Positions 1 through 64,000 of a stretch of 64,000 nucleotides of DNA are shown piece by piece. The stretch is from Candidatus Spongiisociaceae bacterium (GTDB lineage Bacteria > Actinomycetota > Acidimicrobiia > Spongiisociales > Spongiisociaceae), in the NCBI GenBank assembly GCA_965262915.1, contig OZ253564.1, forward strand, positions 1,984,001-2,048,000, given 5' to 3'. The notes beneath the pieces are model-generated. The model was not told where the DNA came from and did not search any database. It saw only the letters and a list, made by a program, of their open reading frames with translations. The translations under genes were made by a program, and so were the position numbers. How positions within the stretch are numbered: position 1 is the stretch's first letter; each line of letters begins with the position of its first letter.

Positions 1-7
1 CGACATC

Positions 8-1000
8 GTGACCACTGCCTTCGGGCTGAACCTCCCGAACAGCGGCGTTCGCGACAACTTCGACCTGGCCCGGTATGCCGACTCCCGTGGAGTCGACTCG
101 TTATGGGTGTCGGAACCGCAGATTGCTGCCGACGCCCTCACCCCTCTGGCTGCATACGCCGCGGTCACCGAGCGTATCCGACTCGGCACATCGGTCATTC
201 CGATCTGGACCAGGAACCCTGCCCTGATAGCTCAGAGCTTCGCCGCACTGGACATGCTCGCCCCGGGTCGCACGATCCTCGGGCTAGGCGCTTGGTGGAA
301 CCCGTTGGCCGAACAGGTCGGTATCCAGATGGACAAACCCATTCGAGCGATGCGAGAGGTCATCGAATCATGCCGGCTGCTGTGGGCCAAGGACGCTCCC
401 GTCGACTACGCCGGCGAGCTGGTGTCGCTTCGGAGGGTGTTCATGGAAGGCCCGGCCGTGTCACACGACATCAAGGTCTTCATCGGCGCAGTAGGTCCAC
501 AGATGTTGCGTCTGACCGGCGGCATCGCCGACGGCGTGATCCTCAACGGTAACCACACGGTGGAGGCCACGGCGCTGGAGATAGCGCACTTGGCCGAGGG
601 TGCGGCCGCCGCCGGCCGGTCCCTGGACGATATCGAGATCGCCAAGATGATCCGGGTCAAGATCGGGGACCGGGACCGCCTGCTCGCTGAAGAGAAGCCG
701 CGGGTTGCCCGCTACGTGGCTCAGCAGCCCCATATCGCCGGTCCGGCCGGGATCACGCCCGACCTGTTGGCGCGGCTTCAGGAGCGCATCACCTGGCCGG
801 CGACCGATGAAGAGGTCGAATCCGGCGCCCGGCTGCTATCGGACGACGCTGTCGCGGCCTTGGGCTGCTTCGGAGACGCGGATGAGGTTCGGAAGCGTAT
901 GCGCGAATACGCGGATACGGGCGTGGATCTCTTCATTCTCTCGCGAGACACCCCAGAGCGCATGGGCGATGCCGTCGACGTCTTGCTGGAGGGTTGGTGA
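8..1000 (+). CDS. LLM-class (luciferase-like, probably F420-dependent) oxidoreductase
   Basis: 330 aa; motifs VDSLWVSE, TERIRLGTSVIP, GRTILGLG, IGAVGPQML..ADGVILN typical of the Mer/LLM TIM barrel. Confidence 0.85.
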   Translation: MTTAFGLNLPNSGVRDNFDLARYADSRGVDSLWVSEPQIAADALTPLAAYAAVTERIRLGTSVIPIWTRNPALIAQSFAALDMLAPGRTILGLGAWWNPLAEQVGIQMDKPIRAMREVIESCRLLWAKDAPVDYAGELVSLRRVFMEGPAVSHDIKVFIGAVGPQMLRLTGGIADGVILNGNHTVEATALEIAHLAEGAAAAGRSLDDIEIAKMIRVKIGDRDRLLAEEKPRVARYVAQQPHIAGPAGITPDLLARLQERITWPATDEEVESGARLLSDDAVAALGCFGDADEVRKRMREYADTGVDLFILSRDTPERMGDAVDVLLEGW

Positions 1001-1036
1001 TGTGATGTCCGCAGGCTGTGTCACCACAGAGCGACC

Positions 1037-2020
1037 GTGAAGTTCGCGGCGACGTTCCTCACCGACCCTCCGTCCGAGCTTCTGGTCTCGCGTGCCCGGA
1101 AACTGGAAGCCGCCGGTTTCGACTACGTCTTCCTCAACGAGGCCCAGACCCTGTTCATGGACCCGTGGCCCGTGTTCGCCCAGATGGTTGCGGCAACGGA
1201 GTTCATTTCGATCGGACCATGCGTGACCAACCCGACGCTGAGAGATCCGGTGGTCACCGCGGCGCTCCTTGCCACCCTCAACGAGATGAGCTCAGGCCGT
1301 ATGGCCTGCGGCATCGGTCGTGGCGATGCCGCCCCGCGGACCCTTGGTCGGCGACCGTCCACGGTTGCCGAGCTCGACGAGGCGATTCGCATAATCAGCG
1401 AGCTCGTCGCCGGCGGGTCGACCCGAATCGGCTCCCGAGAGGTCACGCTGCGGTGGAACCGAGGCTGGCCCCTCGAGATCTGGGGAGCCGGGTACGGACC
1501 TCGCGTGCTTGGAATGATCGGATCCCGTTGCGATGGTTTCATCGTCCAGGCTGCTCATGAGGATTTCCTGACCCTCGCCAGGCGGTTTGCCGGGCGTGAA
1601 GCGGAGGGCGCGCCGTCGACCGGTTCGCCGGCGGCCATGGTCGCCGCTCCTGCTCTCGTCGGGGAGATGGGTAACGGATGCGACAAACTCCGCTGGTTCG
1701 TGCCGTCGGTCGCGAATCACGTCGCGGACCTCACCAAGACCTACGACGAACCGCTGCCCGCCAGCATGACGGATCTTCTCGACAATCGCACCGAATACGA
1801 CTATCAGGCCAAGGGGCGTATGCACAATCCCGGCGCCGACTACGTCACCCCGGAGATGACCAGGGCGTTCACGTTCGTGGGCCCGGCCGAGGCCCACATC
1901 GCCAAGATCGGCTATCTCGCAGATCTTGATGTCGATGTCGTCAATGTGTATCTGATCCACGACGAAATCGATGCGACTATCGATGCCTACGGTCGAGACA
2001 TCATCCCTGCGTTCCGATGA
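1037..2020 (+). CDS. LLM-class F420-dependent oxidoreductase, TIGR03842 (CPS_4043)-like
   Basis: IGPCVTNP..RDPVVTA, GIGRGD, VANHVADL..Y, YDY..G...NP, YLIHD..ATIDAYG..IIP resemble the TIGR03842 family. Confidence 0.8.
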   Translation: MKFAATFLTDPPSELLVSRARKLEAAGFDYVFLNEAQTLFMDPWPVFAQMVAATEFISIGPCVTNPTLRDPVVTAALLATLNEMSSGRMACGIGRGDAAPRTLGRRPSTVAELDEAIRIISELVAGGSTRIGSREVTLRWNRGWPLEIWGAGYGPRVLGMIGSRCDGFIVQAAHEDFLTLARRFAGREAEGAPSTGSPAAMVAAPALVGEMGNGCDKLRWFVPSVANHVADLTKTYDEPLPASMTDLLDNRTEYDYQAKGRMHNPGADYVTPEMTRAFTFVGPAEAHIAKIGYLADLDVDVVNVYLIHDEIDATIDAYGRDIIPAFR

Positions 2021-2226
2021 GCCCGCCGAACGCTCCGACACCCCGTCCCGGCGCCCCGATACCAGCCTCGATCGGGGCGCTCCTCCATGCATCGGATGCC
2101 TCGGTCGTGGCCGATATCGAGCGAGAAACCGAACAGGTCACCGAACGGCTTGCTGCTGCTACGCGCCGCCGAGGCGTTTCCATCGTGCCTGCTACGCCAC
2201 ACCAGCCTGCGCAGGCGATTCGGTGA
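2017..2226 (+). CDS. small protein, possible amidase accessory subunit (AtzG/GatC-like position)
   Basis: 69 aa; ATGA overlap with the upstream stop and GTGA overlap with the amidase start, so coupled on both sides. Confidence 0.55.
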   Translation: MSPPNAPTPRPGAPIPASIGALLHASDASVVADIERETEQVTERLAAATRRRGVSIVPATPHQPAQAIR

Positions 2227-3629
2227 CTGAGCGATCGGTCTTCACGATCGGCACAGCTGCGGCCGCGCTCGACTCCGGACATCTTTCTGCGGTCGAACTC
2301 GCCACCACGGTGCTGGAGCGGATCGGGCGTTTCGATGCGAAGGTCGGAGCGTTCATCACCCTTCGTTCCCGCAACGCCATCCTCGCCGACGCCGCTGCAT
2401 CCGACGCCCGACGTAGGTCGGGCGATGCTAGAGGGCCGCTCGACGGTATCCCGGTCGCACACAAGGACAACATCACGACGGCAGGCATCCGAACGACCGC
2501 CGGCTCCAAGGTTCTCAGTGATTGGGTGCCGCAGGAGGACGCGGCAGTCGTCACCCGGCTGCGCGACGCTGGGACCGTGCTCATCGGCAAGCTCAAGAAC
2601 TACGAATTCGCCCACTCCGCGGTCGACAACCAGCACTTCGGCCGGACGGTCAACCCCCATGATCAGGACCGGGTCACCGGGGGCTCCAGCTCCGGCTCAG
2701 CCGCGGCCCTGGCTGCGGGGTTCTGCCTGGGAGCGACCGGTACCGACACAGGTGGCTCGATCCGCATCCCTGCCTCATTCACCGGTGTCGTCGGGGTGAA
2801 ACCGACCTTCGGTCTGATCAGCCGTCATGGCGTGGTACCGACTTCGTGGTCGCTGGACACGGTCGGTCCCATGGCGCTGACGGCAGCCGATGCTTCGTTG
2901 CTGCTTGCGGCTATGGAGGGTCACGACTCACGCGATCCGGGCTCGGTACGCGGTGCCCGCGCCTCCGCGTTTGCCCCCAGGGCCGACCTGGCCGGATTGC
3001 GGGTCGGTGTGGAGCGTGACTACTTCGGATCCGGTCTTGCGCTCGATGTGCGAAGCGTTTTCGAAGAGACATTGGCGGTCATGGCCGGCTTGGGGGCAGA
3101 AATCGTTGAGGTCACGATCCCGAGCGCGGCCCACAGTATCGCCGCCGAGAAAGCCATCGTGTATCCGGAGTCGACTGTTGCGCACGAGAAGTGGCTTGAG
3201 GACCAGTTCCACGATTATGGAACAAGACTGCGCAAGGCGCTGCTTACCGGATATTTCTTTCGGGCCGTCGACTACGTACGCGCCCAGCAAGTGCGGCGAT
3301 CTCTCATCGATGAGGTCGAAGCCGTGCTTGCTGGAGTCGACGTTATTGCGACGCCGACGACACCGATGGTGGCCCCCCGTTTTGACGAAACCATGGCCGA
3401 CGCCGCGGGTGCCTCGGACCTGCTCCATGAATACATCCGGTTGCTCGTCCTCGCCAACCTCACCGGTCACCCCGCCATCTCGGTCGCGTGCGGCCGCGGC
3501 AACGGTGAGATGCCGGTCGGTTTGCAACTCATCGGTAGAGCGTTTGATGATGGCTTCGTTCTCTCGGTGGCCCACGCAGTCGAGGAGCATGCCCGTGCAG
3601 CAGGAGCTATCGATCTAGGAGGGTGGTGA
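2223..3629 (+). CDS. amidase signature family protein (GatA/AtzE-like)
   Basis: AHKDNI (Lys), GGSSSGSAA, GTDTGGSIRIPA (Ser-cisSer-Lys triad); start placed at GTG 2223. Confidence 0.9.
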   Translation: MTERSVFTIGTAAAALDSGHLSAVELATTVLERIGRFDAKVGAFITLRSRNAILADAAASDARRRSGDARGPLDGIPVAHKDNITTAGIRTTAGSKVLSDWVPQEDAAVVTRLRDAGTVLIGKLKNYEFAHSAVDNQHFGRTVNPHDQDRVTGGSSSGSAAALAAGFCLGATGTDTGGSIRIPASFTGVVGVKPTFGLISRHGVVPTSWSLDTVGPMALTAADASLLLAAMEGHDSRDPGSVRGARASAFAPRADLAGLRVGVERDYFGSGLALDVRSVFEETLAVMAGLGAEIVEVTIPSAAHSIAAEKAIVYPESTVAHEKWLEDQFHDYGTRLRKALLTGYFFRAVDYVRAQQVRRSLIDEVEAVLAGVDVIATPTTPMVAPRFDETMADAAGASDLLHEYIRLLVLANLTGHPAISVACGRGNGEMPVGLQLIGRAFDDGFVLSVAHAVEEHARAAGAIDLGGW

Positions 3630-3716
3630 AGAACGGTGATACATGTTGGCCCGCCGTCCGCTGAGCTGCCATTCTCGATCGACCGTCGGGCCGGCAGGGG
3701 GTTTCTCAGCACCCTT
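3619..3716 (+). mobile_element. ~98-bp miniature inverted-repeat element, copy 1
   Basis: GAGGGTGGTGAAGAAC...GTTTCTCAGCACCCTT flanked by CTAG on both sides; homologous to copies at 35618, 56272, 59927 and 62959. Confidence 0.75.
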
Positions 3717-3739
3717 CTAGCGAACCACGCAGCGATGCT

Positions 3740-4732
3740 ATGAAACTCTCCTGGGCGTTTCTCGACCGGCCTCGCCTCTCGGAACAACTCGAGTTCGTGA
3801 CACTGCTCGATGCGCTTGGATACGAAACGGTGTACACGGTGGAAACCCGCCTTGTACGCGACGGCGTGACCGTCCTGGGCGCATTTGCAGCGAAGACGGC
3901 CAGGATCCGACTCGGGCTGCTCTCGAACAGCTGGAGCCGTGACCCCGACCTCATGGCTTCGACTCTGGCATCGCTCGCGGAAATGGCTCCAGGACGCGTC
4001 CTGGTTGCGCTCAGCGAGTACTGGGATCCACTTGCGGCCAACCAGGGAATAGTGCGCAGGTCACCCGAGATACAGATACGCGAGTACGTTCACGCCCTCC
4101 GACAGTTTCTTTCCGGCGAGGACGGCACCTTCACAGGGACGATCATCCGCAGCGGTGGCGGACGCCTGTCCACGGTGCCTCGTGAAGCTCCGCCGGTACA
4201 CTTGCTGGGGACCGGCGCCATGATGGCCGCAGCGGCCGGCGAGGTTGCGGACGGGGTTCTCCTCAACGGTTTTCTCCCACCTGAAGGCACCGTTAGCCTC
4301 CTAGCGATGGCACGCCAAGGTGTGGCGAACAGCAATCGTATGTGGGACACCTTCGATCGACCCCAAATCGTCAATGTCGCGATGGCCGACGATCCCGAGG
4401 ATGCCCGAATGGCGGGCCGACGTCTGATTGCCCGCTACGTGGCCCACCAGCCTCACATCGCGACCGCGAGCGGATTACCTCAACCCACGGTCGAAGCGCT
4501 GCGGCAGATTGTCGGACCATGGCCCGGTCCACCCGAGCGTGTCGAGGGTGCGCTTCACCTCATCGATCACGACACGGTCGACCGTTTGATGGTCGCGGGG
4601 ACTGCCGGCGAATGCCGCGACGCCCTCCTCACCTGGTTCGAAGCAGGAGCGAGCGAGATCGTGGTGGTACCTGTGACGGACGGTATCGCCGAGATGGCGA
4701 GAGTCCTTGCCTCGGCCGGAGCAGCCGGATGA
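3740..4732 (+). CDS. LLM-class oxidoreductase, paralog of 8..1000
   Basis: ETRLVRDG, RIRLG, ADGVLLN, RYVAHQPHIA. Confidence 0.8.
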   Translation: MKLSWAFLDRPRLSEQLEFVTLLDALGYETVYTVETRLVRDGVTVLGAFAAKTARIRLGLLSNSWSRDPDLMASTLASLAEMAPGRVLVALSEYWDPLAANQGIVRRSPEIQIREYVHALRQFLSGEDGTFTGTIIRSGGGRLSTVPREAPPVHLLGTGAMMAAAAGEVADGVLLNGFLPPEGTVSLLAMARQGVANSNRMWDTFDRPQIVNVAMADDPEDARMAGRRLIARYVAHQPHIATASGLPQPTVEALRQIVGPWPGPPERVEGALHLIDHDTVDRLMVAGTAGECRDALLTWFEAGASEIVVVPVTDGIAEMARVLASAGAAG

Positions 4733-4847
4733 ACCCGACGTGTCCGGGCGAGCTTGCCGATCGGACCGCGCCCGCTCGCGGCGGCCTACCCGGGCGGCCG
4801 CTTCGGGCGGTTCCCGTACTCGTCCCGATCCAATCGTCGTGCATCTC

Positions 4848-5786
4848 GTGAACACCGACTCGCGTATCGACTTCGGGATCGCAATACCGCAGGTCTTCGT
4901 CGACGAGGAGGTCGATCCGAATCTGATCGGCGACTTTGTGGTGCGGGCGGAGTCGTATGGCTTTGCCGGCCTGTGGGTGATGGAGACCGGTTCACGCCAC
5001 GGCCGGGTCACCGCGCAGCTGGAGCCGCTGTCCTTGCTCGCCTACGTCGCGGCCCTCACCACCGTTGCCCGACTCGGCACGTCGGTTCTGCTGACCGGGT
5101 TCCGCAACCCGATCCGGCTGGCGAAGACGCTCGCGACGATCGACCATCTCGCCTGCGGCCGTCTCACTGTGGGGGTCGGCCTTGGCGATGCCGAACGGGC
5201 GTCCATCTACGGCATTCCCTCCGAGGAGTGGACCGCCCGGTTCGAGGAGGGTCTCGAAGTTGTGAACGCACTGTGGCGGCCCGGGACCACCGACTTCGAT
5301 GGGCAGTTCTGGAGCTTCGAAGGTCTGGGAATCGAACCCAAGCCTCTCCAGGTTCCCCATCCGCCGATCCTGTTCGGAGCTCATGCACCTGCGGCTTTGC
5401 GCCGGGCGGCACGTATGGGGAGCGGCTGGATGGGCGCCGGAGCATCGTCCCACGAGGACTTCGCCGAGCAGAGCCGCCTACTGCTGAGGTATCTCGAAGA
5501 ATCGGGGAGGAGCGAGGCGACGTTCGCCATCTCGAAACGGGTGTACATTGCAGTCGATTCCAACGCAGACCGCGCCGAAGCTCGCGTGCGGAACTTCTTC
5601 GCCGCTCACTATCGGAGCGCCGACCTGGGCTCACGGTGCGCGGTCTGGGGCTCTCCCGATCGGTGCGTAACTGCTCTCGACGCCCTGCGCTCCGAAGGGG
5701 TGGGCATGATCATGCTGAATCCCATGTTCGATCATCTGAGACAACTCGAGATCCTTGCTGACAACGTTCTACCTGCGCTTCACTGA
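4848..5786 (+). CDS. LLM-class flavin/F420-dependent oxidoreductase
   Basis: FGIAIPQ, LEPLSLLAYVAALT..RLGTSVL, PKPLQ.PHPPILFG; start at GTG 4848 assumed. Confidence 0.85.
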   Translation: MNTDSRIDFGIAIPQVFVDEEVDPNLIGDFVVRAESYGFAGLWVMETGSRHGRVTAQLEPLSLLAYVAALTTVARLGTSVLLTGFRNPIRLAKTLATIDHLACGRLTVGVGLGDAERASIYGIPSEEWTARFEEGLEVVNALWRPGTTDFDGQFWSFEGLGIEPKPLQVPHPPILFGAHAPAALRRAARMGSGWMGAGASSHEDFAEQSRLLLRYLEESGRSEATFAISKRVYIAVDSNADRAEARVRNFFAAHYRSADLGSRCAVWGSPDRCVTALDALRSEGVGMIMLNPMFDHLRQLEILADNVLPALH

Positions 5787-6682
5787 CGCGACGCGAAGTT
5801 CTCTCCGTAGAACGCAGCAGCTCGGTCGATGAGGTCGCGAAGACGGTCAGGCTGGTAGACATCGTGATGTGTCATACCACGCAGCATGATCAAGCCCTTC
5901 GGATCACCCGCCCGCTCGAAAAGGGCACGCGTATGTTCCGCCGGAGTCAACCGATCGCCCTCAACGCCGACGAAGAGCACCGCGCGCGGCGAGATCTGCG
6001 CGACGATGTCGATGGGTCGGAACTCCATGATGGCGTCCGCGGACTCCAGCGTCAGCCTGTACGAACGCTGCGGAAAGTCTGCGTCGAGCTTCGCCGCCAG
6101 CTCCGCCGACTCGGGATCCCGCAGCATGATCTCGCCCGGATCTACGAGCTCCGACTCTCCGGTGAGAATCCGGCGTTGCCGGTCCGCCGCCAGTCGTTTC
6201 TCGAATTCGAGCCACTCCCAATGGCGACGCAGCGACTTCAGCCACGTGTAGCCATCGGCGATCCCGACGGCGGAAACGGTGGCCCGAACCCGCCGGTCGA
6301 CGGCGGCTGCGTATACAGCGACGGCACCTCCGAAACTGACCCCGTACAGACCAAGCCTATGCGGGTCGACGGCCTCGAGCGAAGCTAGGAAGCCGACAGC
6401 GGCGCGAGCATCCTCGACTTGCTCGAGTGGAAAGAGCCGGTCCCGAGGACCGTCGCTGTCACCGAAGCCACGGTAGTCAAAGATGAGCGCGGCGATTCCC
6501 CGCTCGGCGAGCTCGGAGGCGATGTCGTTGACCCAGTACTTGCGAATACTGCCGAACCCGTGACACACCGCCACCGCCGGAAACGGCGGCAGCGCGTCGG
6601 GCAAGTAGAGATCGGCCGAGATCCGAGCACCGAGGCTGTAGAAGTGGACGGGTTCGGCGCTGCGGCGGTTCTCGGTCGTCAT
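5780..6682 (-). CDS. alpha/beta hydrolase
   Basis: CHGFG, FDYRGFGDSDG, nucleophile GVSFGG, D (GDRLTP), H (THHDVY); RBS AGGAGG before ATG 6682. Confidence 0.85.
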   Translation of the reverse strand: MTTENRRSAEPVHFYSLGARISADLYLPDALPPFPAVAVCHGFGSIRKYWVNDIASELAERGIAALIFDYRGFGDSDGPRDRLFPLEQVEDARAAVGFLASLEAVDPHRLGLYGVSFGGAVAVYAAAVDRRVRATVSAVGIADGYTWLKSLRRHWEWLEFEKRLAADRQRRILTGESELVDPGEIMLRDPESAELAAKLDADFPQRSYRLTLESADAIMEFRPIDIVAQISPRAVLFVGVEGDRLTPAEHTRALFERAGDPKGLIMLRGMTHHDVYQPDRLRDLIDRAAAFYGENFASRQ

Positions 6683-6810
6683 GGGTGGCTCACCTCCTGA
6701 CGATTGGTCTCGTCTCGCATCCCGAGATCGGATCCAGGGTTTGGGATACGACTCCAGTACGAGTGACAGTAGCAATAGCGGCGGTGACAGTGGGAGCCCA
6801 CACCAATCGT

Positions 6811-6825
6811 CGTATGCAACATACG
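6811..6825. promoter_or_regulatory. palindromic operator candidate in a divergent intergenic region
   Basis: CGTATG-CAA-CATACG perfect inverted repeat between the divergent hydrolase and MaoC genes. Confidence 0.35.
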
Positions 6826-6943
6826 TTCGCCCATGCCGCGTCTCCTGCTTGAGGCCACTGCCCCACCCGGCAGGTGCGCCGGATCAGGGCTGTGCCGCGT
6901 CGCCTAATCTTTCCTGTGCGCGATCGATCAAGGAGCTTCTGGC

Positions 6944-7468
6944 ATGGTGAGCAAAACCGGGTGGGAGGGCCGTTTCTACGAGGACTTCATCGATGGGGAC
7001 GTCTTCCGCCATCCATTGGGGCGAACGATCACTGAGTCGGACAACACATGGTTCACGCTGCTGACATTGAACACGAACCAGAGCCACTTCAACGCCCATT
7101 ACGCAGCCGGCGGCGTGTTCGGGAAACCGATCGTCAACAGTATGCTGACGATCGCCATGGTTCTCGGTATGAGCGTGATCGATACCAGCTACAACGCCTT
7201 TGCCAACTTGGGTATCGACGGGCTCAGGCTGACCTCGCCCGTGTTCGTCGGTGACACGCTCTATGCAGAGTCGCTGGTGCTCGGCAAACGCGAGTCGGCA
7301 TCACGCCCCTATGGTGGCATCGTCGAGGTGAAGACAAGAGGCATCAATCAGGATGGAGACGTCGTGATGCGGCTTACGAGGAAGTTCTTCGTTCACAAGC
7401 GCGACTCGCCGTACCGCAAGGAGCATTTCCCGGAGCCGACGGTTGCGATCGATGCCGACGAAAGCTGA
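6944..7468 (+). CDS. MaoC-family dehydratase
   Basis: GRFYEDF..G..FRHPLGRTITESDN.WF..LTLNTNQSHF, PVFVGDTLYAES. Confidence 0.9.
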   Translation: MVSKTGWEGRFYEDFIDGDVFRHPLGRTITESDNTWFTLLTLNTNQSHFNAHYAAGGVFGKPIVNSMLTIAMVLGMSVIDTSYNAFANLGIDGLRLTSPVFVGDTLYAESLVLGKRESASRPYGGIVEVKTRGINQDGDVVMRLTRKFFVHKRDSPYRKEHFPEPTVAIDADES

Positions 7469-7572
7469 AGTTCGCACCGTTCCGCCTGCCCCGCTCGGCG
7501 AGGCCGAGTTCAGCCATGGATTGCAGCTTTACCCCCGAGCAGCAACTCTTTCGCAGCACGATGCGCGACTTC

Positions 7573-7780
7573 GTAAGTACTTCGCCTCCGAGGTCGCTGT
7601 CGAGAACGCTCTGGAGGCAATGCGAATCCACGGCGGAATGGGCTACTCGACGGAGCTCGACATAGAACGAATCTGTCGGGACGCTCCGTTGATGGCGATC
7701 GGGAAGGGACGAACGACATCCAGCTCGTCGTCATCGCCCGGGGCTTCTCGACGGTCGCATCGCGATCGGCAAGTGATTTA
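7573..7780 (+). pseudogene. acyl-CoA dehydrogenase C-terminal remnant
   Basis: KYFASEVAVENALEAMRIHGGMGYSTELDIERICRDAPLMAIG, then frameshifted TNDIQLVVIARG; no N-terminal part. Confidence 0.75.
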
Positions 7781-7977
7781 CCCGACGACCACCACCCGCA
7801 GAACGAACGGAGAGGCAATGAGCCATATCGGAAGCGTCGCCATGGGCGACGACATCTCCGGCACGCCCGACGAATCGATGGACCGCATTGACAGGTGGGG
7901 AGATGCCGGAGCCGGCTATCCGAGCATCATCCCGATCACCAGCACCGAGAAGCGTATCGCAAGGACATTCGCCGCTC

Positions 7978-9555
7978 ATGTATGACCTTCTGATTCGCGG
8001 CGCACGCGTCTACGACGGCACCGGGCTCGACTGGTTCGACGCGACCGTGGCCATCGACGGAGACACGATCCGCTTGTTGCGGGGCGACACGTCCCCTGTG
8101 CAATCGCGCAAGACGATCGACGCTGCCGGCATGGCCGTCTGTCCGGGGTTCATCGACATGCACGCCCATTCGACGATGGCGATCCTGGCCAACCCGCACC
8201 ACGACGTGAAGGTGCGTCAGGGGGTCACTACGGAGCTGATCGGCGTTGACGGCAACTCGTACGCTCCGTTCGAAGATCCCGAAGAGTTGGAGCGGTGGTC
8301 CGTGCTCAACGCGGGTCTCGATGGCGCCAAACCGCCGGGCATGTCATGGTCGTCCGTGGCGGAATACCTCGACTTGTACGACGAGCGGGTGGCGGTAAAC
8401 ATCGCTTACGTCGTAGGCAATTCACCCCTTCGTATCGCCGCCGTTGGATGGAGCGACCGTGCCTCGACCGGCGCCGAGATGAGAACGCAAAAGGCGATGC
8501 TGCGCACTGCGCTCGCTGAGGGCGCGTTCGGCATCTCGACAGGACTCACCTATCCGCCCGGTGGATTCGCCTCCACCGACGAACTCGCCGATCTCTGCCG
8601 CGTCGTCAGCGATGACGGCGGAGTTCATGTGTGCCACGTCCGCTATAGCCTCGGCGACGCCTTCAGGGACCCGTTCCTGGAAGCGATCGAGATCAGCAGG
8701 CAGAGCGGCGTGCCACTCCACATCTCTCACTACGCCAGCCGATGGAAGGTCAACGGCCAGTTTCGCCCGCTCCTGCGGCTGGTCGACGATACGCGGGAAG
8801 AGGGCCTGGGTGTGACCTTCGATGCGTATCCCTACAACCAGGGGAGTAGCAGAGCAACGGTGGCCCTGCCCGATTGGCTTCAGGAGGACGGCCCCGACGC
8901 CCTGCTCGAGCGGCTCGAGGATCCGAAGGCCCGCGCCCGGATGCGGTCCGAAACGGACCCTCGACAGTCGCGGTGGCGCGATCCGATGGGTTGGCATCTC
9001 ACCGGATTCGCAGAAGAAGCGAACAAGCGGTTCGACGGGTTGAACCTCCACGAGATCGCTGACATCCTGGCTGAGGACCCGCTCGACGCACTGTGCGATC
9101 TTCTGCTCGAAGAGCAACTGCGCTTGTCGTTCGTCGGTCACGACTCCAACAACCACGTCACAGTGCGTAAGCTGCTCGCACATCCGCTGTGCATGGTCGG
9201 CAGCGACGGACTGCTCATCGGTGACTTCCCCAGCCCGCGTACCTACGGCACCTTCCCCAAGATGCTCGGGGATCTGGTCCGGGAGGAAGGGCTGATGAGT
9301 ACGCAGGAAGCCATCCGCAAGATGACGTGGTTCCCCGCTCAAGTTCTCGGCCTTTCCGATCGCGGCATGATTCGTGACGGCGCCAAAGCCGACCTAGTGG
9401 TGTTCGACCCCGATCGCATCCACGCACCGGCCACTCTGGCAAACCCGACCCAGTACCCCGAGGGCATCCCCCACGTGATCGTCAACGGGGTACCCGTCAT
9501 CGAAGAGTACGAGCACACCGGAAAAACCCCGGGCCGGGCGCTGCGCAAGACCTGA
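7978..9555 (+). CDS. N-acyl-D-amino-acid deacylase (D-aminoacylase) family amidohydrolase
   Basis: YDLLIRGARVYDGTG, PGFIDMHAH, QGVTTE, STGL.YPPG, GSDG..PSPRTYGTFP. Confidence 0.9.
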   Translation: MYDLLIRGARVYDGTGLDWFDATVAIDGDTIRLLRGDTSPVQSRKTIDAAGMAVCPGFIDMHAHSTMAILANPHHDVKVRQGVTTELIGVDGNSYAPFEDPEELERWSVLNAGLDGAKPPGMSWSSVAEYLDLYDERVAVNIAYVVGNSPLRIAAVGWSDRASTGAEMRTQKAMLRTALAEGAFGISTGLTYPPGGFASTDELADLCRVVSDDGGVHVCHVRYSLGDAFRDPFLEAIEISRQSGVPLHISHYASRWKVNGQFRPLLRLVDDTREEGLGVTFDAYPYNQGSSRATVALPDWLQEDGPDALLERLEDPKARARMRSETDPRQSRWRDPMGWHLTGFAEEANKRFDGLNLHEIADILAEDPLDALCDLLLEEQLRLSFVGHDSNNHVTVRKLLAHPLCMVGSDGLLIGDFPSPRTYGTFPKMLGDLVREEGLMSTQEAIRKMTWFPAQVLGLSDRGMIRDGAKADLVVFDPDRIHAPATLANPTQYPEGIPHVIVNGVPVIEEYEHTGKTPGRALRKT

Positions 9556-11069
9556 TGGAGCGGACCACCGGCAGCCTTGTCGACAAGGCTGCGGTGCTGT
9601 TCACGGACCGGCCCTGGCTCTACTACGACGGCGAGGTCACAACATTCGGAGAGCTCAAGGAGCGTTCGGATAGCGCCGCGGCCGAACTCCTGAAGCTCGG
9701 TGTCACCAGAGGCGATCGCGTCGTGTTCTGTGCCCCCAACAGTCCCGATCTCATCTTCCAGTGGCTCGGGGCGAACAAGGTTGGGGCTGCGTTCGTGCCG
9801 CTGAATCCAGCCGCTCCGGCGAATGACCTGGCCGGCGTAGTGCAACGGATCAGGCCCGGAGCCATGATCCTCGATGCCCGCGCCGAGGCTGCCGCCGACC
9901 TCGCCGATAGCCCTCCCGACGGAGTGGCTGTCGCAGGACTCGACGAGATCGCGGCCAGCCGAGACGCCCCTCGCTTTCTGCCCGAACTTGCTGCCGACGA
10001 CATCGCGGCATTGATAGCAACATCCGGCACGACAGGGGTAGCGAAGCTCGTGATGCATTCTCACGCCACGTACGTGCTCACCGCTGAGGGGTTCCCTTGG
10101 TGGCTCGGGCTGGGCGAAGCGGACCGGCTGATGACGTCGCTTCCGCTGTTCCATCTCAACGCCCAGGTGTACTCGACTCTCGGCTCTCTCGTCGCCGGCG
10201 CCGCGCTGGTGTTGCTGCCGCGGTTCTCGGCGTCACGATTCTGGGACGACGCCGCAGAGCATGGAGCCACGGAGGTCAACGTAATAGGCGCCATGCTCGA
10301 GATACTGATGCGCCGGCCCGAACGGGATGTGGAACGCAACCACAGTGTCAGGATTGTATACACCGCTCCCGCCTTCACTGAGGAGCGGCATAGGGAGATC
10401 GAGCAGCGATTCGGCACCAGCGTCGTCATCGGCTACGGGCTGTCCGAAAGTCCGTACGGGGCGATCTGGCCTCGGGGCGAGACGCCATACGGATCGATGG
10501 GCCGGCTGCGGCAACACCCTGAGCTGGGAGAGATCAACACAGCCCGAATCGTGAACGTAGAGGGTCTTGATGTCGCCGACGGCGAGACCGGGGAGCTGCT
10601 ACTGAATAACCCTGCCGTGATGCGGGGATACTTCGACATGCCGGAGGAGACGGCGGCGGCGCTCGAGGGCGGTTGGTTGCATACCGGCGACCTCGTCTAC
10701 GAGGACCGTGACGGATATCTGCACTTCGTGTCGCGCAAGAAGCATGTCATCCGGCGGCGCGGGGAAAACCTGTCGCCGGCAGAGGTCGAAGCTGTGCTCG
10801 ACGCTTGCCCGGCAGTCGTCGAGTCGGCCGTGATAGGTGTGGCATCGGAGTTGTCTGATGAAGACGTGAAGGCCTTTGTTATCCCGGATCACGATACGAC
10901 GGCAGTGGAGTTGTGGGAGTGGTGCACCGCGCGGCTAGCCCGGTTCAAGGTTCCTCGTTACATCGAGTTCGTCGAGAAGCTGCCGCACACTCCGACCCGG
11001 CGAATTGCAAAAGACGAGCTTCCGAGACAGCTCACCGGCCGGGAGCATGATGCGGAGCCCGGGACCTGA
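9555..11069 (+). CDS. AMP-dependent acyl-CoA ligase (CaiC-like)
   Basis: TSGTTGVAK, GYGLSE, WLHTGD, IRRRGENLS, LPHTPT.RI.K. Confidence 0.9.
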   Translation: MERTTGSLVDKAAVLFTDRPWLYYDGEVTTFGELKERSDSAAAELLKLGVTRGDRVVFCAPNSPDLIFQWLGANKVGAAFVPLNPAAPANDLAGVVQRIRPGAMILDARAEAAADLADSPPDGVAVAGLDEIAASRDAPRFLPELAADDIAALIATSGTTGVAKLVMHSHATYVLTAEGFPWWLGLGEADRLMTSLPLFHLNAQVYSTLGSLVAGAALVLLPRFSASRFWDDAAEHGATEVNVIGAMLEILMRRPERDVERNHSVRIVYTAPAFTEERHREIEQRFGTSVVIGYGLSESPYGAIWPRGETPYGSMGRLRQHPELGEINTARIVNVEGLDVADGETGELLLNNPAVMRGYFDMPEETAAALEGGWLHTGDLVYEDRDGYLHFVSRKKHVIRRRGENLSPAEVEAVLDACPAVVESAVIGVASELSDEDVKAFVIPDHDTTAVELWEWCTARLARFKVPRYIEFVEKLPHTPTRRIAKDELPRQLTGREHDAEPGT

Positions 11070-11072
11070 GGC

Positions 11073-11879
11073 TCATCTCTTCTCGGCCATTGCGCGCACG
11101 CGGGTGAAGGTCTCCCGGTAGGTGTCTCCATCGCGGGCCGCAGCCGATGTCTCTGCTACGGCGCGAGCGACGAATTCCGTGGCCTGGGGCTCGTCGAGGC
11201 GGGCTGTCCACGGCAACAACGTCTGGCTCACGAGCCACCCTACGTAATCGGGTTGCGTGAACTCTCGATGCTGGGTCACCAACTCGCATGTGACACCGAC
11301 AAACCCGGCATCTGCGAGCAGTGCCTCGTAGTCACGAGGGTCCGGGAAATACCACGGATTGCCCACGTCTCCCAGCGCCGAGGAAAAGTCCGGTGTTCCG
11401 GCGATCGAGGTCATGATTCCCACGGTCCGGGCTACGTTGCCGACCCCGCCGAACTCCGCGAGGAGGCGCCCGCCCCTGCGCAACGCCCGATGCAGCCCCG
11501 CCAGGAACACAGGATGGTCCGAGCCGGGGACCCAATGCAGCGCAGCTATCGAGGTCGCCACAGTGAACTGATCGACGAACGCGATGTCCTGGGCGCGACA
11601 GAGCTCAAAGCTGAGGTTGGGAAGAGATCGCTGTGACGCGGTCGACACCATGTCCGGTGCAGAGTCGATGCCAACGACGGCCGCGTCGGGGAACCGGGCC
11701 GCCAACGATGCGGAGACGGCGCCGTCACCACATCCGATGTCGAGCAAGCGGTCTCCGGGTCCGAGTGTGATCTCACTGAGAAATGCAGGGTCGTGGCGGC
11801 GATGATGTTCGGTATGCTCCCGGTACACGCTTCCCCGCCAGGCGTCGTGGAGGCTCGCCCCGCCCTCAGCCACCGGCAT
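11073..11879 (-). CDS. class I SAM-dependent methyltransferase (Tam-like)
   Basis: LLDIGCGDG, VVGIDSAPDM, AALHWV; start at ATG 11879 uncertain. Confidence 0.8.
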   Translation of the reverse strand: MPVAEGGASLHDAWRGSVYREHTEHHRRHDPAFLSEITLGPGDRLLDIGCGDGAVSASLAARFPDAAVVGIDSAPDMVSTASQRSLPNLSFELCRAQDIAFVDQFTVATSIAALHWVPGSDHPVFLAGLHRALRRGGRLLAEFGGVGNVARTVGIMTSIAGTPDFSSALGDVGNPWYFPDPRDYEALLADAGFVGVTCELVTQHREFTQPDYVGWLVSQTLLPWTARLDEPQATEFVARAVAETSAAARDGDTYRETFTRVRAMAEKR

Positions 11880-11959
11880 ACCGCTTCTGGACCTCGTCGC
11901 TCTCGAGAAGAGCTCTCGCATGGTGGGATTCGCTGGTCGTGCCACCACCGACGACGCGT

Positions 11960-12200
11960 GCTCCGCGGCTGATCTCGGGAGCCGTTGTGAGCTTCCTTTC
12001 CAGCATCAGTATGTGGCGCCGCGCAGCTTCACATCCGGCACCTGCTCCACGTGAACTCGACGAGAACGGGGCCAAGTCCGCCGGCCGGCTCGTCGAGCGG
12101 CAGGATATCGGGTTCGGTAATGAGGGCACGAACCAATCGCCACTATCTGCTGTTCACCGCCGGAGAGCAATCTGGCGTGAACGGTTTCTTTGCTCCTGCA
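11960..12200 (-). pseudogene. branched-chain amino acid ABC transporter ATPase (LivF-like) remnant
   Basis: LLSGGEQQIVAIG, then frameshifted ALITEPDILPLDEP..LAP; truncated. Confidence 0.6.
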
Positions 12201-12275
12201 GTTGCACCAGACAAGGTCTTTGGCCATCTGCGCAAGTTCGACGACCACTAGCCCGAGAGCAGCGAACGCATTCCA

Positions 12276-13676
12276 TCAATCGCCTCCTTGCCGGGCAGGG
12301 CGACGGACGATCGGGGGCGTCTTGTACCGAGCGTCTCCGAACTCGTCTTGTTGAATGAACGTGATCATGGTACGGACGATAAGGCGGGACCGAATCGCCG
12401 CCTCGATTTCTGCGGCGAGACCCGCAGGCGCAGTGGAACCCGACGGAACCTCGACCTCGACCGGTATGGGAGGTTCCACCGCAAACCCGGCGCCTTCCGG
12501 GAGAGCGACTCGGATCCTCCCGGTCACTGCCGGTTCGTACTCGGCGACTACCGCCTGGATGGCAGACGGATATACGTTCACACCCCTTACGATGAACATG
12601 TCGTCAGCACGGCCCTCGATTCGCAACTTGAAGCTCGTCCTCCCGCAGCCACACTCGATGCCCGTGATTCTGACGATGTCTCCGCTGCAAAACCGGATGA
12701 CGGGCACGGCCTCGCGAACGAGCGATGTGTACACCATCTCGCCTACCGCACCCTTCTCGATCTCGATCGGGACTCCGGTGTCGGGGTCGATCAACTCGGG
12801 CCACACGTAGCCCTGACCGCAGAAGTGCATGCCGTCTTTCATCGGGCACTCTCCGAACAATGAAGGGGTCACATCTCCGATTCCTGACGCCTCGGTGACA
12901 TCCGCGCCGAAAGCCTCTTCGATACGCTTTCTGATGGCCGGGATCCCGCCGCCCGGTTCTCCCCCGACGACGAGATGTCTGAGACCGGCGTCCGGTCCGG
13001 CGAGTCCGCGGTTCTCGAAGACCGAGGCGAGATACAGGGCGAAAGAAGGCGTTGCGAGCAACGTGTCGACGATGCCGGCGTCGCAAGCAGACAACACCCG
13101 CTCGAGGTCACCGGGCCCCACCGGCACCCGGCGCGCCCCGATCCGGTCGAGCGTCCAATGGGTGTGGCCGGCTACGAACGGCCCTGCCCCGAAGGTAGTC
13201 AGAACGGAGTGGTGCGGGTGGATCCCGGTGGCGTAGTACGAGCGAGCGCCGATTGCTGTCCAGGTCTCCAGATCCCGGTTGGTCATTGCGATCAAGCTCG
13301 GACGGCCCGACGACCCGCTCGTCTGGTACACGCGCTTGACGGCTGCCGGGTCGACGCCGAGATGTCCGCCAAACGGCGGGTGCTGCTTACGTGTTGCGAG
13401 CGTGTCGGCCTTCGACATGGTGGGCAGTTCTACCAGCTCCGTCACCGAAGACAAGCGGGCCGGGTCCACGCCCGCCTCGGCAAATCGTTCGCGGTAGAAC
13501 GGCGATCGGGCGACGATTCCCACAGCCTGCGCCCGCCAGGCGACATCGGCAACCGCGATGTTCTCTCCAGGCGACCGTGTCTCGCCCTCGCGGTCCCATA
13601 TCCAATCGAGCCCGCAGTCGTCCTCGAGCAGCGGGCCTGTCGTGGACGTAGGCCACGGCAATCCCGCGACGTTCAT
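12276..13676 (-). CDS. phenylacetate-CoA ligase family (PaaK-like) protein
   Basis: SPFYRERF, QTSGSSGRP, GGEPG, EAVPVIRF.SGD, GRADDMFIVRGVNVYPS. Confidence 0.85.
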   Translation of the reverse strand: MNVAGLPWPTSTTGPLLEDDCGLDWIWDREGETRSPGENIAVADVAWRAQAVGIVARSPFYRERFAEAGVDPARLSSVTELVELPTMSKADTLATRKQHPPFGGHLGVDPAAVKRVYQTSGSSGRPSLIAMTNRDLETWTAIGARSYYATGIHPHHSVLTTFGAGPFVAGHTHWTLDRIGARRVPVGPGDLERVLSACDAGIVDTLLATPSFALYLASVFENRGLAGPDAGLRHLVVGGEPGGGIPAIRKRIEEAFGADVTEASGIGDVTPSLFGECPMKDGMHFCGQGYVWPELIDPDTGVPIEIEKGAVGEMVYTSLVREAVPVIRFCSGDIVRITGIECGCGRTSFKLRIEGRADDMFIVRGVNVYPSAIQAVVAEYEPAVTGRIRVALPEGAGFAVEPPIPVEVEVPSGSTAPAGLAAEIEAAIRSRLIVRTMITFIQQDEFGDARYKTPPIVRRPARQGGD

Positions 13677-14824
13677 CCCAGGCCAGCGCCGTTGGCAAGG
13701 ATCGCTGTCGCCGTCGCCGTGTAAACACCGCCAAGGCCGTGCACGAAAGACAGCTTGGCGTCATCGATCTGGCGGTCGCCCGCGGAATGCGTTAGCTGGG
13801 CTACGGCTTCGAGAATGAGGTTCATGCCGAGCATGCCAGGATGCCGGTGGGACAACCCTCCGCCGTCCGTGTTCAGCGGCAGCGACCCTCCCGGCCGGGA
13901 CTTCTGGTCCTCCAGGAAGGCGCCTCCTTCTCCCTTGGCGCACAGGCCGATGTCCTCGACGGCGAATATGACCGCGATCGTGAACGGGTCGTAGAGCTGG
14001 AAGTGGTCGATGTCTTCGAGTCCAACCCGTGCCTTCTCGAGAGCGGCGGGCCCCGTCCATGCGCCGGGCGAAGTCACGAAATCGGGGAGCGCAGACATAT
14101 AGCGCGCCACGTGCGCCTCTGAGGCGCCGAGCAAGTAGATAGGGTTCTCCGTCAGATCGGCCGCCCGTTCAGGGGAGGTGACAACGAGGGCGCCCCCGCC
14201 GTCCGTGACGAGACAGCAGTCGAGTCGGTGGAGGGGAGAAGCGATCATCGGAGAATCGAGGACATCGTCGATGGTGATGGGCTTCCGCATCTTCGCCGCC
14301 GGATTCAGGCCCGCCCAACTGCGGGCAGAGACCGCAACTTCGGCGAGTTGCTCCGGGGTTGTGCCGAACTCGTACATATGCCGCTGAGCTTGCATCGCGT
14401 ATCCGGCAATCGGCCAGAGGGGTCCGTAAGGGATCTCGTACGCCAGCGGTTCGGACATTGACTTGACGAAGCGGCTTCCTATCGACCGTTGCGTACTGCC
14501 GTATGCAATGAGGCCCATTGTCATCTCGCCGACACGGATGGCGGCGGAGGCGTGCCGGAGATGGGCCACGAATGAGCAGCCCCCGATCGTCGTCGAGTCG
14601 CTGTATCGCGGAGTGATCCCGAGGTACTCGCCGAGGTTCAGCGTTGGCATGTAGTAGAACGACGACGCGCTGAACAGCCCGTCGATCTCGGCTTTCTCCA
14701 CCCCCGCATCCAGGATCGCCTCGGCGCCGGCCTCGGCCATCAGCCCGGCGGGCGTGAGCTTTCCCGAGTCCTGGGATGAGGCGTGGGCGGCGCCGACGAT
14801 GGCAAGGATGGGCTCACCCGGCAT
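13673..14824 (-). CDS. thiolase, SCP-x/lipid-transfer type
   Basis: IGGCSF, LDCCLVTDGGGA, QLYDPFT, NTDGGGLSH.HPG. Confidence 0.85.
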   Translation of the reverse strand: MPGEPILAIVGAAHASSQDSGKLTPAGLMAEAGAEAILDAGVEKAEIDGLFSASSFYYMPTLNLGEYLGITPRYSDSTTIGGCSFVAHLRHASAAIRVGEMTMGLIAYGSTQRSIGSRFVKSMSEPLAYEIPYGPLWPIAGYAMQAQRHMYEFGTTPEQLAEVAVSARSWAGLNPAAKMRKPITIDDVLDSPMIASPLHRLDCCLVTDGGGALVVTSPERAADLTENPIYLLGASEAHVARYMSALPDFVTSPGAWTGPAALEKARVGLEDIDHFQLYDPFTIAVIFAVEDIGLCAKGEGGAFLEDQKSRPGGSLPLNTDGGGLSHRHPGMLGMNLILEAVAQLTHSAGDRQIDDAKLSFVHGLGGVYTATATAILANGAGLG

Positions 14825-15245
14825 CGGCCATCTCCTCGACAGAGGCAAACACAGGTACGTCGAAGTCCTCCCCGATGGAAGCCCACCGCACCTCGACGGC
14901 CATCCCTATGTGGATATCGTCGCTTCCGACGACTCGAGACAGAAGCCGAGGGCCCTCGGACAGTTCGACCATCGCGACGATGTACGGTCGCTGGCCCGCG
15001 AAACCGGGAGCGTCGCGGTGCTGGACCGTGTATGTGAACACCGTTCCGCGGCCGGAGGCTTCCACCCAATCGGGCGACGCGGCCAGGCACTCTTTGCAGA
15101 TGGATCGCGGGGGGAACTGGTATTCGTCGCACTCCGCACATTGCTGGATCATGAGCCGGTGCGTGCGGCAGTGCTCGAACCAGACGGCCTCTTCGCCCGT
15201 GGCTGGGGGTATGGGCGCCGGGTAGTCGAATTCTCCCTGCGTCAC
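14814..15245 (-). CDS. Zn-ribbon/OB-fold (DUF35) thiolase partner
   Basis: CAEC...FPPRSICKEC, GRGTVFTYTV, VELSEGPR. Confidence 0.9.
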   Translation of the reverse strand: MTQGEFDYPAPIPPATGEEAVWFEHCRTHRLMIQQCAECDEYQFPPRSICKECLAASPDWVEASGRGTVFTYTVQHRDAPGFAGQRPYIVAMVELSEGPRLLSRVVGSDDIHIGMAVEVRWASIGEDFDVPVFASVEEMADAG

Positions 15246-16624
15246 GACGTAGCCAGCCTGAAGCCGCCCAGGGCCAGCAGGGAGAACCCGCTCTCGAAGG
15301 CAGTCCTTATCGTGGCCATGTCCTCGTCCGTGATGGCCGTCGAGATCGTCATCAACAGCCGGTTCGGGGCCACAAAGACCCCATCGCCGAGCATCGAGAG
15401 GAAGAGTAGTTCGAGGGGGAGCTTCGGCAGTGCCGCCGAATCCCGAAACGACCGGGGCGGTGTGGTTCCGGCGTGCACCTGCACGACACTCCCATACCCG
15501 GTTGCGACGAGTGGGAGATCGCGTTCGCGACAGGTGCGATTGATCCAGTCGCGCAGGTCGTCGCCAAGCCCATTGATCCGCTCCGCCGCCTCGGGTGTGA
15601 GGGCCTGGAGCGTGTGCAAGCCGGCGGCCATCGTGAGCGGGTTGGCGTTGAACGTCCCGGCGTGCATCAAGGCGTCCGGGTTACGCGGATCGGCCACAGC
15701 CATGACGTCGGCACGGCCGCCGAAGGCGCCGACCGGTGTACCCCCGCCGATGATCTTGCCCATTGCCGTTAGGTCCGGATAGACGCCGATCTCACCCTGA
15801 AGGCCGCCGTAGCCGAGGCGCAACGTCATCACCTCGTCGAAGATCAGGAGGCAACCTGCACGCTCGCAGGCGTCGCGGACGGCTTCGAGATAACCCGGTT
15901 CAGCGCGAATCGCACCGGCCGACCCCTGCATCGGTTCGATCATCAAGGCAGCCGATCGGGGGCCGACCTCGTCGATTATCCGCACGGCCGTCTCCGTGTC
16001 ATTGAACGGAATGATGTGGGTTTGGTGGGCAGTTCCGGGATGTATTCCGGTCTCGACGACGCTCTCATTGGCGTCCTCCCCCATGTGCTTCACCGAGACC
16101 TGGGCGGCTTCGAACCCGCCGTGGTAACCGCCCTCGACCTTGATGATGTCGTTGCGGCCGGTGAATGCCCTCGCCGCGCGAATCGCGTAGAGGCACGCCT
16201 CAGTTCCCGAGTTGGCGAACCTGACCTGATCGACGGCCTCCATTCGACCCACCATCTCCTCGGCCAGCAGCACCTCGTTTTCCGTCGGTGTGCCGAAAGC
16301 CACGCCTTTGTCCACTTGCTCGGCGATGCGCCGGCGCGACTCGTCGGTGAGATGCCCGTGTACCAGGCTCGTGTAGTTGTTGACGAGATCGAGATGCGTC
16401 AGACCGTCGACGTCGTAGAGCCATTGCGCCTCGGCCGACTCCACGTAGAAGGGAAAGGGCTCGAAGTAGAGCTGGGACCGCGAGTTTCCGCCGGGCAGCG
16501 CTTTGAGCCCGCGCTGGTAGAGCTCCTCCGAGCGGGGGTGGGCGGATGCATATTCGCCCTGCAGTTCGGGCAGGAGACCTTCGAGTGCCCCGAGACTGAA
16601 CTCTTGGGTTGGCTGCAGGGTCAC
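15242..16624 (-). CDS. class III aminotransferase (GSA-aminomutase-like)
   Basis: LPGGNSRS, FANSGTEA, LIFDEVMT, GKIIGGG (PLP Lys), GTFNANP. Confidence 0.9.
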   Translation of the reverse strand: MTLQPTQEFSLGALEGLLPELQGEYASAHPRSEELYQRGLKALPGGNSRSQLYFEPFPFYVESAEAQWLYDVDGLTHLDLVNNYTSLVHGHLTDESRRRIAEQVDKGVAFGTPTENEVLLAEEMVGRMEAVDQVRFANSGTEACLYAIRAARAFTGRNDIIKVEGGYHGGFEAAQVSVKHMGEDANESVVETGIHPGTAHQTHIIPFNDTETAVRIIDEVGPRSAALMIEPMQGSAGAIRAEPGYLEAVRDACERAGCLLIFDEVMTLRLGYGGLQGEIGVYPDLTAMGKIIGGGTPVGAFGGRADVMAVADPRNPDALMHAGTFNANPLTMAAGLHTLQALTPEAAERINGLGDDLRDWINRTCRERDLPLVATGYGSVVQVHAGTTPPRSFRDSAALPKLPLELLFLSMLGDGVFVAPNRLLMTISTAITDEDMATIRTAFESGFSLLALGGFRLATS

Positions 16625-17490
16625 GCTACCACCGACTCGGTCAGGGTCTCATACAGGTCAGGCCGCCGGTACTTGTAGAAGTTGAGGGCCTTGCGGCTGT
16701 CTGCAACGTACTCCGGGTCGATGTCTGCGTAGATGATTCCGTCCTGATCGTCCGCGCGCTCGATCCGAATTCCCTCTGGATCGAAGAAGACCGACCGTCC
16801 TGGAAAGGAACCTTCGAGGCCGGGGCCCGTCAGCGGCCCGACCTTGTTGATGCCGGCCACATAGAGCGTGTTGGACCATGCCATCGCCTGCAGTCCCGGC
16901 TCCCACATCGTCTCGATGACGAACTTCCGGTATGAAGCGGTCGGCACGAAGATGATGTTGGCACCCTTGATTCCCAGCGTTCTCGGGCCTTCGGGGAAGT
17001 GGCGGTCGTAGCAAATGACGATGCCGACGTTGAGACCGAGCGACGTCTCCCACACGTTGAATCCGGTATCGCCGGGAGAGAAATACCACGCCTCGTCGGC
17101 GCCGCGCTGGCCCTTCCGGGCCCTTGAGGTAGGCACGTGCGACTTGCGGTAGATCATCTGCAACCCATCGACGGGGTCGATCATCGTTGCGGTGTTGTAG
17201 CGGATATCCCCCACTGCTTCGTACAGAGGGAAGACGACATGCATATCGTTGGCGGCGGCCGCGGCCTCGATTCTCTCCGTGCTCGGGCCCGGGATGGTCT
17301 CTGCGAGGTCGAGCCGGGCGGCGTTGCGGTGGTCAAAGCAGAAGTACGTCGTAGTCGCAAGCTCGTGGAAGGCAATCATCTTCGCCCCTGAAGCAGAGGC
17401 CTCGGCGATTTGCTTCTCGATCATCGTGAGGTTCTGATCGGCATCATCGGTCGATGCGAATTGGCCCAAGGCCACTTTGATCGCCGGCAT
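16621..17490 (-). CDS. carbon-nitrogen hydrolase (beta-ureidopropionase/N-carbamoylase-like)
   Basis: E-K-C triad: FHEL, YRKSH, ICYDRHFPE; RRPDLY tail. Confidence 0.85.
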   Translation of the reverse strand: MPAIKVALGQFASTDDADQNLTMIEKQIAEASASGAKMIAFHELATTTYFCFDHRNAARLDLAETIPGPSTERIEAAAAANDMHVVFPLYEAVGDIRYNTATMIDPVDGLQMIYRKSHVPTSRARKGQRGADEAWYFSPGDTGFNVWETSLGLNVGIVICYDRHFPEGPRTLGIKGANIIFVPTASYRKFVIETMWEPGLQAMAWSNTLYVAGINKVGPLTGPGLEGSFPGRSVFFDPEGIRIERADDQDGIIYADIDPEYVADSRKALNFYKYRRPDLYETLTESVVA

Positions 17491-17789
17491 GCCACCCTCC
17501 TCGAAAAGTTTGGTAATGCGGATCTTACCCTCCCGCTAAGCACAGAATCACCGAATCTCGGACCAGACACCGGTGCACGTAGCCTCCGACACGGGCGTCC
17601 CGCGCTGGGGTCGACCGTGCCCACCCGAAGGCGATCTCTCCACCGCTCCACCTTCTGCGTCCTCGCCGGACAGGAAGAGAGCCTTCCGGTGGATGACGAT
17701 ACCTCGACAGCGGTCATGGAGTTCATGCGCCACTTCATTACCCGAGACGGCGGCGCTCGTGGGCCTCTCCAAACGGTGAGCCGTAGGGC

Positions 17790-19157
17790 TCAGTCGCGCG
17801 GAGCCGAGCCGATATACGTGCCCGTCGGATTGTCGCCCGTCGCATCGCCTACACGGACCGCAACAACACCGCGTCGCACGACGTCACGAGGGAAGCCGCT
17901 GGAAGACAGCGACTCGTACAGCGAGTAGTCGGCCTTGCCGTGCAGGTTCTCCGGGACGATGGGCCTTGAGGGCGCTTCCTTTGGTATCACGACGAGGTCC
18001 GCATCAGAGCCGACGCGAATGGCACCCTTGCTCGGGTAGATATTGTGAACCTTCGCCGCGTTGGTGGCGGTGAGGCGGGCGACGTCCTCGATCGAGATAC
18101 GTCCCGCTTCGAACCCCAGGCTGTAGATGAGAGGGAGCATGGGCTCCACTCCCCCGATGCCACCGTATGTGGCGTCGAGTATGTCGTCGGTTGCCAGCTT
18201 GACTTTCGTCGACTTCGGCGAGTGGTCGCTGCTGATGTGACTCAGCAATCCTTCCTCGGTCACCGCCCAGATCGCGGCAATGTCCGCTTCCTCCTTGAGC
18301 GGCGGGCCCACCTTGCCGAGCGGTCCCCTTGCAAGTACCTCCGCATTGGTGAGAGCCAGGTAGTGAGGCTGTGTCTCGCTCTCGATCCGGGCTCCGTAGG
18401 GACCCGCTTTGAGTTGGCGCAGCATAGCGGCGCCCTCCTTTGAGGTGAGATGGACGAAAAGGAGCCGTGTGCCGGTGAGCCCGGCGAAGGTTGCGGCGCG
18501 GAACATCCCCTCGGCCTCGAACACACCCGGCTGAGCCCGGAGGAGGCTTCCGTTGTCGACACCGCGCCGCCGCTCGATGCTCTCGAGGTAGTCGATACCG
18601 CCACCGTTCTCCGCGTGGATCATCGTGAGGCCGCCGACATCCGCCACTGTCGCCATCATGCGCATCAGATGCTCGTCGTCGAACATCAGTCCCTTCTTGT
18701 TGTAGGCGACCATCGCCTTGTAGGACATCACACGGATGTCGGCACCACCCCTGACGGCCCCCTCGATGTCGTCACCGGGCAGAAGCAGGCCATTCATGAA
18801 GAAGTCACTATGTGCCTCGGCATTGCCGTAGTCGATGAGACTGCGCATCACCGCGACGATGTCCTTCTGCGGCGTGCGCTGTACGAACACACCCAGAGTG
18901 GTCACGCCGCCCATGAGCCCGGAAGCGCTAGCGTCGACGAGGTCGTCGAGGATCGGCTCCATCGTCGAGTAGCCCTCCAGAGATACGTGAATGTGCGGAT
19001 CGATGGCCCCCGGCAGAACCCAGCAGTCCGTGGCGTCGAGAAGAACGTCGCCGTCGAAACCGTCTCCGATTCTGACGATGACGCCGTCGGAGATCGCGAT
19101 ATCGCCTTCGACGACGCCGTTCTCGGTAACGATGCTGCCGCCGCGCACGAGTGTCAT
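17790..19157 (-). CDS. dihydropyrimidinase/hydantoinase-family cyclic amidohydrolase
   Basis: PGAIDPHIH, GGVTT, SYKAM (carbamylated Lys position), IHAEN, ETQPHYL, SDHSP, GSDADLV. Confidence 0.85.
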   Translation of the reverse strand: MTLVRGGSIVTENGVVEGDIAISDGVIVRIGDGFDGDVLLDATDCWVLPGAIDPHIHVSLEGYSTMEPILDDLVDASASGLMGGVTTLGVFVQRTPQKDIVAVMRSLIDYGNAEAHSDFFMNGLLLPGDDIEGAVRGGADIRVMSYKAMVAYNKKGLMFDDEHLMRMMATVADVGGLTMIHAENGGGIDYLESIERRRGVDNGSLLRAQPGVFEAEGMFRAATFAGLTGTRLLFVHLTSKEGAAMLRQLKAGPYGARIESETQPHYLALTNAEVLARGPLGKVGPPLKEEADIAAIWAVTEEGLLSHISSDHSPKSTKVKLATDDILDATYGGIGGVEPMLPLIYSLGFEAGRISIEDVARLTATNAAKVHNIYPSKGAIRVGSDADLVVIPKEAPSRPIVPENLHGKADYSLYESLSSSGFPRDVVRRGVVAVRVGDATGDNPTGTYIGSAPRD

Positions 19158-19189
19158 GAGTCCCTCCGGATGAGTCGACCTGTGGATTC

Positions 19190-19429
19190 GGATGCCAAGT
19201 AGGTGTGCCCGTCGGTGTCCGTCAGTCGGCACCCGTCAGCGCTCGTGGCTTGGTAGGGATGTGGCCAGAAGTACAACCGGGTGCGGCTGTTGCAGCCGGG
19301 TAGAACGTCGACCACCCGGCCCTGGAGTTTCCCGGACCTCGGGCGCGCTCCTGCGTATTCGAGGTGCACCGACTCGATTGCTGCACGGGGCACGCGCTCG
19401 GCGAAGAGCGATTCGGAAGCGACGACCAT
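19190..19429 (-). pseudogene. N-terminal remnant of a second class III aminotransferase
   Basis: EYAGARPRSGKL..RVVDVLPGCNSRTRLYFWPHPY...LTDTDGHTYL aligns with the N-terminus of 15242..16624. Confidence 0.7.
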
Positions 19430-19433
19430 AGCT

Positions 19434-20477
19434 TCAAACCTCTTTCAGAGCCGGGATGACCTCGTCGTCGAGAAGCTTCAGCGATGCCAGGGTCATCTCG
19501 GCCGGCATCCCGCTCCAATGGCTACGGAAAAGAAAGTGGTCGACACCGAGTTCGGTTCGCCAGGGCCGCAGCTGAGCGATGCAGTCGTCCGGTGTGCCCA
19601 GGATGAATCGGTCCTTCTCGAGCTCCTCGACAGGGATCTTGAACGACTCGTTCCCGGGGAGAGCCTTGTCCTGGCCCCAATCGGCGTACACCCGGTACTT
19701 TTTCGACAGGTACGGGTAGGCCATACGGGTCGCCTCCTCACGCGTCGGAGCGCAGAACACCTCACGGATCAGCGGCAGTTCGGAGACGGGCGGCAATCCG
19801 GCGCTAACCCGCTCGACCCGGAACATCTCCAGCTGGTTTGCGATCGTGTCCACCGTGGCGTGCGGGTTGATCATCCACGAATCGGACAGGCGGGCGGCGC
19901 GGCGTACCGCAGCGTGGGCGTTTGCTGCGATCCATATGGGAGGGCGCGGTCGCTGGATCGGCGGCATTGTGAGCTGCGCATCGTCGAGCCGGCACCAGGG
20001 CAGGTTCGCGGTCACCCGCTCGCCCATGAGCAGTCGGGTTGCGATATCCAGATTGCGGGTGAACCGCTCCACCCGGTTGCCGCGGTCGACTGCGAATGCG
20101 TTGTTCTCCACGTCGCGGTAACCCAAACCGACGCCGAACACGAAGCGGCCTCCGGTGGTGACGTCGAGGCTGGCGACCAGCTCGGCCGCGTCGACCGGGT
20201 TGTAAAGGGCGATCAGCAGGACGCCGAGACCCACTGCCATGTCGTCGGACTCGGCCGCCATGCGTGCCAGGAACGGGATCGGCTGCGGCATTGCCATACC
20301 CTCCGGCAGATAGTGCTGGCCGGCGAACACCGAATCCCAGCCGGCGTCCCTGGCGAAGCGGAACGTGTCAAGCTGGCCCTCTTGGCCTGCGATGACATCG
20401 GATTCGGGCGGATGCTGGTTGGTGAGGAACAGCCCAAACCTCACCGGCTTATCGTGGCCGCGTCCAGGGGTGATCAT
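19434..20477 (-). CDS. LLM-class flavin-dependent oxidoreductase
   Basis: RFGLFLTNQ, SVFAGQHY, GVGLGYR, PIQRPRPPIWIAAN. Confidence 0.85.
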   Translation of the reverse strand: MITPGRGHDKPVRFGLFLTNQHPPESDVIAGQEGQLDTFRFARDAGWDSVFAGQHYLPEGMAMPQPIPFLARMAAESDDMAVGLGVLLIALYNPVDAAELVASLDVTTGGRFVFGVGLGYRDVENNAFAVDRGNRVERFTRNLDIATRLLMGERVTANLPWCRLDDAQLTMPPIQRPRPPIWIAANAHAAVRRAARLSDSWMINPHATVDTIANQLEMFRVERVSAGLPPVSELPLIREVFCAPTREEATRMAYPYLSKKYRVYADWGQDKALPGNESFKIPVEELEKDRFILGTPDDCIAQLRPWRTELGVDHFLFRSHWSGMPAEMTLASLKLLDDEVIPALKEV

Positions 20478-20484
20478 CTTTCCT

Positions 20485-21000
20485 CAGTTCTTGAAGCGCA
20501 GACCGATGGTCTCCGCGATCGTGGCGCGCTTTACCTCGTCGCTTCCATCCGGAATCCGCAGATTGCGAGCGATCTGTAAGAGCCTGTTGATATCGATATT
20601 CATCATCACGCCCCGCGTCGTCGAATCCGAAGTGCTGTGTCCGGGATTCGATGAAGCGTTTCATCGTTGACGAGCTTCATCGTGCAGACCTCGCGGATTT
20701 CCCTCTTCGGGCCTCGGCGTTTTCCACCACGGCCCGAGTCGTTCATGACCGACGTGACGGCAACGGACACGAATCTAACCGGATGCTAGTGCGCATGGAT
20801 GTCGGCGGATCATCGAATGAATGGCCCTGGTTGGCAGCCAGCCGCTTGTACCGATGATGCACCCGTATGCCCGCTTGGTCGCCTTGTCGATGAGGTTCTT
20901 GCCCAAGCGTGCGCACATTCCGCGCGGCGCATACGCGTCCAGAAGATTGACGGACGGTATCGCGATTCTGAACCCTTGGCTGCGCTCATCCATGGTGGGT
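20485..21000 (-). pseudogene. acyl-CoA dehydrogenase remnant
   Basis: fragments QGFRIAI.SVNL..GMC..LG..LIDKA, LAANQG and INRLLQIARNLRIPDGSDEVKRATIAETIG in shifting frames. Confidence 0.55.
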
Positions 21001-21040
21001 AATCGGTCTCGCTGTTGTATCCACACTCGCTTCCGGCCGG

Positions 21041-21988
21041 TCACGTCGCCGCGGCCGAGGCGCGTGGCGCGGCCACAGTCTCGTACAGCATTGTGAACTG
21101 CTCGACTGCCTCCTCCGGTCGGCCGCCGTACAAGAAAATGAGGTGACGGACACCGGCCGCGGCGTATGCCTCGACACGCTCCCCAACCTCTTCCGGGTTC
21201 CCGGCGAGACACAACGTCTCGATGAGGCCAGCGGAAAAGTCGCTGTGGTAGCGCTTGCTCAAATGAATGCGCAGATCCTCGCGCGCTTCGTCACCGTCGG
21301 GCCCGACCCTGGTTGGGATCATCATCGCCGGAGTAATAGCGTGCGGATCTCGTCCGGCATCGATCGCGTGACCGCGGACTTTGGCGAGGTGCTTCGCGTA
21401 GCGGTCGGGCGAGACCATGTATCCCATCCAGCCGTCGGTCAGTTTTCCCGCCCTTGCCAGAACTGCATCAGCTCGTCCCCCAACCCAGATTGGAGGTCCA
21501 CCCGGAGTCACCGGCAGAGGGTTCAGCCCTACATCGTTGAAGTCGGAGAATCTGCCGTGGAAGCTCGCCTCCGGCACATCCCAGAGCGCCCGGAGCACCC
21601 GGATGCCCTCGTCGGTCCGTGCGCCCCGCTCGTGGCGGGCCACGCCCACCATTTCGAAATCTTTCTGGCTGTCACCGCCGACGCCCAGCCCGCAGATGAG
21701 CCTGCCCCCGCACAGATAGTCGAGTGTTGCCATTTGCTTGGCCACAAGGGCCGCGGGCCGCAACGGCAGCAACAGGACTCCGGTGCCGATCGTGATCGTT
21801 GTCGTGTAGCCGGCGAAGGCCGATACTGCGACGGTACCTTCCAGGACCGGGTTGCCGAACGAGAGGTGGTCACCGCACCAGAGCGAGTCGTAGCCAAGCT
21901 CTTCGGCTGCTGCCGCGATGTCGCGGAACACCCCCGGGTCGGGCAGGCCTTCGGGCATCTGCCCGCTTGCCATGACTCCGAATTTCAC
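21041..21988 (-). CDS. LLM-class flavin/F420-dependent oxidoreductase
   Basis: GYDSLWCGDH, IGTGVLLLPLR, GPPIWVGG; start GTG 21988. Confidence 0.85.
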   Translation of the reverse strand: MKFGVMASGQMPEGLPDPGVFRDIAAAAEELGYDSLWCGDHLSFGNPVLEGTVAVSAFAGYTTTITIGTGVLLLPLRPAALVAKQMATLDYLCGGRLICGLGVGGDSQKDFEMVGVARHERGARTDEGIRVLRALWDVPEASFHGRFSDFNDVGLNPLPVTPGGPPIWVGGRADAVLARAGKLTDGWMGYMVSPDRYAKHLAKVRGHAIDAGRDPHAITPAMMIPTRVGPDGDEAREDLRIHLSKRYHSDFSAGLIETLCLAGNPEEVGERVEAYAAAGVRHLIFLYGGRPEEAVEQFTMLYETVAAPRASAAAT

Positions 21989-22007
21989 GCAAGACTCGAC
22001 TTGGCGG

Positions 22008-23390
22008 TCAACCGGTATCGGTAGCGAGCATCGAGATGAGTTCGGGGAAGCTCGAAGCGCTCCCGAGGCCGGCGACGGCTGTGGCAATCGCGTCCTGGCG
22101 TTGCACCGAGTACACAGGCCCGGTGATGTCGTCGAACTTTGTCCTGAGTTCCCCGGGTGAGAGCGGATTCGTGGGGTCGCCCTTCGGGTCGTCGATCTCT
22201 GCCCTCAGCGTGCGGCCGTCGGTCGTGATCACCTCGGCCCAACTTCTCCATTGATGAGGGTAGGTGAGATCGAGGTCCGTGTCTATGACACGATCTGTGG
22301 CATCCATCAAGCGGTGCATCTCGGGGTCATCGAAGCGCGACTCGTCGTATTGCGCCAGCGATGCCCGCCCTTCGGTGAGCGCCACCGCGACCCCATACGG
22401 CATCGAGAACTGGGCATCGACGACGGTAGACGGACGGCGTTTTGCCTCGATCGGCTGCCAGACGATGTCCTCAGCGACGCTCAGCAGCCCGATCTTGATC
22501 CCGGCAACATCATCGCTGCTGAGGTCGTAGTTGGAACGGAGTTCCAAGAGAGCATCGATCGGGCCCTGCTTGTAGCGGCAACAGGTGTGTGCCTTGATAC
22601 TGGTGTTCTGCACCTCAAGCGGCCGATCGCCCCAGCCGGCGAGGATCTCCTTGGGGTTCGGATCGTCTGAGTATCCGGCCAGGAATCCACGCTCTCCACC
22701 GATTCCGTCGTCGGTTCCCTTGAACCCGTGTCGAGCCATCAACGCCGCTTCCACACCGTTGCGGGCAGCCTGAGCGGGATGGAGACGCTTGGTCCACGCG
22801 CCGTCGAGAAGGAACTGCATGCTGCCGGCTGCCATCGTTGCCGCTATGCCGAGAGCAGAAACCGTCTCATCGACACCCAGTCCGAGTATCGAGGCGGCCG
22901 TAGCGGCCGCTCCGAAATGGCCGGTAGTACCGGTGGGGTGGAAGTGGCGCCGGTAGTGAGCGAGTGGTTTGGCGGCGCGGCCGATCCGGCACATCACCTC
23001 GTAGCCGACGATGACGCCGAGCAGAAAGCGCTGTGCATCCGCATCAGAGAGCTGCGCTGCCGCGATAGCCGCCGGGAACACGGCAACGCCGGGATGACTC
23101 GAGGCAGCGTTGTGCACGTCGTCATATTCGATGGAGTGAGCGGCGACCGCGTTGGCCATGGCCGCGTGGAGAGGATTCGCGGTGAGGCTCGTTCCGATGA
23201 TCGGGGCGCCGCCCGGGGTCGACGACACCGCGAAGGATTGCATTGCCCGTCCCGAGTCGGTAGTTGCACCGTTGGCCGCGACGCCGAGATGGTCGAGAAG
23301 GAGTTCTCGGGTCGCCTCCAGATCGCGGTCTGTGAGTTCCGAATAGGTCAACTCCCAGACCCGCTCGACAAGGTCCCTCGTCAGCGACAT
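22008..23390 (-). CDS. MmgE/PrpD family protein
   Basis: NAVAAHSIEYDDVH, SHPG, GFHPT-like HFHPT, KAHTCCRY, AQFSMPY, PKGDP.NPLS. Confidence 0.9.
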   Translation of the reverse strand: MSLTRDLVERVWELTYSELTDRDLEATRELLLDHLGVAANGATTDSGRAMQSFAVSSTPGGAPIIGTSLTANPLHAAMANAVAAHSIEYDDVHNAASSHPGVAVFPAAIAAAQLSDADAQRFLLGVIVGYEVMCRIGRAAKPLAHYRRHFHPTGTTGHFGAAATAASILGLGVDETVSALGIAATMAAGSMQFLLDGAWTKRLHPAQAARNGVEAALMARHGFKGTDDGIGGERGFLAGYSDDPNPKEILAGWGDRPLEVQNTSIKAHTCCRYKQGPIDALLELRSNYDLSSDDVAGIKIGLLSVAEDIVWQPIEAKRRPSTVVDAQFSMPYGVAVALTEGRASLAQYDESRFDDPEMHRLMDATDRVIDTDLDLTYPHQWRSWAEVITTDGRTLRAEIDDPKGDPTNPLSPGELRTKFDDITGPVYSVQRQDAIATAVAGLGSASSFPELISMLATDTG

Positions 23391-23619
23391 TCAACCCTCC
23401 GATTGTTACCCGGTGAAAAAGTCTGACAAAGGATACCGCCACCCTTAAGAATCCGAAAGAGGAGATCGGTGATGTTGTCTCGCTGATCGGCGAACGGTGC
23501 GTAGTACTGATCGGTGGCAAGCTCTGGCTGCCCGATCGTTGCTGGGAGACAAGTCCCTCGAACCTTCGCTAGTTCGGAGATGTCGCGTAGTGCATTCGGT
23601 ATAGCTTTGGTTGTTGCGG

Positions 23620-23814
23620 AGCGCCCCGGTGGCGGGTCTCACGGGTCCGAATCCCACTCCCACCACGGGCCGGTCAGCGGTATCGATCAGCACGTTCGTC
23701 ACACTAACACCTCGCAGGTGCAGTTGCTCGGACATGAGATCAGACACTGAGGCCTCCCTGGATCGGCGTCTTGGCTATTCGCCGATTCCAGCTGGGCCTC
23801 ACCCCCTTTCCAGG
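23620..23814 (-). pseudogene. ISL3-like element remnant (left end and transposase N-terminus) interrupted by the IS110
   Basis: GTG 23747 MSDLMSEQLHLRGVSVTNVLIDT; an RBS-sequestering hairpin precedes GTG; the remaining 33 bp of the left end (25347-25379, GGCTGCGCAGAAGTGTGGGG) lie on the other side of the IS110. Confidence 0.45.
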
Positions 23815-23830
23815 GATGCTCCTACGGTTG

Positions 23831-25060
23831 TCAAGTCGGTGACGGGGCGGGTTGGTGGGTTAGGAGCCAGTTGTGGTATTGGCTGGCGAGTTGGTGGTTG
23901 TGGTCTCGGCCGTGTTCGAGTTCTGAGATGCGGGCGGTGTGGGTTCGGAGGGCTTGGGCGGCTTGGGTGATGGTGATGCCGCCTTGTTGGCGCTGGTTGC
24001 GTAGGCGGGCGCAGTTCGGGGTTGGTGGCGGGTTGGTGAGTAGTCGGTAGATCTGTGGGGCGATGTGGCGTTTGAGGCAGCGGATGATCTCTTTTCGGTT
24101 CTTGCCTTCTCCCTGGCGTCTGGTCACATATTCTTTGGTGGCAGCGTCGGTACGTATCCGGGTGGTAGCGCATCGGCCACAGCGCTGTTGGCTTGGCGGT
24201 TGCCGCCCCGGTTGAGACGATGCCGTATGGTCTGTCCTGATGATGCCTGGACAGGGCTGGTGCCGCACAGCGCCGCGAAGGACGCTTCTGTTTTCATTCG
24301 CCCGGGGTTGTCGCCGGCGGCGACCAGCAGAGCGGCGGCTGTGTCAGGGCCCACACCGGTGGCGGCCAACAACGCCGGGTTCGCCCGGGCGCAGAGACGG
24401 CGGATGTCTCTCTCGAGTTGGGTGATCTCAGCGTTGAGGGTTTGGTATCGGCGGGCCAGGTGGCGTAGAGCCTTCTTCGCGTACGCGGCTGTGGTCTGTG
24501 CTTGGCCGGGACGCCAGCGGGCACAAACCGCTACTCGTGCTCTGAGGTTGAGGCCCTTGAGCTGGTGTTTTACCGGCTCTGGGGCACCAACGATCACAGA
24601 ATGGATCTGGTTAGCCGCCTGGGTGCGGGCCTTGGTCGCCCAGCGGCGGGCCACCAACAGCATCCGCAGGGCACTCAACCGGCCCATCACCAGATTTGGG
24701 AACCGCCGCCGCCTCCCCGCTAGCAGCCGCCCGGGCTGGTGCCTCGGCGTCGACGCTGTCAGACTTGCCGCCCTTCTGGCGGCGTAGTTGCCGGTTGGGG
24801 CGGTTCACCTCCACCACCTCGATGTCGGCTGCGGTCAGATAGCGAGCCAGGCCGGCGCCGTAGCTGCCTGTCCCTTCCATCCCGACCCGAACCAGCCGAC
24901 CCTGCGACCCGAACCAGGCGACCATACGCCGATACCCGGATGCCTCCGCGGAGAACGACTCCCACCCCAACAGCCGACCAGCGCTATCCACCAACGCCCC
25001 CACATGCGTATCCCGATGGGTGTCAACCCCACCGAAAACAACAACCCCATCTTCTGACAC
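23831..25060 (-). pseudogene. IS110 recombinase, frameshifted twice (~24668, ~24175), with C-terminal HTH extension
   Basis: GGVDTH (D), VGMEGTGSYG (E), GKSDSVDA (DD), GVGPDTAA.LL..AGDN, PVQASSG (Ser), RLNRGGNRQAN, IIRCLKRHIA. Confidence 0.9.
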
Positions 25061-25099
25061 GACCCACCTCCCCGTGGACTACCGTCTTTCCAAATGGGG

Positions 25100-25330
25100 T
25101 TCCGGCCAAAAACGGCAGACAATACACTCACGGTGCTGGCAAGCTAAAGCTCCTACAAGGTCATGTCCGCTTCGAGCCAAAACCCTCCCCCCGGACCGGG
25201 GACAGGCCGACAGATCCTTGGAAAGGCGCTCCACACGCCAGATTTCACCGGGGTCAGACCCGCCCCCGGTCCAACCGGGCCACCCATGCGCAGTGGCCGC
25301 CAAAGAACCGGACACCACCCATGGGACACC
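25100..25330 (-). ncRNA. bridge RNA of the IS110 element (predicted)
   Basis: 5' hairpin 25278-25298; target-binding loop 25193-25272; donor-binding loop 25115-25170; guides match the flanking target and the circle-junction sequences. Confidence 0.8.
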
Positions 25331-25623
25331 ACCCATTATGAGTGATTTCACCCCACCAACCCCACACTTCTGCGCAGCCTCAGAAAGCGCAGGCTTTGGA
25401 TAGCTGTCTGAGCTTGGGTGAATGGCCGGAGGGCTGGAGTCGGTTATGACTTCTGGTGTCAACAGCGACCAGGTAGGGCCGGATAGCTACAGGTATCGTG
25501 AAAGCCAACCGCTCACTCCCAAGGTTCTTCCGGCTGGAGCCCCGCGGTCGCACTCCACGGATTCTGTGGGATACAGGGTGGGACGAACACTCCGGAAATG
25601 ACTCTCTATCGGGACCTTTAACC

Positions 25624-27027
25624 GGCTCATCGGAATTCAGTGGGGAGTGACGGTCGCCGGCAGGTCCCAGTTCGGTGTTCCGGCGTGGAGGAGTGCCCGT
25701 ATTCGGTAGTTGGCGAAGTTGGGTAACCCGAACGCGCTCCGTTTGATGCGTTTGATGAGGTTGTTGAGGGCTTCGGTGGGTCTGTTGGTGACTCGGGACT
25801 GGTGCCAGTTGGTGATCTGAGTGGACCATCGGGCGATGACACGGCCGAGGCGGTTGATCTCGGGGGGCATGATTGGTCTCCGAGGTCGGTGGCGAGCTGG
25901 TTGGTGTATCCGACGGCGAGGGTCAGGAAGTCGACAGTGTAGATGCCTCGGACGGTTTCGGTGACGTGCCACCCCAGGCGGACTTCCCGTGGGGGTCGCC
26001 GGTTTCGAGGAGTCCGAGGAGTCGTGTTCGGCCGCGGTCGCTGATGCGTTCATGCGCTTTGGTGAGTCGGCGTGCTCCGTAGAGGGGATCGCGTTTGCGT
26101 CCTCGATAGCCCAGGGTTTCGTTCTGGACGCGTCGTCTGACCTCGTCGAGGCGATGGTTAGCGAGGCGCACGACGTGGAACGGGTCGGCGACCTGGCGGG
26201 CGGGGGGCAGCACCCGGTCGTAGGCAACGTGATAGGCGCCTGACATGTCCAACACTGCCCAGCGGACACCCGCAAGCCACTCGGTAGGCTGGGCCCGAAA
26301 CCAGGCGGCGTCACTGTCAGTTGTTCTACCACCGACTATGTCGGACAACTGTCGGCCGCCGACATCGACAACAGGCGTGCACCACTGCTTGGTATGCCAC
26401 CGTCCCCGTCGCCGGAACAACGTCTCGTCCACCCCCACAGCCTCCACCGCTCCGAACCGATCCTTGTCCGCTTCGAGCAGTGCTTCCCCCCAGCGTGCGG
26501 CCTCCTTGTTGACCGTATGCCACCCACAGCCCAACTCCGCGGCAACATCGTGGGTCGTCCGTCCCAGCCGACCGACCCCGATGGTCACCCACCTCCCGGC
26601 CCGAGAGGTCAACAACCCCCGTTCCGAGCAATCTGAGGGTCTTGTTCCACAAACGACCCAACACCACACGACTCATCCGGACATACCCAGCGGCGTTTCC
26701 GCCAACCGAGCCGTACCGGTCGGCCGAACGCCGGGAGGTCCACCAACACCACCGTCCGCTCCCCCTTGGACCACACCGGCCCGCCACAACCTTCACACAC
26801 CGGCCGGGCCCTACGGCTACGGATCACCACCCCCAGCGGCCCCTCTCCCGTGTAGTCGATACCTACCACTCAACCTTGCCCAGGCCACCAGCCGCTCGCA
26901 CATGTGCGCAGGGATCAGCTTCCACAGGGGGTCCTCCTGCCTCGGATGCGATTGCTGAACTCCGACTACGGAGGACCCCTCCTCACTTCCGGTAGATCAC
27001 CGAGTCCCCACTCATTTCCGAAGAGCT
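25624..27027 (-). mobile_element. ISL3-family insertion sequence with multiply frameshifted transposase
   Basis: imperfect TIRs GGCTCATCGGAATTCAGTGGGGA / AGCTCTTCGGAAATGAGTGGGGA; zinc finger CEGC..LVDLPAFGRPV..KRRW.CP; GVDET, LDMS..Y, ADPFHVVRLA, TEALNNLIKRIKR.AFG..NF.NYRIR. Confidence 0.9.
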
Positions 27028-27069
27028 AGATAACTTCGGCCTTGCCCACCTTGAGCGCCGCGGCGACAG

Positions 27070-27288
27070 GTGGGCCCTAAAGGGGACAGCCTCGCGCTGT
27101 ACCTGCGACGACATAGCTGGGCATTTGGATACACCTGCGTGGTCAACGACCGGGTCCGATACATCTCGGCAGGTGACAGGATCGATCTTCTTCTCCCCCG
27201 TATCCTTGGAGGATTCCGCAATCTGATTGAGTTGAAGAGACCGGATAAGAGAATACTCGTACGGGATAGATCGACCGCGCCGGTCTAG
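27070..27288 (+). pseudogene. Shedu (DUF4263)-like nuclease fragment
   Basis: HSWAFG..VV.D.VR.ISAGD.IDLLLP...GFRNLIELKRP..IL..D resembles the SduA PD-(D/E)xK core; both ends missing. Confidence 0.5.
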
Positions 27289-27302
27289 ACCCGGGAATGC
27301 GC

Positions 27303-27560
27303 AGAAACGTGACCACCTCAGAGTCGGTACTGACCTGGGAAGCGCCGACATCAGGAGGAACCGTCGATACTTATACCATCAAAACGTGTTCAACCACAGT
27401 AGCGGTCCGCTAACAGCTCAGGCAGTGGTCTCGACCCTCACCTAGGATGCCTCGACGTGGGTAAACCTATTCGGATCGGACGTTACAGTACAGATCCGAG
27501 CACGTAACTCAGCCGGGAACTCGCCCTGGACAGAAGCAGTATCATCCAACCCCGCCCGCC
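27303..27560 (+). pseudogene. fibronectin type III domain remnant
   Basis: VLTWEAPTSGGTVDTYTI ... (stops/frameshift) ... VTVQIRARNSAGNSPWTE. Confidence 0.65.
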
Positions 27561-27689
27561 TGAACCACCCACTGGACTTGAACCGGCCCGTGCTCGTCGG
27601 TTACCCGACTGCAGACAGCCTGGGAAGCGTTCCCAGTTGATAGCGTTGAATCCGCCTTGGTTTGTCTTGTTCGGGTCGGCGTTCGGTAC

Positions 27690-27810
27690 GGCGGGCCCAT
27701 TAGCAGGACTGATGGTGATCCTGATCGTCTATCTATCACCGGTGTGGAACAAACAACGGCGGGGCTGGCATGACAAGACATCCAGCACCGTCGTAGTCAA
27801 AGCCATCTGA
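27690..27810 (+). pseudogene. RDD-family membrane protein C-terminal remnant
   Basis: LMVILIVYLSPVWNKQRRGWHDKTSSTVVVKAI*. Confidence 0.6.
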
Positions 27811-28269
27811 CTACTCCACGGCTCCAACTATCCGTTGAGTATCCTATCGGGTAATCGAAGAGATGACTCTGCTCTGGCCTAGAGTCCGGCCCGGTCCTCG
27901 GGGTATCTGTCCGCCGAAGGAAGTGGCTCGCTCCTATCAGCGAATAAGGCGCGACGGCTGACACGCCGAGCACAACGTCGAACCCTCCCTGCTTCGCCGA
28001 CCAAGAGCTGGTCCTACTGGTCGGGCCGCGGGCCGCGTATCGAGTTGTCCGGCTCCGGCAGCCCGTGACCCGGGCGACCCTCTATCTTGGTCTCGACAAG
28101 TAGGGTTAGAATGTGGCCTCCCCGTCCGTCTCCTTCGCGACCGGATTGACGCACACTCCTTGCGAGTGTGCCCGATAGTGTCGGCGGTCGTTCCAAGCTC
28201 CCTGGGCTCCTCCACCTGTGCCGAGCGACCGGGCAGCGCAGTTCGTTCGTTGCGGGCCTTCGGATTGCG

Positions 28270-28932
28270 GTGAGGAGGGCACCGATCTCCGTCGACCTTA
28301 AGCTGGCTCGACTCCGCCAGGAGTACGAGACCGAGGGGTTGTCGATGGCAGGTCTCGATCCCGATCCGATCCGGCAGTTCGCGAGGTGGATGGACGCCGC
28401 CGTGAGCGCCGGCGTGCCACAACCCAACGCGATGACCGTGGCCAGCGCCGATGCCCGGGGCAGGCCCTCCGCCCGGGCGGTGTTGCTGAAGGGATACGAG
28501 TCGTCCGGTTTCGTGTTCTACACCAACCTGGAGAGCCGCAAGGCCCGCGAGATCGACGCTAACCCGTGGGCGGCACTGTGCATCGTGTGGCTCGAACTGC
28601 ATCGGCAGGTGCGGATCGAAGGGCCGGTGGAGCGAGTTGATGACGGGGTGGCCGATGATTACTTCGCATCCCGGCCTCGGGAGGCGCAGATCGCCGCAGC
28701 CGCCTCCCCGCAGAGCCGGGTGGTGCGCGACCGGGCCGCCCTGGAGGCACTGGTGGGACAAAGGGAGGTCGAGTACGGCGAAGCGGAAGTGTCGAGGCCC
28801 GGGCACTGGGGAGGCTTGAGGGTCTGTCCCGAACGGATCGAGTTCTGGCAGGGCCGCCGTCACCGCCTTCACGACCGCATCGTCTACGAGACCGGTGGGG
28901 GAGGGTGGCGAAAGGCGCGGCTGGCGCCTTGA
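28270..28932 (+). CDS. pdxH: pyridoxine/pyridoxamine 5'-phosphate oxidase
   Basis: LRQEY...L, PNAMTVAS, RAVLLKG, FYTN.ESRK, IEFWQGR.HRLHDR; start uncertain. Confidence 0.92.
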   Translation: MRRAPISVDLKLARLRQEYETEGLSMAGLDPDPIRQFARWMDAAVSAGVPQPNAMTVASADARGRPSARAVLLKGYESSGFVFYTNLESRKAREIDANPWAALCIVWLELHRQVRIEGPVERVDDGVADDYFASRPREAQIAAAASPQSRVVRDRAALEALVGQREVEYGEAEVSRPGHWGGLRVCPERIEFWQGRRHRLHDRIVYETGGGGWRKARLAP

Positions 28933-29327
28933 TCGCGGCCCGCGCCCGGCTTCCCGAGGCCATGAGGGCTGCGATGATCGCCCACGCGGCGGATGCTGCG
29001 CCGCGCGAGGCATGCGGTCTGGTGGCGTATGACAGGCTGGGCCGCCCCGCTCGCCTGTACCGGCTCACCAACGTGGATCCGGATCCCGCTCGCTTCGAGA
29101 TAGATCCGGCCGAGCACTTCCATGTTATCCAGGAGGCGGAGGCCGAAGGCTGGCGGGTAGGGGCTGTGTACCACTCCCATCCCCGTGGTGCGGCGGTCCC
29201 TTCGGATACCGACCTGCGGGCCGGTATCGACCGGGAGTGGATCTCGTTCATTGTCGGTCGCCGGAAGAGCCGGTGGACAGTGGTTCCGTTCGCCATGGAG
29301 GAGGAAAGCGCCCGCCCTCTCATCTAG
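28929..29327 (+). CDS. JAB/MPN (M67, Mec-like) metalloprotease
   Basis: PREACGL, YHSHP...AVPSDTD. Confidence 0.85.
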   Translation: MIAARARLPEAMRAAMIAHAADAAPREACGLVAYDRLGRPARLYRLTNVDPDPARFEIDPAEHFHVIQEAEAEGWRVGAVYHSHPRGAAVPSDTDLRAGIDREWISFIVGRRKSRWTVVPFAMEEESARPLI

Positions 29328-29379
29328 CGTTCGCACCGAAATTCGTTGACTTCGATGCTCGTTCGACGAAGATGTCCTT

Positions 29380-30303
29380 ATGCCGTCGGAACATGCTCTC
29401 GCCGCGGGTGCAGAACCCGCATCCGGTCCCGTTCGATGGTGGGAACCGGGATTGGACAGCTACCTGTCGCGTCTCGAGAGCCAGCGCGGTCTGTCCCCCA
29501 ACACCGTGGCTGCCTACCGGCGGGACCTCCGGCAGTTCTTCGGTTACGTCGACCGCAGAGGGGTGGACGGGCTGGGACGGATCGACCGGAAGGTCATCCG
29601 GGGATTTCTCGGTTCGCTCGACCGGCAGGGATACGCCCGGCGTTCCGTCGCCCGAAAGGCCTCGGCGATCCGCGCCTTTCTGACCGACTGCGTGCGGCGG
29701 GGAGATCTGGAGGTCAACCCCGCTGACGGGCTGGCCAGGCCCAAGACCCCCCGGACCCTCCCGCAGGCCCTCACCCAACGAGACGTAACCTCTCTACTCG
29801 ACTCCATCGACGGTGACGACCCGAACTCACTGCGCGACCGGGCGGTGCTGGAGACCCTCTATGCCACCGGGATGAGGGTGTCCGAGTTGGCGTCGCTCAC
29901 AGTGGACACGGTCCGCGGGAAGGACCGGCTCCTGGTCACGGGTAAGGGAGGGCACGACCGGGTCATACCTCTCGGTGTCCACGCCCGGGATGCCATCGAG
30001 CGCTACCTGCAGACCGGGCGACCGGCGCTTGCAGGGCAGCGTCCCACTACCGCTCTCTGGATAGGGGGACGGGGTGTCGAGATGAGTGCCCGGAGCCTGC
30101 GCCGGCTGGTCCGGGCGCGGGCGGGCACCTTTCCTCACGCCCTCCGCCACTCGTTTGCCACCCACCTCCTGGAGGGGGGCGCCGATCTGAGCACCGTACA
30201 GCAGTTGCTCGGGCATGTGGAGCTCGGTACAACGCAGATCTACACGTCCCTGAGCCGGCACCACCTACGCGCCACCTACGAGCGGAGCCATCCGCGCGCG
30301 TGA
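29380..30303 (+). CDS. xerC: tyrosine recombinase XerC
   Basis: R (GMRVSEL), K (GKG), HALRHS, LGH, TTQIY; conserved position upstream of rpsB. Confidence 0.8.
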   Translation: MPSEHALAAGAEPASGPVRWWEPGLDSYLSRLESQRGLSPNTVAAYRRDLRQFFGYVDRRGVDGLGRIDRKVIRGFLGSLDRQGYARRSVARKASAIRAFLTDCVRRGDLEVNPADGLARPKTPRTLPQALTQRDVTSLLDSIDGDDPNSLRDRAVLETLYATGMRVSELASLTVDTVRGKDRLLVTGKGGHDRVIPLGVHARDAIERYLQTGRPALAGQRPTTALWIGGRGVEMSARSLRRLVRARAGTFPHALRHSFATHLLEGGADLSTVQQLLGHVELGTTQIYTSLSRHHLRATYERSHPRA

Positions 30304-30456
30304 GGCTGCGGGCAATGCCGACCGATCCTCGGTTCGTTCGCGCCGGCCGGTGGTCAGGGAGCGACGTCGACCGCGGGGCCGATCGTAATCCCATCGTTCC
30401 CCGGCCGCGTAGCGTTTCCGGAGGGGCCGGCACTGGTTTATTGCGGGGCACTCACC

Positions 30457-30560
30457 TACACTCCGCCTCAATCACGCACGTTCACCGCAGCCTCCCGCGG
30501 TCGGGCCGTATGGCTCGGGGAGGTTCGGAGGCGCCCTCTGAGAACGGGTGAACGGAGGCC
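30457..30560 (+). promoter_or_regulatory. rpsB promoter -10 and structured S2 leader (t44-like)
   Basis: TACACT at 30457; stem CGTTCACC/GGTGAACG followed by GAGG. Confidence 0.5.
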
Positions 30561-30586
30561 GGAACCAAATAGAGGAGGAGGCGCAC

Positions 30587-31315
30587 TTGTCTGCGGTCAC
30601 CATGAAGCAGTTGCTTGAGGCCGGTGTCCATTTCGGTCATCAGACCCGCCGCTGGAACCCCAAGATGGCCCCGTACATATTCGGGGAGCGCAACGGGATC
30701 CATATCATCGACCTCCGCAGAACGCTGCAGGAGATCGACAAGGCCTACGAGTTCATCCGCGATCTGGTAGCGGACGGCGGCTCCGTGCTGTTCGTAGGCA
30801 CCAAGAAGCAGGCCCGGCCGGCCATCCTCGAAGCTGCGGTCACTGCCGAGATGCCCTACGTCAACTTCCGGTGGCTGGGTGGGATGCTGACCAACTTCAA
30901 GACGATCAACCAGCGGATCTTCTACATGAAGGAACTCGCCGCGATGGAACACTCGGGCGATATCGAGCAGTTGCCAAAGAAGGAGCGTCTCCGGCTCAGG
31001 CGGGAGTTCGCCGCTCTGGAGCGGACGCTGGGAGGCGTTGCCGATATGGAAAAACCCCCGGCGGCGATGTTCGTGGTCGATCTCAACGCCGAGCATATCG
31101 CGGTACGCGAGGCCTTTCGTCTCGACATTCCGGTGATCGCCCTCGTCGATTCTAACTGCAACCCAGACGATATCGACTTCGTCATACCGGGCAACGACGA
31201 TGCCATCCGGGCCGCCTCGCTCGTTGCCGGCGCCATCGCCTCCGCCTGCGTGGAAGGCAGGCAGCAGGCCCTGGCAGGGGACGAGAGCGACGCCGGGAGC
31301 GAGGCCGGCGACTAG
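30587..31315 (+). CDS. rpsB: 30S ribosomal protein S2
   Basis: [31 protein letters not shown]; TTG start after GGAGG. Confidence 0.98.
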
Positions 31316-31353
31316 GGGAACGACCAGATGAGAGCTTCCTGAAGGACGGCGAT

Positions 31354-31974
31354 ATGGCACAGTTCACAGCCAAAGACGTGCAGACCCTCCGTCGCGCGAC
31401 AGGCGTCGGGATGATGGATTCCAAGAAGGCGCTCGTCGAGTGCGACGGCGACATGGACAAGGCCAAGGAGTGGCTGCGGGAAAAAGGCCTGGCCGACGCC
31501 AAGAAGCGGGCCGGGCGCGATGCCAACCAGGGCACGGTGGGCTACTACGTGCATCAGCCTTCCGGCTACCCCACGGTGGGCGTGATCCTTGAGTTGGCTT
31601 CGGAGACCGATTTCGTGGCGAAGAGCGGTCCCTTCCAGAAGATGGCGCGGGACCTCGCCATGCACGTGGCCGCGGCGCAGCCTCGCTGGGTGCGCCGCGA
31701 GGACGTTCCCGAGGACACGATCGGCAAGGAGAGGGAACTCATCGCCCGTGAGGCCCGCGCCTCGGGTAAGCCGGATCGCGTGGTCGAGATGATCGTGGCC
31801 GGCAAGGTGCAGTCCTACCTCGAGGAACACGTGCTTTACGAGCAGGATTTCATCCGGACCGACCAGTATGACGGTAAGGTCGGTGACATGGTGACGGAAC
31901 TGGCCGCCGCGATGGGTGAGAACATCGCGATACGCCGGTTCTCCCGGATCGCGGTAGGCGAGCGGGAGCTCTAG
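31354..31974 (+). CDS. tsf: elongation factor Ts (short form)
   Basis: LRRATGVGMMD.KKAL, ETDFVA, MHVAA. Confidence 0.97.
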   Translation: MAQFTAKDVQTLRRATGVGMMDSKKALVECDGDMDKAKEWLREKGLADAKKRAGRDANQGTVGYYVHQPSGYPTVGVILELASETDFVAKSGPFQKMARDLAMHVAAAQPRWVRREDVPEDTIGKERELIAREARASGKPDRVVEMIVAGKVQSYLEEHVLYEQDFIRTDQYDGKVGDMVTELAAAMGENIAIRRFSRIAVGEREL

Positions 31975-32688
31975 GTGCCGCCGGCCCGCCGCCGGGTGCT
32001 CCTCAAACTCTCGGGCGAGGCCTTCGCCGATCCGGAGATCGGCTACGGGATCTCTCCCGAGATGGTCCGCCGGGTAGCCGCCGAGATAGCCGAGTCGCAG
32101 GAGGCCGGATACCAGATCGGGATCGTGGTGGGCGGCGGCAACATCTTCCGCGGCGTATCGGCGGCCGCCAGGGGTATGGATCCGGCCAATGCCGATTACA
32201 TGGGCATGCTGGCCACGGTCATCAACGCGCTGGCGCTGCGCGACGCCATCGAGGCGACCGGCGTGCAGTGCCGCGTCCAGTCAGCCATCACCATGCAGCA
32301 ACTGGCCGAACCCTACATCAGGCTGCGCGCCATAGCTCACCTGGAGAAGGGCCGATCGGTGATCTTCGCCGCCGGCAGCGGCAACCCGTTCTTCACCACC
32401 GACACGGCGGCGGCCCTCCGGGCAATGGAGATGGGCGCCGAGGTGATGCTCAAGGCAAGCAAGGTGGAGGGTATCTACTCGGCCGATCCGGGGCTTGACG
32501 AGAATGCTGAGTTCCTCGAGAAGATCAGCTACATGGACTTCATTTCGTCCGGGCTCCGGGTGATGGACACGACCGCCGTCACTATGTGTATGGACCACAA
32601 GTTGCCGATCGTCGTGTTCAGCTTGCTGCATCCGGGCAACATCCGCCGTGCTGTGGCCGGCGATGTGATCGGCACCCGGATCTTCTGA
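31975..32688 (+). CDS. pyrH: UMP kinase
   Basis: [33 protein letters not shown]. Confidence 0.97.
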
Positions 32689-32707
32689 CGCGTCAGAAGG
32701 ATTGACG

Positions 32708-33265
32708 ATGCTCGACGAACTCCTCGGCGAACTCCTCGACGATGCAGACGCCCGGATGGCATCGGCCGTCCGGCATACCCAGAGTGAGTTCGCCACGTTG
32801 AGGACAGGCCGCGCCAATCCCGCCATACTGTCACGGGTGATGGTCGACTACTACGGCACCCGGACCCCGCTCCAGCAGTTGGCATCGACCACCGTTCCCG
32901 ACGCGCGCATGCTAGTGGTGCATCCGTTCGATCCGGGTGTCCTGGCCCAGATCGAGCGAGGCATCAGGCTGTCGGATCTGGGGCTGAACCCGACGAACGA
33001 CGGCAAGATAATCCGGTTGGTGTTCCCTCCCCTTACCGAAGAGCGGCGCCGCGACCTCATCCGCGTGGCCCGCAACATCGCGGAGGAAGGCCGGGTAGCG
33101 ATCCGCCACATCCGGCGCGCCACCCGGGATGACATGGCGGAACTCGGCGAGTCCGAGGACAGCATCCACCGGGCTGGAAAGCAACTCCAGCAATGCACCG
33201 ACCGCTACGTTGCGAAGACGGATGAATTGTTGGCCAACAAGGAGCGTGAGCTGCTCGAGGTGTGA
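32708..33265 (+). CDS. frr: ribosome recycling factor
   Basis: LRTGRANP, LGLNPTNDG, PPLTEERRRDL. Confidence 0.97.
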   Translation: MLDELLGELLDDADARMASAVRHTQSEFATLRTGRANPAILSRVMVDYYGTRTPLQQLASTTVPDARMLVVHPFDPGVLAQIERGIRLSDLGLNPTNDGKIIRLVFPPLTEERRRDLIRVARNIAEEGRVAIRHIRRATRDDMAELGESEDSIHRAGKQLQQCTDRYVAKTDELLANKERELLEV

Positions 33266-33383
33266 GGGAGCGTGGTCCGGGAATCGACTCGGGTGGATGG
33301 CGGGCGATCGTTCCGAAGAGACACCGTCGATCCGCCCCCAGACGGTATCCTGATAGGTATTCCGGGGCGGAGAAAAGATACGT

Positions 33384-34487
33384 ATGGACGAAGAAGGTAG
33401 GCCCCCGGCGGCCGAGGAAGACGGTCCCGGCGAGCCCGGTGGCGGCGTTGTTGACGAGCCGGTAGAGATCGGCGAGTTCACCGGCCGCGACTATATACGG
33501 TCCACCACACGGGAGTACCAGGGGCTGGCCGAGTCGATTGCCAAGGCGGAAGAAGAGGCTTACGAGCAGTCGGCGGTGGTGGCCCATGTTCCGGGGCTCG
33601 GGACCGGCGTCGTCGGCTTCAAGGACATGACGGGTCGCGAAGAGGAGGATGCCGAGCAACTCGAGGAGATCGATCGGGTCCGGCGCTCGGAACTCGCTCT
33701 CCGGATCGTTACCGGGCTTGCGGTCATACTGCTGTTCTTCGGAGCGCTCTATGCGGGTGCCCTGTGGGTCACTCTGTTCCTGGCGATCCTCATCATGATC
33801 GCAATCGGCGAGTTCTATCAGGTGGTGCGAACCGCGGGCTTCGCGCCTGCGGCGTTCATCGGCCTGCTGGGAGCGATCGGCGTGATGTACACGGTATGGA
33901 CTTCCGGTCCCTTCGGGGCCGGCGGGGTTCTCGTGGCCGTGATCCTGGCTGCGGGTCTCTGGTATGTGGTGCTTCCGCGGCGCTACCCGCTGGCCAACAT
34001 CGGGGTCACCGTGCTCGGAGTTGCGTGGATCCCGGTGATGGCTTCCTTCGTGATACCGATATTCCGCTCCTCCGACCCGTGGGCCCTTACCACGGGTTTG
34101 GTGGTGTTCACCGCTCTCAATGACACTGCCGCCTTCTCCTACGGACGGGCCTTCGGGAGCCGCCGCATGGCTCCGGTCCTGTCTCCCAACAAGACGGTGG
34201 AGGGCTTCATCGGAGCCACCGTCGTCACCATCCTGGCAGGCATCATCGTCGGGAGGTTCGGTCTCCTCGAGCCTCTGACCATGGCGTCCGCCATCGCGCT
34301 GGCCGTGGTTGTCAGCGTGTTCGGTCCGATCGGCGACCTTGCCGAGTCTGTGGTGAAGAGGGTGATCGGAGTCAAGGACATGGGCAGCAGCCTTCCCGGA
34401 CACGGAGGGGTTCTCGACCGGTTGGACGCCTTCCTGTTCACCATTCCCGCTACCTACCTGGTCTACGCTTGGTTCGGATACCTGTGA
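33384..34487 (+). CDS. cdsA: phosphatidate cytidylyltransferase with acidic N-terminal extension
   Basis: SPNKTVEG, GDLAES.VKR..GVKDMG..LPGHGGVLDRLD. Confidence 0.92.
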   Translation: MDEEGRPPAAEEDGPGEPGGGVVDEPVEIGEFTGRDYIRSTTREYQGLAESIAKAEEEAYEQSAVVAHVPGLGTGVVGFKDMTGREEEDAEQLEEIDRVRRSELALRIVTGLAVILLFFGALYAGALWVTLFLAILIMIAIGEFYQVVRTAGFAPAAFIGLLGAIGVMYTVWTSGPFGAGGVLVAVILAAGLWYVVLPRRYPLANIGVTVLGVAWIPVMASFVIPIFRSSDPWALTTGLVVFTALNDTAAFSYGRAFGSRRMAPVLSPNKTVEGFIGATVVTILAGIIVGRFGLLEPLTMASAIALAVVVSVFGPIGDLAESVVKRVIGVKDMGSSLPGHGGVLDRLDAFLFTIPATYLVYAWFGYL

Positions 34488-35617
34488 GATCGGTCGTTGT
34501 CCTCGGGGCAACGGGATCCGTAGGGCGCCAGACACTCGAGGTAGCCGACCGGCTGGGTCTGGTCATAGAGGGGTTGGCCGCCCGCCGCTCGGGAGATGAA
34601 CTCGCAGGCCTGGCCGATCGTTACCCCCGCGCGGCGGTGGTGGCGGTCGAACCCGACCCGGAAGGGCACACTCGCTACCGCGACCGGTTCGGTGATCGCT
34701 ATGGCTGGGGAATGGCGGCCCTGGTCGAGTTGGCTGCACGGCCGGCGTGCACCGTGGTTAACGGGGTGGTCGGCGCGGCAGGCCTCGAGGCGTCGGTCGC
34801 CGCGCTGCAGGCCGGCAATCGCCTGGCCCTGGCCAACAAGGAAAGCCTGGTCGTGGGAGGGCCGCTGGTGATGGACGCCGCGCAGCACGGGGAGCTGATC
34901 CCGGTCGACTCGGAGCACTCGGCGCTGTTCCAGTGTTTCCAGGGCGAAGCGGTCGATGAGGTCTCCCGACTGTTGCTGACCGCTTCGGGAGGGCCGTTCC
35001 GGGGTAGGGATGCCGCCGGGCTGGCCGATGTAGGGGTCGAGGAGGCGCTCGCCCACCCCACCTGGCGAATGGGTCCCCGGATAACCATCGACTCGGCCAC
35101 CCTGGTCAACAAGGGCTTGGAGGTGATCGAGGCCCACTATCTCTTCGGACTGCCGTTCGATCTGGTGGACGTCGTGATCCATCCCCAGAGCATCGTCCAC
35201 TCCCTGCTGGAGTTCGTGGACGGATCGCTCAAGGCACATCTGGGGGCGACCGATATGCGCATTCCCATCCAGTACGCCCTTACCTACCCGGCCCGTGCCG
35301 AAGGGCCGGCGCCGCCGTTCGACCTCACCGGGTCGCCGCTCACTTTCGAGCCGGTGGACCGTGATGCGTTTCCGGCCCTGGACCTGGCATACGCGGCCGG
35401 GAGGGGAGGCGGCACCCTGCCGGCGGCATTCAACGCAGCCGACGAAGTGGCGGTCGAGGCGTTCCTACGATCGAGGATCGGTTTCCTCGACATCACCGGT
35501 GTGATATCCGAGGTACTGGAGGGCCACGAGGTGGCCGAGGTCACCTCGACCGAAGTGGTGAGCCAGGCCGATCTGGCGGCTCGCATGGCCGCCCGGGCCG
35601 CGGTGGAGCGCCGCTAG
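34484..35617 (+). CDS. dxr: 1-deoxy-D-xylulose 5-phosphate reductoisomerase
   Basis: LGATGSVG, LANKESLV, PVDSEH, HPTWRMG..ITIDSAT. Confidence 0.97.
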   Translation: MRSVVVLGATGSVGRQTLEVADRLGLVIEGLAARRSGDELAGLADRYPRAAVVAVEPDPEGHTRYRDRFGDRYGWGMAALVELAARPACTVVNGVVGAAGLEASVAALQAGNRLALANKESLVVGGPLVMDAAQHGELIPVDSEHSALFQCFQGEAVDEVSRLLLTASGGPFRGRDAAGLADVGVEEALAHPTWRMGPRITIDSATLVNKGLEVIEAHYLFGLPFDLVDVVIHPQSIVHSLLEFVDGSLKAHLGATDMRIPIQYALTYPARAEGPAPPFDLTGSPLTFEPVDRDAFPALDLAYAAGRGGGTLPAAFNAADEVAVEAFLRSRIGFLDITGVISEVLEGHEVAEVTSTEVVSQADLAARMAARAAVERR

Positions 35618-35715
35618 GAGGGTGAAAAAACCCCCTTCGCGGCCCGTCGACCGATGACACAATGCCTGTTCAGAGAAAGACGGACCGTTGCTCCCCACCG
35701 TCTTGGAGCACCCTC
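35618..35715 (-). mobile_element. ~98-bp miniature inverted-repeat element, copy 2 (reverse orientation)
   Basis: homologous to the 3619 copy; CTAG on the left contains the dxr stop, CTGG on the right. Confidence 0.65.
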
Positions 35716-35814
35716 CTGGGAGGCCTCTGTTCGGATTGAGGCCCGGCGCGGCAATACTGGGGCCTGACACGACTGCGGGAAGGTCCCAGGCGGCAAGGAG
35801 CGCGGGAGGTTCGG

Positions 35815-36924
35815 GTGCTTGGCGGGATACTGATGGTGATAGCGATCTCGGCTTTCATCATCGTTCACGAAGCTGGCCACTTCCTGGCGGCTCGGGCGAC
35901 CGGTATGAAGGCGACCGAGTTCTTTCTGGGTTTCGGTCCGCGGATCTGGTCCTTCCGCCGGGGCGAGACCGAGTTCGGTGTGAAGGCCCTTCCCCTGGGT
36001 GGCTACGTGAGAATCGCCGGGATGAACGACCGGGAGCGGGTGGACCCGGCCGACCTGGACCGAACCTACCGGGAGAAGCCGTTCTGGAAGAAGTCCGTCG
36101 TGGTCCTCTCGGGGGTCACCCTCAACATGGTGATGGCGTTCCTCCTCCTGTTCGGCCTGTTCTGGTCATCGGGGATCATCGAGTTGACCACGACCGTGGC
36201 CAGGGTCAGTTCCGAGGTGGCGGAAGGAGTCCCTTCCCCGGCCGCCGAAGCCGATCTGCGGTCCGGCGACACCTTGGTGGCGATCGACGGGATCGAGCTC
36301 GCCGACTGGGATCACGCCGTGGAGGTGATCGTGGCCCGGCCCGGCAAGTCGGTGACCATCGATCTGGTGCGGCGGGGGGAGCACCGGTCGATCATCGCCA
36401 CCCTCGGTGCGTACCACCCGGTGACCGGGGAGGCGGCCGGCTTCCTGGGGGTGTCCCCGGGTGCGAGCCGCGTTGCGGTCGGCCCGGTCCGGGCCGCCGG
36501 CCTGGCTTCCAGAGCCGAGTGGTCGATCATGACCGGCACCATCGAGGCGGTGGGGCGGATCCTGAGACCGGAGTCGTTGGTGGAGCTGGGGGGTGCGCTG
36601 GCGGGCCGGAGCGACGTGTCGGACGAGATACGACCGGTCAGCCCGATCGGCTTGGTGCAGATCGGAGCCCAGGTTTCCCGGGTGGGGATCGGGAACATCG
36701 TCTTCCTCCTGGCGGTGGTGAACGTGACGCTGGCTATTTTCAACAGCCTTCCGCTCTATCCCCTGGACGGCGGTCACTTCGCGGTGGCCCTGTACGAGAA
36801 GGTGACCCGGCGACGGGTGGACGTCCGCCGTCTCATCCCGTTGGCGGTGGCGGTGGTGATGCTGATGCTGTTCCTCGGGCTGGTGGCCGTGGTCCTCGAC
36901 ATCGTCAACCCCCTGACGCTGTGA
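35815..36924 (+). CDS. rseP: RIP metalloprotease RseP (M50, PDZ)
   Basis: HEAGH, GFGP, LPLGGYV, PDZ segment, FNSLPLYPLDGGH. Confidence 0.93.
   Translation: MLGGILMVIAISAFIIVHEAGHFLAARATGMKATEFFLGFGPRIWSFRRGETEFGVKALPLGGYVRIAGMNDRERVDPADLDRTYREKPFWKKSVVVLSGVTLNMVMAFLLLFGLFWSSGIIELTTTVARVSSEVAEGVPSPAAEADLRSGDTLVAIDGIELADWDHAVEVIVARPGKSVTIDLVRRGEHRSIIATLGAYHPVTGEAAGFLGVSPGASRVAVGPVRAAGLASRAEWSIMTGTIEAVGRILRPESLVELGGALAGRSDVSDEIRPVSPIGLVQIGAQVSRVGIGNIVFLLAVVNVTLAIFNSLPLYPLDGGHFAVALYEKVTRRRVDVRRLIPLAVAVVMLMLFLGLVAVVLDIVNPLTL
36418..36924 (+). repeat. 507-bp direct repeat, copy A (3' part of rseP)
   Basis: near-identical to 44322-44828; about five substitutions seen by eye. Confidence 0.95.
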
Positions 36925-36969
36925 TCTGAGGGGTGTCGGCGCGCCGGAGTAACCACCGGAAGACGAATA

Positions 36970-38742
36970 TCAGTTCCGACGGGCTGTTTGGAAAAGGGTG
37001 CTGACTGGGCCTTCCCCCGAGTAGGTGATGGTGAGGGTCTCGGTGGCTCGGGTCATCGCCACGTACATCAGCCGTTTCCGTTGTTCATCCGGGGCGTCGT
37101 CATCCTTCTCTCGTACCCAGATATCGTTGGCTCCGCCGACGATGACATGTCTGAACTCCAAGCCCTTGAGCAATTGCAGGGTCGCCACTCGTACCTTGCC
37201 CTCACCCGAGACCCCCCTGTCCCGACTCTTTGTCGCGTCGAAAGCGTTTGGTATCAGGTGCAGCACTTCTTCCCGCACGTTCCTCGACCCGCTCAACACG
37301 ACGATATTGTCCGCCGCAGCCCCGGCGCCCAGGAGTTCTTCCACCTTCGCGGCGATGGCTCTCGCCTCTGTTTTGAAGTCGGCGCATTCGAAAGTGACCG
37401 GTACATCGCCGATGCGGGCGCCTTCTTCGGGCATGACCAATACGTCGAGGTCGTCGGGCCGGCGGTCCTCCGGTGATTCTCGATCAAGGCCCAACAGTAT
37501 CTCCAATGCGAGACCGAGTATCTCGCGCGTATTGCGATAGTTGATTCTCAGAACGGTGGAGCGGCCCCGGGCGGTTATCTCCGGCGGGTTCCAGGTCATC
37601 CGCCGCCGGTAGACATTCTGGGCGCTGTCGAGGGCCATCACGAAGTGATCCCGCCCCGGCTTCAGCATGGCCCAGGCGAGGTCGAGTCCCGTGGTATCGA
37701 GATCCTGCGCCTCGTCGACCAGCACCATATCGAACCGCTCGGAGGCTTCCAGGGCCCGGGCCACCTCGAGAGCTTCTCGCCTCCGTCTGTCGAAGTCGGG
37801 GCGTTTCCTGTAGTTCCGGCCCGTATTCCGCTTCTCGGCGGGGAGCATTCGGTACGCCAACGAGTCGACCGTACTGACATCCACGTTCCCGGCGTCCCTC
37901 ATCTCCTGGGCCAAAGCGAGCGACAGAGCCCTGTTGAAGCAGAGCAGGAGGATGCGCCACTGCGGGAAATGGTGGGCGATGTACTTGGCGCGGTGGGTGA
38001 GGATCAGTGTCTTGCCGCTGCCTGCCACCCCTCGGATCAGCCGGTACCCGGGTCCGAGGTGTCGGGCCAGTTGCTCCTGCATGCGGTCCAGGATCCGGAT
38101 CAGTCTTTCGCTGTCGCGGTCGGGCGGTGGAAACATCGGCCCTCCCTCGGCGCCGCCGATGATGATCTCGGGATTAACTGTCGCCCGGGCGCCGGTCTCA
38201 TCCTCTTCGGTCAACGGAAGGTCCCGACCGCCGATGATCCGGTGTATTGCCGGCCGCAGGGCCTCGCGGGTGAAGTCCTCTTCGGTGAGTACGGGCAGAT
38301 CGGAGTTTTTTCGCCGGATATCCTGTCTGGGTGTTCTGGGCAGAGCCAGAGCATGCACCACAGGTAGTGCCTGGATTGAACGGTGATCCAGGCCATCACG
38401 GAGCGCCAAGGTCCGCTCCGCTATCGAGGTCCGTACCCGGCTTGGATCGATTTTCTTGCGCCGACCCCACCGGCCCCTTGTCAACAACGGCGCCTCCAAA
38501 ACAGCGACGCCGGCTTCGGGGTCGAGCATCACCAGGTATGCCTCAGAGTCGTCGCCCTCGCCGTCGGCGCGCGGCAGATCCTCGAATTGTCGTTGGAGCG
38601 CCGCGGTGTCGCCTTGACCGGTCCTCTCCAGCCATACGGTCACCTCGTCGGGGAGGAACTCACGCAGGGCCTTGGCAACCGACTGCAACCGGGCCGGGAG
38701 GTCGTTACGGCTGGGGATGTTTTTGGGTTGGAGGAAGGCCAT
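36970..38742 (-). CDS. SF1 (UvrD-like) helicase with degenerate NERD-like N-terminal domain
   Basis: GVAGSGKT, LVDEAQD, LRINYRNT, LKGLEF, LMYVAMTRA; N-terminal EAYLVMLDPEAGVAVLEAP; start ATG 38742. Confidence 0.8.
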   Translation of the reverse strand: MAFLQPKNIPSRNDLPARLQSVAKALREFLPDEVTVWLERTGQGDTAALQRQFEDLPRADGEGDDSEAYLVMLDPEAGVAVLEAPLLTRGRWGRRKKIDPSRVRTSIAERTLALRDGLDHRSIQALPVVHALALPRTPRQDIRRKNSDLPVLTEEDFTREALRPAIHRIIGGRDLPLTEEDETGARATVNPEIIIGGAEGGPMFPPPDRDSERLIRILDRMQEQLARHLGPGYRLIRGVAGSGKTLILTHRAKYIAHHFPQWRILLLCFNRALSLALAQEMRDAGNVDVSTVDSLAYRMLPAEKRNTGRNYRKRPDFDRRRREALEVARALEASERFDMVLVDEAQDLDTTGLDLAWAMLKPGRDHFVMALDSAQNVYRRRMTWNPPEITARGRSTVLRINYRNTREILGLALEILLGLDRESPEDRRPDDLDVLVMPEEGARIGDVPVTFECADFKTEARAIAAKVEELLGAGAAADNIVVLSGSRNVREEVLHLIPNAFDATKSRDRGVSGEGKVRVATLQLLKGLEFRHVIVGGANDIWVREKDDDAPDEQRKRLMYVAMTRATETLTITYSGEGPVSTLFQTARRN

Positions 38743-38785
38743 ATAGTCCGGATAACCTTGTAGGTCGGCGGCAGAGTCACCCGGA

Positions 38786-41700
38786 CTATAGGTAGGCCCG
38801 CCCATCTTCGGTGATCCCCAGGGTCTCGTAAGCTGTCCCGTCGTACTCGTTCTCCGTGGTGATTGCCAGGCCCTCCTCTACCAACTGGTCTATGAGCTGC
38901 TCCACGCCATCCGTACCCAGAATGGACAGCCGCCCGAATGCCGGATGCTTCTTGAGCCTCTCCGGAAGTCCGTACGTTTTGCCGACAAGGGTTCGGACCA
39001 GGTTCCGGTGTGAGTAGGGCTGGTGGGTGTCGTAGAGCAGCTGCAGGACGACGGTGCGCTTCGGCAGGGAGGTGAGTATGGCTTCCTCGGTGACGTGGCT
39101 TCCGGCCCAGGGGCGGTCGAGCGAAGCGCATAGGTCGCATCGCCCGCACTCCTCAGATACATCGGCGTCCAGGTAGTCGAGCATCGCTCGACGGCGACAA
39201 CCATGTGCACGGAGGGCGAACCTCTTGGCGCGCTTCGACTTCTCGGCTACCACCTTCTGACGGTCCTTGACCTTCTCGTCGATCGCCCCCCAGTCCGGTT
39301 CGGAGAGTCGCTCCAACACCCAGGCGTACTTCCAGGCGCTGAACCCGAGGATGTCCCGTCGGTTGAGTTCCAGTAGGTCGGCGGCTATCCGCGCAGGCGG
39401 TCGGCCCAGCTGCTGTCCCCAGGTCGCAGCTCGGTATTCTTCGCTTCCGAGACGTTCGACCAGGCGGACCAATTCCCGCCCTCGTCTCGCCAGTTTTGGA
39501 TGTGCCACCTCCAATTCCTCGATCTCCCGCTCCGTAGTGCCCGTGATCGACACGCGCCCACGCCACACGGTGTCGAGGTGCCGTTGCAGCCCGCCTGCTT
39601 CTTGCAGATAGTGGACGGCCAAGGCGAGGCCCACGTTCCCTCGGTCGGTCTCATCGTCGCCTCCGTCGAGTTCATCGGGGTCGTAGGGGTTGGTTCCTGT
39701 TCGAATCCGCGACCAGACTCGCCGCACCTGCCCCGGGGCGGGGGCGGCGCCTCGGATGAAGTTCCTATGGATCGAACAGTCACCGGGCATCGTCAGCAGG
39801 ACCGCGGCGCCGGTCTTCGGCTCTTTGCCTTCGATGGCGCCTCGCGCCGCCCGTCCGGTTTCCTGGACGTACTCCTCGATGGTGGCGGGCATCTCGAGAT
39901 GGACGATCAGGGCTATATCGGGCTTGTCGATCCCCATCCCGAATGCCTTGGTGGCCACCACCACGTTCACCTCGCCGTGACGGAAGGCGTCCTCCACATG
40001 CCGGCGAGCCGGAGTCTCCATCCCGCCGTTGTACGGTCGGGCGTAGAGGCCGGCCGCCGTCAGTAGCCCGGCGATCCGGGTGGTGTCCTTGCGAGTAGGA
40101 ACGTAGACGATCGCGGGCTGGGAACGGAACGCCTCCACGATCTGGACCACCCGCAGATCCCGATCTTTGCGATCCCTGCATCGTTCGGTGTAGTAGCGGA
40201 TTTCGGGTCGGTCGGGGGAGAGGACGACCGCGTCGCCGGTCAGTTCCAGTTGGAGCGACCGCCGGACATCCTGGCGTACCTCCTCGGTGGCGGTGGCGGT
40301 CACCGCCAGGATCGGGGGACGCCGAGGCCCGTGCCGCTGTGTTGCGGATCGCTGCGCTCTGATGCGGTTCAGGGCTTGCGGGATGGTGGCGTATTCGGGC
40401 CGGAAGGAGTGACCCCACTGGGAGATGCAGTGTGCTTCGTCCACTGCGATCCTCGCCACCCCGATCCCCGATAACGTCTCGACGAACTCCTGGGACCAGA
40501 GCCGCTCCGGGCTGACGTACAGCAGCTTGTAATCGCCCCGCGCGGCGCCCCGGAGGACATCCCGCCACTCCCCCTGACCGACACCGCTGTGGATGGTGGC
40601 GACCTTGGCGATTCCGCGCGCTCGTAGGTTCTCGACTTGGTCGTTCATCAGGGCCCGCAGGGGTGAAATCACCAGGGTCAGCCCGGGAGAGAGGAGAGCA
40701 GGGATCTGGAAGGTGATCGACTTCCCCGATCCGGTGGGCAGCACGGCCAGGACATCGTCACCGCGGATGAAGGCCCCCATGGTCTCGCGTTGACCGGGTC
40801 GCCATCGCTCGAAACCGAACCGCCTCCGCACCTCGTCGAGCCGGTGCGCTATCATCTCATGGTCGGCGAGGTCGGCGTCGACCAGTTCCAATTCGGTGAG
40901 ATCGGCCCAAGGGTCGGCGCTGGTGATGGTCCGGAGCCGCTGCCGCATCTGTTCGTCGAAGGCTATGTCGCCCAGGTGCTCGGCGATCTGCCGATAGGCA
41001 TCCTCGGGCCGATTGGCCCTTCCCAGTCGGGGCGGGCCGGGCAGGGTCGCCAAGATTCTGTCCCGATACGGCACCGCCCGGCACAGCCGGTTGTCCAGCA
41101 CCACCGTGACTCCCCGGTCGTCCTCCGCCCTGATGAGGCGACCGACGCCTTGGGCGAACCGAAGGGCCGCTCTCGGCACCATGTAGTCGGCGAAAGGATC
41201 CTTCCCTCGGCGTTCCATGACCTCCATCCGGGCGCCCACAACCGGGTCGGCCGGGGAGTCGAACGGGATCTTCTCGATTATGAGCAGGCTCAGGGCTTCG
41301 CCGGGTATGTCCACCCCCTCCCAGAAGGATCGAAGGGCGAGGAGGCTGTTAGCCTGCTCCCGGCGCATTCTTTCCACCAGAGCGCCAGCCGAGTCGTCGC
41401 CCTGGGCCATCAATGGAATACCGCGGGCATCGAGGATGGGCCGTGCGTGATCCCGCACGAACTCCAACCGGTCTCGAGCGGTCATAAGGACCATTCCGCG
41501 ACCGTTCGTGAGGGTGAGAAGGCGCGGGATCTCCCCGGCGGCGGAGACCCTGAACTCCTCGATCAGCCGCGCCCGGGGAGCGGGCAGGTAGTCGGTCCGC
41601 AGCACCAGGTGGTTCTCGGCAAGCCGGGTGAACGGGCTGTCCAGAGCGGTGGGCCTCACCGCACCCAAGCCGAGAGTGTCGATCACATGGGCGAAACTGT

Positions 41701-43807
41701 CGCGCACCCTGAGGGTTGCCGAGGTCAGTATCGCGGCCTCGAGTGAGTTCCAGATGATCCGCAGACTGTGGGCGACCGATACCGGTGAACGTCGCAGCTC
41801 CCATGTCCAACCATCCTCGGTGTGGCCGATCTCTCCGATGGCGATCCACTTCTCCGGGTCGTAGGCTCTCAGTATCCGGCCGATTGTCCGGGAGGCCTCC
41901 CGAGCGTGACGTCCGAGCCGCCTGACCTCGCTCTCCATCCGGTGGCGGCGGTAGCGGCCCGCCAGGTCTTTGGGAAGGTTCACCCGGTTCAGCGCGTCGG
42001 CTATACCTCGCAGGGCTTGCCCGAGGTGCTTGCCGGCCCGGAGGACGCATCCGTATTCGGGGTGGTCGGTATCGATCCCGGGGCGGATGCGGTACGAAGC
42101 CGGGTGCTTATGGTCCTGTCGGGCGCCCGTGCGGACACGTAGGTATTCCACCAACGCCTTTCCGAAGCTCGCCGAGGCATCGTGCGCCGACGCCACCGTC
42201 TTGCGGATCTCGCCCAGGGGTTGCTCTCGCAGAGACCACTTGGCGGCGTTGGCCAAGCGTGTCACTGTTCCGCGACGGTGTTGCGGATCCCACAGTGCGT
42301 CGCACAGGGTCAGGAGGTCGTCCTCGGACACCGCCTCGGAGAGGGCATCAGTGGCGGCATCCTCCAAGTTGTGAGCCTCGTCCAGTATCAGCCGTTTCGA
42401 GTGATCGAGCCAGTCGTCCCAGCTCACGAGGAGGGCGTGGTTGAGGACGGCCACGTGGGCGTTGCGTAGCCCCTCGCGGGCCCGGCGGTGGAAGTCGAGA
42501 CGATCGAGAGGACCCCACGTCGGCCGCGACGAGTTCTCCACTTGGAGCAGGAGACGGAAACGTCGTAGGACCTTCAGCCTTTTCTCGATAGCTCCGGCAC
42601 GGAGATCGCTCCAGTCGCCGGTGGGTGTCTGTGCAACCCACGCGCAGATCATGGCGAGAGTAAGTCCGATGTCCTGCGTGTACTCCCCGGGGGATTCCGC
42701 CAAGGCATCGAGTTCTCCGGCGAGCGAGTCCAGGCTGATGTAGTTGTGCTGACCTTTGAGAAGAACCGAGATGAACGGATCGATTTCGGTTCCGAGTTCC
42801 TCCAGGGCGGCCATCACCTGTTCTTGGAGGACCTTGGAGTGGGGGGCGACGATCACGGTGTCACCGCCGGCGCGGGCGTACTCGATCGCCGGGACCAGGT
42901 AGGCGAGAGTCTTGCCTGTGCCGGTGGGCGCCTCGATCAAGTGTTTGCCTCCCTTGCCCTGGGCAAGGGTGATGGCGATATGCCGCGCCATCTCGATCTG
43001 CTGTTTTCTGGGTTGGCGCGTCCGAGCCATCAAGACGCCGCCCTCTTCGAACTTCTCGACTACCGCATCGACGTCGAAGACTCCCGTAGGAGGGTGGCGG
43101 TCCGGCGGCTCGTACGAGGCGACCGTGTCCTCAAGGGCACCAGGTTCCGGTTGTGCTGTCAGGAAACCTGCCCAGGGATGGTTTACGGCGCCGAGCAACC
43201 AACGCTGCAACCGGCGCGCCGGGTCGTCTTCCTCCATATGCGCGAGCAACCGGGTAAGCACCCTGCTCAATAGCCGTGCGTCGTTGAGGGCGCGGTGTCG
43301 ATCGCGGGGGTCGTCCTCGAATAGATGCCCGGTCAACTCGTCGAGGCTTCGGCCCGCCGGCGGACAGCTACCGTCGACGTTCGCGGTGAGACCTTTACCG
43401 GCGCGGGGGAAGACCAGATGAGCCAACTCGAGGGTGTCGAGACGAGTCGTGTCCGGCGGGGATAACCCAGTCTTCTCTGCGGCCGAATCGAGGAGTGGAA
43501 AGTCGTATCCGAAACCATTGTGGGCGATCAGGGGACGGTCTCCCACGTAGTCGTAGAAATCCCGCAAGGCCTCGGCGAGCACCGGCGCCGAGGCGAGTTG
43601 GTCATCGGTGATCCCGGTGAGTTCCCGTGTGAACTCCCGCAAGGGCCGTGTCGGTCGGACCAGGGTTGCGAATCTGTCGATCGCCGTTTCGTCGGAGATG
43701 AGGATGGCGCCGATCTCGATGATCTCGTGCTCCGGAGGATCGGACCGATCGGCGTTGGCCTCCAAGTCGAAGACGACGTATTCGGTGATGCGTTGCGGTT
43801 CTGGCAT
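38786..43807 (-). CDS. DEDDh 3'-5' exonuclease / DinG-type helicase / RecQ-type helicase triple fusion
   Basis: Exo: VFDLEAN, AHNGFGYDF, HRALNDA. DinG: EAPTGTGKT, LDEAHNL, TSATL, FWEGVDIPG, QGVGRLIR. RecQ: VLPTGSGKS, VDEAHCISQWGHSFRPEY, ATKAFGMGIDKPD, QETGRAAR, CRR...CGRCDLC. Confidence 0.9.
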   Translation of the reverse strand: MPEPQRITEYVVFDLEANADRSDPPEHEIIEIGAILISDETAIDRFATLVRPTRPLREFTRELTGITDDQLASAPVLAEALRDFYDYVGDRPLIAHNGFGYDFPLLDSAAEKTGLSPPDTTRLDTLELAHLVFPRAGKGLTANVDGSCPPAGRSLDELTGHLFEDDPRDRHRALNDARLLSRVLTRLLAHMEEDDPARRLQRWLLGAVNHPWAGFLTAQPEPGALEDTVASYEPPDRHPPTGVFDVDAVVEKFEEGGVLMARTRQPRKQQIEMARHIAITLAQGKGGKHLIEAPTGTGKTLAYLVPAIEYARAGGDTVIVAPHSKVLQEQVMAALEELGTEIDPFISVLLKGQHNYISLDSLAGELDALAESPGEYTQDIGLTLAMICAWVAQTPTGDWSDLRAGAIEKRLKVLRRFRLLLQVENSSRPTWGPLDRLDFHRRAREGLRNAHVAVLNHALLVSWDDWLDHSKRLILDEAHNLEDAATDALSEAVSEDDLLTLCDALWDPQHRRGTVTRLANAAKWSLREQPLGEIRKTVASAHDASASFGKALVEYLRVRTGARQDHKHPASYRIRPGIDTDHPEYGCVLRAGKHLGQALRGIADALNRVNLPKDLAGRYRRHRMESEVRRLGRHAREASRTIGRILRAYDPEKWIAIGEIGHTEDGWTWELRRSPVSVAHSLRIIWNSLEAAILTSATLRVRDSFAHVIDTLGLGAVRPTALDSPFTRLAENHLVLRTDYLPAPRARLIEEFRVSAAGEIPRLLTLTNGRGMVLMTARDRLEFVRDHARPILDARGIPLMAQGDDSAGALVERMRREQANSLLALRSFWEGVDIPGEALSLLIIEKIPFDSPADPVVGARMEVMERRGKDPFADYMVPRAALRFAQGVGRLIRAEDDRGVTVVLDNRLCRAVPYRDRILATLPGPPRLGRANRPEDAYRQIAEHLGDIAFDEQMRQRLRTITSADPWADLTELELVDADLADHEMIAHRLDEVRRRFGFERWRPGQRETMGAFIRGDDVLAVLPTGSGKSITFQIPALLSPGLTLVISPLRALMNDQVENLRARGIAKVATIHSGVGQGEWRDVLRGAARGDYKLLYVSPERLWSQEFVETLSGIGVARIAVDEAHCISQWGHSFRPEYATIPQALNRIRAQRSATQRHGPRRPPILAVTATATEEVRQDVRRSLQLELTGDAVVLSPDRPEIRYYTERCRDRKDRDLRVVQIVEAFRSQPAIVYVPTRKDTTRIAGLLTAAGLYARPYNGGMETPARRHVEDAFRHGEVNVVVATKAFGMGIDKPDIALIVHLEMPATIEEYVQETGRAARGAIEGKEPKTGAAVLLTMPGDCSIHRNFIRGAAPAPGQVRRVWSRIRTGTNPYDPDELDGGDDETDRGNVGLALAVHYLQEAGGLQRHLDTVWRGRVSITGTTEREIEELEVAHPKLARRGRELVRLVERLGSEEYRAATWGQQLGRPPARIAADLLELNRRDILGFSAWKYAWVLERLSEPDWGAIDEKVKDRQKVVAEKSKRAKRFALRAHGCRRRAMLDYLDADVSEECGRCDLCASLDRPWAGSHVTEEAILTSLPKRTVVLQLLYDTHQPYSHRNLVRTLVGKTYGLPERLKKHPAFGRLSILGTDGVEQLIDQLVEEGLAITTENEYDGTAYETLGITEDGRAYL

Positions 43808-43879
43808 GCCGTCGGCAGGCTATCAGGCACTCGTCTTCGGAGACGTAGACGGGTCACTGCGTTCTCACCGCGTCAAAGA

Positions 43880-43967
43880 CCGTAACCGTGATGATGCTCA
43901 TGGCGCCCCGGCCCCTGGGGTTGCCGGTGGTCGTTGTCGACCTTTCTTCAACCCCCTGACACTGTGA
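43880..43967 (+). repeat. eroded third copy of the rseP 3' end
   Basis: TCAACCCCCTGACACTGTGA (43948-67) matches 36905-36924 at 19/20; weaker similarity upstream (GTGATGATGCTCATG...GTGGTCGTTGTCGAC). Confidence 0.75.
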
Positions 43968-44092
43968 CGGCCGGTGGTCGGTGACCTGTGACGGGTGCAT
44001 GGTTCACGTACTCGTCGGACGCCGCGGCTACCATCAACTACGGAACCGGCACTCCACCGGTGGCGTGATACACCAGAAGTCACACTATCCCC

Positions 44093-44166
44093 GCCCATGT
44101 AGCTCAGGGGATAGAGCAACTGCCTCCTGAGCAGTAGGGTCGCAGGTTCGAGTCCTACCGAAGGCA
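44093..44166 (+). tRNA. tRNA-Arg (anticodon CCT), degenerate, probable pseudo-tRNA
   Basis: D arm GCTC-AGGGGATA-GAGC, anticodon arm ACTGC-CTCCTGA-GCAGT, T loop TTCGAGT; two mismatches in the acceptor stem (GCCCATG/CGAAGGC) and one in the T stem. Confidence 0.75.
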
Positions 44167-44185
44167 CTTCCTGAATTCGAGCGGA

Positions 44186-44321
44186 GCATGGTTGACCACC
44201 TCCAGCAGACGGTGCCCGTTGATAACGGGGGTTATAACGGTCTATGTAGCGGCGTGGACGGGATACGGCCTAGCAACGGGAGCCGGCCACGTCTTCCCGT
44301 ATCTCGCGTGGATGGTCCTGG
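44186..44321 (+). pseudogene. truncated diverged paralog of the 44890 membrane protein (N-terminus only)
   Basis: WLTTSSRRCPLITGVITVYVAAWTGYGLATGAGHVFPYLAWMV vs WFTTGVRRHPWLAGLTVAYVAVWTAYGLVTGTGQVYTYLAWMI. Confidence 0.8.
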
Positions 44322-44828
44322 CCGGCGACCGGGGAGGCGGCCGGCTTCCTGGGGGTGTCCCCGGGTGCGCGCCGCGTTGCGGTCGGCCCGGTCCGGGCCG
44401 CCGGCCTGGCTTCCAGAGCCGAGTGGTCGATCATGACCGGCACCATCGAGGCGGTGGGGCGGATCCTGAGACCGGAGTCGTTGGTGGAGCTGGGGGGTGC
44501 GCTGGCGGGCCGGAGCGACGTGTCGGACGAGATACGACCGGTCAGCCCGATCGGCCTGGTGCAGATCGGAGCCCAGGTTTCCCGGGTGGGGATCGGGAAC
44601 ATCGTCTTCCTCCTGGCGGTGGTGAACGTGACGCTGGCTATTTTCAACAGCCTTCCGCTCTATCCCCTGGACGGCGGTCACTTCGCGGTGGCCCTGTACG
44701 AGAAGGTGACCCGGCGACGGGTGGACGTCCGCCGTCTCATCCCGTTGGCGGTGGCGGTGGTGATGCTGATGCTGTTCCTCGGGCTGGTGGCCGTGGTCCT
44801 CGACATCGTCAACCCCCTCACGCTATGA
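44322..44828 (+). repeat. 507-bp direct repeat, copy B (5'-truncated rseP)
   Basis: near-identical to 36418-36924; ends CTCACGCTATGA. Confidence 0.95.
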
Positions 44829-44889
44829 CGCCTGCCGTGAGCCCGCCGGTTCGAGCCCCGTCGGCTACCCGAACTCGTGGGGGCGCCCG

Positions 44890-45492
44890 GTGAGCGCGCG
44901 GGGAGGATGGTTCACGACAGGCGTCCGGCGGCACCCCTGGCTGGCCGGCCTCACGGTGGCCTACGTGGCGGTATGGACGGCCTACGGTCTCGTGACGGGT
45001 ACCGGCCAGGTCTACACCTACCTCGCCTGGATGATCTGTGCTGTCGGCCTCGTGATGTACGTCGACCGCCGGGTCCGCTTCTCCACCCATGTGCTGGTGT
45101 TGCTCTGCATCGTCGGGTTCTGCCACATGGCCGGAGGCAACGTCTACATCGAGGGGGTCATCCTCTACGAGCAGACCTGGTGGGGATACATCCGCTACGA
45201 CCACCTGGTCCACGCCTTCGGTCTGGGATCGGCCGGGCTGGCCGTCTGGGAGGCCACCCGCCGCATGCTGTCCACCGCCGGTCCCTGGAGCGTCGCGGTG
45301 GTGGTGGTCCTGGGTGCCAACACGGTCGGGGCCTGCATCGAGATCGGGGAGTACCTAGCCAGCCTGCTCATCCCGGGCGTCAGAGTGGGCGGTTATGCCA
45401 ACAACATGCAGGACCTGATAGCCAACCTGGCGGGAGCCCTGGTAGCCGCCTGGTGGGCTGCCCGGGCATCGCGCCGGACGCCCCTCTCCTGA
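44890..45492 (+). CDS. DUF2238-like multi-pass membrane protein
   Basis: hydrophobic helices; HMAGG, RYDHLVHAFG, EIGEY, GGYANNMQDL.AN..G. Confidence 0.65.
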   Translation: MSARGGWFTTGVRRHPWLAGLTVAYVAVWTAYGLVTGTGQVYTYLAWMICAVGLVMYVDRRVRFSTHVLVLLCIVGFCHMAGGNVYIEGVILYEQTWWGYIRYDHLVHAFGLGSAGLAVWEATRRMLSTAGPWSVAVVVVLGANTVGACIEIGEYLASLLIPGVRVGGYANNMQDLIANLAGALVAAWWAARASRRTPLS

Positions 45493-45987
45493 ACTGTGGC
45501 ATGGTGTGTCTCCCGGGGCGACGTGTATTAGGGTTGTTGGACGCGTGTGAGTTCGCTAATATAGCGATAATAATCACCAGCAAGCATTACACGACTATCA
45601 GGAAGATATGTAAGAATCTCGCACCGGGATCTGGGGATTACCCTGAACACCGGCGATCATTGCCGACTTTTCAGGGGAGCATAGGATGGCTACCGTTACG
45701 GAGCATCTGGTCGATGCCAGGGACGAAGCACGCTAGGCCGAAGTACGGACGGACATAGCGAAGCGCCTTGCTCGAGATCGAGAAAGGCCACAACAGGTTC
45801 CTGAGCCGGCTCTACACGATGGCTATAAGGTATTCTGCTGACAGTGATCGGTGTTATGGCTTCGATCGTGCTAGCGCTCATCGACATTTGATCGTAGGAC
45901 CACCGGGGTCCCGCGCAACCGACGTCGGCAGGGTCACCGACACTCTGTCTAGGCTGACATGCCCTCCGACGTTACACTCGGTAGTTG

Positions 45988-47199
45988 ATGAACCATCGTG
46001 ACGGGACCAGGCAGATTCGTGTAGGCCGGGTGCCGGTGGGCGGCGGTGCCCCGGTCTCCGTCCAGTCGATGACCACGACCAAGACCGCGGACGTGGACAA
46101 CACGCTCGCCCAGGTGTATGCGCTGGCCGCGAGCGGGGCGGATATCGTGCGCATAACGTGTAACGACGCGGGTGCCGCGCAGGGCTTGGCCGAGATCGTT
46201 CCCCGCTCGCCGGTTCCGATCATCGCGGACATCCACTACCAGTACCGGCTGGCCTTGGCGGCGATGGAAGCAGGGGTGCAGGGACTGAGGCTCAACCCGG
46301 GCAACATCCGCAAGCCGCATCAGATCCGTGCGGTGGCCAGGGAGGCGAAGGACCGCGGCCTTCCCATCCGGGTAGGAGTGAACGCGGGGAGTCTCGACCG
46401 CGACCTGATGGCCCGATTCGGTTCGGCTACGCCGGAAGCGCTGGTGGCATCAGCGCTCAAGGAGATCGAGTACCTGGCCGAGGAGGACTTCGAGGACATC
46501 AAGATCTCGGTGAAGCATTCCCACGTGCCAACGATGGTCGACTCCTACCGGCTTCTGGCCGATACCCTCGATTACCCGCTGCACCTCGGTGTGACCGAGG
46601 CGGGGCCTCCCCCGGGTGGCCTCATCAAGTCGGTGGCCGGCATAGCGACCCTTCTGCTCGAAGGGATCGGGGACACCATCCGCTTCTCTCTCACTGCGGA
46701 TCCGGTGGAGGAGGCCAAGGCAGGCAGGCAGTTGCTCGAGTACCTCGATCTGCGTGAGCGAACCGGGCTGGACCTGATCGCCTGCCCGAGTTGCGGAAGG
46801 GCCGAGGTGGATGTGCTCGAGGTGGCGCAGTCGGCACAGGCCAAGCTCGAGGAGGCCGAACTCCCGATCCAGGTGGCCGTGATGGGCTGCGTGGTCAACG
46901 GTCCGGGCGAGGCGCGCGAGGCGGACATAGGAATAGCCGCCGGACGGGGAAGAGGGCACCTGTTCATAAAGGGCAAGGTGGTGCGGGTGGTACCGGAGGC
47001 GGAGATGGTGGACGCCTTGCTGGACGAGGCCCGCAAGCTGGTCGAGGAGGGAGTGGAGGCCAGGGTGGCGGCTGCCGATCGAACTGCGGCCGGGGTAGCC
47101 GCCCGTGATCGGCGGGCGTTGCTGCAGATCCAGGGGGACGCCAACCAGGCGGCGGTTCGGCGGGCGGCGGTGGCGAGTGTGGCGGCGCGGGATCGCTGA
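45988..47199 (+). CDS. ispG: 4-hydroxy-3-methylbut-2-en-1-yl diphosphate synthase
   Basis: VQSMTTT.T, ADIHY, RLNPGNI, LHLGVTEAG, CPSCGR, MGCVVNGPGE. Confidence 0.97.
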   Translation: MNHRDGTRQIRVGRVPVGGGAPVSVQSMTTTKTADVDNTLAQVYALAASGADIVRITCNDAGAAQGLAEIVPRSPVPIIADIHYQYRLALAAMEAGVQGLRLNPGNIRKPHQIRAVAREAKDRGLPIRVGVNAGSLDRDLMARFGSATPEALVASALKEIEYLAEEDFEDIKISVKHSHVPTMVDSYRLLADTLDYPLHLGVTEAGPPPGGLIKSVAGIATLLLEGIGDTIRFSLTADPVEEAKAGRQLLEYLDLRERTGLDLIACPSCGRAEVDVLEVAQSAQAKLEEAELPIQVAVMGCVVNGPGEAREADIGIAAGRGRGHLFIKGKVVRVVPEAEMVDALLDEARKLVEEGVEARVAAADRTAAGVAARDRRALLQIQGDANQAAVRRAAVASVAARDR

Positions 47200-47277
47200 A
47201 CGCCGTCCCGGGCGAGCCGACCGGCGCGCCCCCCGCGATCATCTAACCTGCCGAGGCGTACCCTCTTAGGAGCCGCC

Positions 47278-48975
47278 ATGCGCTGGTCGAGAACGTTCAT
47301 ACCCACCCTCCGGGAAGATCCGGCCGACGCCGTGGCGCCCAGCCACCGGTTGCTGGTGCGCGGCGGCTTCATCCGCCAACTCATGGCGGGCTCCTATTCG
47401 ATGCTGCCGCTCGGTATGCGCGTCGCCCAGAAAGTCTCCCGAATCATCCGTGATGAGATGGACGCCATCGGCGGCCAGGAGTTCCTGGCGCCGGTGGTCC
47501 ACCCCGCCGAGATCTGGAAGAGGACCGGTCGCTGGGACGATGTCGAGGGAATCATGGTCAAGTTCGAGGACCGGAAGGGCGCCGATCTGGTGCTCGCCCT
47601 GACCCACGAGGAGGTCTTCGCGCATCTCGCGGCCGAGATGAGTTCCTACCGGGAACTGCCCCAGCTGTGGTACCACCTTCAGACCAAGTTCCGTGACGAG
47701 GCGCGTCCCAGGTCGGGTCTGCTCCGGGTCAGGGAGTTCATAATGAAGGACTCCTATTCCTTCGACTTGGACTCGGGCGGCCTCGACATCCAGTTCGAAG
47801 CCCATCGCGGCGCCTACGTCCGCATCTTCGCCCGCATGGGTTTGGATGCGATCCAGGTGGAGGCATCGTCGGGGAACATGGGAGGGACTGACTCGGTGGA
47901 GTTCGTGGTCCGGTCTCCCACAGGGGACGACCGAGTCGCTCTATGCGAGGAGTGCGGGTACGCGGCCAACCTCGAGCGGGCCGTGAGCAGGCTGGACGAA
48001 GTGGCCGATGATCCGTGGCCCGGACCGCCGGAGCCGTTCCCGACCCCCGGCGTCCGCACCATCGCCGCTCTGGCCGGGATGGGCGACGACACCGCGACCC
48101 GTCGCCAGATCAAGACGCTCATCTACGTGATCGGGGATCGGCTCGCCCTCGTGGTCCTCCGGGGCGACCACGATCTGGAGGTCCAGAAGCTCACGGACGC
48201 GGCAACCGATGTGGCTCGACCGGCTACCGAGGAGGAGATCCTGGAAGCGCTGGGCGCCCATCCGGGAAGCCTGGGGGCGGTCGGTGTGGACCTCCCGGTG
48301 ATGGCGGATCTTGCCCTGCGAGGTCGCTCGAACATGGTGACCGGCGCCAACCGGGACGACTTCCATCTTCGAGGGGTCGACGTCGAGCGCGACATAGCCG
48401 TGGGACGGTGGCTGGACCTGCGTAGCGTGAAGGACGGTGAGGCCTGCGCCCGGTGCCGAACGGGGGCCCTCTCGGTGTCGACCGTGATCGAAGTGGGTCA
48501 TATCTTCAAACTGGGCCTCAAGTACAGTGAGGCCTTGGGGGCCTCGGTGCTCGACCGCTCCGGCAAGCCGACCCCGCTCGTGATGGGTTCGTACGGCATC
48601 GGTGTGGGGAGGTCGATGGCGGCCATCGTCGAGGTTCGCCACGATGACAAGGGGATCGTCTGGCCGGTGTCCGTGGCGCCGTTCACGGTAGTGATCCTCT
48701 TGTTGCGCCCCGATCAGAAGGCCGTCCGCGAGGCGGGCGAGACCCTTTATCGAGATCTGTCGGAGGCGGGTGTCGATGTCATCCTCGACGACCGGAACGA
48801 GCGGCCCGGGGTGAAGTTCGCCGACGCGGAACTGGTCGGGATCCCGTACCGGCTGACGGTCGGCCCGCGGGGACTCAAGTCGGCAGAGGCCGAGTTGCGG
48901 TCGCGTGACGGATCGGTGGACGAATCGGTGGCGCTCGACGATGTGGTGGCAAGGATCTGCGGGTTGACCGGGTAG
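47278..48975 (+). CDS. proS: proline--tRNA ligase
   Basis: PTLREDP, THEE, KFRDEARPR.GLLRVREF, IEVGHIF.LG, MGSYGIG, GVKFADAELVG. Confidence 0.97.
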   Translation: MRWSRTFIPTLREDPADAVAPSHRLLVRGGFIRQLMAGSYSMLPLGMRVAQKVSRIIRDEMDAIGGQEFLAPVVHPAEIWKRTGRWDDVEGIMVKFEDRKGADLVLALTHEEVFAHLAAEMSSYRELPQLWYHLQTKFRDEARPRSGLLRVREFIMKDSYSFDLDSGGLDIQFEAHRGAYVRIFARMGLDAIQVEASSGNMGGTDSVEFVVRSPTGDDRVALCEECGYAANLERAVSRLDEVADDPWPGPPEPFPTPGVRTIAALAGMGDDTATRRQIKTLIYVIGDRLALVVLRGDHDLEVQKLTDAATDVARPATEEEILEALGAHPGSLGAVGVDLPVMADLALRGRSNMVTGANRDDFHLRGVDVERDIAVGRWLDLRSVKDGEACARCRTGALSVSTVIEVGHIFKLGLKYSEALGASVLDRSGKPTPLVMGSYGIGVGRSMAAIVEVRHDDKGIVWPVSVAPFTVVILLLRPDQKAVREAGETLYRDLSEAGVDVILDDRNERPGVKFADAELVGIPYRLTVGPRGLKSAEAELRSRDGSVDESVALDDVVARICGLTG

Positions 48976-49015
48976 TTCACGGGGACGCGGTCGGCTGTCC
49001 TCAGTTTCGTGCCGT

Positions 49016-49085
49016 TGCTATAATCGCGCCAAACTCGAAGGACGTGACTTTGTGGTACAAGGTGGGCGCCCAGCCCGCTTTTTTT
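49016..49085 (+). promoter_or_regulatory. extended -10 promoter and rimP-leader hairpin/attenuator
   Basis: TGCTATAAT at 49016-24; AAGGTGGGC-GCCCA-GCCCGCTT followed by a T tract (49059-85). Confidence 0.7.
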
Positions 49086-49205
49086 GTTGTCGACGCCGGT
49101 TGGCCCGGGCCTCCTGGCGTCTCCGCCGCGCCCGCAGGTACCCCGTCTTCCAACCGACCGCTCCGGTCGGAGAACCGGGTGGCAGACGGTCGGGGAGTGG
49201 ATGCT

Positions 49206-49688
49206 GTGACGATTGACGAGCACTTGTGGGAGATGTGTGAGGACTACTTGCACTCCGAAGGCCTGGAACTGGACGATCTGGTGGTGGCGGGTCGCGGGCC
49301 GCGCCTCGTCCGGATAACCATCGACCGTGACGGCGGCGTGGATGTCGAGCAGCTCGCCGCCGCCGCGCGAGCTCTGTCCCACCGCCTCGACGAGATGGAT
49401 CCTTTCGACGGTTCCTACTCTCTCGAGGTGACCTCGCCGGGCCTGGAGCGGCCGCTGCGGCGACCCCGTCACTTCCGAAAGTCGATCGGTAGGGACATCG
49501 TCGTCAAGACCCACGTGGACGTGGCGGGCGCCCGGCACCATCGCGGCGTGCTGGAAGACGTGGGCGCCGACCACTTCGTCGTCAGAGTCGACAGCGTCGC
49601 GCGGCGGATCGCGTTCGGGGACGTGCGTTTGGCACAGACCCGGTTCGAGTGGAAGAAGCAACCGAAGTCGGCCAGGAAATCGGGGTAA
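49206..49688 (+). CDS. rimP: ribosome maturation factor RimP
   Basis: IDRDGGVD, YSLEVTSPGLERPL; GTG start after GGGGAG. Confidence 0.93.
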   Translation: MTIDEHLWEMCEDYLHSEGLELDDLVVAGRGPRLVRITIDRDGGVDVEQLAAAARALSHRLDEMDPFDGSYSLEVTSPGLERPLRRPRHFRKSIGRDIVVKTHVDVAGARHHRGVLEDVGADHFVVRVDSVARRIAFGDVRLAQTRFEWKKQPKSARKSG

Positions 49689-49692
49689 CGAG

Positions 49693-50739
49693 ATGAGAAT
49701 GGACTATCAGGTCATGGAAGCCCTCGAAATGCTCGAACGGGAGCGGGGCATTCCCGTAGACACGATCCTGGACGCGCTCGCCAACGCCTTGGTGTCGGCA
49801 TACAAGCGCAGCCCCGGAGCGGCCGAAGAGGCTCGGGTGACCATCGAGCCGGACGGAGGCGAGATCATCGTCTACGCCCAGGAACTGGACGATGACGGGA
49901 ACGTGGTGAAGGAGTGGAAGGATACGCCCAGCGACTTCGGTCGTATCGCCGCCACGACCGCCAAGCAGGTGATCGCTCAACGCCTCAGAGAGGCCAAGCG
50001 CGAGCAGGTGTACGACGTGTACGAGGGCCGGGACGGGGACCTCGTCACCGGAATCGTCCAGCAGCACGACAACCGCTACACGATCCTGGACCTCGGTAAT
50101 GCCGAGGCGATAATGCCGGGCTCGGAACGGATCCCGTACGAACGTCTCGAGCGCAATGCCCGCGCCAAGGCGCTCATCATCGAGGTTCGCCGCGAGGCCA
50201 AGGGTCCCCAGATCGTGGTCTCCCGGTCCCACCCGGACTTCGTTCGCCGCTTGCTGGACCTCGAGGTACCCGAGTTGCTCGACGGTACTATCGAGATACG
50301 TTCCATCGCCCGCGAGGCCGGGCACCGTACCAAGATCGCGGTGGTCTCCAACGACCCCAACGTCGACCCCAAGGGCGCCTGCGTGGGAGCGCGCGGATCA
50401 CGGGTTCGCCAGGTGGTGAACGAACTGAGGGGCGAGAAGGTCGATGTGGTGCAATGGAGGGAGGAACCTGCCCAGTTCATCGCCGAGGCGCTCGGCCCGG
50501 CCAAGGTGCGGGAAGTGCAGGTGGACGAGGAGGAGAAGTCGGCGGTCGTCATGGTGAGCGAGTATCAGCTCTCGCTGGCCATCGGGCGTGAAGGTCAGAA
50601 CGCGCGGTTGGCCACCCGTTTGACCGGGTACAGGATCGACATCCGCAGCGACTCCCCGCATCGGCGGTCGCCTATGGTGGGCCCGTACGGTCCCCGGCGA
50701 ACCGGGCCGCCGCGGAGGACCGGGACAAGGAGGAGATAG
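49693..50739 (+). CDS. nusA: transcription factor NusA
   Basis: [43 protein letters not shown]. Confidence 0.97.
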
Positions 50740-50748
50740 GCGATCCGT

Positions 50749-52779
50749 ATGGTGACGAAAAGAATCCATGAACTGGCCAAGGAGTTGGGACTTGCCTCCA
50801 GGGATGTCCTGGCCACGGCCCGCGACCTGGGATTGCCGGTTACCACAGCCTCGTCCGGCCTCGAACACGGGGACGCCGAAGCGCTTCGTTCCATGCTGCT
50901 GCCGGACGAACCGGAAGAGGAGCCTACCGAACCGGACGAGGCGTCGCCGCCGGTAGCGATCGAAGAACCACCCGCCCCGTCCCAGGACGAACCTGCAGTC
51001 GAGGAGATCCAGGTCATTACCGTGTCCCACGGCGTGTCCGTCCTAGAGATGGCGCGCGCGATGCGCCGGCCCGTAGGAGAGTTGGTCCGAAAGCTCATCT
51101 CCATGGGCCTGATGGCGGCGGCGGCCGCGCCGGTGCCGGAGGAGGCCATCGAACCTCTGGCCGAGCACTTCGGGTTCCTGGTCGAGATCGAACCCCCGGA
51201 GGCCGAGGTCGATGTCGCGGAGTCGTTGGTCAAGCCGAAGAGAGTTTTCGACGACCATCCGGCATCGCTGGTCGAGCGGCCGCCGGTTGTAACCGTCATG
51301 GGACATGTGGACCATGGCAAGACGACCCTTCTGGACGCCATCCGCCAGACCAACGTGGTTGCGGGTGAGGCGGGGGGCATCACCCAGCACATCGGCGCGT
51401 ACCAGGCATCGGTGGAGGGTCGCCCGCTGACGTTCATCGATACGCCGGGCCATGCGGCCTTCACAGCCATGCGAGCCCGGGGCGCCGAAGTCACCGATAT
51501 CGTGGTTCTCGTCGTTTCCGCCGACGACGGGGTGATGCCGCAGACGATCGAGGCGATCAACCACGCCACGGCAGCCGGAGTGCAGGTGATCGTGGCCATC
51601 AACAAGATGGACCTCGAGAACGCCAACCCGGTCCGGACCCGGGCGATGCTCACCGAGCACGGAGTGGTCACCGAGGAGTTGGGAGGGGACACCATCTCGG
51701 TGGAGCTGTCGGCGGTAACCGGGGAGGGTGTGGACACCCTGCTCGAGATGATCGACCTCGTCGCCCAGGTCTCCGAGTTCACGGCCAACCCGAGAGCGCC
51801 CGCCTCCGGTGTGGTCATCGAGAGCCATCTCGATCGGGGCCTAGGCCCCATCGCGACGGTCATCGTGCAGCGGGGCACCCTCAAGCGGACCAATTCCCTG
51901 GTGGCCGAGACGGTGAGCGGCCGGGTGAGGGCCATGACCAACGACAGGGGGGAGCGGGTCACCGCGGCCGGGCCGTCCGCCCCGGTACTGGTCTCGGGAT
52001 GGTCATCGGTGCCGGCTGCCGGAGATCTGTTCGAGGTCGTCAAGAACGACCGCGTGGCGCGTTCCATGGCGGCCCGGCAGGTGGAGGAACATCGGGCGAG
52101 GACCCTGGTCGTGCCTACCGCTCGGGAGCGGCTCGGGCAGTTGCTCGAACGTCTGCGCTCTCAGGAGCAGGCCGAACTCCGCCTGATCATCAAGGCCGAT
52201 GCCGACGGGTCGATCGGGGCGATCCGGGAAGCGGTCGGCAAGATCGCCAGGGAGGGAGGCCGGGTGACAGTGCTGCACGCCGCGGTCGGAGGGATCACGG
52301 AGAACGACATAACCCTCGCCGACGCCACCGATTCGATAGTCATCGGTTTCAACGTCCGCCCCGATCCTAACGCCCGCCGCGCGGCGGGAGGGGTCGGCGT
52401 GGAGGTCATGACCTACTCGATCATCTACGAGTTGCTGGACGAGATCGAACAGATGCTGGTGGGTCGCCTCGCGCCGGTGGAGGAGGAGCGGTTGCTCGGC
52501 ACCGCCGAGGTGAGGGCCATCTTCCGGGTTCCCAGGTTGGGTGCGGTGGCCGGTTGCTATGTCATGGAGGGTGTGATCCCCCGCGACGCCAAAGCCCGGA
52601 TCGTGCGGGACGGCATCGTGGTTTACGACGGCCGGGTCGCTTCTCTCCGGCGCTTCAAGGACGACGTGGCGGAGGTGGCAGCCGGGTACGAGTGCGGTGT
52701 GGGGCTCGATCGGTTTCGCGATGTCAAGGAGGGCGATGTCATCGAGACGTACCGGGTCGACGAAGTGGCTGCCCTGTGA
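50749..52779 (+). CDS. infB: translation initiation factor IF-2
   Basis: [40 protein letters not shown]. Confidence 0.98.
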
Positions 52780-52800
52780 CCGGCTCGGCGTGATTATCGC

Positions 52801-53103
52801 GTGGCAACCATGCACGCGGCAGCGCTCCGTGTCGACCTCCGGCTGAGAGACGTCCACTCCCTCAAGTCCAAGCGTCGGCGGATCACACGGCTGTCCGCAT
52901 CTCTCCGCCGCGCCTTTCCCGTGGCATTCGCCGAGGTGGACTACCACGATCTGTGGCAGCGGGCTGCTGTCGGGGTGGGCATAGTCTCCCCTCACGCCTC
53001 GCAGTTGGAGATGGCGATCCACTCCGTACATCGTTTTCTCGAGCGCTGGGAGGAGGTGGAGGTCCTGTCGGTGGGAGTTTCCTACCTCGAGGATCCACCG
53101 TGA
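52801..53103 (+). CDS. DUF503 (YlxP) protein
   Basis: HSLKSKR, AEVDYHDLWQRA; position between infB and rbfA. Confidence 0.85.
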   Translation: MATMHAAALRVDLRLRDVHSLKSKRRRITRLSASLRRAFPVAFAEVDYHDLWQRAAVGVGIVSPHASQLEMAIHSVHRFLERWEEVEVLSVGVSYLEDPP

Positions 53104-53113
53104 GGGGTCGACG

Positions 53114-53473
53114 GTGACCGGCCAGCGTATGCGGAGGGTCAACGAGATCCTCCGGGAGGTGATCGCCGAGGAATGCGCCAACCTCAAGGATCCTCGCATC
53201 GGCTTTCTCACCGTGACCGGCGTGTCCACCTCGCCCGATCTCCGCAACGCCGATGTCTACTACACGGTGCTCGGTGGTCAGGAGGCCGAGGACGAAACCG
53301 CCCGGGCCCTGGCTGCGGCCGCTTCCCGTATCCGGGCGGCCGCGGGGGGCCAGGTACGGCTCAAGTACATTCCCAAGTTGACCTTCGTTCCCGACCCGGC
53401 CGTGGCCCACGCCCGCCGCATCGAGAGGATCCTGAGGGAGATCGGAGGGAAGGAGGTGTCCCATGATGCCTGA
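53114..53473 (+). CDS. rbfA: ribosome-binding factor A
   Basis: RVNE, LKDPRIGF.TVT.V..SPDL, LKYIPKLTF..D. Confidence 0.95.
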   Translation: MTGQRMRRVNEILREVIAEECANLKDPRIGFLTVTGVSTSPDLRNADVYYTVLGGQEAEDETARALAAAASRIRAAAGGQVRLKYIPKLTFVPDPAVAHARRIERILREIGGKEVSHDA

Positions 53474-54434
53474 TGCCGACCGGGGACTCGATGCCGCGGC
53501 CCGGGTGATCCTGAGCGCCGGGTCGCTGGTGGCGACCGGGCACGTGAACCCGGACGGCGATGCGTTGGGCGCGGCCCTCGGGCTGGCCCTGGTGTCCCGC
53601 TCCGAGGGCCGCCCGGCCGACGTGTGCTTCGGGGGCGATTTCGTCCTTCCGGACCACTTCGCTTTTCTCGATACCGCCCCGCTGTCGGATCCGAAGGATG
53701 TCGGCGCCCCCGATGTTCTGGTCGCATTCGATGTCAACGATCCCGAGAGGCTGGGTGGGGAGTTGGCGGAGTTGGTGGCCGCGGCGGGAACGGTCGTGAT
53801 GATCGATCACCACGTCGCCGGGCCGGGTTTCGGGGATATCCAGGTGTGTGATCCGAAGGCCCCGGCCGCCGCCCTGCTGTGCCGGCGTCTGATCAGGCGC
53901 CTCGGATGGACCCTGACGCCCGAGTCCGCCACCGCCCTCCTGCTGGGCCTGGTGACCGACACGGGCCGGTTCCAGTATTCGAACACCAATCCCGAGGCTT
54001 TCAGGATCGCGGCGGAACTGGTGGAAGCCGGCGCCCGCCCCGAGGTCATCGGCCAGGCCGTATACGAGTCGGTCAAGTTCGGTTACCTCGGCGTGGCGGG
54101 GCTCGTTCTGACCCGGGCTGTCCTGGAGCCGGCCCGGTGCCTCGTCTGGTCCTACCTCACCCGGGACGACCTCTCGCGCCACCGTATCGGGATGGAGGAC
54201 GCGGATGCACTGATCGATGCGGTCCGGGTGGCCCGGGAAGCCGAGGTGGCGCTGCTGGCCAAGGAGCAGCCGGACGGCAAGTGGAAAGTGAGCCTGCGGT
54301 CCCGACGCTTCGTCGATGTTGCGGCCATCGCCGGATCGATGGGAGGCGGGGGGCACCACCGGGCGTCGGGCTTCGAGTTCGACGGGCCGCTGGAAGACGC
54401 CATCGAAGCGGTGCGGCGCCGGCTCCCCGGGTGA
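53463..54434 (+). CDS. nrnA: DHH/DHHA1 phosphoesterase (NrnA-like nanoRNase)
   Basis: HVNPDGDA, IDHH, TDTGRF, SLRS, GGGGH. Confidence 0.85.
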   Translation: MMPDADRGLDAAARVILSAGSLVATGHVNPDGDALGAALGLALVSRSEGRPADVCFGGDFVLPDHFAFLDTAPLSDPKDVGAPDVLVAFDVNDPERLGGELAELVAAAGTVVMIDHHVAGPGFGDIQVCDPKAPAAALLCRRLIRRLGWTLTPESATALLLGLVTDTGRFQYSNTNPEAFRIAAELVEAGARPEVIGQAVYESVKFGYLGVAGLVLTRAVLEPARCLVWSYLTRDDLSRHRIGMEDADALIDAVRVAREAEVALLAKEQPDGKWKVSLRSRRFVDVAAIAGSMGGGGHHRASGFEFDGPLEDAIEAVRRRLPG

Positions 54435-55324
54435 GTACCGGACCCGCTTTCGTTCTGGTCGACAAGGCCGCTGGTTGGACCTCCCATGACGTGGTGGCCC
54501 GCGCGCGGAGTATTTTCCAGACGAGGAAGATCGGCCATGCGGGAACCCTGGATCCGATGGCCACCGGCTTGCTGGTGCTGGGTGTGGGCCGGGCGACCCG
54601 GTTGCTGCGTTTTGTCACCGACCAGCCCAAGGAGTACGAGGCCACCGCCTGTTTCGGGGTCGCCACCGATTCGCTGGATGCCGATGGCGAAGTGGTGGAC
54701 CGCAGGCCGATCGAGGTGGATGAGGACCGGTTGTCCGGTGTCATGGCCGGATTCGTCGGGGACATCCTCCAGGTTCCGCCGATGGTCTCGGCGGTCAGGA
54801 TCGGCGGGAAACGGCTTCACGAACTGGCGCGGCGCGGCCAGGAGGTGGAACGCCCGCCCCGATCGGTGCGGGTGGATCGTCTCGACTTGGAGGGTCTGGG
54901 CCCCGGACCCTTTCCACGCGTGCGGTTCCGGGTGGTGGGAGGCAGCGGGCTGTACGTGCGGGTCCTGGCCGATGACATCGCCCGGGCGCTGGGAGGGAGG
55001 GCCCATCTCACCGCCTTGCGAAGGGTCCGGAACGGGTTGCTGCGGGTGGGGAGCGCCCGCCCGATCGAAGGATTGGTGGATCTGGGCCGCAAGGGTCGGG
55101 TCGGTGAGGCGATGGTCACCCCGGGGGACGGGTTGTCCCACCTGGATAGGGTAGAGATGGACCCCGGGTTGATCGAGGCGGTCGGTCACGGGCGGCGCAT
55201 CCGGGCCGTAGCAGCAGGCGGTGTGGTCGGCGACGGCCCGGTGAGGATGATGGCCGGGTCCCGCCTGCTGGCTGTCTACCGTGTCGAGGGCGACGAACTG
55301 CTACCGGAGGTCGTGCTCGCGTGA
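54431..55324 (+). CDS. truB: tRNA pseudouridine-55 synthase
   Basis: DK..GWTSHDVV, GHAGTLDPMATG, QVPPMVSA. Confidence 0.95.
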   Translation: MSTGPAFVLVDKAAGWTSHDVVARARSIFQTRKIGHAGTLDPMATGLLVLGVGRATRLLRFVTDQPKEYEATACFGVATDSLDADGEVVDRRPIEVDEDRLSGVMAGFVGDILQVPPMVSAVRIGGKRLHELARRGQEVERPPRSVRVDRLDLEGLGPGPFPRVRFRVVGGSGLYVRVLADDIARALGGRAHLTALRRVRNGLLRVGSARPIEGLVDLGRKGRVGEAMVTPGDGLSHLDRVEMDPGLIEAVGHGRRIRAVAAGGVVGDGPVRMMAGSRLLAVYRVEGDELLPEVVLA

Positions 55325-55334
55325 AAGTGGTCTC

Positions 55335-56264
55335 ATGAGGGTATGGACCGGCGATCCGCGGATGTGGGGACCGGGTCCCGACTGCGGGACCGCGGTGACG
55401 ATCGGTGTGTTCGACGGAGTGCACCGAGGGCACCAGCAGGTCCTGGCCGGCCTGTCACTCCGGGCTCTCGAATTCGGGAACCTGGAGAAAGTGGTGGTCA
55501 CCTTCGATATACATCCGCGCTCGTTGCTGACCCCCGCCCGAGCCCCGAAGATGCTCACCACGGTTTCCCGGCGCCTCGAGCTTCTCGAGTCGATGGGCAT
55601 CGACCAGGTGGGGGTCCTGCCTTTCACCCTCATCCGCCACCTCGCTCCCGAGGAGTTCGTCCGCTGCGTCGTGGTGCGCGGGTTCACCGCCCGGGTCGTG
55701 TCGGTGGGTCACGACTTCCGCTACGGCACGGGGAGGTCCGGTGATGTGGCGGGCCTGCGGGCGAGAGGAGAGGTACACGGGTTTGTGGTCGAGGAGCAAG
55801 AACTCCTGGCAGGTGAGCGGGGTCCGGTCTCCTCCTCCGCTATCCGCCGCTCGATCGCGGAGGGTGACATGGTGACGGCGACGATGCTGCTGGGTCGTCA
55901 ACACCGCTTGTACGGATCGGTCGTTGCGGTGGACCGGCGAGGAGCATCGCTCGGGATTCCTGGCGCGCTCGTGGAGATCGACCGATCCATGGCCGTACCG
56001 TGCCAGGGCGTGTACGCGGTGTGGACGGAGATGGGCGGGGATCCCCTCCCGGGGCTGTGCTACATCGGTCCTCCCTGCGGCCCGGCAAGTCCGGAGGATC
56101 CGTTGGCTGTCCACGTACTGGACTGGAGCGGTGATCTACAAGCCCGGGAGATCGGGGTGCGCTTCGTGGAACGAATCCGCGGACTGCAACCCGGCAAGGG
56201 TGTCGAGCGGCAGGCGACGCGCATCGCAGGAGACGCGGCCCGGGTCCGCCGGCTACTCGGATGA
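55335..56264 (+). CDS. ribF: RibF-family FAD synthetase with degenerate riboflavin kinase domain
   Basis: GVFDGVHRGH, GHDFRYG, VSSSAIR intact; kinase PTAN and EXH motifs altered. Confidence 0.85.
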   Translation: MRVWTGDPRMWGPGPDCGTAVTIGVFDGVHRGHQQVLAGLSLRALEFGNLEKVVVTFDIHPRSLLTPARAPKMLTTVSRRLELLESMGIDQVGVLPFTLIRHLAPEEFVRCVVVRGFTARVVSVGHDFRYGTGRSGDVAGLRARGEVHGFVVEEQELLAGERGPVSSSAIRRSIAEGDMVTATMLLGRQHRLYGSVVAVDRRGASLGIPGALVEIDRSMAVPCQGVYAVWTEMGGDPLPGLCYIGPPCGPASPEDPLAVHVLDWSGDLQAREIGVRFVERIRGLQPGKGVERQATRIAGDAARVRRLLG

Positions 56265-56271
56265 ACCCTAG

Positions 56272-56369
56272 GAGAATGCTGAAAAACGGGTAATTGGTTG
56301 GTCCGTCGTCCGCTGACGTGGCATTTTGTCATCGACGGCCGGCCCAACGGGGGGTTTCTCAGCACTCTC
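56272..56369 (+). mobile_element. ~98-bp miniature inverted-repeat element, copy 3
   Basis: CTAG-GAGAATGCTGAAAAAC...GTTTCTCAGCACTCTC-CTCG. Confidence 0.75.
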
Positions 56370-56603
56370 CTCGACCGGACGGTCAGCGTGGCGGCGGTCC
56401 GACCTGGAAACGACGTAGGCGACCGCAAGCCGGGAATACTCGGCGATCGTAGGTGGACTCCTTCCGCCACCGGCGTCCGGCGGCGGACGCGCGCGGCTCG
56501 CCACCCGACCGCGCGAGGGTCTTGATTTCGATCGGTTCATGACGAATGATTGGGGGACGGCGCTGTGGGAGGATCGCGAGCCGGAAGGATGGATGGATAG
56601 CAC

Positions 56604-56801
56604 ATGGATGACCGCAAGTCTCGTGACCGCCTGACCTCGTTGTATGTGAGCCTTCTGAGGCTGACGTGGTTGCACATGGTCCTGCGCATACTCCTGTTGC
56701 AACGTTGGGTACTGACCACTTGGCGATACGTGGTCTTCGGGATCGACACACGACGACCGCCCCGTCCCACTCAGCAGGAGTTGAGAGACCTGTACGGGTG
56801 A
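56604..56801 (+). CDS. small hypothetical protein
   Basis: 65-aa ORF with a purine-rich upstream region and a hydrophobic core; no family recognised. Confidence 0.3.
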   Translation: MDDRKSRDRLTSLYVSLLRLTWLHMVLRILLLQRWVLTTWRYVVFGIDTRRPPRPTQQELRDLYG

Positions 56802-56903
56802 GCCGGCGGCCATGTCTGCAGTCTCCCGGTTAGGTGCTACACTTCCCCCGACCCCCCACTACTTCGCGCACCCGTTCGGGATGCCAGGGTCGAGCGAGAG
56901 AAG

Positions 56904-57161
56904 ATGAACACGACCCAAGAGACAGTCGCCGAATTCGGTGCTCATGACAGCGATACAGGATCTCCCGAGGTCCAAGTGGCGTTGCTCACCGGACGGATCC
57001 GCCATCTCACCGAGCACCTGCGCGAGCACAAGCACGATCATCACAGTCGTCGCGGCTTGCTGATGATGGTTGGCAAGCGTCGGCGACTCCTGAAGTACCT
57101 TCGGCGGACCGAGGTGGAGCGGTACCGCAGGCTGATCGCCAAGCTCGGGCTGCGGCGTTAG
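56904..57161 (+). CDS. rpsO: 30S ribosomal protein S15
   Basis: [34 protein letters not shown]. Confidence 0.98.
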
Positions 57162-57338
57162 AGGTCGACCGGGCGGTGGCTTCGAGGCTGCGCCCGGCTA
57201 GTCGGTGGGTCGAGATGGGCTTTCGTCGCGGTTGCCCGGTGGGAGTCGGGTGACCGGATACAGGTTTCTCGGCGGCTTCCGCCACCCGGACAGATCAGAA
57301 AACCGAATACCAACCACAGAACAATGCAGACATATGGC

Positions 57339-57451
57339 AGCTCGGGAGCGCAGCGCCGGTCGGTTGTCAGTCGCCATCCCTTCGGAGCACCCCGTGATCG
57401 GGGTCCGGAGGTATGACCACTGGTAATTGACTGAGTTCGCTTCCCGAAGCT
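57339..57451 (+). promoter_or_regulatory. long pnp leader hairpin (Actino-pnp-like / RNase III substrate)
   Basis: CGGTCGGTTGTCAGT pairs with ACTGGTAATTGACTG; outer AGCTCGGGAGCG pairs with CGCTTCCCGAAGCT; directly upstream of pnp. Confidence 0.6.
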
Positions 57452-57487
57452 CCATGCAACAAGACAACGGAGAGACAAGGAGAGCGC

Positions 57488-59926
57488 GTGTCCGAGCACA
57501 CAGTTAGAGGCCGTGTCGGTGACAGAGAGGTCGTGTTTACCACCGGCAAGCTTGCCCGCCAGGCAAACGGAGCGGTGAGGGTATCGATGGGCGAGACGGA
57601 GACCCTGGTCACCGCCACCGCCAACGACAAGCCGAGGGATTCGGTGAATTTCTTCCCCCTCACGATCGATGTCGAGGAACGCATGTATGCGGTCGGCAAG
57701 ATTCCGGGGTCGTTCTTCAGACGCGAGGGTCGGGCCACGGAGAAGGCCACGCTGATTTGCCGGCTGATTGATCGGCCGCTCCGGCCCTCGTTCCGCAAGG
57801 GCTATCGCAACGACACCCATGTGGTAGTGACGGTCCTGCAGGTCGACGGGGAGAACGCCTACGACGTCCTGTCGCTGAACGGCGCTTCGGCTGCGCTGAC
57901 CTTGAGCGACCTTCCCTTCGAGGGGCCGCTCGGTGGAGTCCGTCTCGGCCTCCGCGAGGGCGAGTGGATTCCGTTTCCCACCTTCACCGAACTCGACGAG
58001 TGCGTGTTCGACCTGGTCGTGGTCGGGCGGCGAAACGGGTCCGGTTCGGTGGACATTGTGATGGTGGAGGCGGGCGCCCCGGATGCCGCCATGGATCTCA
58101 TCGCCGGAGGCCAGCCGCCCCCCGACGAGGCATTGGTGGGAGAAGGTCTCGAAGCGGCCAAGAACTTCATCGGCACGCTGATCGATCTCCAGACCGAGTT
58201 GGCGGCTGTGGCCGGCAATGAAGTGGGGGAGTGGCCGGCGTTCGTCGAATACACCGACGATGTTTACCGCCAGGTCGAGGACCTGGCAGCGGACGGGGTC
58301 GCGGAGATCGTGAGGATCGCTGACAAGACCGAGCGGACGGTCGCGGAGAAGGCGTTGCGTGATCGGGTTGTCGAGCACTTCGAGGAGAGCGAAGAAGGTA
58401 TGGCCGCCCAGGCCACCAGAGCGTTGAAGGCGCTGGCGAAGAAGACCATGCGCGAGCGGATCCTCAGCGAGGGGATCCGGATGGATGGCCGTACCTCCAC
58501 CGAGATCCGGCCGCTGGCGGCCGAGGTGGACGTGCTCAGTCGCGCTCACGGTTCCTCCCTGTTCACGAGGGGCGAGACGCAGGTGCTCAACGTGGTCACC
58601 CTCGGGATGCCCCGCATGGAACAGTTGCTCGACACCATCAGCAACGAGGAGAGCAAGCGGTACATGCACCATTACAACTTCCCGCCCTACTCGACCGGTG
58701 AGGCCGGGTTTATGCGCGGGCCCAAGCGGCGCGAGATCGGCCATGGGGCCCTGGCCGAGAAGGCGCTCAAGCCGGTGGTACCGCAAGACGACGGATTCCA
58801 GTACACGCTACGCCTCGTGTCGGAGGTCCTCTCCTCGAATGGGTCGTCGTCGATGGCCTCGGTCTGCGCCTCCTCCCTGTCGCTCATGGACGCCGGGATC
58901 AAGATCTCCGCACCGGTGGCGGGAATCGCCATGGGCTTGGTCGCCGAGAACGGCCAGTACGTGACCCTGACCGACATCCTCGGAGCGGAGGACGCGCTCG
59001 GGGACATGGACTTCAAGGTGGCCGGGACAGCGGACGTGATCACCGCCCTCCAGCTCGACATGAAGATCGACGGCCTTCCGTCGGAGGTCCTGGCCGGTGC
59101 GCTGGATCAGGCCAGGTCAGCCCGGCTGAAGGTGCTGGAGGTCATGGAGGCTGCCATCCACGACCCGCGCACCGAACTAAAGGAATCTGCCCCGCGGGTG
59201 GAGACCGTGCAGATACCGGTCGACAAGATCGGCGAGATCATCGGGCCCAAGGGCAAGGTGATCCGTGAGTTGGAACAGGTGACCGGAGCCACCCTCGAGG
59301 TCCAGGATGACGGGACGGTGCTGGTGTCGTCCAGCGACGGCACGTCGCTCGCCGATGCGATGGGTCGGGTAAAGGAGATCGCCTTCCCACCGCAGCCCGA
59401 GATCGACAAGGAATACGAGGGCAAGGTGGTGAGTATCACCGACTTCGGGGCTTTCGTGAACATCCTCCCCGGCCGCGACGGTCTGCTGCACATCTCGAAG
59501 ATCGACAGCACCCGTCACGTTCGCCGGGTCGGCGACTATCTCACGGAGGGAGACGACTTGAAAGTGGTGGTCGACTCCATCGACCGCGGTGGCAAGGTCT
59601 CCCTCAAGCTGGTCGAGGACCTTGAGCCCAAGCCCGATGCCCAACGCCCGAGGGGCGGAGACCGTGGCGGTGGTCGTGGTCGTGGCGGCGGCGGTGGTCG
59701 TGGCGGCGGCGGTGGTCGTGGTCGTGGCGGCGGCGGTGGTCGTGGCGGCGGCGGTGGTCGTGGTCGTGGCGGCGGCGGTGGTCGTGGCGGCAGCCGTGGC
59801 GGTAGCGGGGGCCCGCGCGGTCGTGACAACCGGGGTGGTAGCCGCCCCGGCGGTAACCGCCAGGGATCGGGCGGCGGTGGTCGCCGGTTCGCATCGTTCG
59901 AGGACGCCTTCAAAGACGGGATCTAG
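57488..59926 (+). CDS. pnp: polyribonucleotide nucleotidyltransferase with Gly/Arg-rich tail
   Basis: GKIPGSFFRREG, RREIGHG, SNGSSSMASVC, GDMDFKVAG, KH and S1 domains. Confidence 0.98.
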   Translation: MSEHTVRGRVGDREVVFTTGKLARQANGAVRVSMGETETLVTATANDKPRDSVNFFPLTIDVEERMYAVGKIPGSFFRREGRATEKATLICRLIDRPLRPSFRKGYRNDTHVVVTVLQVDGENAYDVLSLNGASAALTLSDLPFEGPLGGVRLGLREGEWIPFPTFTELDECVFDLVVVGRRNGSGSVDIVMVEAGAPDAAMDLIAGGQPPPDEALVGEGLEAAKNFIGTLIDLQTELAAVAGNEVGEWPAFVEYTDDVYRQVEDLAADGVAEIVRIADKTERTVAEKALRDRVVEHFEESEEGMAAQATRALKALAKKTMRERILSEGIRMDGRTSTEIRPLAAEVDVLSRAHGSSLFTRGETQVLNVVTLGMPRMEQLLDTISNEESKRYMHHYNFPPYSTGEAGFMRGPKRREIGHGALAEKALKPVVPQDDGFQYTLRLVSEVLSSNGSSSMASVCASSLSLMDAGIKISAPVAGIAMGLVAENGQYVTLTDILGAEDALGDMDFKVAGTADVITALQLDMKIDGLPSEVLAGALDQARSARLKVLEVMEAAIHDPRTELKESAPRVETVQIPVDKIGEIIGPKGKVIRELEQVTGATLEVQDDGTVLVSSSDGTSLADAMGRVKEIAFPPQPEIDKEYEGKVVSITDFGAFVNILPGRDGLLHISKIDSTRHVRRVGDYLTEGDDLKVVVDSIDRGGKVSLKLVEDLEPKPDAQRPRGGDRGGGRGRGGGGGRGGGGGRGRGGGGGRGGGGGRGRGGGGGRGGSRGGSGGPRGRDNRGGSRPGGNRQGSGGGGRRFASFEDAFKDGI
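59669..59791 (+). repeat. 42-bp in-frame tandem repeat (~2.9 copies) encoding GGRGRGGGGGRGGG
   Basis: GGTGGTCGTGGTCGTGGCGGCGGCGGTGGTCGTGGCGGCGGC at 59669, 59711 and 59753. Confidence 0.9.
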
Positions 59927-60023
59927 GAGGGTCCTCAAAACGGACAAAATGGTTGGCCCGTCGGCCGCCGGCGTAGCATTCTGTCATCGCCCGTCGGGCC
60001 AACAGGGGTTTCTCAGCACCTTC
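59927..60023 (+). mobile_element. ~98-bp miniature inverted-repeat element, copy 4
   Basis: CTAG (pnp stop)-GAGGGTCCTCAAAAC...GTTTCTCAGCACCTTC-CTAG. Confidence 0.75.
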
Positions 60024-60090
60024 CTAGCACGGGCCGAGCGCCCCGGCATCTCCTACCGGCCTGTCCGGAGGCCGCGTAAGCTACGTGGCG

Positions 60091-60957
60091 ATGCCGGAAC
60101 TCCCCGACGTAGTCGTATACCTGGAGGCGTTGGAGCGTTTCATCGGTGGTCGGATCATCGAGCGGGCCCGGGTGGTGTCCATCTCGTTGCTGGGTACCTA
60201 TGACCCCCCACTCCATGAGGTTGAGGGCAAGCGTGTGGTCGGTTTCCGGCGGATGGGCAAACGTCTCGTGTGGGAGTTGGACGACGACCTGTTCATGGTG
60301 TTCCACCTGATGATCGCGGGTCGGTTCCGCTGGCGAAAGCGGGGTGCCCCGGTGCCGAAGAAAGTGGGTCACGCGGCCTTCGACTTTGCGAACGGTACCT
60401 TGGTACTGACCGAGCAGGGCAGCAAGAAGCGGGCCTCGCTCCATATCCACCGGGACCGGGAGGGATTGGCCCGGCACGAGCGGGGCGGCGTCGAGCCTCT
60501 CGAAGCCGATCGTTCCGCATTTTCGAGGGCACTGCTGAGAGGGAACCACACCCTCAAGCGGGCACTCACCGATCCCCGGATACTCTCGGGTATCGGTAAT
60601 GCCTACTCGGACGAGATTCTCCATCGGGCGCGTCTCTCGCCGATAAAGCTCACCAGCCGGCTCACCGACCGCGAGGTCGCCCGTCTCCACGAGGCCACCA
60701 GAGATTCCCTGACCGAGTGGGTGGAGAGGTTGCGCGACGAGGTGGGGGACGGGTTTCCGGAGAAGGTGACAGCCTTCCGCCCCGAGATGGCCGTACACGG
60801 CAAGTACAAGGATCCCTGCCCGGTTTGCGGACACCCCGTCAGGAGGATCGTGTACGCCACCAACGAGACCAACTACTGCGCTGTGTGCCAGACAGGTGGC
60901 AGGATCCTCGCCGATCGCGCCCTCTCCCGGCTCCTGAAGGACGACTGGCCGCGCTGA
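60091..60957 (+). CDS. Fpg/Nei-family DNA glycosylase
   Basis: MPELPDV, GKRL, HLMIAG, GIGNAYSDEIL, CPVC...CAVCQ. Confidence 0.92.
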   Translation: MPELPDVVVYLEALERFIGGRIIERARVVSISLLGTYDPPLHEVEGKRVVGFRRMGKRLVWELDDDLFMVFHLMIAGRFRWRKRGAPVPKKVGHAAFDFANGTLVLTEQGSKKRASLHIHRDREGLARHERGGVEPLEADRSAFSRALLRGNHTLKRALTDPRILSGIGNAYSDEILHRARLSPIKLTSRLTDREVARLHEATRDSLTEWVERLRDEVGDGFPEKVTAFRPEMAVHGKYKDPCPVCGHPVRRIVYATNETNYCAVCQTGGRILADRALSRLLKDDWPR

Positions 60958-61105
60958 TCGACCTTGGCCAATACGCCTACCGATCTCCCGTTTTCCCGCA
61001 CGATGTTCGCGGAGTCCCCAAAGAACGATCCACCGGGAACTCCTCCAGTCAGGCCGGGACACGCCGTCTATTGTCCAGACCGCCGACACCACCCGGGTTG
61101 CCTTC

Positions 61106-61644
61106 GTGGGTGGGGCTCCCAGAACTCAGGTAGCGCGGTTCGTGGCCGGGCTTGGCCCGAGCGAACGCGACGATGTGGACACCCTTCTCGTGATCTTCAC
61201 GCTGCTGACCTCTCGGACGGTTACTGAAGCCGAGCTTGCGCCGATCATCCAGAAGCAACCCGTCGAGGCCAGATCGGTTCTGAAGCGGTTGGCCTCCGAC
61301 GATCCTGGGATCATCGAGACGACCCTGGAATCCAGAAGGCGGAGGAAGCCGACTTACCGGCTGCGGTCACCGGTTCTCGAATCTCTTGGTAGCGCAGTTC
61401 TATACCAACGGCAGGCCATCGAAGGCGTGGATATCAAGGTCATAGGCGGAGCGCGCATTCGCATATCCAGGACTACGGACGTATAAATAACCGCACTCTT
61501 CGGAACCTCTTCGACATCGATGTCCACCGTGCCAGTGCGCTGCTACGCAACCTCCAACGCCGGGGGCTCCTGGTCAAGACCTCTGAGCAGCAGCGCGGGC
61601 CAGCGGTGGAGTACGGTCCCGGCCCGCAGTTTCCGAGGCACTAA
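61106..61644 (+). pseudogene. C-terminal winged-helix remnant, probably of an AlbA/Schlafen-ATPase type regulator
   Basis: VARFVAGL..RDDVDTLLVIF...QK..EA..VL.RLA, then frameshifted NRTLRNLFDIDV..A..LL..L..RGLLVKTSEQQRGP.VEYGPG; family assigned from memory. Confidence 0.5.
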
Positions 61645-61788
61645 GAGGGCTAGCGGATAGGCGGAGCGCGCTCGCCCGTGTAGTCATTCCGAGGCGGCTG
61701 CTGGTCGAGAAACCCCAGGTCATCGCGGGCGGCTCTTGAAATGTCGCAGCCCGTGTCTCCCCAGGTGAGCACCTATCCGCTAGCCCTC
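61645..61788. mobile_element. 144-bp MITE with perfect 17-bp TIRs and TAA duplication
   Basis: TAA-GAGGGCTAGCGGATAGG ... CCTATCCGCTAGCCCTC-TAA. Confidence 0.8.
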
Positions 61789-61876
61789 TAAGCCGTTGGC
61801 AGGTTGCGCGCGAGTTTTGCAAACTCTTGAAGTAAGGGTAGACAAAGCAAAAACTATGGCCCGGTGTGCCGGGATG

Positions 61877-62869
61877 TCAGCGGGCGGCGGCTTCCCGCAA
61901 GGCCGGGAGCACTTCCGTACCGACGAGGTCGATCAGGGATTCCTGGTCCACAGCGGCCATCTGGATGGTGACCACATCGGCCGCGACGCCTTCGATCAAG
62001 GGGGTGTAGATGTCGATGATGTCCTGGGCTCCCGAGGCCCGCGCGTACTTGCCGAGGATCTCTTCCCTGGGCAGCTTGTCGGCCCGGCGCCGCAGGGTCA
62101 TCGGATCGACTGCCTGGAGGCGTCCCGGCGCCCGCAGCCCTCGCCACGAGTAGAGGGCTTCCCAGGCCTCCTCGTCGTTCTCGGCCATGATCGCCCAGCG
62201 GGAGGCGAGCACCACCGGGGCAGTGCGACCTGCTTCGGCTGCCGCTCGCGAAGCCGGATCGATCACCCGCTCCAGGGCGACGGCCGGGTCCTTTACGGAC
62301 ACGATGATCCCCTCTGCCTTGCGGCCGGCGAGCCCGGCCGACTTGGGACCTCCGGCCGCCATCAGGATCGGGACCTCGGATGCCGGGGGAGAGTACAGCT
62401 TGGCCCGATCGGTTACGTAGTACTCGCCTTCGTACGAGAGCTTGTCCCCGTCCAGCAGGCGGCGCATTATCTCGAGCGCTTCCGCCATCCTGGCGGCTCG
62501 CTCGGCGTACTTGGGAAAGCGGTAGCCTAAGGGGCCCTCGTTGATGTTCTCGCCGGTTCCGACGCCGAGGGTGAAGCGTCCTCCGCTCAGCCGGTCGAGC
62601 GTGGCGGCCGCCTGCGCAACGACTGCGGGATGGAATCTCCATAGGGGAGTGGTGACCCCGCTGGCCATTTCCAGGTGCGTGGTCGCCTGCGCGATGGCGC
62701 CCAGTGTCGAGAAGGCGAACCCGGAGGCCGAGGAATCGTCCACCCAGGGGTGAAAGTGCTCCGATACGACCACCATGTCGAAACCCGCCGCCTCGGCCAG
62801 TCGAGCGTGGCGGACGAGTTCTTCCGGATGCCATTGTTCATGGCCGCAGAAGTAGGCGAAACGGGTCAT
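61877..62869 (-). CDS. F420-dependent LLM oxidoreductase, G6PDH (TIGR03557)-like family
   Basis: HEQW.P, SEHFHPW, GVTTP..RFHPAVVAQA.AT, GVGTGENINE. Confidence 0.88.
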   Translation of the reverse strand: MTRFAYFCGHEQWHPEELVRHARLAEAAGFDMVVVSEHFHPWVDDSSASGFAFSTLGAIAQATTHLEMASGVTTPLWRFHPAVVAQAAATLDRLSGGRFTLGVGTGENINEGPLGYRFPKYAERAARMAEALEIMRRLLDGDKLSYEGEYYVTDRAKLYSPPASEVPILMAAGGPKSAGLAGRKAEGIIVSVKDPAVALERVIDPASRAAAEAGRTAPVVLASRWAIMAENDEEAWEALYSWRGLRAPGRLQAVDPMTLRRRADKLPREEILGKYARASGAQDIIDIYTPLIEGVAADVVTIQMAAVDQESLIDLVGTEVLPALREAAAR

Positions 62870-62958
62870 CGGAGGTGCATCACGGTCGGGATACTACCTT
62901 CGTGCGGATCGGGGCAGATCCACCGGTGGCCTCTCGCCTGACGCCGGACTCCTTCCAG

Positions 62959-63053
62959 GAGAGTGCTGAGCAATCCACCCGCGGCCTGTCGCTCCACGAA
63001 GTGCCTGGTCAACGGGAACGGGCCAACAGCAACCGTCATTGTTCAGCATTTTT
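62959..63053 (-). mobile_element. ~95-bp miniature inverted-repeat element, copy 5 (reverse orientation)
   Basis: GAGAGTGCTGAGCAAT...TTGTTCAGCATTTTT; internal similarity to the other copies; flanks CCAG/CTAA. Confidence 0.6.
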
Positions 63054-63161
63054 CTAAGCCGGCGCGGGCCACATGTACAGCAGCGCCATGATGGCGATGA
63101 ACAGGACCGCGGCAAGGACGAAGCCCCACCGGTTCCGGCGCGGGGCGTCGGGAGGTGGCAT
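63054..63161 (-). CDS. 35-aa single-pass membrane peptide
   Basis: MPPPDAPRRNRWGFVLAAVLFIAIMALLYMWPAPA*; GC-biased third positions; TATCCT 9 nt upstream. Confidence 0.45.
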   Translation of the reverse strand: MPPPDAPRRNRWGFVLAAVLFIAIMALLYMWPAPA

Positions 63162-63218
63162 TGCCCGCGTAGGATAGACGCCCGCGACCCGGTCCAGGAA
63201 CCAATCTCGGCATCCGTG

Positions 63219-63911
63219 CTACCAGACGGGCCAAGGCAGTGGAGGGCGGTCGGTCGGGGGGAAGGGATGCACCGGTTCCGCCAGGAGATCCTTGACCCGT
63301 TCCGCCAGAGCATCGGCTTCGCGCCCGCTCAGGAGTTCCGAGGCACGGGCCCAAAGCCGATGCTCGAGGGCATTATCCAGCCGCCGGACCGCCGCCACCA
63401 TGCTGTCCGGCAGGCGTTTTCCCGAGAACCCCCACAAGACGGTACGGAGTTTGGGTTGGGCGTGGAGGGTGACCCCATGGTCGATACACCAGAGGTGGCC
63501 TGACCGGTCGGCGATCACGTGTCCTGCCTTGCGGTCGGCGTTGTTGATCACCAGATCCAGGGTGACCACCGGCCAGAGCCGTGCATCGGACCGGTTGATG
63601 AGGGGGGCCGGGTCGAACTCATCGTTCACCTCGATGAACTCCTGGGCCGATCCCGGGCCGAACGGACCCTCCACTGCGAGAGTCTCGGGAACGGAGGACA
63701 GGCCGGCCGCTTCGGAAAGCTCGAACGTGAGTACCTCTCGGGCGGGCAGCGTGCGGGAGTCGAAGTCGTATAGGGGGCGCTGGCCCTGCTCGGGTTTGTA
63801 GACGACCAGCCGGCCCGTGTCCGTCGCAGCCAGCAGGGTTGCATTGGAGGCGTTGCGGAACCGTCCGATCACCTCGGTGATGGTCCAACCGCCGGAGGGC
63901 TGCTCGGTCAC
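63219..63911 (-). CDS. SCO1664-family (PI3/4-kinase-like) protein
   Basis: ASNAT, VYKP..G.RPL.DF...L..RE, NNADRKAGH, IDHGV..H..PKLRTVLWGF. Confidence 0.88.
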   Translation of the reverse strand: MTEQPSGGWTITEVIGRFRNASNATLLAATDTGRLVVYKPEQGQRPLYDFDSRTLPAREVLTFELSEAAGLSSVPETLAVEGPFGPGSAQEFIEVNDEFDPAPLINRSDARLWPVVTLDLVINNADRKAGHVIADRSGHLWCIDHGVTLHAQPKLRTVLWGFSGKRLPDSMVAAVRRLDNALEHRLWARASELLSGREADALAERVKDLLAEPVHPFPPTDRPPLPWPVW

Positions 63912-64000
63912 CCGGGCAGGCGGTGGCCGTTGCCCGAGGGACAGTCATGCCCGTCCGGCTCCTCGGGGAGCAAGCAGTTCGGGCACTGCGGGCGCCCGGC
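63908..64000 (-). CDS. DUF3090-family protein, C-terminus only (runs off window)
   Basis: AGRPQCPNCLLPEEPDGHDCPSGNGH; usual neighbour of SCO1664. Confidence 0.7.
   Translation of the reverse strand, partial: AGRPQCPNCLLPEEPDGHDCPSGNGHRLPG

Follow-up and report, generated by a model that had tools for sequence, protein, structure and literature searches.

The locus analyzed here raises the question of whether the non-coding left end of an insertion sequence encodes an RNA that specifies both the site occupied by the element and the junction of the element's own ends. According to Durrant et al. 2024 (PMC11208160), the bridge RNA of IS621 consists of a 5' stem-loop, a target-binding loop and a donor-binding loop, with the core lying within the pairings. 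Hiraizumi et al. 2024 (PMC11208158) number the IS621 target from 1 to 14, with the left target at positions 1-7, the core at 8-9 and the right target at 10-14, and describe the top strand as being cut just 3' of the core. In the window, i.e. the whole stretch of 64,000 nucleotides that was analyzed, the segment 25113-25330 (minus strand) is very probably the bridge-RNA gene of an IS110-group insertion sequence, and the order of its parts (5' hairpin, then target-binding loop, then donor-binding loop) agrees with the IS621-type layout that the original prediction had assigned to this left end.

Structure and genomic setting of the element

Comparison of sibling copies with unoccupied sites placed the boundaries of the element, designated A1, at 23817-25343 (minus strand), with a left end that begins ACTCAT at 25343 and a right end that closes with ..TAGGAGCA at 23817. 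The element is 1.53 kb long and its open reading frame is broken over three frames. Since the ORF pieces match the Pfam families DEDD_Tnp_IS110 and Transposase_20 (PF01548 on piece 1, E = 2.9e-16; PF02371, E = 2.3e-14), A1 was assigned to the IS110 family. Its non-coding left end (25343-25061, minus strand) measures about 283 nt, while the right end extends about 14 nt past the stop codon at 23833-23831, and this combination of a long non-coding left end with a short right end is the layout of the IS110 group. A1 lies between two copies of a 2-nt core: a target-derived TC on the left (25344-25345, minus strand), the unoccupied A-type sites reading GGTGAAA-TC-CTTGG, and a donor-type TC on the right (23815-23816, minus strand), which follows ..GGAGCA in every in-genome copy with a right end. 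Adjoining these are the left target GGTGAAA (25346-25352, minus strand; target positions 1-7), which the left target guide repeats in its first 7 nt, and the right target CCTGG (23810-23814, minus strand; positions 10-14), which carries one mismatch to the CTTGG expected from the guide. CTTGG itself is present in the sister copy A2 and in 10 unoccupied sites.

The site of the A1 insertion belongs to a remnant of the left end of an ISL3-family insertion sequence (23445-23816, minus strand), which was recognized by its paralogous uninterrupted ends. Downstream of these paralogues lies a 398-aa ORF that matches DDE_Tnp_ISL3 and Zn_ribbon_ISL3 and, below the threshold, HTH_Tnp_ISL3, while the 100-aa ORF in the window's own ISL3 remnant had no Pfam match. 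Ends of ISL3-family elements are the targets of three groups of sibling elements, distinguished below by their guides: the insertion point of class A is located about 100 nt upstream of the ISL3 transposase start, that of class H 24 nt farther out in the same ISL3 left end, and that of classes D-F 9 nt from the tip of the ISL3 right end.

The recombinase pseudogene of A1 (23834-25060, minus strand) was delimited by tblastn against the intact sibling protein P0001 and extends over three frames, with pieces at 25054-24671 (residues 3-130), 24702-24178 (residues 120-294) and 24175-23834 (residues 296-409). The pieces share 77-80% identity with P0001 and contain no internal stops, and the frame changes fall near 24675 and 24176. 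P0001, an intact D-type (D3) recombinase (PF01548, E = 5.2e-25; PF02371, E = 7e-18), aligns with the IS621 transposase 8wt6 at E = 2.8e-11 (phmmer). The aligned DTxxD, EGTGSY, KTDSVDA and SSGQ stretches are retained in the A1 pieces, and the stretch ..ASSGQ.., also present in A1, aligns with ..YESGSS.. of 8wt6. On our reading of this alignment, these four stretches would represent the DEDD and serine catalytic positions of IS621.

As a consequence of its two recombinase frameshifts A1 is non-autonomous, and it could be mobile only if a sibling supplies the enzyme. A2, the only sister of A1, is 99% identical, shares both frame changes and is interrupted by about 2.8 kb between RNA and ORF; B1 has the first of the A1 frame changes, and an ORF of at least 409 codons is present in 20 of the 24 other copies examined. 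Given that the recombinase is broken in both A1 and A2 and that six perfect 14-bp targets are unoccupied, A1 may be inert today. The A subfamily, with both frameshifts in both copies and the copies in different ISL3 ends, has the appearance of a non-autonomous, RNA-only rider.

Fold and conserved scaffold of the left end

The outer stem of the first loop, its inner GGCG/CGCC hairpin and the 5' hairpin, which had been proposed from the letters, were all found in the MFE fold (z = -2.78). The 5' hairpin GGCCAC/GTGGCC (25278-25298, minus strand) is paired in all three sequences having it (A, B and C); this stem-loop is confined to classes A-C, and classes D-H have a shorter 5' region. The target-binding loop (25193-25272, minus strand) is enclosed by an outer stem of 25272-25253 with 25211-25193 and contains an inner hairpin of 25239-25236 with 25228-25225. 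For the donor-binding loop (25115-25170, minus strand) the proposal held in part: the outer stem GCGGACA/TGTCTGC is present in the MFE fold and pairs in the siblings, with 5/7 pairs held across them and 75.8% of the cells paired (helix 4), whereas the inner hairpin GCT/AGC, which as GCT-TT-AGC has a 2-nt loop, is not conserved in classes D-H.

Across 13 sibling sequences 84.2% of the cells were paired, compared with 40.5-53.0% when the partners were slid by 1-3 columns. Changes on both sides of a pair were observed at six pairs among these 13 siblings, and helix 2 of the target loop had 86.5% of its cells paired and six such pairs. Parts of both target guides pair with each other in the MFE fold. 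RNAalifold, applied to the full left ends, also drew a helix between ACTCAT and the right donor guide, which we read as guide-donor complementarity and rejected as an RNA helix.

The left ends of 21 copies and six 'H' copies follow a single scaffold, GGGTCTGAC(C/T)C - (10 nt) - TGGC..hairpin..GCCTT(T) - (5 nt) - GATCTGTCG. This scaffold is constant; solely the 10-nt and 5-nt segments vary by subfamily, in step with the flanks, and the A1 RNA gene retains all of the invariant columns. A search of Rfam 15 with 25100-25346 at E up to 10 returned no match, which carries little weight as Rfam may hold no such family, and the scan of 23500-25700 at E up to 10 gave two chance-level matches alone, located elsewhere in the stretch.

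Guide segments match the target site and the element ends

Each loop contains two segments that correspond to sequences at or beyond the ends of A1, as the original prediction had claimed. In the target-binding loop, the left target guide GGUGAAAUC (25241-25249, minus strand; 7 nt for the left target and 2 nt for the core) fits its flank at 9/9 and covaries with it in 13 guide classes; as DNA, GGTGAAATC at 25249-25241 (minus strand) is identical to the left flank 25352-25344 in all nine positions. On the opposite side of the loop, CCTTTCCAAGGAT at 25226-25214 (minus strand) shows complementarity to the right flank 23817-23805 in 12/13 positions. It includes the right target guide (25214-25221, minus strand), which is made up of the variable CCAAG (25221-25217), the core complement GA (25216-25215) and a U (25214); GAU is constant among the right target guides of the parsed copies. 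In the donor-binding loop, the left donor guide GUAGGAGC (25149-25156, minus strand), as DNA GTAGGAGC at 25156-25149, is the same as the right-end bases 23825-23818. Its first base is G in A, B and L031 or A in all other classes, tracking the right-end base. The right donor guide GUGAGUG (25125-25131, minus strand) is complementary to (core C)+ACTCA at the left end, with TGAGTG at 25130-25125 (minus strand) being the complement of CACTCA at 25344-25339.

When 25100-25343 was shuffled 20,000 times by mononucleotide, 12 shuffles contained the exact left 9-mer, one contained a match of at least 12/13 to the right-flank complement and 86 contained the right-end 8-mer. One shuffle combined the exact left 9-mer with a match of at least 7/8 to the complement of the right-flank 8-mer.

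Guides and flanks covary among sibling copies and relatives

With A1 DNA as query, 51 related places were found in the window's own 5.06-Mb genome. A strict target-loop regex recovered only 7 of 30 related loci and was replaced by a covariance model of the two loops (R1), which has 38 matches in the window's own genome and 27 in the 30 related loci. At least seven guide classes are carried on one constant scaffold in this genome. For their comparison each left end was located from the complement of its right donor guide, so that the left guide had no part in the definition. The class A left guide GGTGAAATC is accompanied by an expected right target CTTGG, and the sequence after TC is CCTGG in A1 and CTTGG in A2. 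In class B (left guide ACTGAAATT) the expected right target CCCAC was also the one observed, and the same was true of class C (AAAGAACAC, AACGC), class H1-4 (CGCGAAAAC, GTGGG), class H5 (CCGGGAAAC, CGGGG) and class H6 (CCTCGTAAC, ATGAC). Classes D-F (left guide ACTGAAATC) are expected to be followed by GATGA, and either GATGA or GAAGA was observed.

The 30 related loci were retrieved with the intact D-type recombinase P0001 and are nearly all located in Acidimicrobiia or Acidimicrobiales MAGs, several of which have sponge-associated names. Describing this as an 'actinobacterial' bridge system was therefore reasonable at the phylum level, the relatives being public Acidimicrobiia MAGs. More distant loci (51-58% protein identity) retain the scaffold and have new target guides that fit their own flanks; guide-flank matches of 9/9 and 5/5 were recorded for each of L046, L048 and L050. 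Among the 30 relatives searched 10 match R1, or 11 of 31 if G000 is included, a tally that contains two matches in G022 (unpublished genome), a genome that contributes to no other result given here.

The covariation set consisted of 13 representatives, one per distinct guide pair with both flanks, drawn from this genome and from Acidimicrobiia relatives. L031, L033, L040, L044 and L054 were omitted as near-duplicates of in-genome classes, L032, L038, L036, L056 and F4 were excluded for a missing flank, and L051 and L055, which the later regex left unparsed, stand outside the counts. With the left guide scored as the better of two registers, cognate guide-flank identity in the 13 classes averaged 8.69/9 on the left and 4.69/5 on the right, compared with 3.50/9 and 1.42/5 for the 156 non-cognate pairs. 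The observed total of 174/182 was equaled in 0 of 100,000 permutations, the best of which reached 144, and the guide-target covariation among homologues on which the original prediction had staked its reading is thus very strong.

Individual elements followed the same pattern, with at least 8/9 and at least 4/5 in 32 of the 39 elements having both flanks. The seven elements below this level were D7 (5/9 and 1/5), A2 and B2 (7/9 on the left), L047 (5/9), L052 and L040 (3/5 on the right) and L031. Unoccupied cognate sites were found for four classes: six exact GGTGAAA-TC-CTTGG sites for class A (10 with one change allowed), eight CGCG(A/G)AA-A(C/T)-GTGGG sites for class H, 16 CTGAAAT-CC-GA(T/A)GA sites for classes D-F and three TGAAAT-TC-CCCAC sites for class B. 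Searches for an unoccupied paralogue of the C-type site found none (two doubtful matches), and those for the D7 site gave 0 matches.

Covariation was also observed on the donor side, where UGAGUG occurs with CACTCA and UCACUG with CAGTGA (the latter in seven distant loci), a shallow signal of two states of the right donor guide and two of the first base of the left donor guide.

Core size and register

The core had been proposed to be a 3-nt ATC. At the left junction the trinucleotide is ATC in A, TTC in B, CAC in C, TCC in D-F, AAC in H1 and H6 and ACC in H5, while every in-genome copy having a right end shows ATC at the right junction, and among the unoccupied sites ATC is found at the crossover in those of class A alone, as opposed to those of H, D-F and B. 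The site's own dinucleotide (TC, AC or CC) is kept at the left junction, and the right junction is always A-TC. Junctions and unoccupied sites share only the C, and the A travels with the element; the 3-nt core was therefore rejected. Throughout this genome the second core base is C; the first is T, A or C at the left junction and T at the right. The preferred reading is a 2-nt core (N-C) with A as the last base of the element, and the simplest account is a left end ACTCAT.., a right end ..TAGGAGCA and a 2-nt core with a fixed second C. A left junction with the target core and a right junction with the donor core would be expected from top-strand exchange 3' of the core.

At the positions where the guides would represent the core, the right target guide carries GA, the left donor guide UU or CU..U and the right donor guide GU or GG (GG in D-F and H5, GU in the rest). 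In 5/7 classes the right donor guide tracks the left-junction dinucleotide (CC or AC), i.e. the target core and not the donor core. In IS621, two 'handshake' bases 3' of the right guide are reported to pair with donor positions 6-7 after exchange (PMC11208158). By analogy, the GA of the right guide would pair with the donor-type core, and the U that follows, U25214 in A1, is proposed to make the handshake with the A that closes the element. This account suits L051, whose guide reads GAA and whose right junction is TTC, but not L050, which combines the same junction with GAU.

A displacement of one base separates the left guide from its match in the flank in classes B, D-F and H5, where the flank reads guide + C + ACTCAT. 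Either the U after the guide may wobble-pair at the second core position, or these elements begin one base earlier and only the ISL3 end without the extra C is cognate. In the D-F version of the second alternative the left ends would read CACTCAT, with the single CTGAAATCGATGA ISL3 end as the sole cognate.

Length of the right guide and of the recognized target

In its fuller version, the original prediction combined the ATC core with a 13-nt right guide, recognition of 17-19 bp and a specificity above that of IS621. As a feature of the family the 13-nt guide did not hold up, since only five variable nucleotides and GA(U) track the flank. The segment begins with CCTTT in 12 of 13 aligned siblings, irrespective of the target, and with CCTTA in H5, and the CC lies within the invariant inner hairpin stem, where it is paired in 13/13. 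At target positions 15-19 the other classes read CCTGT (B), AGCCG (C), GCC.. (D-F) and TTGGG (H1) and are left unmatched by this constant segment. From the constancy of CCTTT, the placement of CC in the invariant stem and these unmatched positions it follows that firm recognition comprises 7 + 2 + 5 = 14 bp, as in IS621.

The longer guide draws its appeal from the A subfamily, in which the flanks of A1 and A2 fit the 13-nt segment at 12/13 and 13/13, respectively. AAAGG occupies positions 15-19 at both occupied A-type sites and at none of the 10 unoccupied ones, seven of which read AATGG. An extension of the right guide by three pairs is also reported to have raised the efficiency of IS621 (PMC11208158). 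However, A1 and A2 share 95% identity over 103 nt of right flank, which makes them approximately one observation and not two independent ones, and ATC is lacking in the unoccupied sites of H, D-F and B as well as at the left junction in 5/7 classes. We therefore regard the fuller version as improbable. Three extra UUU-AAA pairs, giving 17 bp, are possible for the A subfamily alone; as CCUUU is constant scaffold and the UUU-AAA extension would apply at most to this subfamily, the claim of a specificity greater than that of IS621 is unproven.

Junction promoter motif and expression

The left end contains a -10-like box CATAAT (25335-25340, minus strand), which reads CATAAT, CATACT or CATAGT in 9/9 classes compared, and the right end contains a -35 box TTGACA (23829-23834, minus strand) that overlaps the recombinase stop codon. 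Joining of the ends as ..TAGGAGCA + TC + ACTCAT.. yields TTGACA-17 nt-CATAAT, a correspondence at the motif level that extends to 9/9 classes compared. The -35 box at the H1 and H5 junctions is TTGCAA, CATACT and CATAGT occur as -10 variants, and the 17-nt spacer is found in 9/9 classes compared. IS110 circles are described as rebuilding a promoter over their joined ends (PMC11208160). A strict scan of the integrated 24950-25500 for sigma-70 promoters and terminators gave 0 and 0.

No public run recorded as RNA contains the stretch. In each of two runs from one study, whose RNA nature was guessed, a single short contig free of differences is present (25128-25280 in one and 25113-25268 in the other). 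Both contigs cover just the two loops, and these runs are without other A1 sequence at full identity. Four such guessed-RNA runs were compared as contigs, which reveal no ends, strand or level and whose uncovered parts are uninformative; the two exact contigs give a weak hint of a transcript.

Proposed mechanism and alternative explanations

The guides of A1 match its flanks and ends, the target guides covary with the flanks across classes, scaffold and stems are conserved, and the joined ends carry a promoter motif. Following the biochemistry of IS621, the left end would act as an RNA molecule, and the chemistry of strand exchange would be that of the IS621 system. The target-loop guides would together specify the 14-bp GGTGAAA-TC-CTTGG in an ISL3-family left end, while the donor-loop guides GUAGGAGC and GUGAGUG would recognize the joined circle ends (..GTAGGAGCA-TC-ACTCA..). 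The promoter assembled at the circle junction (TTGACA-17 nt-CATAAT) would drive the RNA and the recombinase, and the DEDD/serine recombinase would then exchange strands at the 2-nt core.

The internal copies of flank and end sequences might instead be read as DNA, i.e. as subterminal recombinase-binding or homology sites or as by-products of insertion, without any RNA guide. The matches alone are silent on whether RNA or DNA is involved, the runs recorded as RNA lack the stretch, and the sigma-70 scan of the integrated locus gave no promoter. Nevertheless, the segments occupy the unpaired sides of two loops whose enclosing stems keep their pairing through compensatory changes, as would an RNA but not a binding site for a protein. 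The strand logic is also that of IS621 (top strand on the 5' side, complement on the 3' side), for which RNA was needed in vitro (PMC11208160), and the left end of an IS110-type element is reported to function as RNA in trans (PMC11187229). We consider a DNA-only explanation highly improbable. Even less credible is the proposal that the folded left end is a mere 5' leader that regulates translation of the recombinase, with incidental flank matches. Its position directly upstream of the ORF, followed by GGAGG and a GTG start, would suit such a leader, and older work regarded IS110 ends as regulators of expression (PMC11208160), but this proposal leaves both the guide-flank covariation in 13 classes and the donor covariation unexplained. 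A bridge RNA remains by far the preferred reading of the left end.

A further question concerns cooperation between siblings. D7 is D-type throughout, but its site fits C-type guides at 12/14 and its own guides at 6/14; 10 of 200,000 random sites score as high as the D7 site with any class. A C-type RNA guiding D7 in trans would explain this site. In the model presented for IS621, the two loops are contributed by two different RNA molecules (PMC11208158). That the IS110 siblings form a shared system exchanging target loops, donor loops and recombinases in trans is a tentative proposal that we hold to be rather unlikely. The right donor guide that tracks the target core stands beside D7 and the A subfamily as a ground for this reading. 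If true, the shared system would be a natural, modular and cross-guided form of bridge recombination aimed at disabling ISL3 ends.

Comparison with known systems

The bridge RNA described here is ordinary in kind, and its existence is no news in itself, since bridge RNAs have already been described and are predicted for 85.7% of the IS110 elements in ISfinder (PMC11208160). The interest of the locus is that of a natural experiment, in which one 5-Mb genome contains at least seven reprogrammed target loops on a single constant scaffold. All classes except C have unoccupied guide-matching sites or sibling copies at further sites, most of them with intact recombinases. The in-genome siblings offer a ready-made panel of compatible guides and targets from a high-GC actinobacterial lineage, against which rules could be tested that concern the first core base, the handshake base or an extension of the right guide, and they present IS110 elements as site-specific disruptors of the ends of another IS family.

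As in the published descriptions of IS621 (PMC11208160 and PMC11208158), the RNA is located in the left end in the order 5' stem-loop, target loop and donor loop, a 9-nt left guide is directed to the bottom strand and a right guide to the top strand, and a 14-bp target (7 + 2 + 5) contains a 2-nt core, the second base of which is near-invariant (PMC11208158 for IS621). A promoter rebuilt over the circle junction and a PF01548 and PF02371 recombinase with aligned catalytic stretches are likewise common to both. On the other hand, the core here is N-C, with TC in the donor, and not the CT of IS621, the native right guide has five specific nucleotides plus the core as opposed to the four given in the IS621 paper, and the targets are ISL3 ends in a high-GC Acidimicrobiia host instead of REP elements. 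The first core base also often differs between target and donor, unlike in IS621, and the recombinase of this lineage is distant from that of IS621 (phmmer E = 2.8e-11), is about 80 residues longer and has a C-terminal XRE-type HTH.

ISAar29, judging by ISfinder naming, presumably comes from an actinobacterium. It is one of the six ISfinder elements with a bridge RNA inspected by Durrant et al. (PMC11208160) and resembles A1 in being an IS110-family element with a predicted bridge RNA. For the seekRNA of ISEc21, Siddiquee et al. 2024 (PMC11187229) report that circles form and targeted insertion takes place only when an upstream non-coding region is supplied, either in cis or in trans. The element described here is similar to ISEc21 as presented there in that its ends would abut in a circle and create a promoter and that no duplication is generated (PMC11187229). 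It differs from ISEc21 in host and lineage, the two being likened by description and not by sequence. IS1111-group DEDD elements reportedly home to the ends of other transposons, with a guide RNA downstream of the gene and long subterminal repeats. Like those elements, the siblings of A1 home to the ends of another family of mobile elements, namely to the right ends of ISL3 elements in the case of classes D-F and to their left ends in the case of classes A and H.

Decay of the recombinase and possible guidance in trans

The recombinase of A1, the IS110-family element that carries the candidate bridge RNA in its left end, exhibits two frame changes (window 24671-24680 and about 24176). Both of these are common to A1 and its sibling copy A2 (G000:C1:2806495-2810804), and the first is also present in B1 (locus L003), a sibling of another guide class. 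In A2, a 2.8-kb insertion additionally separates the RNA from the ORF. Copying of the A subfamily seems to have taken place when its enzyme was already lost.

A fit to the guides of another class was apparent for D7, a D-type element (locus L014, G000:C1:3663635-3665083). Its insertion site fits the C-type target guides at 12 of the 14 positions, compared with 6 of 14 for the guides of D7 itself, while random sites scored at least 12 with any guide class in only 10 of 200,000 trials. The placement of D7 may reflect guidance in trans by the RNA of a sibling.

The left end, its junctions and possible transcripts

Compared to B1, the left end of A1 contains a 13-nt insertion (window 25309-25334, minus strand), which resembles a tandem repeat of GGGTGGTGTCC.. 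and lies directly 3' of a -10-like box. In classes B, D-F and H5 (e.g. loci L003, L010 and L027), an extra C separates the flank segment matching the left guide from ACTCAT, the probable start of the element. Among the ends of ISL3-family elements, which serve as insertion targets, 16 unoccupied right ends had the sequence CTGAAATCCGA(T/A)GA, and a single right end without the extra C was observed (G000 306085, minus strand). Two runs of one study, whose RNA nature is guessed, each provided one contig of 154-156 nt for window 25113-25280, and both contigs are identical to A1 over precisely its two-loop part.

Directly upstream of the A1 insertion site we observed a broken ISL3-family transposase (window 25380-26669, minus strand), in which two overlapping pieces of the ORF match DDE_Tnp_ISL3. 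IS fragments are nested together in the window. Elsewhere in the genome, H1 and H2 form an inverted pair around about 1.37 kb (G000:C1:541968-546168), and the donor loop of H3 and H4 (G000:C1:3638436-3641338 and 4419140-4422043) is split by about 1.5 kb of DNA foreign to the element.

The recombinase C-terminus

The recombinase ORFs of D1, D2 and D6 (loci L008, L009 and L013) comprise 441 codons rather than ending at 409, and extend past the right end into flanking DNA; these copies seem to have lost the usual stop. The recombinases of this lineage have an XRE-type helix-turn-helix in their C-terminal part, located at residues 351-386 of P0001, the intact recombinase of D3 (locus L010:1708-2934), and corresponding to window 23834-24000 in A1. 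The tail of P0001 matched both HTH_31 (31.2 bits, cutoff 27) and HTH_3 (26.7 bits, cutoff 23). The solved IS621 chain 8wt6 (328 residues) aligned only to residues 9-346 of P0001 and therefore has no equivalent of this tail.

Follow-up and report, generated by a model that had tools for sequence, protein, structure and literature searches.

An exonuclease–DinG–RecQ fusion gene and a NERD-like helicase partner form a conserved pair in a family of marine Actinobacteria

The window, the whole stretch of DNA analysed here, comprises 64,000 nucleotides from the genome of Candidatus Spongiisociaceae bacterium. Between rseP and ispG lie two co-oriented genes whose four catalytic parts all belong to well-studied families: a DEDDh exonuclease, DinG, RecQ and a UvrD-like helicase. 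The features of the locus are as follows:

35815–36924, plus strand: intact rseP
36418–36924, plus strand: left copy of a 507-nt direct repeat, the 3′ end of the intact rseP
36970–38742, minus strand: partner gene, 590 amino acids, with a putatively inactive NERD-like N-domain and a compact SF1 UvrD-like helicase core
38128–38742, minus strand: N-domain of the partner, residues 1–205 (hhalign to a NERD–UvrD protein)
38786–43807, minus strand: fusion gene, 1673 amino acids in a single open frame without interruption, DEDDh exonuclease, DinG (pseudo-Fe–S) and RecQ
38789–39760, minus strand: RecQ C-terminal region, with a ~160-amino acid insert, a Cys4 zinc finger and a weak RQC-like end
39128–39274, minus strand: Cys4 zinc finger, fusion residues 1512–1560 (RecQ_Zn_bind)
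39761–40831, minus strand: RecQ helicase core, residues 993–1349 (TIGR00614 recQ_fam, PDB 4tmu)
41024–43069, minus strand: DinG/XPD-type SF2 motor, probably lacking an Fe–S cluster, residues ~247–928 (PRK08074, Helicase_C_2)
43262–43777, minus strand: DEDDh 3′–5′ exonuclease domain, residues 11–182 (Pfam RNase_T, E 2.4e-19)
43945–43967, plus strand: third copy (21/23 nt) of the 23-mer that ends rseP, located in the gap separating the fusion start from the tRNA-like gene
44093–44167, plus strand: second, foreign-looking tRNA-Arg(CCT) with three non-standard stem pairs (ARAGORN)
44322–44828, plus strand: right copy of the 507-nt repeat, a truncated 3′ fragment of rseP that sits in its native context, followed by a DUF2238 ORF and ispG

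A preliminary description of this DNA had claimed that exonuclease, DinG and RecQ share one uninterrupted reading frame; Pfam and NCBIfam models recover all three modules, and every motif it quoted is present. The DinG part matches ResIII (residues 265–353) and Helicase_C_2 (residues 762–922, E 2.3e-34) in Pfam, and PDB entries 8zef (E 3.6e-38) and 6fwr. It scores 419.8 bits against PRK08074 across residues 247–926 and 372.2 bits against TIGR01407, in each case below the equivalog cut-off (789 and 547.7, respectively). Within the RecQ part, DEAD (residues 1003–1178, E 5e-41) and Helicase_C (residues 1222–1322) are both recognised, the core passes the TIGR00614 recQ_fam cut-off of 219.8 with 313.7 bits and the match to PDB 4tmu has an E of 9e-78, whilst the score of 380.8 bits against the bacterial RecQ equivalog TIGR01389 falls short of the cut-off of 640.2. 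Between this core and the zinc finger (27 bits, Pfam cut-off 25), whose cysteines C1537, C1554, C1557 and C1560 are conserved in the family alignment, lies the ~160-residue insert, which is family-specific. The match to RQC at the C-terminus is weak (16.1 bits, cut-off 23) and Pfam finds no HRDC domain in the fusion.

Across 20 full-length relatives, all three modules retain their catalytic motifs with single exceptions (DEAN in place of the RecQ DEAH in G004, GFGKS in G000b and VPTGTGKT in G007), and the DLE, HNGxxxD and HxAxxD motifs of the exonuclease are present in all 20. Between the DinG Walker A motif and DEAH the window protein has one cysteine and family members have none to two (20/20), too few for an Fe–S cluster, as the preliminary description had pointed out; to judge from the sequence, this is the pseudo-Fe–S state known from ExoDinG proteins. 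Database searches returned 624 homologues of the fusion. The best 120 of these are 1477–1873 amino acids long and 117 have all three modules, the remaining three lacking RNase_T alone; one homologue, on a different contig, is 97% identical. The fusion is accordingly no product of misassembly. A locus search of genome contigs was dominated by the RecQ motif pattern, with two of 80 loci being full-length.

The fusion ends in a TAG stop at 38786–38788 and the partner begins 43 nt downstream, the spacing originally reported. We place its start at 38742 rather than 38805 because N-termini in the family read MAFLxPxNIP. Pfam identifies UvrD-helicase and UvrD_C domains, and the GSGKT and DEAQD motifs are invariant. 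A single-sequence AF2 model of the partner was unusable (pLDDT 33); with the alignment-based model (pLDDT 80.5), Foldseek matched SLFN11, UvrD and PcrA.

That the N-domain is a degenerate NERD domain, as had been proposed, is borne out by profile comparison. Aligned by hhalign with a NERD and UvrD protein from genome G747, which has a genuine Pfam NERD match (E 1.6e-11), the partner gives a probability of 99.6% and an E of 5.8e-25 over 503 columns, that is, full length. No member of the partner family (0/63) matches Pfam NERD (PF08378) at E ≤ 1. The NERD catalytic D aligns with A or P, the catalytic K is replaced by P in 19/19 members and the E position is variable (E, Q, A, S or D). The N-domain thus appears to be a NERD homologue lacking the nuclease residues. 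Matches in the ESM Atlas, a lead only, are to NERD clusters in 27 of 30 cases. Among 1.84 billion representative sequences the N-domain has only 50 relatives, which by length resemble full-length family members or fragments; longer proteins in which the partner is fused to another part were not found at E ≤ 1e-20, although this is weak evidence.

Clusters related to the partner as a whole number 777. Its relatives include NERD-helicases of E. coli plasmids (28–31% identity), and it matches the PADLOC candidate C3a187, ‘NERD+UvrD’ (E 4e-45). Three partner variants (P0202, P0212 and P0219) carry an HRDC domain. We give this little weight as a sign of coupling to RecQ, since SF1 helicases such as mycobacterial UvrD2 can carry HRDC as well. 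A complex prediction with fusion residues 960–1673 and partner residues 1–215 scored 0.00, ‘no answer’, which speaks neither for nor against binding.

The pair is real and is conserved in one group of marine Actinobacteria, an Acidimicrobiales family. The fusion is carried by 20 of 29 family genomes and by 16 of the 19 of high quality; by genus, with G000 excluded, it is found in 7/7 genomes of g1, 2/2 of g3, 3/3 of g4 and 7/12 of g7. Fusion and partner are adjacent and co-oriented at all 21 loci (in 18 genomes), a linkage that the preliminary description had proposed to check, and are also adjacent in L032 and G747. The two genes co-evolve: their trees have an identical A/B split and identical sister pairs. 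Clade A keeps its synteny among metabolic genes, adjoining in G000b, G001b and G002 a uvrA with a UvrB-binding domain. The window copy falls in clade B on a long branch, whilst a resident paralogous pair, ~50% identical, sits amid housekeeping genes at C1:2.63 Mb of the host genome. G000, G001 and G022 have two pairs each. G001a (genus g1) and G022a (genus g7) are near-identical sisters with common neighbours, therefore pointing to transfer between genera. Apparent stops or frameshifts, which may be assembly errors, affect four of the 21 pairs (the G001a fusion and the G004, G018 and G013 partners).

The distribution of DinG itself is complementary. In the 20 fusion-bearing genomes Helicase_C_2 occurs at 23 places, all inside fusions, whereas in g2, g5 and g6 all four genomes are without the fusion and encode a stand-alone DinG of ~670–700 amino acids; in g7, both the fusion and DinG of any kind are missing from five of 12 genomes. 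The stand-alone proteins can be ruled out as a recent unfused ancestor, being only ~30% identical and having neither an exonuclease domain nor a full RecQ gene nor the partner beside them. Near that of G008 there is only a weak SF2 match (26%). AdnAB-like gene pairs with PDDEXK_1 are present in 29/29 family genomes, which excludes the module as a replacement of AdnAB/RecBCD; neither fusion nor partner has a Pfam match to PDDEXK_1.

The window copy has a different setting. It was described as bracketed by copies of the rseP 3′ end, and these prove to be a 507-nt repeat with five differences between copies, joined by the third, 23-nt copy; all three occurrences of this 23-mer in the 5.05-Mb genome are at this locus. 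The insertion, at the rseP stop codon, is 7397 nt long and consists of the two genes, 285 nt, the tRNA and a further 154 nt, with no integrase, relaxase, replication or phage gene. The tRNA-Arg(CCT) scores 49.7 bits against Rfam with three marked mispairs, shows 86% identity to the genome's other tRNA-Arg(CCT) (G000:C1:4155448) and looks degenerate and foreign. The insertion is missing from 8/8 relatives, in which dxr–rseP–(DUF2238)–ispG–proS is contiguous.

The insertion varies between strains. Empty-site contigs are present in three of four metagenome runs (X1, X7 and X2); depths in X1 and X7 are 3.3–6.0 for island contigs and 25–31 for empty-site contigs, values that are indicative only. 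Contigs that bridge the junctions come, among those listed, from run X3 only, which may be the source sample, and the island interior is found on contigs from three studies with 0–1 differences. The X1 and X7 empty-site contigs are compatible with a single crossover between 36466 and 36652, a reading limited to compatibility because the X2 contig shows the same sites segregating in the population. The window pair is thus most probably a divergent, clade B second copy that was acquired horizontally. The original suggestion that the pair is accessory therefore stands for the window copy, absent from 8/8 relatives, but not for the pair as island-specific cargo, given a near-family-wide operon and a resident pair in the same genome. 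Scanning 36700–44400 for promoter and terminator consensus sequences gave nothing exceeding shuffled expectation. A regex search for LexA box and RecA-NDp patterns, covering 330 nt ahead of each of 20 fusions, gave no match, and only a −10-like TAnnnT was seen, 8–10 nt before the ATG.

The three-module arrangement has been noted before: a DnaQ–DinG–RecQ fusion in Thermus thermophilus HB27 receives a computational mention in Omelchenko et al. 2005 (PMC1274311), where the gene is strain-variable, being present in HB27 and missing from HB8. This protein (TT_RS10770/WP_011174436.1, 1649 amino acids) has the modules in the same order as the window fusion. By tblastn it aligns with query residues 7–1351 at 31% identity (exonuclease 36%, DinG 29%, RecQ 36%), leaving the C-terminal third unaligned. 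Its gene lies on the megaplasmid pTT27, flanked by Cas3 and Cmr genes, with no adjoining NERD–SF1 partner, and Thermus plasmids are not among the organisms tallied for partner matches. Our literature search found no experimental study of the three-domain fusion. Supplementary tables of PMC11981726 and PMC1274311 may list further ExoDinG–RecQ members; from a 2025 review of DinG-like proteins, which distinguishes ten subgroups, the word RecQ is absent. The initial view of an uncharacterised architecture thus needs qualifying as regards the fusion, whilst its pairing with a NERD–SF1 partner appears undescribed.

Each part has close counterparts. In B. subtilis and S. aureus, ExoDinG is a 3′–5′ exonuclease that has no Fe–S cysteines and is outside LexA control (PMC12525004; PMC11981726). 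Like the fusion, these DinG proteins (PDB 8ZEF/9II8) have an N-terminal DEDDh domain followed by a pseudo-Fe–S DinG core with 0–1 Cys; the fusion differs in having a whole RecQ at its C-terminus and in scoring under the equivalog cut-off of PRK08074, its best NCBIfam model. With bacterial RecQ (E. coli 1OYW, C. sakazakii 4TMU) it shares the core and the Cys4 zinc finger but has the insert before the finger, a weak RQC and no HRDC match. Human WRN, as named in its PDB molecule entry, also combines exonuclease and RecQ in one chain, but in the fusion a DinG motor stands between them. The partner shows full-length profile homology to NERD–UvrD-like helicases (C3a187 and the E. coli plasmid ‘nuclease-related domain-containing DEAD/DEAH box helicase’), from which it differs in having no Pfam NERD match and in its replaced catalytic D and K. 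RecBCD, AddAB and AdnAB would share a logic of two opposite-polarity motors and a nuclease at DNA ends, if the motors here have the polarity of their families; unlike them, the pair has no RecB-type PD-(D/E)xK nuclease and its motors are SF2 + SF2 (+ SF1), not SF1 + SF1.

How might such proteins work? From family membership we infer that the RecQ motor would move 3′–5′ and the DinG motor 5′–3′, so that, acting together, they could advance on both DNA strands at an end, fork, D-loop or R-loop, with the DEDDh site cutting back the 3′ end thus exposed. A third motor would come from the partner, its NERD fold perhaps making DNA or protein contacts. The reading we favour, with about an even chance of being right, is that the locus encodes, as a two-gene operon, a multi-motor DNA helicase and 3′–5′ exonuclease with a role in accessory genome maintenance: it may substitute for a stand-alone DinG in processing stalled forks, R-loops or DNA ends, and may additionally degrade foreign linear DNA. 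A RecBCD-like resection role is not required of it as a gap-filler, because AdnAB-like pairs are universal in the family. In favour of maintenance are the 21/21 linkage, the presence in 20/29 genomes, the synteny of clade A with metabolic genes and the complementarity of fusion and DinG. Against it, the module is dispensable and mobile, the five g7 genomes manage with neither fusion nor DinG, and there are the transfer between genera, the four decayed-looking pairs, the lack of a LexA box or RecA-NDp upstream and the defence contexts of distant three-domain homologues (HB27 pTT27 and G217).

Anti-phage or anti-plasmid defence is a serious contender, to which we give roughly one-third of our belief. 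The helicase–exonuclease would engage invading DNA at its free ends or replication intermediates and degrade these, with the partner as sensor or regulator, a logic like that of RecBCD, Hachiman, Gabija and Nhi. A strain-variable insertion, inter-genus transfer, extra and decayed copies and the plasmid-borne and C3a187 relatives of the partner would all fit, as would the sporadic distant homologues near defence genes: beside the Thermus gene there is that of G217, present in one of 30 genomes of its genus, where it closes an operon that also encodes MTase_III (PADLOC, 906 bits) and a ResIII helicase. Within the family, however, the fusion is present in 13/13 genomes (G000 apart) in three genera and in housekeeping synteny, unusual for a defence system, it replaces stand-alone DinG in the phyletic pattern, and its sole nuclease is a 3′–5′ exonuclease. 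No defence gene, methyltransferase, toxin or self/non-self determinant was seen within three genes on each side of 19 loci, where the commonest families among 106 flanking proteins are SDR (12), 2-hydroxyacid dehydrogenase (5) and luciferase-like (4). PADLOC matches to the pair are at domain level only (RecQ-like DpdF and PsyrT, CasDinG, GajB). The flanking proteins give generic matches to 72 families, the 25 commonest of which do not include GajA, HamA, Csf proteins or PsyrA, and the DpdF, DpdJ and PsyrT models match two to three of these proteins through helicase domains only. The specific partner genes of Hachiman, Gabija, Nhi, Dpd, type IV CRISPR and PsyrTA were not found beside the helicases here. 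A location in defence islands, which the preliminary description had raised, thus fits the HB27 and G217 homologues but not the 19 family loci.

It is improbable that the pair is cargo serving a decayed integrative element, in replication, recombination or counter-defence, rather than the host. The three rseP ends, the 507-bp repeats and the degenerate tRNA-Arg resemble scars of repeated integration, and the Thermus homologue is on a megaplasmid, but the insert has no mobility or phage gene, 50,697 phage records contain no full-length match and most family copies are chromosomal, syntenic and free of flanking scars. Chimeric assembly or pseudogene read-through is scarcely credible: the repeat could mislead assemblers and bridging contigs are listed for X3 only, yet the three-module homologues, the conserved motifs and the near-identical interiors from three studies all speak against an artefact.

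Genome maintenance remains our preferred reading. More tentatively, and with some doubt, the fusion may define a new class of single-chain bipolar helicase–exonuclease (5′–3′ DinG, 3′–5′ RecQ and DEDDh) which, with an inactive-NERD SF1 helicase perhaps as regulator, would form an innate barrier against invading DNA in Acidimicrobiia (and, without the partner, in Thermus and others), domesticated by one family as a resident maintenance factor. The proposed design places opposite-polarity motors on the same polypeptide as a nuclease, and the next gene always supplies a third motor whose nuclease fold is disabled. Should the two SF2 motors indeed work on opposite strands of the same DNA molecule, the fusion would be an SF2-based counterpart of RecBCD/AdnAB; bacteria would likewise have their own parallel to WRN, in which eukaryotes pair RecQ with an exonuclease. 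T. thermophilus HB27 is genetically tractable and naturally competent, and its three-domain homologue makes the question testable at the bench. One and the same module is a near-core gene in one family and defence-island cargo elsewhere, and so bears on how parts are exchanged between repair and immunity.

The preliminary description had reported a protein joining a DEDDh exonuclease, a DinG-type motor and a RecQ motor (the fusion), followed by an SF1 helicase (the partner), and every element of this architecture is recovered by ORF calling and by Pfam, NCBIfam and PDB sequence searches.

Features of the rseP region and Pfam domains of the fusion
35815-36924: rseP, following pyrH, cdsA and dxr, with the insertion next
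36925-44321: insert of 7397 nt (two genes, 285 nt, tRNA-Arg(CCT), 154 nt and nothing else)
38786-43807, minus strand: uninterrupted 1673-aa fusion ORF
43945-43967: third copy of the terminal rseP 23-mer (exactly three copies in the whole genome)
right of the insert: truncated rseP 3' fragment, then the DUF2238 ORF, ispG and proS
44890-45492, plus strand: small ORF, DUF2238 membrane protein, between the rseP fragment and ispG
fusion residues 11-182: RNase_T
fusion residues 265-353 and 762-922: ResIII and Helicase_C_2, DinG/XPD type
fusion residues 1003-1178, 1222-1322 and 1512-1560: DEAD, Helicase_C and RecQ_Zn_bind

Residues 994-1349 of the fusion score above the cut-off of TIGR00614, a RecQ subfamily model (313.7 bits against 219.8), an RQC match falls below the Pfam threshold, and the nearest NCBIfam model for residues 247-926 is PRK08074, the Bacillus-type exonuclease-DinG (419.8 bits, under its cut-off of 789). 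Structures matched by sequence include RecQ (4tmu, E 9e-78), Staphylococcus aureus DinG (8zef, E 3.6e-38) and Escherichia coli DinG (6fwr, E 4.5e-33). Across 20 full-length relatives the DEDDh motifs, the DinG Walker A, DEAH and motif VI, and the RecQ motifs I, II and VI with their four zinc cysteines are kept, single exceptions apart (DEAN in G004, GFGKS in G000b, VPTGTGKT in G007). The scarcity of cysteines already remarked on in the DinG part holds throughout, with 0-2 between Walker A and DEAH in 20/20 members, and is explained by the pseudo-Fe-S state known for ExoDinG proteins (DEDDh exonuclease plus DinG motor) of Bacillales and Lactobacillales (PMC11981726; PMC12525004).

Pfam identifies the next ORF as a UvrD-like SF1 helicase; because all relatives open with MAFLxPxNIP, its start is placed at 38742, 43 nt beyond the TAG stop of the fusion. 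An alignment-based AF2 model (pLDDT 80.5, pTM 0.82) predicts an alpha-beta-beta-beta-alpha-beta N-domain and a compact SF1 core, with Foldseek matches to SLFN11, PcrA, UvrD and Rep and, further down the list, Dna2. Pfam NERD matches none of 63 partner members, and a sequence search with the N-domain in 1.84 billion representatives yields no more than 50 relatives, whose lengths suggest full-length family members or fragments; its ESM-Atlas features hint at NERD, to which 27 of 30 matches belong. In G747, a genome of family f126, a 574-aa protein divergently transcribed from a module of the same kind carries a true NERD domain by Pfam (E 1.6e-11) and a UvrD core, and hhalign matches the partner profile to it over its full length (probability 99.6%, E 5.8e-25, 503 columns). 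The partner's 'LEAP', whose E varies within clade A (see below), sits on the NERD 'LEAK', and the NERD aspartate is aligned with A or P. This full-length match with replaced catalytic residues shows the N-domain to be a NERD homologue lacking the nuclease triad, as 'degenerate NERD' had implied.

The host genome (G000, a single contig of 5.05 Mb) encodes a second, resident pair at C1:2628707-2635827, 50-54% identical to that of the window. In the host's Acidimicrobiales family, 17 of 24 other genomes encode the fusion at full length, each with the partner directly downstream on the same strand; the whole-family tally is 20/29, or 16/19 among high-quality genomes. By genus, leaving out G000, the fusion occurs in 7/7 (g1), 2/2 (g3), 3/3 (g4) and 7/12 (g7) genomes, and in 0/4 of g2, g5 and g6 together. 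A check proposed beforehand was whether homologues travel with the partner; it adjoins the fusion at all 21 family loci fetched, these two clusters being the only genes common to 21/21. The full-length fusion is absent from 16 genomes of 11 other families of the order (the unpublished G039 included), and is found in 3/301 genomes of a class sample (G000, one family member and G217) and in 1/401 of a phylum sample (G000 only); it is thus rare outside the family. Public protein collections hold 624 relatives of the fusion (the best 120 of 624 span 1477-1873 aa), labelled 'RecQ family ATP-dependent DNA helicase' and derived from Acidimicrobiales MAGs, Ca. Poriferisodalis and Ca. Poriferisocius, and 777 of the partner, labelled 'AAA family ATPase', '3'-5' exonuclease' or 'DEAD/DEAH box helicase'.

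A quick IQ-TREE of the fusion (n=21) resolves two clades, each with SH-aLRT 100. Clade A (12 rows, g1 and g7) is roughly congruent with the genera and includes the resident G000 copy. Clade B (9 rows) comprises g3, g4, G004, the window copy on a long branch (0.71), and the near-identical sisters G001a (g1) and G022a (g7), whose flanking genes are also common to both, which indicates transfer of the pair between genera. A FastTree of the partner, with G001b absent as its gene was missed by the gene caller, gives the same A/B split and sister pairs.

The order dxr-rseP-(DUF2238)-ispG-proS is unbroken in 8/8 fetched relatives, with neither helicase pair nor tRNA between dxr and proS; the DUF2238 ORF is at the same place in five of the eight. 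Bracketing by copies of the rseP 3' end had been noted, and the insert is bordered by direct repeats of 507 nt, the two copies showing 5 differences, besides the third 23-mer. The tRNA of the insert shares 86% identity with the other tRNA-Arg(CCT) of the genome, and 3 of its stem pairs are non-standard. In public metagenome runs X1 and X7 an empty-site contig links 36466 to 44371, skipping 7904 nt, at depths of 25.1 and 31.2 respectively (3.3-6.0 for island contigs, depths not being equivalent to cell shares); X2 has a similar joint, and X3, possibly the source sample, has the island form only. Empty-site DNA clearly exists. One homologous crossover located between 36466 and 36652 would fit the five differences of the repeats, but X2 segregates at those sites as well, and we therefore call such an origin compatible with them and no more. 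The accessory look of the pair thus holds for the window copy, an acquired second copy, but not for the pair itself, which is a conserved two-gene operon.

We judge the chances about even that the pair serves accessory genome maintenance. Thirteen of 13 genomes of three genera carry the fusion, G000 apart; clade A is syntenic among metabolic genes; and a UvrA with a UvrB-binding domain adjoins the pair in G000b, G001b and G002. Among 106 flanking proteins of 19 loci (two spurious antisense ORFs of L113 removed beforehand), SDRs, dehydrogenases and monooxygenases predominate, and PADLOC gives generic matches only. The pattern is complementary to that of DinG: the 20 fusion-bearing genomes match Helicase_C_2 at 23 places, every one of them within a fusion, whereas in the four genomes of g2, g5 and g6 a stand-alone DinG takes its place.

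Several further features were seen at these loci. HipA_C toxin-kinase domains lie within 3 genes of the pair in 3/19 loci, and in L114 (G002) the stretch separating uvrA from the fusion has ~25 tandem GGTGAAT copies, some 60-330 nt ahead of the fusion's start. Clade A fusions (L113-L130; G000b) share a conserved CC(G/T)GTA..(C)AT(C)G, -10 TAnnnT-like, 8-10 nt before the start codon, and in the window copy TGATAGCCT lies equally far from the start; the arrangement suggests leaderless transcripts.

Defence against mobile DNA is a possible role, to which we lend rather less credence. The insertion varies between strains, the pair appears to have moved between genera (G001a/G022a), 4/21 pairs show apparent decay and five g7 genomes lack DinG of any kind. 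AdnAB-like pairs occur in 29/29 genomes, leaving therefore no resection gap, and SOS-type boxes were not found upstream of the fusions; ExoDinG is likewise outside LexA regulation (PMC11981726). The suggested link to defence islands, unsupported at the 19 family loci, finds support in the contexts of distant three-domain homologues. One of them, of 1649 aa and with 31% identity across residues 7-1351, is flanked by Cas3 and Cmr genes on pTT27 of Thermus thermophilus HB27. G217 has a copy 34% identical and without partner, the final gene of a tight operon that occurs in 1/30 genomes of its genus and appears to be a helicase-rich, restriction-modification-like system not described before. The surroundings are mixed in G747, whose pair is complete, with identities of 40-52% for the fusion modules and 37% for the partner.

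Loci of distant homologues
G217:C36, L148:4733-10735 and L144:744-12740, all co-directional: 2000-aa SF2-UvrD fusion; 1016-aa ResIII protein; 887-aa type III methyltransferase (PADLOC 906 bits); small ORFs of 184 and 144 aa (no family); 1759-aa Exo-DinG-RecQ fusion
G747:C1, L149:6507-17035: NERD-UvrD gene, divergent and upstream; the pair; calcineurin-like metallophosphoesterase (468 aa), downstream of the partner and co-oriented

That the pair is cargo serving an element is improbable; no mobility gene was found in the insert, nor any full-length match in 50,697 phage records. An artefact is scarcely credible, the island being found in public runs of three studies.

Outside the window, G000:C1:4727652-4733012 (minus strand; L145:1650-7013) holds a 1787-aa ORF with a RecQ-like SF2 core (DEAD and Helicase_C, residues 313-638) and a UvrD SF1 helicase (1126-1604). 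ORFs of 1784-1841 aa in G005, G006, G019, G021 and G022 match its RecQ part, so that double-helicase fusions of a second kind are present in the lineage.

The three-domain fusion was noted computationally in T. thermophilus HB27 (Omelchenko et al., PMC1274311), and the 'DinG' listed among HB27 cas genes in a Thermus comparative paper may be the pTT27 homologue. A 2025 review of bacterial DinG-like proteins describes ten subgroups, its main text never mentioning RecQ (PMC11981726). Full-text searches returned no paper on a DinG-RecQ or DnaQ-DinG fusion by name and no experimental work, and so the fusion has been noticed yet is uncharacterised. In the main texts searched, neither the fusion's invariable association with a dead-NERD SF1 helicase nor its near-core status in an Acidimicrobiales family was reported.

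Judging from family membership, the two SF2 motors, DinG and RecQ, would have opposite polarity and could deliver a 3' end to the DEDDh exonuclease or expose one, the SF1 partner working alongside the fusion. The Thermus homologue is experimentally tractable, and this, for a helicase-exonuclease-partner design that is new to experiment, makes the pair worth attention.
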